The notes under the pieces are model-generated. The model ran no database searches. It saw only the letters and a list, made by a program, of their open reading frames with translations, and was not told where the DNA came from. Positions 1 through 26,517 of a DNA stretch of 26,517 bases are shown here, piece by piece (position 1 is the first letter of the stretch; each line of letters begins with the position of its first letter). Where the stretch lies: positions 1-26,517 of the forward strand of contig NBMG01000012.1 in NCBI GenBank assembly GCA_002084865.1. Direction: 5' to 3'. Source of the DNA: Candidatus Atribacteria bacterium 4572_76 (GTDB lineage Bacteria > Atribacterota > Phoenicimicrobiia > Phoenicimicrobiales > Phoenicimicrobiaceae). A program made the translations under genes and the position numbers.

Positions 1-301
1 GCGATTCCCGAGCCCACAATCAAAAAATCCGTATAAATTTTTTTAATTTTGGACAGGTCAAAATTAATCAAATAACGTGGGTACATTTATTCTAATCCTT
101 CCATATTAGCCTTTAGTATTCAGCTAACCAATTACCGGTTTACCGGTTGTCCAGTTAATATTAATTAGTCAATTCACCTATTCACCAATTAACCGATTAT
201 GCTAGTCGGTAGTGAATAGCCGCTATGATTAATATAAGTTTTCAGTTACCAGTTTTCGGTTTACAGTTTATTGTATTTTATATTATTTCCACGAATCTGG
301 T

Positions 302-360
302 GTAGGGGTCGAATTTATCCGACCCGTCTTTATTGTGGGCTTGATGAATCAAGCCCCTAC
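302..360. repeat. GTAG-REP inverted doublet
   Basis: GTAG-gggtcg..cgaccc hairpin and gggcttgat..atcaagccc-CTAC hairpin. Confidence 0.75.
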
Positions 361-396
361 CTTAATTCAGGAACGGGTAGGTTTGTCCTCGTGAAA

Positions 397-460
397 GAGA
401 TGCGATTCACGAGATGCGAGATACTAGATACGAATTTAGCTTTGCGCTTTTCATTTTTCG
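397..460 (-). repeat. Heptamer-array element (CGTATCT/CGTGAAT + CGAAAAATGAAAAGCGC)
   Basis: The reverse complement matches 4366-4424 with one extra 7-nt unit. Partial copies lie at 8773-8803, 8875-8892, 22412-22465 and 26424-26451. Confidence 0.85.
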
Positions 461-536
461 CTGCAATACAAGATGTTATTCGCTGAGTATTTAATACTAT
501 TTAACCAACTAACCAAGTAACTAATTAACCAGCTAA

Positions 537-1469
537 CTAGTGTATTTCTATCATTCGATTTAATGCTTTTAAGGATTTTTCTCTTATATCCTCTGGCACT
601 ATTATTCGGGGTTCTAAATTTTGCAGAGAAGACAGAACTTTTTCTAAAGTAATAAGCTTCATATCTTTACAGATCATTTTTTCAGAGGCAGCAAAAAATT
701 GTTTTTCCGGATTATTCTTTTTTAAAGGATGTAATATTCCCAGTTCTGTTCCGATGATATATTCTTTAGCCGGGTTATTACCGGCAAATTCAATAATCTC
801 TCTGGTACTGCCGATATAATTAGCCAGATTACATACTTCCGGGCGGCATTCAGGGTGAACCAACAGCAAGGCTTTGGGGTGGAGTTTTTTAACTTTGATT
901 ACATCTTCTTTGGTTAAGAGATGATGAGTAGGACAGTAACCTTGCCAGGGGATGATATTTCGTTTTGCTTTTCGGGCAGTAAAGTCAGCTAAATTCATAT
1001 CGGGAAGGAATAAAATATTTTTTTCAGCAGGAATTGACCGAACAACTTGAACCGCATTGGCAGAAGTGCAACAGTAGTCACTTAAAGATTTTACAACTGC
1101 CGATGAATTTACGTAAGAAACTACTAATACTTCGGGCAGTTCTTTTATTTTGCTTTTTACCTTTTCGGCTGGTGCCATATCAGCTAAGGGGCAACCGGAT
1201 TTAATTTCCGGGAGTAGAACAATTTTTTCCGGAGAGAGAATAGATGCAGTTTCAGCCATAAACTGAACTCCGCAAAATACTATAACTTTTGCTTTAGTCT
1301 TAGCTGCTTGTTGGCTGAGGAAAAGCGAATCACCTGTAAAATCGGCAATATCTTGAATTTCGCCGGGTTGATAAACATGAGCTAAAATTATTGCTTCTCT
1401 CTTTTTCTTCCAGGCTAATATTTCTTTAATTAAATTTCTTTTCGGGGGGCTACCAGTTGTATTATCCAT
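537..1469 (-). CDS. nadA: Quinolinate synthase A ([4Fe-4S])
   Basis: Motifs AHxYQ, IADFTGDS, VFCGVxFMAET, YVNS and HPEC. The three cluster Cys are present (GCPLAD, GYCPTH, MICKDMK). GGAG SD precedes the ATG on the minus strand. Confidence 0.95.
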   Translation of the reverse strand: MDNTTGSPPKRNLIKEILAWKKKREAIILAHVYQPGEIQDIADFTGDSLFLSQQAAKTKAKVIVFCGVQFMAETASILSPEKIVLLPEIKSGCPLADMAPAEKVKSKIKELPEVLVVSYVNSSAVVKSLSDYCCTSANAVQVVRSIPAEKNILFLPDMNLADFTARKAKRNIIPWQGYCPTHHLLTKEDVIKVKKLHPKALLLVHPECRPEVCNLANYIGSTREIIEFAGNNPAKEYIIGTELGILHPLKKNNPEKQFFAASEKMICKDMKLITLEKVLSSLQNLEPRIIVPEDIREKSLKALNRMIEIH

Positions 1470-1546
1470 TTTTACTCCTAATTAATATATTATCTATTTT
1501 TAATAAACTATTTGATTGCTTATTATTTTATTCTAAGGTGTTTTTC

Positions 1547-1555
1547 ATTATACCA
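1547..1555 (-). promoter_or_regulatory. Extended -10 promoter (TGgTATAAT) for nadA
   Basis: The reverse complement of attatacca is TGGTATAAT, about 80 nt upstream of the nadA start. The -35 is weak. Confidence 0.5.
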
Positions 1556-1838
1556 TAAAAAAAAATTAGATATAAAATCTTTTTTATTGTAATATATTTT
1601 ATAAAAAAGTAAAGAGGGGAAAAGAAAAAAGTATCGAGTATTGCGTATCGAGCATTGAGTAAAGAAAAAGTAAAGGCTCAGGGAAGTATGATATGTCCGT
1701 TAGTGTAAACTTTAGTAAGGTGTTTAGATAAAGAAAAGAATATTTATTTCTTTTATTTTCTTATCTTCTTTTTTCGCTAGTACTTTTCTTTTCCTTCACG
1801 CAATACGCAGTACTCGATACGCGATACGAATACATTGA

Positions 1839-1867
1839 TTGACAAGAATATTGAAGAGGGGTAATAT
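1839..1867 (+). promoter_or_regulatory. sigma70-type promoter upstream of guaB
   Basis: TTGACA(1839-1844)-N17-TAATAT(1862-1867). Confidence 0.6.
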
Positions 1868-1897
1868 TATAAAAATAGCGTAGAGCGTTTAGCGTGT

Positions 1898-1941
1898 AGC
1901 GGATAGTGAAGAAAAAGAGAAAAGAAGGAAACCAGAATAGA
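1898..1941 (+). repeat. 44-nt dispersed repeat (inverted copy at 26453-26496)
   Basis: 40/44 identity to the reverse complement of 26453-26496, counted by hand. Confidence 0.85.
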
Positions 1942-1974
1942 TTCGTATTACATATTACGGTAGGTTTTTCTTTT

Positions 1975-2050
1975 GTTATTGTGAGGGAATGAAACGTCCG
2001 AAGCAATCTCAAACGGGGATTGCCACGCTCTGATAAATCAGAGCAATGAC
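1975..2050. repeat. Palindromic extragenic element of the 'GTCATTGCGAG...GAAGCAATCT...GATTGC...GCAATGAC' type
   Basis: Outer arms gttattgt/gcaatgac, inner stem gcaatctc(2003-2010)/gggattgc(2016-2023), and a further hairpin gctctgat-aa-atcagagc. Confidence 0.6.
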
Positions 2051-2190
2051 ATAGAATAAAGTAGCCTGATAAGTGAAAATTTTCAACTGAAAACCGTATT
2101 TAATACTAACGATTAATATCTCTTGTATTTTATATTTTTCTTACACTTATTACTCGTACTATACGCTAAACGCTATACGCTCTACGCTAG

Positions 2191-3702
<1,512 letters not shown>

Positions 3703-3746
3703 GGATAGGATAGTTAATTTATTAATTTATTTTGGAGAACGGATTT

Positions 3747-4283
3747 ATGGAAAAGGAAGAATATAAAATTAATTTTGAGAAAGCCGAAGGTTATCTAAAA
3801 AAAGGTAATTTCAATCAAGCCATCAGAGAATTTGAAACGGTTTTAGAAAAATGGCCGGATGATTCCAGATGTTATAATAAATTGGGAGTTTGTTATGCCA
3901 GCTTAAGAGATTTTGTAAAAGCAAAATCCTATCTTGAAAAAGCCTTAGCATTAGATCTAAAATATCCTGAACCTTATAATAATTTGGGAAATATTTGCTT
4001 GGAAAAAAAAGAATATGAAAAGTCAATTGCGTTATACAAAAAAGCCCTGGAATTAAATCCTGATTATGCTGCTGCTCATAGTAATTTAGGTTTAGCCTAC
4101 AAAAGAACAAAAAGAATTAATGAAGCGGTAAAGCAATTTAAAATAGCGGCTGAAATTGATAGGAAGGCTCCTATATCAGAAATCAAGAAAATTAGGATGA
4201 AAACAAAAACTAAAAATAATATTATTATCTTTATATTAATTTTAGCAGGTTTAATTATTTTATGGTTTTTGCTGAAAAAGTAA
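3747..4283 (+). CDS. TPR-repeat protein with C-terminal transmembrane anchor
   Basis: Repeated YNxLGxxY...A...Y.KAL.L.P TPR units and a hydrophobic tail IIIFILILAGLIILWFLL followed by KK. The ATG at 3747 follows GGAG (the ORF track starts at TTG 3732). Confidence 0.85.
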   Translation: MEKEEYKINFEKAEGYLKKGNFNQAIREFETVLEKWPDDSRCYNKLGVCYASLRDFVKAKSYLEKALALDLKYPEPYNNLGNICLEKKEYEKSIALYKKALELNPDYAAAHSNLGLAYKRTKRINEAVKQFKIAAEIDRKAPISEIKKIRMKTKTKNNIIIFILILAGLIILWFLLKK

Positions 4284-4365
4284 ATTTACAAACCCGGGTA
4301 ATATTAATTTAACTGTATAGGAATTTCCCTTTTCTGTAAGTACTAATTGGAATATAGTGATAAAA

Positions 4366-4424
4366 CGAAAAATGAAAAGCGCAAAACTAAATTCGTATCT
4401 CGTATCTCGTGAATCGTATCTCGT
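4366..4424 (+). repeat. Heptamer-array element, forward copy
   Basis: cgaaaaatgaaaagcgcaaaactaaattcgtatct-cgtatct-cgtgaat-cgtatct-cgt. Confidence 0.85.
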
Positions 4425-4704
4425 TAAAAATTAGTTATCCGGTTGTTGGTTGTATGTTTATTTAATTAAGGAAATAAAATCAAAACAATAACTAGTTAAC
4501 TAAATTGATTGAGTAATTGGATATTTAAATTAACTTGCATCTTTCAACTGTTAATTGTCAACTGAAATTCTTTATTTAATGCAAACGTCTAACGACTAGT
4601 TAAAAGTTTTGAATTATGATTTTTCGCTTTTAGTTTTAAATTTTTAGTTATATAAGGAAAATTGTGTTTGAAGCTAACGACTAATTTAAATATCATGAAA
4701 GCAG

Positions 4705-5715
4705 GTGAAAGTAAATTTGGCAGAGACTAATACGCATTTAATCAAAGCAAAACAGATACACCGGAAGGCGATAGTATTTGATGGGCATTGCGATACTATT
4801 TTAGAGGTTATGAACCATAAAAGAACCTTAGAAAAAAAATCAACTACCGGTCACCTGGATATTCCCAGAATGAAAGAAGGAGGGATTGATGTCCAGTTTT
4901 TTGCTGTTTTCATAGAAGACATTTATAAACCGGATAGGTCATTAAAAAGAACCTTGCAACTAATTGATTGTTTTTATAGAGAAATAGAGAATAACCAGGA
5001 TGATATATCATCGGTTACTAATTATGATCAATTAAAGGGAATAAATAGAGCAGGAAAGATTGCCGCTGTCCTTTCCATTGAAGGAGGGGAAGCTTTAGAA
5101 GGTGATTTGGGAGTATTGAGAGTGTTATATAGATTAGGAGTCAGGCTCTTAACTCTCACCTGGAATCAGAGAAATCAGATTGCTGACGGGGTTGGTGAAT
5201 CCCGGACCGGCAGTGGTTTAACCGAATTTGGTTTAAAAGTAATAGATGAGATGAATGACCTGGGGATGCTGATTGATGTATCCCACCTTTCCGAGACTGG
5301 TTTTTGGGATGTGGTTAAAAGAAGCAAAGCACCCATTGTTGCTTCTCATTCTAATTGTTACGCTTTATGTCCCCATCTTCGAAATTTAAAAGATGAGCAA
5401 ATTAAAGCTATAGCCGATAAAGGTGGAGTAATAGGGATAACCTTCGTGCCTAATTTTTTAACTCAAGAAAAAAGAAAAACTACCGTAGAAGATGTGGTAA
5501 GACATATTGATTATTTAGTAGAAAAAGCAGGAATAGATTGTGTAGGATTAGGTTCTGATTTTGACGGGACAGGTGGTCTTCCTTTGGGGTTAGAGGGAGT
5601 TGATAAAATTCCTAATATCACTGAAGGGTTACTCGACCGAGGGTATAAAGAAAAGGATATCAAGAAAATACTGGGAGAAAATTTCTTAAGAGTATTTAAA
5701 GAGGTAGTAGGATAA
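4705..5715 (+). CDS. Membrane dipeptidase (peptidase M19 family)
   Basis: FDGHCDT, SIEGG, TLTWN, DVSHLS, ASHSN, GLGSDFDG and ILGENFLRV motifs. The start may be TTG 4717. Confidence 0.92.
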   Translation: MKVNLAETNTHLIKAKQIHRKAIVFDGHCDTILEVMNHKRTLEKKSTTGHLDIPRMKEGGIDVQFFAVFIEDIYKPDRSLKRTLQLIDCFYREIENNQDDISSVTNYDQLKGINRAGKIAAVLSIEGGEALEGDLGVLRVLYRLGVRLLTLTWNQRNQIADGVGESRTGSGLTEFGLKVIDEMNDLGMLIDVSHLSETGFWDVVKRSKAPIVASHSNCYALCPHLRNLKDEQIKAIADKGGVIGITFVPNFLTQEKRKTTVEDVVRHIDYLVEKAGIDCVGLGSDFDGTGGLPLGLEGVDKIPNITEGLLDRGYKEKDIKKILGENFLRVFKEVVG

Positions 5716-5751
5716 TAATATTATTCTAATTTAAAAGCAGAGGAAGCATTT

Positions 5752-6519
5752 ATGAAGTATTTAAGATTCTTGAAAAATGGAAATATAAGATATGGATTAC
5801 TTGAAAAAGATAGTATAATTAGAGAAATAATTGGTGATATTTTTAATAATCATAAAAATACAGAAAACATATATTCTTTATCAGAAATAACCTTTTTGCC
5901 TCCCTGTGTGCCAACTAAAATAATAGCTGTGGGATTAAATTATTTTGATCATGCGAATGAAGTTCAGATGAAAATTCCCGATGAACCGTTGATATTTATG
6001 AAACCCCCAAGCACGCTTATTGCTCATAATGGTAATATAATCTATCCTAAGATGAGTAAGCAATTAGATTATGAAGCAGAATTAGCAGTGATTATTAAAA
6101 ATAGGATTAAAAATATTGAGCCCGAAGATGTCTTTGAAAATATTCTGGGATATACTTGTTTTAATGATGTAACTGCCCGAGATTTACAAAAGAAAGATGA
6201 ACAATGGACCAGGGCTAAATCATTTGATACTTTCGCGCCAGTTGGGCCTTTTATTTCTACTGAATTAAATCCCGATAATCTTCAAATAAAACTTTACAAG
6301 AATGGTCAGTTGATGCAGGATTCTTCCACCGGTAATATGATTTTTAAAGTCGACAAAATAGTCAGTTTTATTTCTAAGATAATGACCCTATTCCCAGGGG
6401 ATATAATTGCTACCGGAACTCCTTCTGGAGTTGGACAATTAGAAGCAGGGGATATGGTAGAGGTAGAGATTGAGGGGATTGGAGTTTTAAAGAACAAGGT
6501 AATTTTAGAGAAAGAGTGA
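5752..6519 (+). CDS. Fumarylacetoacetate hydrolase family protein
   Basis: KIIAVGLNY, P.IFMKP, LDYEAELAV, NDVTARD, WTRAKSFDTF, GDIIATGTP. Confidence 0.93.
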   Translation: MKYLRFLKNGNIRYGLLEKDSIIREIIGDIFNNHKNTENIYSLSEITFLPPCVPTKIIAVGLNYFDHANEVQMKIPDEPLIFMKPPSTLIAHNGNIIYPKMSKQLDYEAELAVIIKNRIKNIEPEDVFENILGYTCFNDVTARDLQKKDEQWTRAKSFDTFAPVGPFISTELNPDNLQIKLYKNGQLMQDSSTGNMIFKVDKIVSFISKIMTLFPGDIIATGTPSGVGQLEAGDMVEVEIEGIGVLKNKVILEKE

Positions 6520-6656
6520 TTAAAAACTTTTAATTTATATTATTGTCATTTACTTAGGAAGATAAATTAGAGATGTATACAAAAAATATTAATTTAATAA
6601 ATAATAATTTAAGCATGCAAAGGGAGGTGAACCGAGTACAAGATATATAGAGTATT

Positions 6657-6778
6657 TAGCAAGAGTAGGTGGCCTGCGTTAAGTGTTAGAGAATGGGACG
6701 TTGTCTCTAAACGAAAGGATGAAAGATTTCTGTTGAGAAATTCTTTTATCCTGCGGTAGGTCATCGCGTCCGCTGCTA
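6657..6778 (+). ncRNA. THF (tetrahydrofolate) riboswitch aptamer
   Basis: Signature order AGAGUAG...GCGUUAAGUG...GAAUGGGACGU...ACGAA...GCGGU...GCGUCCGCU, P1 tagca/tgcta, and position directly upstream of a FolT-like S component. Confidence 0.93.
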
Positions 6779-6875
6779 CATCGAAAATGCCTTTTATAAA
6801 GATTCTTCTTGATGTAGCAGATAATAAAGCTATATCTATCATAATAATGCTATATCAAGGAGGGAAAGACAAAAA

Positions 6876-7406
6876 ATGAAAATATCGTCCCATAAAATTA
6901 CCACTATGGGTCTTCTAATTGCTTTAAGTATAATTTTAACCCGGGTAGCCAGTTTACGCGTTGCTATTGGGGGGGTAGAGGGAATCAGGATCGGTCTGGG
7001 GAGATTACCCATAATCTTAGGAGGTATTATATTTGGTCCATTAGCCGGGGGGCTAATCGGAGCCTTTTCCGACCTGTTAGGATATTTCATCAATCCTATA
7101 GGGGCTTATATGCCTCATTTTACCCTAACTTCTGCTTTGACCGGAATAATTCCAGCGATCATCTTGATTTTAATGAAAAGAGATGAACCTAATGTTTTTG
7201 ATTTAGGTATAGCTATTGCTACGGGTCAGGTGATAACTTCTATTATTCTGATACCGTATTTTTTAAATATTTTATTCGGACTTCCCTGGAAAGTATTAAT
7301 ACCCCCGCGAATAGTGGCAGAGCCCATTCAAATATTTATATATACCTATATTATAAATATAATTTTAAAGAGAAATATTTTAATCATCAAATCAGATAAG
7401 ATTTAG
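6876..7406 (+). CDS. folT: Folate ECF transporter S component
   Basis: LIALSIILTR, FGP..GGLIG..SD..G and PHFTLTSAL motifs, multi-TM 176 aa, and a THF riboswitch upstream. Confidence 0.9.
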   Translation: MKISSHKITTMGLLIALSIILTRVASLRVAIGGVEGIRIGLGRLPIILGGIIFGPLAGGLIGAFSDLLGYFINPIGAYMPHFTLTSALTGIIPAIILILMKRDEPNVFDLGIAIATGQVITSIILIPYFLNILFGLPWKVLIPPRIVAEPIQIFIYTYIINIILKRNILIIKSDKI

Positions 7407-7464
7407 GATTTACTAATTTAATTAGTATTATGATTATAACCAAAAAAGTACACAAAATAGTAAT

Positions 7465-7546
7465 GTAGAGGCACGATGCATCGTGCCCACAATAATAAGC
7501 GGAAATAATACAAAGACAGCGAGGGCACAATTCATTGTGCCTCTAC
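7465..7546. repeat. GTAG-REP inverted doublet (copy 1 of the ggcacgatgcatcgtgcc / ggcacaattcattgtgcc family)
   Basis: Both arms are nearly identical to 19190-19266; the spacer differs. Confidence 0.85.
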
Positions 7547-7744
7547 AAATGGCTATAACCAAAAGGTCATAATTTGCTATAAAATTATCTATAACGTACC
7601 ATATACATAATCTGTTGGAAATATTTTTAGCTTTTTAGGAAATAACCATATTATTTTTGGTTATAAAAGTTAAAAAATAACGAGAGGAGATTTACAATTT
7701 TAAAAAATATAGAAAATAAAAGTGTAAATTTAAAAAATAAGACT

Positions 7745-8770
7745 ATGAAAGCAGCTGTATTTTATGCACCCGGCCAGGTAAGGTTGGAAGAAATTAATAT
7801 TCCGAATGTCGGTCCCGACGAAGTTTTAGTAAAAGTGAAAGCCGCACTTACCTGCGGGACAGATCGTAAAACCTACTTAAGGGGACATCATTTATTTAAT
7901 CCGCCTTTTGTTTTTGGCCATGAGTTTGCCGGTGATATAGTAGAAGTAGGCAGTAAGGTTAAAAAATTTAAACCGGGAATGAGAGTGGTAGCCGCTAATT
8001 CTGCTCCTTGTAATTCCTGTTTTTACTGTAAAAATGGTGAACATAGCTTGTGTGATAGTTTATTTATTCAATTAAGTGGTGCTTTTGCAGAATATATAAA
8101 AATTCCCGGAATAATTGTTTCTCAAAATTTATTGTTATTTCCTGAGACAGTAAGCTATAAAGAGGCAGCATTATTGGAGCCTCTATCTTGTGTAGTCCAT
8201 GGAGTTGAGGAATCAAATATTAATTTAGGTGATACAGTGGTTATAAACGGAGCAGGTCCGATAGGTTTAATGTTCTTACAAGTAGTTAAATTAAAAGGAG
8301 CAAGAGTTATTATAACCGATACAGTTGAGGAAAGATTAAAACTAGCCATAAAGTTAGGGGCTTATAAAGCAATAAATGTTTCTAAGGTGCAGGATCCTGT
8401 TGAAGAAGTTAAAAAACTTACTGAGGATAATAGAGGAGCAGATGTAGCCATTGAAGCAGTCGGGTTGCCGAAGGTTTGGGAGCAGACTATATCGATGGTA
8501 AGAAAAGGAGGAACGGTGAATCTTTTTGGGGGATGCAAAAGAGGAACGAAAATTTCTATTGACACCAGCCTAATTCACTATTCCCAAATTAACATAAAGG
8601 GAGTTTTTCATCATACACCCGGACATATCAAAAGAGCTTTAAATTTAATTTGTAATAAGGCAATCGATATCGATTCGCTGATTACTGATGAACTTCCCCT
8701 TGGCGAAATATCTACTGTAATAGAGATGATGTTGGCCCATAAAGGCATTAAAATAGCAGTGATTCCTTGA
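7745..8770 (+). CDS. Zn-dependent medium-chain dehydrogenase (threonine/sorbitol DH-like)
   Basis: CGTD, GHE, structural Zn motif CxxCxxC...C, EPLSC, Rossmann GAGPIG. Confidence 0.92.
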   Translation: MKAAVFYAPGQVRLEEINIPNVGPDEVLVKVKAALTCGTDRKTYLRGHHLFNPPFVFGHEFAGDIVEVGSKVKKFKPGMRVVAANSAPCNSCFYCKNGEHSLCDSLFIQLSGAFAEYIKIPGIIVSQNLLLFPETVSYKEAALLEPLSCVVHGVEESNINLGDTVVINGAGPIGLMFLQVVKLKGARVIITDTVEERLKLAIKLGAYKAINVSKVQDPVEEVKKLTEDNRGADVAIEAVGLPKVWEQTISMVRKGGTVNLFGGCKRGTKISIDTSLIHYSQINIKGVFHHTPGHIKRALNLICNKAIDIDSLITDELPLGEISTVIEMMLAHKGIKIAVIP

Positions 8771-8941
8771 TCCGTATATCGTATCTCGTGAATCGTATCT
8801 CGCAAAAACAAATAGTTAGAAATATTAAAAAATTAAAAAAGTTGTGTGTTTGAATTTATTTTCTTTCAAGACACTAGATACGAGATACGAACAACGAAAT
8901 TGTATTGCGTATCGCGTATAAGATAAAGTCATAAGGTACAA

Positions 8942-8966
8942 GTAGGGGTAGACCTTGTGTCTGCCC
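8942..8966 (+). repeat. GTAG-REP single hairpin
   Basis: GTAG-gggtagac-cttgt-gtctgccc; sister copy at 21298-21322. Confidence 0.75.
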
Positions 8967-9131
8967 GTAATGCGTAAGTTCATCTACTCGATAATGAGAG
9001 AAGAGTTAAGTGGTTAAGATAGTCCTTTTGGGTAATTTGTATTAAACTAACTAATCAATTAACTAGCTAACCACCTAACCAATAAAAAATAAGCAGGATT
9101 GATGATTTTGTAAATGGAGTAAAAGGAAAAT

Positions 9132-10157
9132 ATGAAAGCTTTAGTCAAATACGGAAAAGGCGAAAATGATATAGAATTGAGAGAAATTCCCGAACCCATT
9201 CCTAAACCCAATGAAGTAAAAGTTAAAGTGGAGGCTACGGGAATCTGTGGAACCGATCTTTATGGTTATTCAGCCCTAAAACCTCCGGTGGTATTAGGAC
9301 ACGAAACCGCCGGGGTTGTGGTAAAAGTAGGGGAAGAAGTAAAAAATATAAAAGTAGGAGACAGGGTTACTACCGAAACTACTGCCTATATCTGTGGCCA
9401 ATGTAAATTTTGCCAGAGCAAAGATTATAATTTATGCATTCATCGTAAAGGGTTAGGATCTGCTGTTAACGGGGCTTTTGCTGAATATTTTGTGATAAGA
9501 AAAGAAAGCATCCACCAAATTCCTCTTCATATTGATTTTAATTCGGCTTCTCTTTTCGAACCTTTATCTTGCGCTGTTCATGCAGTAATAGAAAAAGCTA
9601 ATTTGTTATCCCATGAAAAAGTTTTGGTGTTAGGACCGGGACCCCTCGGCTTATTAACTGCTCAAATTGCTAAGTCTTTAGGAGCAAAAGTAATTATTTG
9701 TGGAATTGAAGGCGATGAAAAAAGATTATCTACCGCAAAAAAACTGGGAATTAATCAAATTTTTAATATAAAAAAGAAGGATATTGAGAACTATTTGTCG
9801 AAATTAACAACAGGGATTGGTGTAGATGTGGTTTTTGAATGTTCAGGTTCTGTTGAAGCTGTGGAGTACGGATTAAATCTTATAAGGAAAGGGGGTAGAT
9901 ATATTCAGGAAGGAATTATCCACCAACCGATTCAGCTTAGATTTGATCAAATCTTATTTGACAAAGAACTAAGTATTATTGGTTCTCGTACCCAGAAACC
10001 TTCTTCCTGGGATAAGGCAATAGATCTGGTAAACGAAGGGAAGGTAAATTTAGAAGAATTGGTTAGTGATGTACTTCCCTTAAGTAAATGGAAAGAGGGT
10101 TTTAAGCGGGCAAAGAAAAAAAATTCTATTAAAATAGTTCTTCAGCCGGATAAGTAA
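9132..10157 (+). CDS. Second Zn-dependent medium-chain dehydrogenase (sorbitol/iditol DH-like)
   Basis: GICGTD, GHE, CGQCKFC...C, EPLSC, GPGPLG. Confidence 0.92.
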   Translation: MKALVKYGKGENDIELREIPEPIPKPNEVKVKVEATGICGTDLYGYSALKPPVVLGHETAGVVVKVGEEVKNIKVGDRVTTETTAYICGQCKFCQSKDYNLCIHRKGLGSAVNGAFAEYFVIRKESIHQIPLHIDFNSASLFEPLSCAVHAVIEKANLLSHEKVLVLGPGPLGLLTAQIAKSLGAKVIICGIEGDEKRLSTAKKLGINQIFNIKKKDIENYLSKLTTGIGVDVVFECSGSVEAVEYGLNLIRKGGRYIQEGIIHQPIQLRFDQILFDKELSIIGSRTQKPSSWDKAIDLVNEGKVNLEELVSDVLPLSKWKEGFKRAKKKNSIKIVLQPDK

Positions 10158-10586
10158 TTTTAGAAAAAATTTCAATAACCTGATAAGCGCTGAGATTACT
10201 AGTTAGTATCGCTTTTCCATTTAGTCGTTAGTGAATAGTATTTAGTAACAAAGCGAAAAACGAAAAGCGCAAAACGTAAAGCCATAGCTCAAAATTTAAA
10301 ATTTAAATATATTGTTTTATATATTGAGTTTCATCTTTCTTATCTCGTATGCTATCAAAAATGAAAAGATAAAGAATTAAAAATAGAACTTAAAATTTAA
10401 TATTGAGAGAAAAAGTTTTGAATTTTGAATTATGGTTTTTCGCTTTTCGTTTTAAATTTTTAGCTGCATAATAGTAACTAAAAACTTTTATTTAAAAATA
10501 ACGACTAATTTATTAACCATTAACCAGCAAACCAGGTATCCAAATAACGAATCAAGGTAAAATATAATTAGAAGGGGGAAGAAAAA

Positions 10587-11003
10587 ATGATAGAATTTAA
10601 TCTTGAAAAAGGTTTAAAAGGAATAGCTCAAACAACAGTGAATGAGGAAAATTCAGCAGAGAGATTTGCCAAACCTATGCCACCTGCCTTTGCCACTCCT
10701 ATGTTAGTATCTTTAATGGATTTAGCTGCCATAAATGCGGTGAAAAATAATCTTCCGGAGGGTTATATTTCAGTAGCTACAAAAATATCGATTACCCATT
10801 TAGCAGCTACACCCTTGGGTATGACGGTTACTGCCGATGCGACTTTAATCGACGTTTTCCAAAATCGATTAACCTTTCAGGTGAACGCTTTCGATGAGGT
10901 GGAGAAGATAGGAGAAGGGACTGTAGAAAGGTATATTATAGATTTAGACAAATTTGCCAAAAATATGTTGGCAAGGAAAAAACCACGAGAGGTTGATTTT
11001 TAA
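10587..11003 (+). CDS. Hot-dog-fold thioesterase (FlK/fluoroacetyl-CoA thioesterase-like)
   Basis: ATP.LV.LM, I.ITHLAATPLGMTV and F.V.AFD..EKIGEG..ER pattern. Confidence 0.82.
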   Translation: MIEFNLEKGLKGIAQTTVNEENSAERFAKPMPPAFATPMLVSLMDLAAINAVKNNLPEGYISVATKISITHLAATPLGMTVTADATLIDVFQNRLTFQVNAFDEVEKIGEGTVERYIIDLDKFAKNMLARKKPREVDF

Positions 11004-11525
11004 TTGATTAAAAAAGCTTTATTAATAATTGATATGCTCAATGATTTCATCAGAGAAAATGGAAAATTATATATAGGAAATGATGGCGAAAAAATTATTT
11101 CACCTATTCAAAAGGAACTGGAGAGATTCAGGCAAGGGAAAAAACCTGTATTCTATATCTGCGATTGTCATCGACCGGATGATAAGGAATTTAATCTTTT
11201 TCCTCCACACTGCCTTTCCGAAACTGAGGGAGCAAATATAATCGAAGAGTTAAAGCCATCGAAAGATGATTTTATAATTCACAAAAGAAGATATAGCGGA
11301 TTTTTTCAGACCGATTTAGATATTTCTTTAAGAGAAGAAGGGATTATAGAATTAGAGCTGGTAGGAGTATGTACTAATATCTGTGTTTTGTACACTGCTG
11401 CCAGTGCCAGGATGTTAGACTACAAAGTTACAGTTTTAAAAGATGCTGTGGCTTCCTTTGATCAAGGGGCACATGATTTTGCTTTGAAACAGATGAAAGA
11501 TATTTTAGGTGTTGAAATTAAATAA
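11004..11525 (+). CDS. pncA: Nicotinamidase/isochorismatase-family cysteine hydrolase
   Basis: IIDMLNDF, D.H...D.EF..FPPHC, KRRYSGF and GVCTNIC give the Asp-Lys-Cys triad. The TTG start directly abuts the upstream TAA. Confidence 0.8.
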   Translation: MIKKALLIIDMLNDFIRENGKLYIGNDGEKIISPIQKELERFRQGKKPVFYICDCHRPDDKEFNLFPPHCLSETEGANIIEELKPSKDDFIIHKRRYSGFFQTDLDISLREEGIIELELVGVCTNICVLYTAASARMLDYKVTVLKDAVASFDQGAHDFALKQMKDILGVEIK

Positions 11526-11599
11526 TAAATTCTATCTTAGCGGGGTAATTTGCAGCGGTAATCAAATGGATTAATAGATATGGATTGGAGTTAGAAGTA

Positions 11600-12505
11600 G
11601 TGGTAAAAGAAAAATTAAAAATAGGATTAGCTTTAGGAGGGGGTGGAGCCCGAGGTCTTGCCCACATAGGAGTATTAAAAGTTTTAGAAAGAGAAAATAT
11701 TCCCATTGATTTAATCACCGGCACCTCAATGGGGGCTATTATCGGAGGAGTATATGCCTTAAAAAAAGATATCTCCGCTATAGGAAAAATTGCCGAGAAA
11801 TATTCTAAAATTAGTGAATTTAGTATAGATTTATCTTTTAGCGAAAAAGAAAGAAAAGATAAGCCCCTCTTTCTAAAAAGAATGTCTGATTTTCTGAAAA
11901 GAGGTTATATACTTAATCTTGAACTTAGAAGGCAGTATATTAATGACGGAGAAGGGGTAAAAAAAATTATTAAAGATTTGGTAGACGACAGAGCTTTTAC
12001 AGATACTAAAATTCCTTTTGCTGCAGTAGCTGCAGATTTAGTGAGCGGAAAAAAAGTAATTATAAGAAAAGGAAAATTGTTTGATGCGCTTTTGGCCAGT
12101 ACTTCTATCCCGGGGATGTTTCCTCCGGTAATATTAGATAAGAAAATCTTGGTTGATGGAGGGATAGTCGATGTAGTTCCAATAGAAACAGCTAAGTCGT
12201 TAGGGGCAAATTTTGTTATTGCGGTTAGCGTGAGCCAAACTATTAAAAAGAGAGCTGAATTTAATAATGCCGTAGAAATTCTTTTTCGCTCTGATTCTAT
12301 TACATCTGCCGAATTAAGAAAATTGCAGTTATCTTTTGCTGATGTAGCAATTTCCCCCAAAGTAGGACGTTTTCATTGGTCTGATTTCTCTAAACCCGAA
12401 CAATGCATTCGAGAAGGTGAGATAGCTGCTCAAAACGCTATTTCGGAAATAAAGGAAAAATTAAAGAGGGTGAAACCTTCCTGGTGGAAAAGATTATTTC
12501 AATGA
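11600..12505 (+). CDS. Patatin-like phospholipase
   Basis: GGGGARGLAHIG, GTSMG nucleophile and DGG acid motif. The start is probably GTG 11600 after GGAG (ORF track: 11585). Confidence 0.92.
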   Translation: MVKEKLKIGLALGGGGARGLAHIGVLKVLERENIPIDLITGTSMGAIIGGVYALKKDISAIGKIAEKYSKISEFSIDLSFSEKERKDKPLFLKRMSDFLKRGYILNLELRRQYINDGEGVKKIIKDLVDDRAFTDTKIPFAAVAADLVSGKKVIIRKGKLFDALLASTSIPGMFPPVILDKKILVDGGIVDVVPIETAKSLGANFVIAVSVSQTIKKRAEFNNAVEILFRSDSITSAELRKLQLSFADVAISPKVGRFHWSDFSKPEQCIREGEIAAQNAISEIKEKLKRVKPSWWKRLFQ

Positions 12506-12666
12506 AATTTCTTTATCTTTCTTTTCTTTGGTTTTAGAGTCTGTCTTTTTGGGAATTTCTTTCTTTTCTTGCCCCTCTATTGAGGAAGTGGTTAATCTTT
12601 TCTTTTCCGACTGAATTTTTCAAAAACATTCCCGCATTTTTTACACTTATATTCATATGTTGGCAT
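12494..12666 (-). pseudogene. Disrupted FmdB-family zinc-ribbon gene
   Basis: Hand translation from ATG 12666 (after GGGAG): MPTYEYKCKKCGNVFEKFSRKRKD*. A shifted frame continues QSEKKRLTTSS...KEISLK* to 12494. Only one CxxC is present. Confidence 0.75.
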
Positions 12667-12699
12667 AATTAAGCTCCCATTTTAAATTTCTAATTGTAT

Positions 12700-12727
12700 A
12701 TTTTAAACAAATTTATATTTTTGTCAA
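12700..12727 (-). promoter_or_regulatory. sigma70-type promoter for the zinc-ribbon gene
   Basis: Minus strand TTGACA-N16-TAAAAT, 34 nt upstream of ATG 12666. Confidence 0.5.
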
Positions 12728-12876
12728 GGATTCTTTTGTATTTCTGTATATTTCTTGCGAAAACACGAATCTATTTCCTTTATGTGTTACTGAAAAGCAA
12801 TATTTTATTTTCCTTATCATTAGAAAAAAGGATAATAGGTAGGAGTAAAAAAATAATAAAAAATATATTATAAAAA

Positions 12877-12901
12877 AGGGTTTTCAAAAATTGTGTAGAA
12901 T
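12877..12901 (+). promoter_or_regulatory. sigmaH-like promoter (AGGG-TTT-N11-GTA-GAAT)
   Basis: Fits the Firmicutes SigH consensus RNAGGAWWW-N11/12-RNNGAAT with one mismatch. A near twin lies at 24941-24965. Confidence 0.45.
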
Positions 12902-13025
12902 AATAGTTATAAATTCATTTTTTAGAATTTTTTCATTCCCTTTATACATCTCTATTTAAATAATTTTATATAAAGATAGTAGTGTAGTATAATTTAATAA
13001 AATAAATTAAAAAGGAGAAGTGATT

Positions 13026-14684
13026 ATGAATAACAAATTTAAGGTTTTAGGTCTGATTGTAATCATATTTTTATTGCTTGCTTTTTTTATTAATTTTGCC
13101 TATGGGAATCCTTTATTAGAGGTAATCCCCGAAAAGGTTATCGGAGTTTTGGAACTAAAAGATGCAGAATTAATAGGAAATCTGTCTGAATTAGATTTAG
13201 CAGGCTTTTCACCCAAAGGGAAAGAGGGAAGCGAAATAGAAAATTATAGAATGACCAGAGAAGAGATAAAAGAAGAACTGGGATTTGATGTTTTAGACCC
13301 GTTATTTTTAGAGAATATCTTTTCCCGTGGCGCAATTTTCTCTTGTTTGGGAGTTTCTGTAGGAGGAGTCCCTGAAGTGTTGCTTGCCCTATCTCCTTCT
13401 GACAGTCGTGCTTTTACCAAATTTGTGGGGGCAATTGAGGCGAAAAAGGACTTAGAAGAAGAAGTATCAAATTATAAAGGCATTGATATAGTGAATATAA
13501 TTCTTCCTGAAGAGGCAAGTTTAGAACCCATAGAGTCCATTTCTTACGCCTTTTTGGAGGATACCTTGGTTATTGGAGGGAATTTGTCATCGGTTAAAAA
13601 AGCTATAGAAGTATTTCGGGGAGAGAGAAATTCTCTTCTGGGAAATTCAGAATACCGAAAACAAAAAGTAAAAACCGAAAAGAAAGTAGAGCCTTCAAGT
13701 TTCTTTTTCTGTTTATTTGGCCAAGAACTATACCAGGTATTAGACGAATTAGCCGAAGTGGCTGAGGAAGAAGAATTAACTAAAACTTTACAGGATTCTC
13801 GGGATTCTTTAGAAGATATGGGTACTATAAGTGGAGTTGGCGGTTATCAGGAAAAACAGTTTAAAGCTTATATGATTGCTCAAATAGCGGAAAAATATGT
13901 AGATGTACTTAAAGAAGCAGATATAAATAATCTACAGTCACTCTCTATGTTTCCCAAAAATACTTTCTTCTATCTTGGTGGTGTATTACCTTTTACCTGG
14001 GAAGAGATAAAAGAAGATTACATAAGCGAAGATCTTCTACTTGATTTAGAAAAAAATGTTAAACAAGTTCAGGAAAAAAGTGGAGTTGACCTTGAAAAAA
14101 CTATTTATTCCTGGCCGGCAAAAGAATTTAGTTTAGGATTTTTTGATACTTCCGCAATTTTCCCCAAAGTGGGGTTGATAGCCGGATATTCTTCAGAAGA
14201 AAAACTCATTCAGAATCTTTATCCTACCTTAGAAAATTTTGCTCCCATGATGGGCGGGACGTTAATAGACAATCAATATGAGGGAATAAATTACAAAAGT
14301 CTGCCTAACCCAATGTTTCCCCTGGGATATGGAATTGTAGGGGATAGGTTTGTCTTGTCCAGCGGTATAGCGAATATTATAGATGCTCAAAAAGGAGATA
14401 TGGCCACTTTGGATAAGCTGGAACCTATAAAATATATGCTTTCTTTTCCCAAGGTTTTTTCTTTATTGTATATAGATATGAATTCTGTGAGCGAAATTGT
14501 AGGAAGATTTATGCAAATGGCAGTACAAGAGGTGCCGGAAGGAGCAGAAGAGTCCGAAGAGGCAAAGAGAAAAGAATCTTTAGATGCCGTATTAGAAGGG
14601 TTAAACAGTCTTGAAAATATTTTATTCTGGGCAGGGATTGAAGAAGATTATTCATATTCCTGGTTAGAGATTAATTATAAATAG
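13026..14684 (+). CDS. Exported acidic protein, DUF3352-like
   Basis: N-terminal signal or TM segment, Glu-rich sequence, and repeated '..YKGI.I/Y....' and 'Y..vgD.lVi' modules typical of DUF3352-like proteins. The ATG follows AAGGAG. Confidence 0.6.
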   Translation: MNNKFKVLGLIVIIFLLLAFFINFAYGNPLLEVIPEKVIGVLELKDAELIGNLSELDLAGFSPKGKEGSEIENYRMTREEIKEELGFDVLDPLFLENIFSRGAIFSCLGVSVGGVPEVLLALSPSDSRAFTKFVGAIEAKKDLEEEVSNYKGIDIVNIILPEEASLEPIESISYAFLEDTLVIGGNLSSVKKAIEVFRGERNSLLGNSEYRKQKVKTEKKVEPSSFFFCLFGQELYQVLDELAEVAEEEELTKTLQDSRDSLEDMGTISGVGGYQEKQFKAYMIAQIAEKYVDVLKEADINNLQSLSMFPKNTFFYLGGVLPFTWEEIKEDYISEDLLLDLEKNVKQVQEKSGVDLEKTIYSWPAKEFSLGFFDTSAIFPKVGLIAGYSSEEKLIQNLYPTLENFAPMMGGTLIDNQYEGINYKSLPNPMFPLGYGIVGDRFVLSSGIANIIDAQKGDMATLDKLEPIKYMLSFPKVFSLLYIDMNSVSEIVGRFMQMAVQEVPEGAEESEEAKRKESLDAVLEGLNSLENILFWAGIEEDYSYSWLEINYK

Positions 14685-14842
14685 AAAAATGGAAAGAGGG
14701 CATAAAACAGACTGGATTTTAGAAAATTGGAATTCTTAAGATTTATATGATAACATATAAAAGCTATTTTAAAAATATATTTGAATTAACTGCCTGGGTA
14801 TATTCTGTTAATCTTTTTATGGTTAATTTAAATAAATATCTA

Positions 14843-14937
14843 AAAAAGTTGAAAAAGGCAAACTGACCGAAAGGACAGGACGCAAAGTTATGGGTCTAAG
14901 GCATTTTATGCTATGATCGCCAAACTACCAACTTTTT
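14843..14937 (+). ncRNA. Cyclic di-GMP-I (GEMM) riboswitch
   Basis: GGCAAAC...GAAA tetraloop...GGACGCAAAG...GGUCUAA...; P1 aaaaagttg(14843-51)/caacttttt(14929-37); upstream of a GGDEF/HD-GYP gene. Confidence 0.93.
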
Positions 14938-14959
14938 ATTTGTTTGAGGAGATGAACAA

Positions 14960-17365
14960 ATGGAAGACAGAGATAAAGGTAAAGAAAAATTGCAAAATGA
15001 ATTAATGGAATTGCGTAAGAAGATTGCTCAGTTAGAACAGGTAGAAGCCAGACAAGAACAGACAGAGAAAAAATTAGCAAAATCTGAAGAAATGTACCAT
15101 TTAATTGCTGAAAATACCAGTGATATAATTTCTTTAATCACTTTTAATCTGCACCCGGTTTATACTTATGTTAGTCCTTCCATTAAAATGAACACTGGAT
15201 ACGAACCTGAAGAATTACTCGGTAAATCCCCCTTCGAATTTATCCATCCTGATGATAAAAAGAGATTATTCCCCATATTAAAAAAGTATGTCAATGCTAA
15301 GATAAAAAAATTCTTCACTGGCAAAGAATTGCCTGCTACTCAGAGACTCGATTTTCGCTTTAAAGATAAAGTGGGAAACTGGCGTGATTTCCAAAGCACC
15401 GGAAATGGTGCAGGAAACCAGTTGCTTTTTATTACCAGAGATATCACTGACCAGAAGAAAGCTGAAGAAGACCTAAGCAAAAGCCAACAAGAATTTGCCA
15501 GTCTGTTTAAAAGCAACCCTGAAGCCTTAGTCTATCTGGATGAGAAAGGAACAATATTAGATGCAAATATTCGTTTTTGTAAACTTTTTGGTTATTCTTT
15601 AAAAGAAATTAAAGGAAGAAATATTGATGATGGTATGATTCACACCTTTGATAAGATAAGAGAAGGTAAAAAATTAACTATAAAAGGATTAAAAGGTTAT
15701 CTTAATTATGAAACCATTAGAAAGAAAAAAGACGGGACTTTGTTCCCCGTATCTATATCTGCTACATCGTTGGTAATAGATGGACAAGCAAAAGGAGAGA
15801 TAGGGATATATATAGATATTACCGAGCGAAAACGAAATGAGCAGCTTCAACAAGTTCTGTATAACATCTCCAAAGCTGCTAATTCTCCCATCTCCTTAAA
15901 ACAACTATACAGATCTATTCACAAGGAACTGGGTACCGTCATTGATACTACTAACTTCTATATTGCCCTTGTAGATGAGAAGGAAGATAAGATTTTCTTT
16001 CCTTACCATATCGACGAGAAAGATGATAATTTTCCTATTCTCAACTTTAGTACTTCCAATACTATTACTGCTTATGTTATAAGAACAGGAAAGTCTCTGC
16101 TTAATGATACTAAGCAATATAAGGAAATGGTAGATCAAGGAATATTGACTCCCATGGGCTCTACAACTGATAAATCTATCTGGCTGGGCGTTCCGCTAAA
16201 GATAAAGGACGGGGTAATGGGTGTTATGGCAGTACAAAGCTATACTAATCCAGAGCTTTATCACGAAGAAGACATCAAACTCTTAGAATTCGTCTCCTCT
16301 CAGGTAGCAACTGCCATAGAGCGTAAAAGCTCTGAAGAGAAAATCAAGCACCTAAGCTTCCACGACTCCTTGACCGGTCTTTACAACCGAGCCTACTTTG
16401 AAGAAGAACTGGAAAGGTATAACTTTCCGCGTTACTACCCTTTAAGTGTAGTGATGCTCGATGTCAATGGCTTAAAAGTTATAAATGATACCTTCGGTCA
16501 TTCCGAGGGAGACCGACTTTTACAACATCTCTCCCAGGTGCTTACTTCCGTATCCCGTAAGGGAGACATCCTGGCCCGTATAGGGGGAGATGAGTTTGCC
16601 ATTCTTCTACCCTCTACCACCTCTGAAGAGGCACATAACTTCTGTGAGAGGATCAAACAGGCCTGCCAGCAAGATAAGGTAGAGCCCATCTACTTAAGAC
16701 TGAATATTTCTTTAGGTCATACCACTCAGGAGGGAGAATACAAAGATACCGCTAATCTATTAAAAGAAGCAGATAAGAATATGTATCAGGATAAACTCTT
16801 CAACGGTAAAAGCAGGGAAAAACATTTTTTGGAGGCCTTTCGTATTATCTTAGCTGAACGGGACCCCCATACCTCTGATCATGCCCGGAGGCTTCAGGAA
16901 TTAGCTTTATCTTTAGGTAAAAGAGTGGGACTTACCGAGTACCAGTCAGGAAACTTAAAACTATTAGCTCTCTTACACGATATCGGTAAAATCGGCATCC
17001 CGGACAGTATTCTCTTTAAAACCTTTATCCTAACTTCTTCCGAATGGAAGAAGATGAGGGAACACTCCCGTATAGGATACCGTATGGCTAAAAATATCCC
17101 TGATTTTGCCCCCATCGCCCAGGAGATCCTTTATCATCATGAACGCTGGGACGGTACCGGTTATCCGGAGGGTCTAAAAGGAGAAAAGATTCCTCTCCTT
17201 TCCCGTATCATCTCTATTGTCGATGCCTATGATGTGATGCAGTCTTGTCGCCCTTATAAAGAGCCAGTAAGTAAAGCTGAAGCCCTAAAAGAGATAAAAA
17301 GATGTGCCGGTACCCAGTTTGACCCCCAGCTGGTGGAGATATTCTTGAAGATAGTAAAAACCTGA
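14960..17365 (+). CDS. PAS-PAS-GAF-GGDEF-HD-GYP protein (diguanylate cyclase/phosphodiesterase hybrid)
   Basis: Two PAS (F.IHPDD; RKKKDGTLFPV), GAF (WLGVPL), HDSLTGLYNR, RKGD I-site, GGDEF, LHDIGK, HHERWDGTGYP, DAYD, GTQFDP. Confidence 0.95.
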   Translation: MEDRDKGKEKLQNELMELRKKIAQLEQVEARQEQTEKKLAKSEEMYHLIAENTSDIISLITFNLHPVYTYVSPSIKMNTGYEPEELLGKSPFEFIHPDDKKRLFPILKKYVNAKIKKFFTGKELPATQRLDFRFKDKVGNWRDFQSTGNGAGNQLLFITRDITDQKKAEEDLSKSQQEFASLFKSNPEALVYLDEKGTILDANIRFCKLFGYSLKEIKGRNIDDGMIHTFDKIREGKKLTIKGLKGYLNYETIRKKKDGTLFPVSISATSLVIDGQAKGEIGIYIDITERKRNEQLQQVLYNISKAANSPISLKQLYRSIHKELGTVIDTTNFYIALVDEKEDKIFFPYHIDEKDDNFPILNFSTSNTITAYVIRTGKSLLNDTKQYKEMVDQGILTPMGSTTDKSIWLGVPLKIKDGVMGVMAVQSYTNPELYHEEDIKLLEFVSSQVATAIERKSSEEKIKHLSFHDSLTGLYNRAYFEEELERYNFPRYYPLSVVMLDVNGLKVINDTFGHSEGDRLLQHLSQVLTSVSRKGDILARIGGDEFAILLPSTTSEEAHNFCERIKQACQQDKVEPIYLRLNISLGHTTQEGEYKDTANLLKEADKNMYQDKLFNGKSREKHFLEAFRIILAERDPHTSDHARRLQELALSLGKRVGLTEYQSGNLKLLALLHDIGKIGIPDSILFKTFILTSSEWKKMREHSRIGYRMAKNIPDFAPIAQEILYHHERWDGTGYPEGLKGEKIPLLSRIISIVDAYDVMQSCRPYKEPVSKAEALKEIKRCAGTQFDPQLVEIFLKIVKT

Positions 17366-17459
17366 CAGGGGACGGTTTTGTGGTGCAAAATAAAACATTC
17401 ATTTTTTACTGTGGTAATGTTAGCTATTGCATTTATTAGTAAGGTCTAAATTTTAATTC

Positions 17460-17488
17460 TTGATATTTAAACTCCTCTTTGATATATT
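17460..17488 (+). promoter_or_regulatory. sigma70-type promoter for the TauE-mobB unit
   Basis: TTGATA-N17-TATATT with TG extension at 17480-81. Confidence 0.5.
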
Positions 17489-17590
17489 AATGGGCATAGC
17501 GTACTTTTTAAGATAAATGACCATCTTCGGGATAAGCACAGAAAAAATTTTAAAAGCTACAAAGAATTTATTTAAAGCATAGGAAATAAT

Positions 17591-18385
17591 ATGATAGACT
17601 TAGTCCTTATGTACCTGGCATTTTTTGTTGCGGCAGGTATAAGTTCCATGATTGGTATAGGTGGCGGAGTACTTTATGTCCCCATTTTATTAGCTTTTGG
17701 GTTCCCTTTTTATCAAGCTGCAGCAATTAGTATCTTTATAATAATGGCTCTCTCTATTTCAGCTTCTTTAATATATTATCGAGCTCAATTAATAGATTGG
17801 AAATTAGCTTTAATAATTGAACCATTAACTGCTATTATGTCCCTTATAGGTGGATATTATTCTTCTTTTATTCAAATTAAAGAATTAAAGATATTATTCA
17901 TTTTGGTTCTGATTATTTCCGGATATTTTATGCTAAAACCTATTAAAGAAATTCAAGATAAATTTATTATTAAGAGAAAATGGGGTTTTTGGTTAAGAAA
18001 ATTCGGGGAAGAAGAGTATTCAGTTAATCTCATAATTGGACTTCCCCTTTCTGCTTTGTCCGGTTTGATGGCGGGTTTATTGGGCATTGGGGGAGGAGTA
18101 ATTAAAGTGCCTTTAATGGTGTTGTTGCTGGGAGTCCCTATGAAAGTTGCGGTGGGAACCTCCTGTCTTATGGTAGGGATAACTGCTCTATTCGGTTTTT
18201 GGGGACATTTTTTTGCCGGACATTTTGAACTTAAAACAGCTTTAATTCTGGCTTTAGTAGTTTTTGCCGGAGCTCAAGCCGGTTCTCGAATATCTATAAA
18301 AGTAGATAAAATATTATTGAAAAAAATTTATGCTATATTTCTTTTTCTAATCTCTGCCTGGATGCTGATGAATGTGGTAAAATAA
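17591..18385 (+). CDS. TauE/SafE (TSUP) family sulfur-compound transporter
   Basis: Two GIGGG...VP half-repeats and about 8 TM segments. Confidence 0.9.
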   Translation: MIDLVLMYLAFFVAAGISSMIGIGGGVLYVPILLAFGFPFYQAAAISIFIIMALSISASLIYYRAQLIDWKLALIIEPLTAIMSLIGGYYSSFIQIKELKILFILVLIISGYFMLKPIKEIQDKFIIKRKWGFWLRKFGEEEYSVNLIIGLPLSALSGLMAGLLGIGGGVIKVPLMVLLLGVPMKVAVGTSCLMVGITALFGFWGHFFAGHFELKTALILALVVFAGAQAGSRISIKVDKILLKKIYAIFLFLISAWMLMNVVK

Positions 18386-18407
18386 TTAATAAAAAGAGGT
18401 AATGGTT

Positions 18408-19136
18408 ATGAAAGTTATCGGTATAACCGGATATAAGAAAAGTGGTAAAACTACTTTAGCACTAAAACTATCTGATGAATTAACGAAGAGAGGTTATAAA
18501 GTAGCAATAGTAAAACATATTAACCAAGACCTTGACCTGGCTAATTCTGATACTTCAAAATATAAAGAAGGTCTAACACAAGTAGCAGCAATTACTCCCA
18601 AAGAGTCAGTAATATTTCTAAAGAATAAAAAGAATTTAGAAGAGATTATAAAATATTTTGAAGCCGATATTGCCTTAATAGAAGGTTTTAAAAAGGAAAA
18701 AACTTTTCCCAAAATTGTGTGCTTAAGAGAGGAAAGCGAAAAGGCTGAATTGTTTGATGGATTACAGCTTTGCACAGCCGGCTTTGTTTCCAAAGGGGCA
18801 GACCCGAAGCTTTACGATTTTAATATTTTAAATGATGAGGATATAAAAAAGATAGCAGAAATAGCTATTAACAAATCTTTTAAATTACCCAACCTGAATT
18901 GCGGGGAATGCGGATATCAAGATTGTTACGGGTTAGCTCGGGAAATTGTTAAAGGAAATAAAACTCTCGATGATTGTCTTTCTTTAGAGCCTTTAACTTT
19001 GGTGAAAGTAGATGGGAAGATAGTTTCAATGAATTCCTTTATTGCTAAAATTGTAAAGAATACCATTACCGGCCTTTTGTCTCCTCTGAAAGGTTTTACT
19101 AAAGGAGATATTGAGATAAAGATAAAGCAAAAATAA
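18408..19136 (+). CDS. mobB: Molybdopterin-guanine dinucleotide biosynthesis protein B with C-terminal Fe-S domain
   Basis: P-loop GYKKSGKT, IVKH, IEGFK, then LPNLNCGECGYQDC...C. The start ATG 18408 is 7 nt after AGAGGT. Confidence 0.88.
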   Translation: MKVIGITGYKKSGKTTLALKLSDELTKRGYKVAIVKHINQDLDLANSDTSKYKEGLTQVAAITPKESVIFLKNKKNLEEIIKYFEADIALIEGFKKEKTFPKIVCLREESEKAELFDGLQLCTAGFVSKGADPKLYDFNILNDEDIKKIAEIAINKSFKLPNLNCGECGYQDCYGLAREIVKGNKTLDDCLSLEPLTLVKVDGKIVSMNSFIAKIVKNTITGLLSPLKGFTKGDIEIKIKQK

Positions 19137-19189
19137 ATTTGTATATCGTATATTGTGATTGTAACACAAAAAGTAAACAAAATGGTAAT

Positions 19190-19348
19190 GTAGGGGCACG
19201 ATGCATCGTGCCCACAGGAGAAATTAGTTAATAACATAGTGAGGGCACAATTCATTGTGCCCCTACAACAATAATATGTAGAGGCGTATTGTTATATGCT
19301 TCCGATGATCCATATGAAACCGTAGGATAGGCGTCTCGCCTGTCCTAC
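19190..19348. repeat. REP cluster: doublet 19190-19266, degenerate REP at 19278, palindrome 19322-19348
   Basis: GTAG...CTAC-bounded hairpins; gtaggataggcgtctcgcctgtcctac matches 21335-21357. Confidence 0.85.
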
Positions 19349-19400
19349 TAACGACTATTCACTATTCACTAACGACTATTTTCATGGAGGTAATTCTTAA

Positions 19401-20393
19401 ATGTCAGTAGTATCAATTAAACCAGAAACAAGTAGCGAAGAAGAAACAAAAGAAGAAAAAATATATGATGCCATAATAATCGGAGGCGGGCCTGCCGGTT
19501 TAACTGTAGGTATCTATCTTAGTCGAGCCAGAATGGATACTCTATTAATTGAAAAAGCAATGCCCGGAGGGCAAGCAATCCTTACTGAAATTATTGAAAA
19601 TTATCCTGGCTTTCCCCATGGCATTGCGGGGCCTGAATTAATGCAAAAAATGGAGGAGCAGGCTGTCCGATTTGGCCTTAAGATAGAATATGGGGAAACA
19701 GAAGAAGTTAAAGTAAAAAAAGATAAGGTGAAAATAGTAAAAATTAATAATAAAGAATATAGAACTCTAACTATTATTCTGGCTTCCGGAGCAGAAGCGA
19801 GCAAATTGGAAGTCCCCGGAGAAGAAGAATTAAGAGGGAGAGGAGTTTCTTATTGTGCTACCTGTGATGCCCCTTTTTTTAAGCACCAAAAGATAGTAGT
19901 GGTTGGTGGAGGAGATACAGCAATTGAAGAAGCTTTGTATTTAACTAAGTTTGTTTGGGAAGTAACCATTATTCACCGTCGAGATAGATTAAGAGCAACC
20001 AAGATATTACAGGAAAGGGTTTTTGCTAATAAGAAAATAAATTTTGCCTGGGATTCAGTAGTAACAAAAATATTAGGCAAGGAAAAAGTAGAGGGTGTCT
20101 TGATTCAAAATAAAAAAACAGGAGAGGAAAAGGAAATTCCCTGCCAGGGTGTTTTTGTTTTTGTGGGTAATGTACCCAATTCAAAATTTTTAAACAAGGT
20201 AGTAAAATTAGACCAAAAGGGTTATATTTTTACTGATGATAACATGATGACTTCGCAAGAAGGCATCTACGCCTGCGGAGATGTTAGAAAGAAACTCTTA
20301 AGGCAGGTGGTTACTGCCTGTGGAGAAGGAGCTACCGCTGCCTATGCAGCTCAAAAATATATTGAAGAAATAAAAGGGGTTTCCTATAGATAG
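19401..20393 (+). CDS. trxB: Thioredoxin-disulfide reductase
   Basis: GGGPAG, IENYPGF, GVSYCATCD, GGGDTA.EEA, HRRD, ACGDV, A.GEG..AA. Confidence 0.96.
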   Translation: MSVVSIKPETSSEEETKEEKIYDAIIIGGGPAGLTVGIYLSRARMDTLLIEKAMPGGQAILTEIIENYPGFPHGIAGPELMQKMEEQAVRFGLKIEYGETEEVKVKKDKVKIVKINNKEYRTLTIILASGAEASKLEVPGEEELRGRGVSYCATCDAPFFKHQKIVVVGGGDTAIEEALYLTKFVWEVTIIHRRDRLRATKILQERVFANKKINFAWDSVVTKILGKEKVEGVLIQNKKTGEEKEIPCQGVFVFVGNVPNSKFLNKVVKLDQKGYIFTDDNMMTSQEGIYACGDVRKKLLRQVVTACGEGATAAYAAQKYIEEIKGVSYR

Positions 20394-20411
20394 AAGAAGA
20401 GAGGATAAAAA

Positions 20412-21224
20412 ATGAATTTTGGAATATCAACTATGCCGCTTGAAGATTATCAATTAGAATCAAAATTAACTTTGTTAAAAGAGGTGGGAATAGAATATCT
20501 TGAGGTAAAACCGAAAGAAGGACATTTTAATTATCATGATTCCAAATATCTGGATGAAATGTCTAAAAAATTTAAAAAGAATGGAATAAAAGTGATATCG
20601 ATGCATATGCCTATCAACGGAGTAGATATTTCCCTGATTGAGGAGTATGACCGGATATGGTCTGTTCGGGAAGTGGAAAAAACAGCTCTTGCTTTACTGA
20701 GATTAGGAGGAGAGATTTTAGTAATTCATCCGGGAAGTAAAATTAAAGAGGAGAAAACGAGGAAAGGGCGTCGAGAAAAGAGCGAGCAAAGTTTAGAAGA
20801 AATATTAAAATTTTGTGAACACTGGGGGATTAAGATTGCTTTAGAGAATACTTTACCCGGGAAGACCGGTGACAGTATCCCCGAGATTCTGGAGATAGTA
20901 AAAAAATTTAATTCTAAAAATTTAGGGATTTGCCTGGATACCGGACATTGCAATATAACTTCTTCTCTTTATAATCATAGTGGAGTTGTGGAGTGTTTAC
21001 CGGGAATAAAAGATTATTTATGCCATTTACACATCCATGATAATTTGGGAAAGAGTGATGACCATTCTTTGCCTTTTGAAGGAAATATAGATTGGAAAAG
21101 ATTTGTAGAGGGCTTAAAAGAAATTAACTACCAGGGAGTATTTATGTTTGAATTAAGGAAAAAAACAAATAATGAAGAAATACTCCGAAATATTAAAAAA
21201 TCATATTATGATTTAATTGCATAG
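20412..21224 (+). CDS. Sugar phosphate isomerase/epimerase (xylose-isomerase-like TIM barrel)
   Basis: VIHPG, ALEN, CLDTGH, HLHIHDN, D.HSLP..G.IDW, MFE. Confidence 0.88.
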   Translation: MNFGISTMPLEDYQLESKLTLLKEVGIEYLEVKPKEGHFNYHDSKYLDEMSKKFKKNGIKVISMHMPINGVDISLIEEYDRIWSVREVEKTALALLRLGGEILVIHPGSKIKEEKTRKGRREKSEQSLEEILKFCEHWGIKIALENTLPGKTGDSIPEILEIVKKFNSKNLGICLDTGHCNITSSLYNHSGVVECLPGIKDYLCHLHIHDNLGKSDDHSLPFEGNIDWKRFVEGLKEINYQGVFMFELRKKTNNEEILRNIKKSYYDLIA

Positions 21225-21225
21225 G

Positions 21226-21439
21226 AAAACAGTATCGAGTATCAAGTATATAGTATCGAGTCAAGAAAGAAAAAGAAAAATTTAGAAGAATATAGATGTA
21301 GGGGCAGACCTTGTGTCTTCCCTAATAAATAACCGTAGGACAGGCGTCTCGTCTGTCAAAATCTCGGGGTGGATGAATCCGACCCCTTGTATTTCTTTTC
21401 TTGGCTATATACTCGATACTCAATACTATATACTGTTTT
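21226..21439. repeat. Long imperfect inverted repeat of GTATCGA/GTATATA heptamers enclosing REP hairpins
   Basis: 21226-21270 pairs with 21392-21439. Related arms lie at 1631-1648/1803-1820 and about 26133-26180. Confidence 0.8.
21298..21386. repeat. Cluster of three REP-type hairpins
   Basis: 21298-21322, 21335-21357 and 21366-21386 are related to 8942, 19322 and 302-360 respectively. Confidence 0.8.
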
Positions 21440-21513
21440 TCTATACGCTAAACGCTGTACGCTTCACGCTAGTTTTATTCACTAACGACTAATTTTGTTT
21501 AAGGAAGAAAAAA

Positions 21514-22377
21514 ATGACTGATAAAAAAGGACATCTTTATTGGTTACGCAGAAAATTGCCAGACCAAAAAGTTTTAGAGCGGATGGATTTATTATTAAAA
21601 GAACTAAATTTACACACGGTTTGTGATAGTGCCCTCTGTCCCAATCGCGGCGAATGTTTTAAACAAGGAACAGCTACTTTTATGATATTGGGAGATGTGT
21701 GTACCAGAAACTGTAGGTTCTGTGCTGTAGAAAAAGGGGAACCACTCCCCGTAGACCCGGAGGAACCCCGTCATATCGCCCAAGCAGCTAAACATTTAAA
21801 TCTTAAACATGTAGTAGTTACTTCGGTAACCAGGGATGATCTTCCCGATGGTGGAGCAGAATACTTTGCTCAGACCATTATAGAGATTAAAAAGTTGCTT
21901 CCCGAAAGCACCATAGAGGTATTAGTCCCTGATTTTGAGGGCTTCTGGGAAGCACTTCAAATAGTAATAGATGCTCAACCGGAAGTTATAAATCATAATA
22001 TTGAAACGATTGCCCGTCTATATAATTTAGTAAGGCCAAAAGCTGTTTATAAACGTTCCTTAGAGCTATTAAGGCAGGTTAAAATTAGAGATAAAAATAT
22101 TATTTCCAAATCGGGGATTATGGTAGGCTTAGGGGAGGAAAAGGAAGAAGTTATCAAAGCGATGAAGGATTTACGAGAAGTGGATTGTGATATTTTAACT
22201 ATAGGTCAATACTTAAAGCCATCTCCTCACCACTTAAAAGTGAGCGAATATATTCATCCCGATAAATTTGAAGAATATCAAAAAATAGGGATATCTTTAG
22301 GTTTTAAATATGTAGCGTCAGCCCCTTTGGTGCGCAGCTCTTATCACGCCGGAGAAATATTAAAAACTATAACCTAA
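21514..22377 (+). CDS. lipA: Lipoyl synthase
   Basis: CX4CX5C ([12 protein letters not shown]), radical-SAM CTRNCRFC, and C-terminal RSSYHA. Confidence 0.97.
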
Positions 22378-22689
22378 TCATATAGGGATTTTCTTTTTTC
22401 GTAAGTCCTAATTCGTATTTCGTATCCCCGTTTTCACGGGGACAAGTCTTGTGAATCGTATCTCGTAAAGAGAATAAAAGCCAGAAGACAGAATCCAGTA
22501 TTCAGAATTATTTAAAATTATGAGATTATATTCTTCTGACTTCTGACTACTGGCTCCTGAATTCTTAAATAACAATTATGATTTTTCGCTTTTAGTTTTA
22601 AATTATTAGCTATATTAAAAACTGAAACTTGTATTTAAAACTAACGACTATTCACTATTCACTATTGACTAATCCAATAAGATATTTTT

Positions 22690-22718
22690 TTGATATATTT
22701 AAATATATCTGATAGAAT
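22690..22718 (+). promoter_or_regulatory. sigma70-type promoter for the EF-G paralogue
   Basis: TTGATA-N17-TAGAAT with TG extension, followed by SD AAGGAGG. Confidence 0.6.
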
Positions 22719-22775
22719 TAAAATCAATAAATTAAGTTTAAAAAAATTGACCAAGGTTAAGGAGGACAAGTTTGT

Positions 22776-24903
22776 ATGACTAAATATGATATTAACAAAG
22801 TAAAAAATATTGCCTTGGTAGGCCATGGTGATTCCGGAAAAACCTCGCTTACCGAGGCTTTGCTTTATGATTCAGGAATGATTACTAGATTAGGAGATAT
22901 AAAACAAGGTAATACCACTACCGATTATGACCCCCGAGAAATAAAGAAGGGAATAACCATCAATTCGTCTTTAGCCTATTTCGATTGGAAGGGTTTGATG
23001 GTAAATATTCTCGATACCCCGGGCTACCTTGATTTTATTACTGATACTAAATTAAGCCTTAGAGTTGCAGATAGTGCCATAATAGTTGTATGCGGAGTAT
23101 CAGGAGTAGAAGTGCAGACTGAAAAAGTCTGGGATTTTGCTGATGAATACAAACTACCCCGAGCTATTTTTGTAAATAAGATGGATCGAGAAAGGGCAGA
23201 TTTTTATCGAGTAAAAGATACGATTAATAAAGTTTTTGGTTCATCTGCAATTTCAATACAATTGCCCATTGGCAAGGAAGAAAATTTTCAGGGTGTAGTC
23301 GATTTAATAAAGATGAAAGCAGTTGTTTATAAAAAATCAGGAGAGGGTAAGCCGATGGGTAAGCCGATGTTTGAAGAAAAGGAAATCCCCCAGGATATGA
23401 AAGAACAGGCAGAATCCTATCGAAAAGAATTAGTAGAAGCAGTAGCTGAATTTGATGATGAAATTTTAATGAAATGAAATTTTAATGAAATATTTGGACG
23501 GGGAAAGTTTAACTAACCAGGAGATTTCTTCTTTGTTAAAAAAAGGAGTAAAAGAGAAAAAGATAGTACCTATTCTTTGCGGTTCAGCAACTATGAATTT
23601 AGGTATAGAATATCTTCTCGATTTTATAGTCGAATATCTTCCTTCTCCATCTGAGATGCCCCCTGTTGCAGCTAAAAATGTAAAAACTTCTTCCGAAGAA
23701 TTAATAGAAAATTCTATTGATTCCCCTTTCTCTGCTTTTGTTTTTAAAACTGTAGCAGACCCTTATGTAGGAAACTTAACTTACTTTAGAGTGTATTCAG
23801 GGAAATTATCCGAAGATTCAAATATTTATAATTCTTCAAAAACTATAGATAATAAAGTAGGAAAAATTTATAAAATGCAGGGTAAGAATCAACGTTCTAT
23901 TTCTGAGGTTTGTGCCGGAGATATAGCTGCGGTAGCCAAACTTAAGAATACTGTTACCGGTGATACTCTCTGCGATAAAGATAATCCTGTTTTATTTGAA
24001 AAAATAGAATATCCCGAGCCAATAATGCTGCTGGCAATCTCTCCCAAGACTAAGGGAGATGAGGATAAGTTAAGTACCGCTCTAAGTAAAATAATTGATG
24101 AGGATCCTACGGTTAAAGTTTACCGGGATGAAGATACCGGAGAGAGTATATTGGCTGGTATGGGAGAATCCCATTTGGAAGTAATAATTGATACCATGGA
24201 AAGTAAATTTGGAGTAGAGGTGGAAAAGAGCACTCCTAAAGTAGGGTATAAAGAGACTATCCGAAAAAGTGTTAAGGTAGAAGGAAAATACAAAAAGCAA
24301 TCCGGCGGAAGAGGACAGTACGGACATTGTTGGTTAGAGCTTGAACCCAGAGGTAGGGGAGAAGGCTTTGAATTTGTAGATAAAATAGTCGGTGGAGTAA
24401 TTCCCCGCCAGTATCGTCCTGCAGTAGAAAAAGGTGTAGTTGGAGCAATGAAAAAAGGAGTATTGGCAGGATATCCCACCGTAGATATAAGGGCTACTGT
24501 TTATGATGGTAGTTATCACCCGGTAGATTCTTCAGAGATGGCTTTTAAAGTAGCAGGCTCAATGGCTTTTAAGAAAGGAGCGGCAGAAGCAAATCCGGTC
24601 TTATTAGAGCCCATCATGGACATAGAAGTAATAGTGCCAAAAGAATATATGGGGGATATAATCGGAGATTTAAATAGTAAAAGAGGAAAGATAATGGGTA
24701 TGGAAGAGTCTTCAAGCGGGAAACAGTCTATTAAAGCTAAAATACCTCAAGCAGAAATTTTTAAATATGCTATCGATTTACGGTCAATTACTCAAGGTAG
24801 AGGAACTTTTAGTTTGAAATTTTCCCATTATGAAGAGGTCCCTGCCAATATTGTACAGGAAATAATTGCTCAAGCCAAAGAAAAAGAGGAAGAGAAAAAA
24901 TAA
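22776..24903 (+). pseudogene. fusA: Elongation factor G paralogue (EF-G2/EFG II-like) split by a 16-nt tandem duplication
   Basis: GHGDSGKT, GIT, DTPGY, NKMD, DEDP, GMGE, KKQSGGRGQYG, VDSSEMAF, LRSITQGRG. Removing one copy of atgaaattttaatgaa (23458-73/23474-89) gives a continuous 703-aa ORF. Confidence 0.92.
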
Positions 24904-24940
24904 TTCTTAAAAAATATTTAAAAAATATTTTAAAAAAAGA

Positions 24941-24965
24941 AGGATTTTTAAATTTAGTATAGAAT
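24941..24965 (+). promoter_or_regulatory. sigmaH-like promoter (AGGA-TTT-N11-ATA-GAAT)
   Basis: Exact fit to the SigH consensus RNAGGAWWW-N11-RNNGAAT, 74 nt upstream of ATG 25039. Confidence 0.5.
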
Positions 24966-25038
24966 ATATTAAAAGAAGGTAAATTTATTTATCGATCGAT
25001 TCTTAAAAAATATTTTAAAAAAAGGGAGGTGTAATAAT

Positions 25039-25110
25039 ATGGAATGGTATTGGTGGGCGGCAATTATTGCAGCAGTAGCTTATTTGATATACTATTTTTA
25101 TGGAGAATAA
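25039..25110 (+). CDS. 23-aa hydrophobic aromatic-rich peptide MEWYWWAAIIAAVAYLIYYFYGE
   Basis: GGAGGTG SD (25025-31) 7 nt before ATG, single-TM composition, below the ORF-track cutoff. Confidence 0.75.
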   Translation: MEWYWWAAIIAAVAYLIYYFYGE

Positions 25111-25173
25111 GCAGCATAGAATTAAAAAATGAATTAATATTTAATTTACAAAAATTGAAAGAAACGTTTCTAC

Positions 25174-25210
25174 AAGTGCAGGGCGAAGCAAATTGTCCTG
25201 CACTTTATTT
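25174..25210 (+). terminator. Hairpin/possible intrinsic terminator after the small peptide
   Basis: aagtgcagggcga/ttgtcctgcactt 13-bp stem (2 G-U), followed by tattt. Confidence 0.55.
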
Positions 25211-25234
25211 ATCTTGATCAAAAGGGTGATTAAT

Positions 25235-26118
25235 TTGAAATTAAAAACTAAAAAAAGATATATTTTATTAATTTTGCTTTTCCTTATTTTCTTTATTATT
25301 ACTTATGAATCAATGGCAAATGAAGAAAATGGGGAAAACAGAGTTATCCCTTTAGGAGAAGTAGATTCATTAAAAGTGACTATAAAATTTGGAGCGGGAA
25401 AGTTGAGTTTAGCTTCCGGGCAAGAAGATGTATTTGAAGGTAATTTTCAATATGATAAAAGTATCTTAAAACCTAATATTCAATATAAAATATCAGGGAG
25501 AACTGGTACCCTAACCTTATCTCAGAGTATTAAAAAGGACCTTAATTTGGCATTTCCCCACAGAAATATATGGAATTTGAAATTGCCTTCCGGTGTTCCT
25601 TTGCAATTGTATATTAATACTGCGACTTATAGCGGTGATATTGACCTAACTAATTTACAGGTAGAAAATCTTTATCTCACTTCAGGAGCAAGCAAAACCA
25701 ATATTGTATTTAGTCAGCCTAATTTTATAGACTTAAAAAATATTAATATAAAAACAGGTGCCTCAACTATAAAAATGTTAGGCTTAGCTAATGCTAATTT
25801 TAATGAAATGAATTTTACCGGTGGAGCAGGGAGCTACACCTTTGATTTTTCAGGTGAACTGACTAAAAAATCGAAAGTTAACATTAATACAGGGGCAGCC
25901 AAAATAATTTTAAAGATACCTTCGAACACTGGAACTAAGATAATTTTTAGAAATTTTCCCGCTTCAAAATTAGACATCAGGGGTTTTATAAAAATAGTTT
26001 TATAAAAATAAATGACCAAACCTATATTAGCCCGGAATATGGCAAGAGTAATGCGGAATTAGATATTGAAATTAAGGGAGGCCTGCTAGATGTTGAGGTA
26101 GTTTCGTTAACTGACTAA
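25235..26118 (+). pseudogene. Exported 'toast-rack'/DUF2154-like beta-repeat protein, frameshifted near the C-terminus by a 14-nt tandem duplication
   Basis: TTG start after AAGGGTGA, N-terminal TM, repeated GAGK/GASK/GAAK turns. Removing one gttttataaaaata copy (25983-96/25997-26010) restores ...GFIKINDQTYISPEYGKSNAELDIEIKGGLLDVEVVSLTD*. Confidence 0.8.
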
Positions 26119-26517
26119 ATTAGTCGTTAGTGAAAACAGTATCAAGTATCGGGTATATAGTATCGAGTGAGGAAAAGAAAAAAAGAAATGCAAGAAAAAA
26201 CAGTTTTCAGATAATAAAAGGTGCAAATATAATAATTGCTCGATTGCCAAGTTGACCAATTGTTAAAGAAAAAAACTTGTAACCCATAACCCGTAACTTA
26301 TTACATATTACTCATCACTTATCACTGTATTTTATTCTGGCTCCTGACTCCTGGCTTCTTTATTCTATTTTTTCCCACCGGCTAGCCGGTAAACTGGCAA
26401 ACCAGGTAACGGGATAACTAATACATACGAGATACGATTCACGAGGTACGACTTTATTTTGGCTTCCTTCTTTTCTCATTTTCTTCACTATCCGCTGTAC
26501 GTTCCATATTATAATGC

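Follow-up and report, generated by a model that had tools for sequence, protein, structure and literature searches.

Four perfect tandem repeats lie within 2.7 kb of a contig from an Atribacterota MAG, where they appear to break or alter genes, and the question raised by this locus is whether they record a local mutational process or the way in which the genome was assembled. The window analysed here is the whole contig, a stretch of 26,517 nt; its source genome is a MAG of 1.07 Mb in 116 contigs, 64% complete, with a smallest contig of 5022 nt. The repeats were reported in an earlier note made from the sequence alone, and both the sequence itself and Tandem Repeats Finder confirm all four at the positions given in Table 1. 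The perfect repeats have units of 12 (2.1 copies), 16, 11 and 14 nt, and the 11-nt one is enclosed by a looser A/T tract of 3.5 copies. All four repeats far exceed chance, as had been claimed. The 12-, 14- and 16-nt units lie in coding DNA, are of complex sequence and show no periodicity, and their expectations per window are 4e-3, 3e-4 and 2e-5, respectively. Their coding effects are also as described: the extra 12-nt copy keeps the frame, so that EF-G reads ...GKPMGKPM..., the extra 16-nt copy puts EF-G out of frame and into a stop (...DDEILMK*), and with the extra 14-nt copy the last gene encodes 256 aa in place of 289. With a probability of about 0.93, we consider the 12-, 16- and 14-nt 'duplications' to be scaffold-join assembly errors of a known kind, not biology, and the 11-nt tract to be genuine.

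Table 1. Features of the 26,517-nt window, with the duplications labelled according to the reading favoured here
Feature	Position	Strand	Remarks
Blunt join, 190 nt missing	8919..8920		Intergenic spacer between two alcohol-dehydrogenase paralogues
Blunt join, 136 nt missing	12612..12613		A 102-aa minus-strand gene (Zn_ribbon_8) is lost
Blunt join, 129 nt missing	19270..19271		Intergenic
EF-G gene	22776..24903	+	Deposited as 2128 nt, split into 233-aa and 472-aa ORFs; probable true form 2100 nt, 699 aa
Join 1, putative unmerged 12-nt overlap	23345..23369		GGGTAAGCCGAT x2 plus G; on a strain-polymorphic site
Mini-piece of 117 nt between joins 1 and 2	23357..23473		
Join 2, putative unmerged 16-nt overlap	23458..23491		ATGAAATTTTAATGAA x2; gives rise to the apparent EF-G frameshift
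11-nt perfect repeat, real	24907..24930		In the A/T-rich intergenic tract 24895-24937, just 3' of the EF-G stop
Sister box	25000..25027		The TTCTTAAAAAATATTTTAAAAAAAG motif for a second time, immediately 5' of the Shine-Dalgarno of a 57-aa ORF
Toast_rack_N (PF17115) family gene	25235..26118	+	Deposited stop at 26005, 256 aa; probable true form 289 aa, ending at 26118
Join 3, putative unmerged 14-nt overlap	25983..26010		GTTTTATAAAAATA x2

For comparison, independent assemblies of this Atribacterota population were taken from ENA, JGI and NCBI. Over 14.5 kb, the window shows 2 mismatches to one of them (L009), and all length differences between the two are +12, +16, +14, −136 and −129 nt; L010–L016 agree with L009, while L051 and L054–L056 add a difference of −190 nt at 8919. 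The duplicated junctions are absent from these independent assemblies of the population. The same holds for sister genomes, to which the earlier note had looked for comparison: seven congeners, one of them at 97% identity, are single copy at the sites of the 12-, 16- and 14-nt duplications. The duplication at join 1 was not found in eight independent assemblies, the seven congeners or four more JGI/GenBank contigs, and that at join 2 was not found in any other assembly or congener compared. A scan of JGI metagenomes at join 2, with a pattern tolerating 0–16 extra bases, gave four matches, all single copy, and 8–12 independent contigs cover each EF-G site, every one of them single copy. The duplication at join 3 was not found in L009–L012 or L059, five independent contigs that are all single copy.

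When both EF-G duplications are collapsed, the product is a protein of 699 aa whose sole difference from the intact EF-G of L009 is M194I, and the gene takes the length of 2100 nt seen in congeners, against 2128 nt here. The intact EF-G passes the NCBIfam model TIGR00484 (865 bits against a cut-off of 659) and is recorded on four contigs (NCBI, JGI, Logan and ENA); the 233-aa and 472-aa fragments are recorded solely on this contig. Collapsing the 14-nt duplication likewise gives a translation identical to the 289-aa protein of L009, and the PF17115 label of this downstream gene comes from its intact homologues. Since collapse restores both the 699-aa EF-G and the 289-aa Toast_rack protein, both genes appear to be intact, and the EF-G gene, judged from its sequence, is in all probability not truly broken. 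Join 1 falls on a polymorphic patch of three SNPs, where other assemblies have ATA or ACC in place of the ATG of the window. The G at 23369 was not seen in any assembly compared, so this join contains one or more additional variants or errors. Pieces of 130–149 nt, like the mini-piece between joins 1 and 2, also separate paired duplications on three other contigs (C69, C94 and C108).

The earlier note had offered two alternatives, of which the assembly artefact stands for the 12-, 16- and 14-nt units, and the local mutational process is rejected. Under the latter, real and very recent mutations would have arisen within 2.7 kb by fill-in of staggered breaks, through NHEJ-type repair or through transposon or integrase excision. 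The copies are indeed perfect, non-periodic and without flanking microhomology, and thus a poor fit to ordinary slippage, yet we regard this origin as highly improbable. The duplications are missing in every near-identical assembly and would require five indels against two substitutions relative to L009 over 14.5 kb; they would also inactivate an EF-G that passes its equivalog model. Moreover, the unit lengths vary (12, 14 and 16 nt here, 12–72 nt genome-wide), whereas a single transposase has a fixed target-site length, and the copies abut with nothing between them. A check of the host for Ku had also been suggested, and a search with PF02735 gave no match in this 64%-complete genome, while the Bacillus subtilis positive control matched, a negative that says little at this completeness.

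The 11-nt repeat had been grouped with the other three, which was wrong. Its region is the same in six independent assemblies, and the seven congeners contain both 11-nt 'copies' as imperfect repeats, with their length kept within 1–2 nt. With no difference between assemblies and an imperfect form throughout the genus, the repeat is a genuine and old A/T-rich intergenic tract. It resembles a natural slippage-type tract in being a low-complexity sequence found in independent assemblies and in relatives. The sister box is conserved in congeners as well.

The window's first 23 kb, in which the earlier note had seen no comparable exact coding duplications, proved not to be clean, given that blunt omissions of 190, 136 and 129 nt are found there relative to independent assemblies. 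The 190 extra nt at 8919 are present in all four of L051, L054, L055 and L056. The 136-nt segment at 12612 is carried by L009 and L051, and the Zn_ribbon_8 gene is called in both, with no corresponding ORF among those of the window. At or near 19270, the alignments of eight assemblies to the window break (L009–L014, L017 and L015, the last 97 nt short), and the missing 129-nt segment can be displayed from L009. Microhomology was looked for at the omission junctions and was not seen, the junctions being blunt. Elsewhere in this part of the window, a 336-aa protein (4705–5712) had no record among encoding contigs, and the adjacent 255-aa protein did match.

Nor is the 2.7-kb cluster unique to this locus, which also corrects the earlier note. 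A tandem-repeat scan of the whole genome identified 36 non-periodic perfect duplications of 12–72 nt, against ~0.2 expected, in coding and non-coding DNA over about 29 contigs and with clusters on several of them; 10 first-order Markov surrogates of the 1.07-Mb genome contained 0–1 such repeats apiece. The rate is ~33 duplications per Mb, at which 6.3 would be expected in the 186 kb of other assemblies scanned, where none was found (P = 0.002). The largest duplication measures 72 nt, and none is longer. Three assemblies with 99.3–99.8% identity to C69 lack its duplications of 45, 28 and 46 nt and also its 38-nt omission at C69:5542. Further duplications of 24 nt (C69), 27 nt (C73) and 31 nt (C108) are not in congeners. 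All nine resolved duplications of at least 12 nt are assembly-specific, and the two repeats of up to 11 nt that were tested are both shared. These nine leave out a 21-nt duplication within C27:5700–6849 (without match in five congeners) and those of 21 nt on C12, 14 nt on C108 and 24 nt on C28, whose regions are variable or missing in relatives. Whole-contig searches of C69 and C28 against congeners mostly matched dispersed intergenic repeats.

The assembly also carries other marks of scaffolding. One of the 36 duplications flanks a run of 31 Ns at C62:1195–1225, with the same 64 nt on either side; here a scaffold join can be seen directly, its 64-nt overlap left unmerged. Duplicated flanks occur at one of six N-runs. 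The omissions at 8919, 12612, 19270 and C69:5542 belong to the same category of marks. Scaffold joins and occurrence throughout the genome had both been named beforehand as observations that would speak against a local process, and both were found, in the form of the N-run with its overlap and the 36 duplications. These occur genome-wide, independently of gene context and below the k-mer of the assembler, if, as seems probable, that k-mer is the one used in the study discussed below. The coexistence of 129–190-nt blunt omissions and an overlap-flanked N-run in the same genome further argues against real mutation. Duplication lengths that are multiples of three are mildly over-represented genome-wide (17 of 36, one-sided P = 0.058), which leans towards real mutation but is not decisive, and a few of the in-frame duplications could therefore be natural.

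A 177-nt junction-rich query against indexed sequencing runs gave a top share of 0.58, with 12 runs at 0.50 and two at 0.58, which matches the shares of 0.503 and 0.592 predicted for holders of the single-copy form; one run in this group contains 0.96 of the surrounding 3.3 kb. Sampled junction-spanning 31-mers were absent from all indexed runs, the index consisting of contigs and not of raw reads, and this absence is another point against real mutation. The Logan contigs and the other assemblies show that the single-copy form is present, and a minority double-copy form is not strictly shown to be absent. We attach very little probability to a minority sediment lineage that truly carries dozens of fresh blunt 12–72-nt duplications and 40–190-nt deletions. 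If it did exist, the implication would be an unusual repair process in Atribacterota, by end-joining or template switching, observed at a stage when selection had not yet purged the broken genes.

The runs also bear on the suggestion, raised in the earlier note, that the errors predate assembly, as amplification or library-preparation chimeras that were then faithfully assembled. Four of the runs that contain this sequence (X11, X13, X25 and X26) carry the label of a single organism and may come from amplified DNA, but the organism-labelled runs fit the single-copy prediction (share of 0.58 against 0.592). Amplification chimeras are chiefly inversions and long-range joins, and so differ from perfect 12–72-nt head-to-tail repeats paired with blunt omissions. 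In addition, the 64-nt overlap around the Ns of C62 points to a scaffolder and not to a polymerase, and chimeras of this origin are thus scarcely credible here.

An assembly artefact is the preferred reading because no independent assembly or congener has the duplications and their junction words occur in no indexed run, and because the pattern is genome-wide and accompanied by blunt omissions and by an N-run with an unmerged overlap around it. Under this reading, the de Bruijn graph would have broken through low coverage or strain variation, leaving two pieces whose ends share a sequence too short for k-mer overlap detection. The scaffolder would then join the pieces by read pairs and, with a gap estimate of zero or less, concatenate them without merging, so that the shared bases are present twice. 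If a short gap was real but received the same estimate, abutting the pieces would cost 129–190 nt, and a positive estimate would lead to the insertion of Ns. Low coverage is a probable cause of the graph breaks. Strain variation, considered as the only cause, fits join 1 and is not evident at joins 2 and 3.

Local assembly errors that include duplicated sequence at scaffold joins have been described previously and are prominent in IDBA-UD scaffolds (Chen et al. 2020, Genome Res 30:315, PMC7111523). In a study of the Guaymas Basin, IDBA-UD was used with a mink of 75, and scaffolds of at least 5 kb were binned (Dombrowski et al. 2017, PMC5569505). These settings match the present genome, since its minimum contig is 5022 nt and its duplications reach a ceiling of 72 nt (<75). 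The genome is consistent with a set of IDBA-UD scaffolds with a lower limit of 5 kb, like that of the 2017 study, and its source sample was probably hydrothermal or marine sediment.

These results have little biological weight, and their value is practical. The genome serves as the species representative in the searched set, which holds one genome per species, and errors of this kind are already in protein collections, to which this contig alone contributes the 233-aa and 472-aa EF-G fragments as separate proteins. Given ~33 duplications per Mb and three blunt omissions in 26.5 kb, no apparent frameshift, split gene, short in-frame repeat or absence of a small gene in this MAG should be taken as biology, and the caution extends to similar scaffold-level MAGs. 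Such assemblies can be recognised by a simple screen for N-runs whose two flanks are identical and for tandem repeats that are perfect, non-periodic and 12 to k-1 nt long.

Among known systems, replication-slippage repeats of A/T-rich spacers resemble only the 11-nt repeat, a low-complexity A/T tract conserved imperfectly across the genus, and are unlike the 12-, 14- and 16-nt units. Transposon target-site duplications and excision footprints are similar in being short direct repeats of ~2–15 nt without internal periodicity, but they have one fixed length per element and an element or scar between the copies, whereas the repeats found here range over 12–72 nt, abut directly and are not in near-identical genomes. 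The errors described by Chen et al. are the closer parallel, with duplicated flanks at joins (once with Ns between them, on C62), a consensus found in no other assembly, broken or altered genes and many errors per Mb. They differ in that the joins in this genome are mostly without Ns, which makes them resemble clean tandem duplications, and are accompanied by blunt omissions of 38–190 nt.

Direct reading and Tandem Repeats Finder both recovered the four perfect tandem repeats that an earlier note had described in the window, which comprises the whole of contig C91 (see table). The chance expectation per window is 4e-3 (unit 12), 3e-4 (unit 14) and 2e-5 (unit 16). Translation of the window bore out the coding effects stated there: the 12-nt repeat inserts GKPM in frame into EF-G, the 16-nt repeat shifts the EF-G frame, with a stop after ...DDEILMK, and the 14-nt repeat truncates the 289-aa product of a Toast_rack_N-family gene further downstream to 256 aa. 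The repeats are confirmed as observed, and the 12-, 16- and 14-nt duplications are not a real feature.

Tandem repeats and examples of heptamer arrays in the window
Feature	Unit (nt)	Position	Basis
Perfect tandem repeat	12	23345-23369	direct reading, Tandem Repeats Finder
Perfect tandem repeat	16	23458-23491	direct reading, Tandem Repeats Finder
Perfect tandem repeat	11	24907-24930	direct reading, Tandem Repeats Finder
Perfect tandem repeat	14	25983-26010	direct reading, Tandem Repeats Finder
Heptamer arrays (examples)	7	1630-1661, 1798-1833, 2159-2189, 4362-4424, 8773-8802, 21231-21261, 21405-21471, 22397-22425, 26138-26168, 26296-26326	

The same locus is available from independent assemblies of the population, the radical-SAM protein directly upstream of EF-G being identical on at least 10 independent contigs (ENA, JGI, NCBI). 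The closest of these assemblies, L009 (DOMB18-1_SAMN06288063 scaffold_7885), shows 2 substitutions against the window over 14.5 kb, and the sole length differences are the duplications (+12, +16 and +14 nt in the window) and two omissions (-136 at 12612 and -129 at 19270); seven further contigs (L010-L016) agree with L009 wherever they cover these sites. A second look-up confirmed the 136-nt omission, which takes out part of a 102-aa zinc-ribbon gene present in other assemblies, and revealed 190 nt omitted at 8919/8920 relative to four assemblies. All three omissions are blunt and without microhomology. The 190-nt omission falls in a repeat-rich spacer between tandem 341-aa zinc alcohol-dehydrogenase paralogues (7745-8770, 9132-10157).

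The comparison with sister genomes proposed in the earlier note gave the same result, with EF-G measuring 2100 nt, with single copies, in seven congeners (one at 97% identity). At the 16-nt site, all four matching JGI metagenome contigs carry a single copy under a search pattern allowing 0-16 extra bases. When one copy of each duplication is removed in silico, EF-G becomes a 699-aa protein differing from that of L009 solely by M194I, and the Toast_rack_N-family protein becomes 289 aa and identical to its L009 counterpart. The NCBIfam EF-G equivalog model accepts the intact EF-G, whose presence in other assemblies and after collapse contradicts a reading of the locus as a split EF-G paralogue. 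The intact protein occurs on four contigs from four sources, while the EF-G fragments are recorded as proteins solely from this 26517-nt contig, so that the artefact is already in the databases.

The EF-G gene (22776-24903) is not part of a str operon, its neighbours being the radical-SAM protein and an AP endonuclease, and a second, distant EF-G-like gene (G000:C58:140-1711, ~66% nucleotide identity over parts) is also found in most congeners. At least three haplotypes of EF-G codons 190-194 (23354-23370) exist in public data, with residue 194 as I (ATA), T (ACC, two linked changes) or M (ATG, as in the window). The G variant at 23369 is apparently single copy in two organism-labelled runs.

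Read support was approached through a run index built from contigs and sampled at 12 words, queried with 177 nt (23327-23503), half of whose 31-mers cross a junction. A run carrying the common haplotype in single copy should score a share of 0.503, and one whose single-copy haplotype has G at 23369 a share of 0.592; the observed maxima were 0.50 (twelve runs) and 0.58 (two runs), and the surrounding 3.3 kb reached 0.96 in one of those runs. Junction words occurred in no indexed run, as judged from 12 sampled words in this index of contigs rather than reads. Given that design, the result is supportive of a single copy, not decisive.

The pattern extends beyond the 2.7 kb that the earlier note singled out. 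A scan of the whole genome (1.07 Mb, 116 contigs, each at least 5022 nt, 64% complete, GC 35%) detected 36 perfect duplications without periodicity, 12-72 nt long with none above 72 nt, against ~0.2 repeats of at least 12 nt expected per 1.07 Mb from whole-genome Markov surrogates. Contig C69 carries four within 5.2 kb, and pairs are spaced 115-117 nt apart on C94 and C108 and 113 nt apart in EF-G, the mini-pieces between paired joins being 117-149 nt. The 45-, 28- and 46-nt duplications of C69 are missing from three assemblies 99.3-99.8% identical to it, which also have an additional 38 nt, absent from C69 at 5542; the 24-nt duplication of C69, the in-frame 27-nt one of C73 and the 31-nt one of C108 are missing from congeners. 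Thus, all nine resolved duplications of at least 12 nt are assembly-specific. Loci from other assemblies totalling 186 kb contained no non-periodic duplication of at least 12 nt, whereas the rate seen in this genome predicts 6.3 (P = 0.002).

It is very improbable that a real mutational process made the duplications. The sole hint of one is that in-frame lengths are mildly over-represented, at 17 of 36 (P = 0.058). Such a process would need five indels against two substitutions relative to the sister assembly and would have to copy units of varying length while leaving nothing between them; it would also have to inactivate an equivalog-grade EF-G, and its junctions are seen in no public run. 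A Ku gene was not found, which is weak evidence in a genome 64% complete. An artefact of amplification before assembly deserves equally little credence, as it leaves the blunt omissions unexplained, together with an N-run on contig C62 (1195-1225, one of six in the genome) whose 31 Ns have an identical 64 nt on either side; moreover, the organism-labelled runs appear to carry one copy. The C62 N-run is a visible scaffold join with overlapping ends left unmerged. Of the artefacts that the earlier note had entertained, assembly is the one upheld, by this join and by the absence of the duplications from independent assemblies and congeners.

Two repeats no longer than 11 nt were tested, the one in the window and a 10-nt repeat within the P-loop of an ABC-ATPase on C28; both are shared and therefore natural. 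The 11-nt repeat is identical in every independent assembly, and in the seven congeners both copies appear as imperfect A/T-rich repeats of a length within 1-2 nt; judged from this comparison, the repeat represents an old tract of low complexity immediately past the EF-G stop, which chances to be perfect in this strain. Between the EF-G stop and a 57-aa ORF (25044-25217) lie two copies of a ~25-nt motif, TTCTTAAAAAATATTTTAAAAAAAG (24895-24937, 25000-25027), with a spacing of ~95 nt, and both are kept in the seven congeners. Its conserved second copy adjoins the Shine-Dalgarno of that ORF, and the motif could act as a promoter or a regulatory box.

Nearly all intergenic spacers of the window hold arrays of 4-5 imperfect heptamer repeats, which stand beside most genes; the unit changes from one array to the next (AGTATCG, CTATACG, ACGCAAT, AAAACGA and others). 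Related intergenic elements (C69:6500-6700, C28:7200-7700) match dozens of loci per congener at 80-97% identity, and the arrays look like a genus-wide dispersed repeat family, which may contribute to assembly-graph breaks. The names borne by near relatives assign the organism to Atribacterota / Caldatribacteriota. A response-regulator/HD-domain protein (P0004) that NCBI labels as from a 'Candidatus Woesearchaeota archaeon' MAG is 91% identical to its counterpart on C69 of this Atribacterota genome; the contig encoding P0004 may be mis-binned in the public genome.

The duplications and omissions are assembly-specific and blunt, occur alongside an overlap-flanked N-run and have a ceiling of 72 nt. 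For an origin in assembly, low coverage or strain variation would break the de Bruijn graph, leaving neighbouring pieces that end in overlaps shorter than k; the 12-nt join falls in a short stretch where haplotypes differ by three SNPs. A scaffolder would then link the pieces through read pairs. With an estimated gap of zero or less, overlapping ends would be concatenated into a duplication and a small real gap into an omission, while a positive estimate would lead to inserted Ns. What makes the finding useful is the warning it gives about the quality of this representative genome. The 2017 Guaymas Basin study used IDBA-UD (mink 75, maxk 105) and took scaffolds of at least 5 kb into binning (PMC5569505), a pipeline that the contigs of at least 5 kb, the N-runs of estimated length, a best holder that is a sediment run of 2017 and the 72-nt ceiling all fit, and local assembly errors of just this kind were described by Chen et al. 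2020 (PMC7111523).
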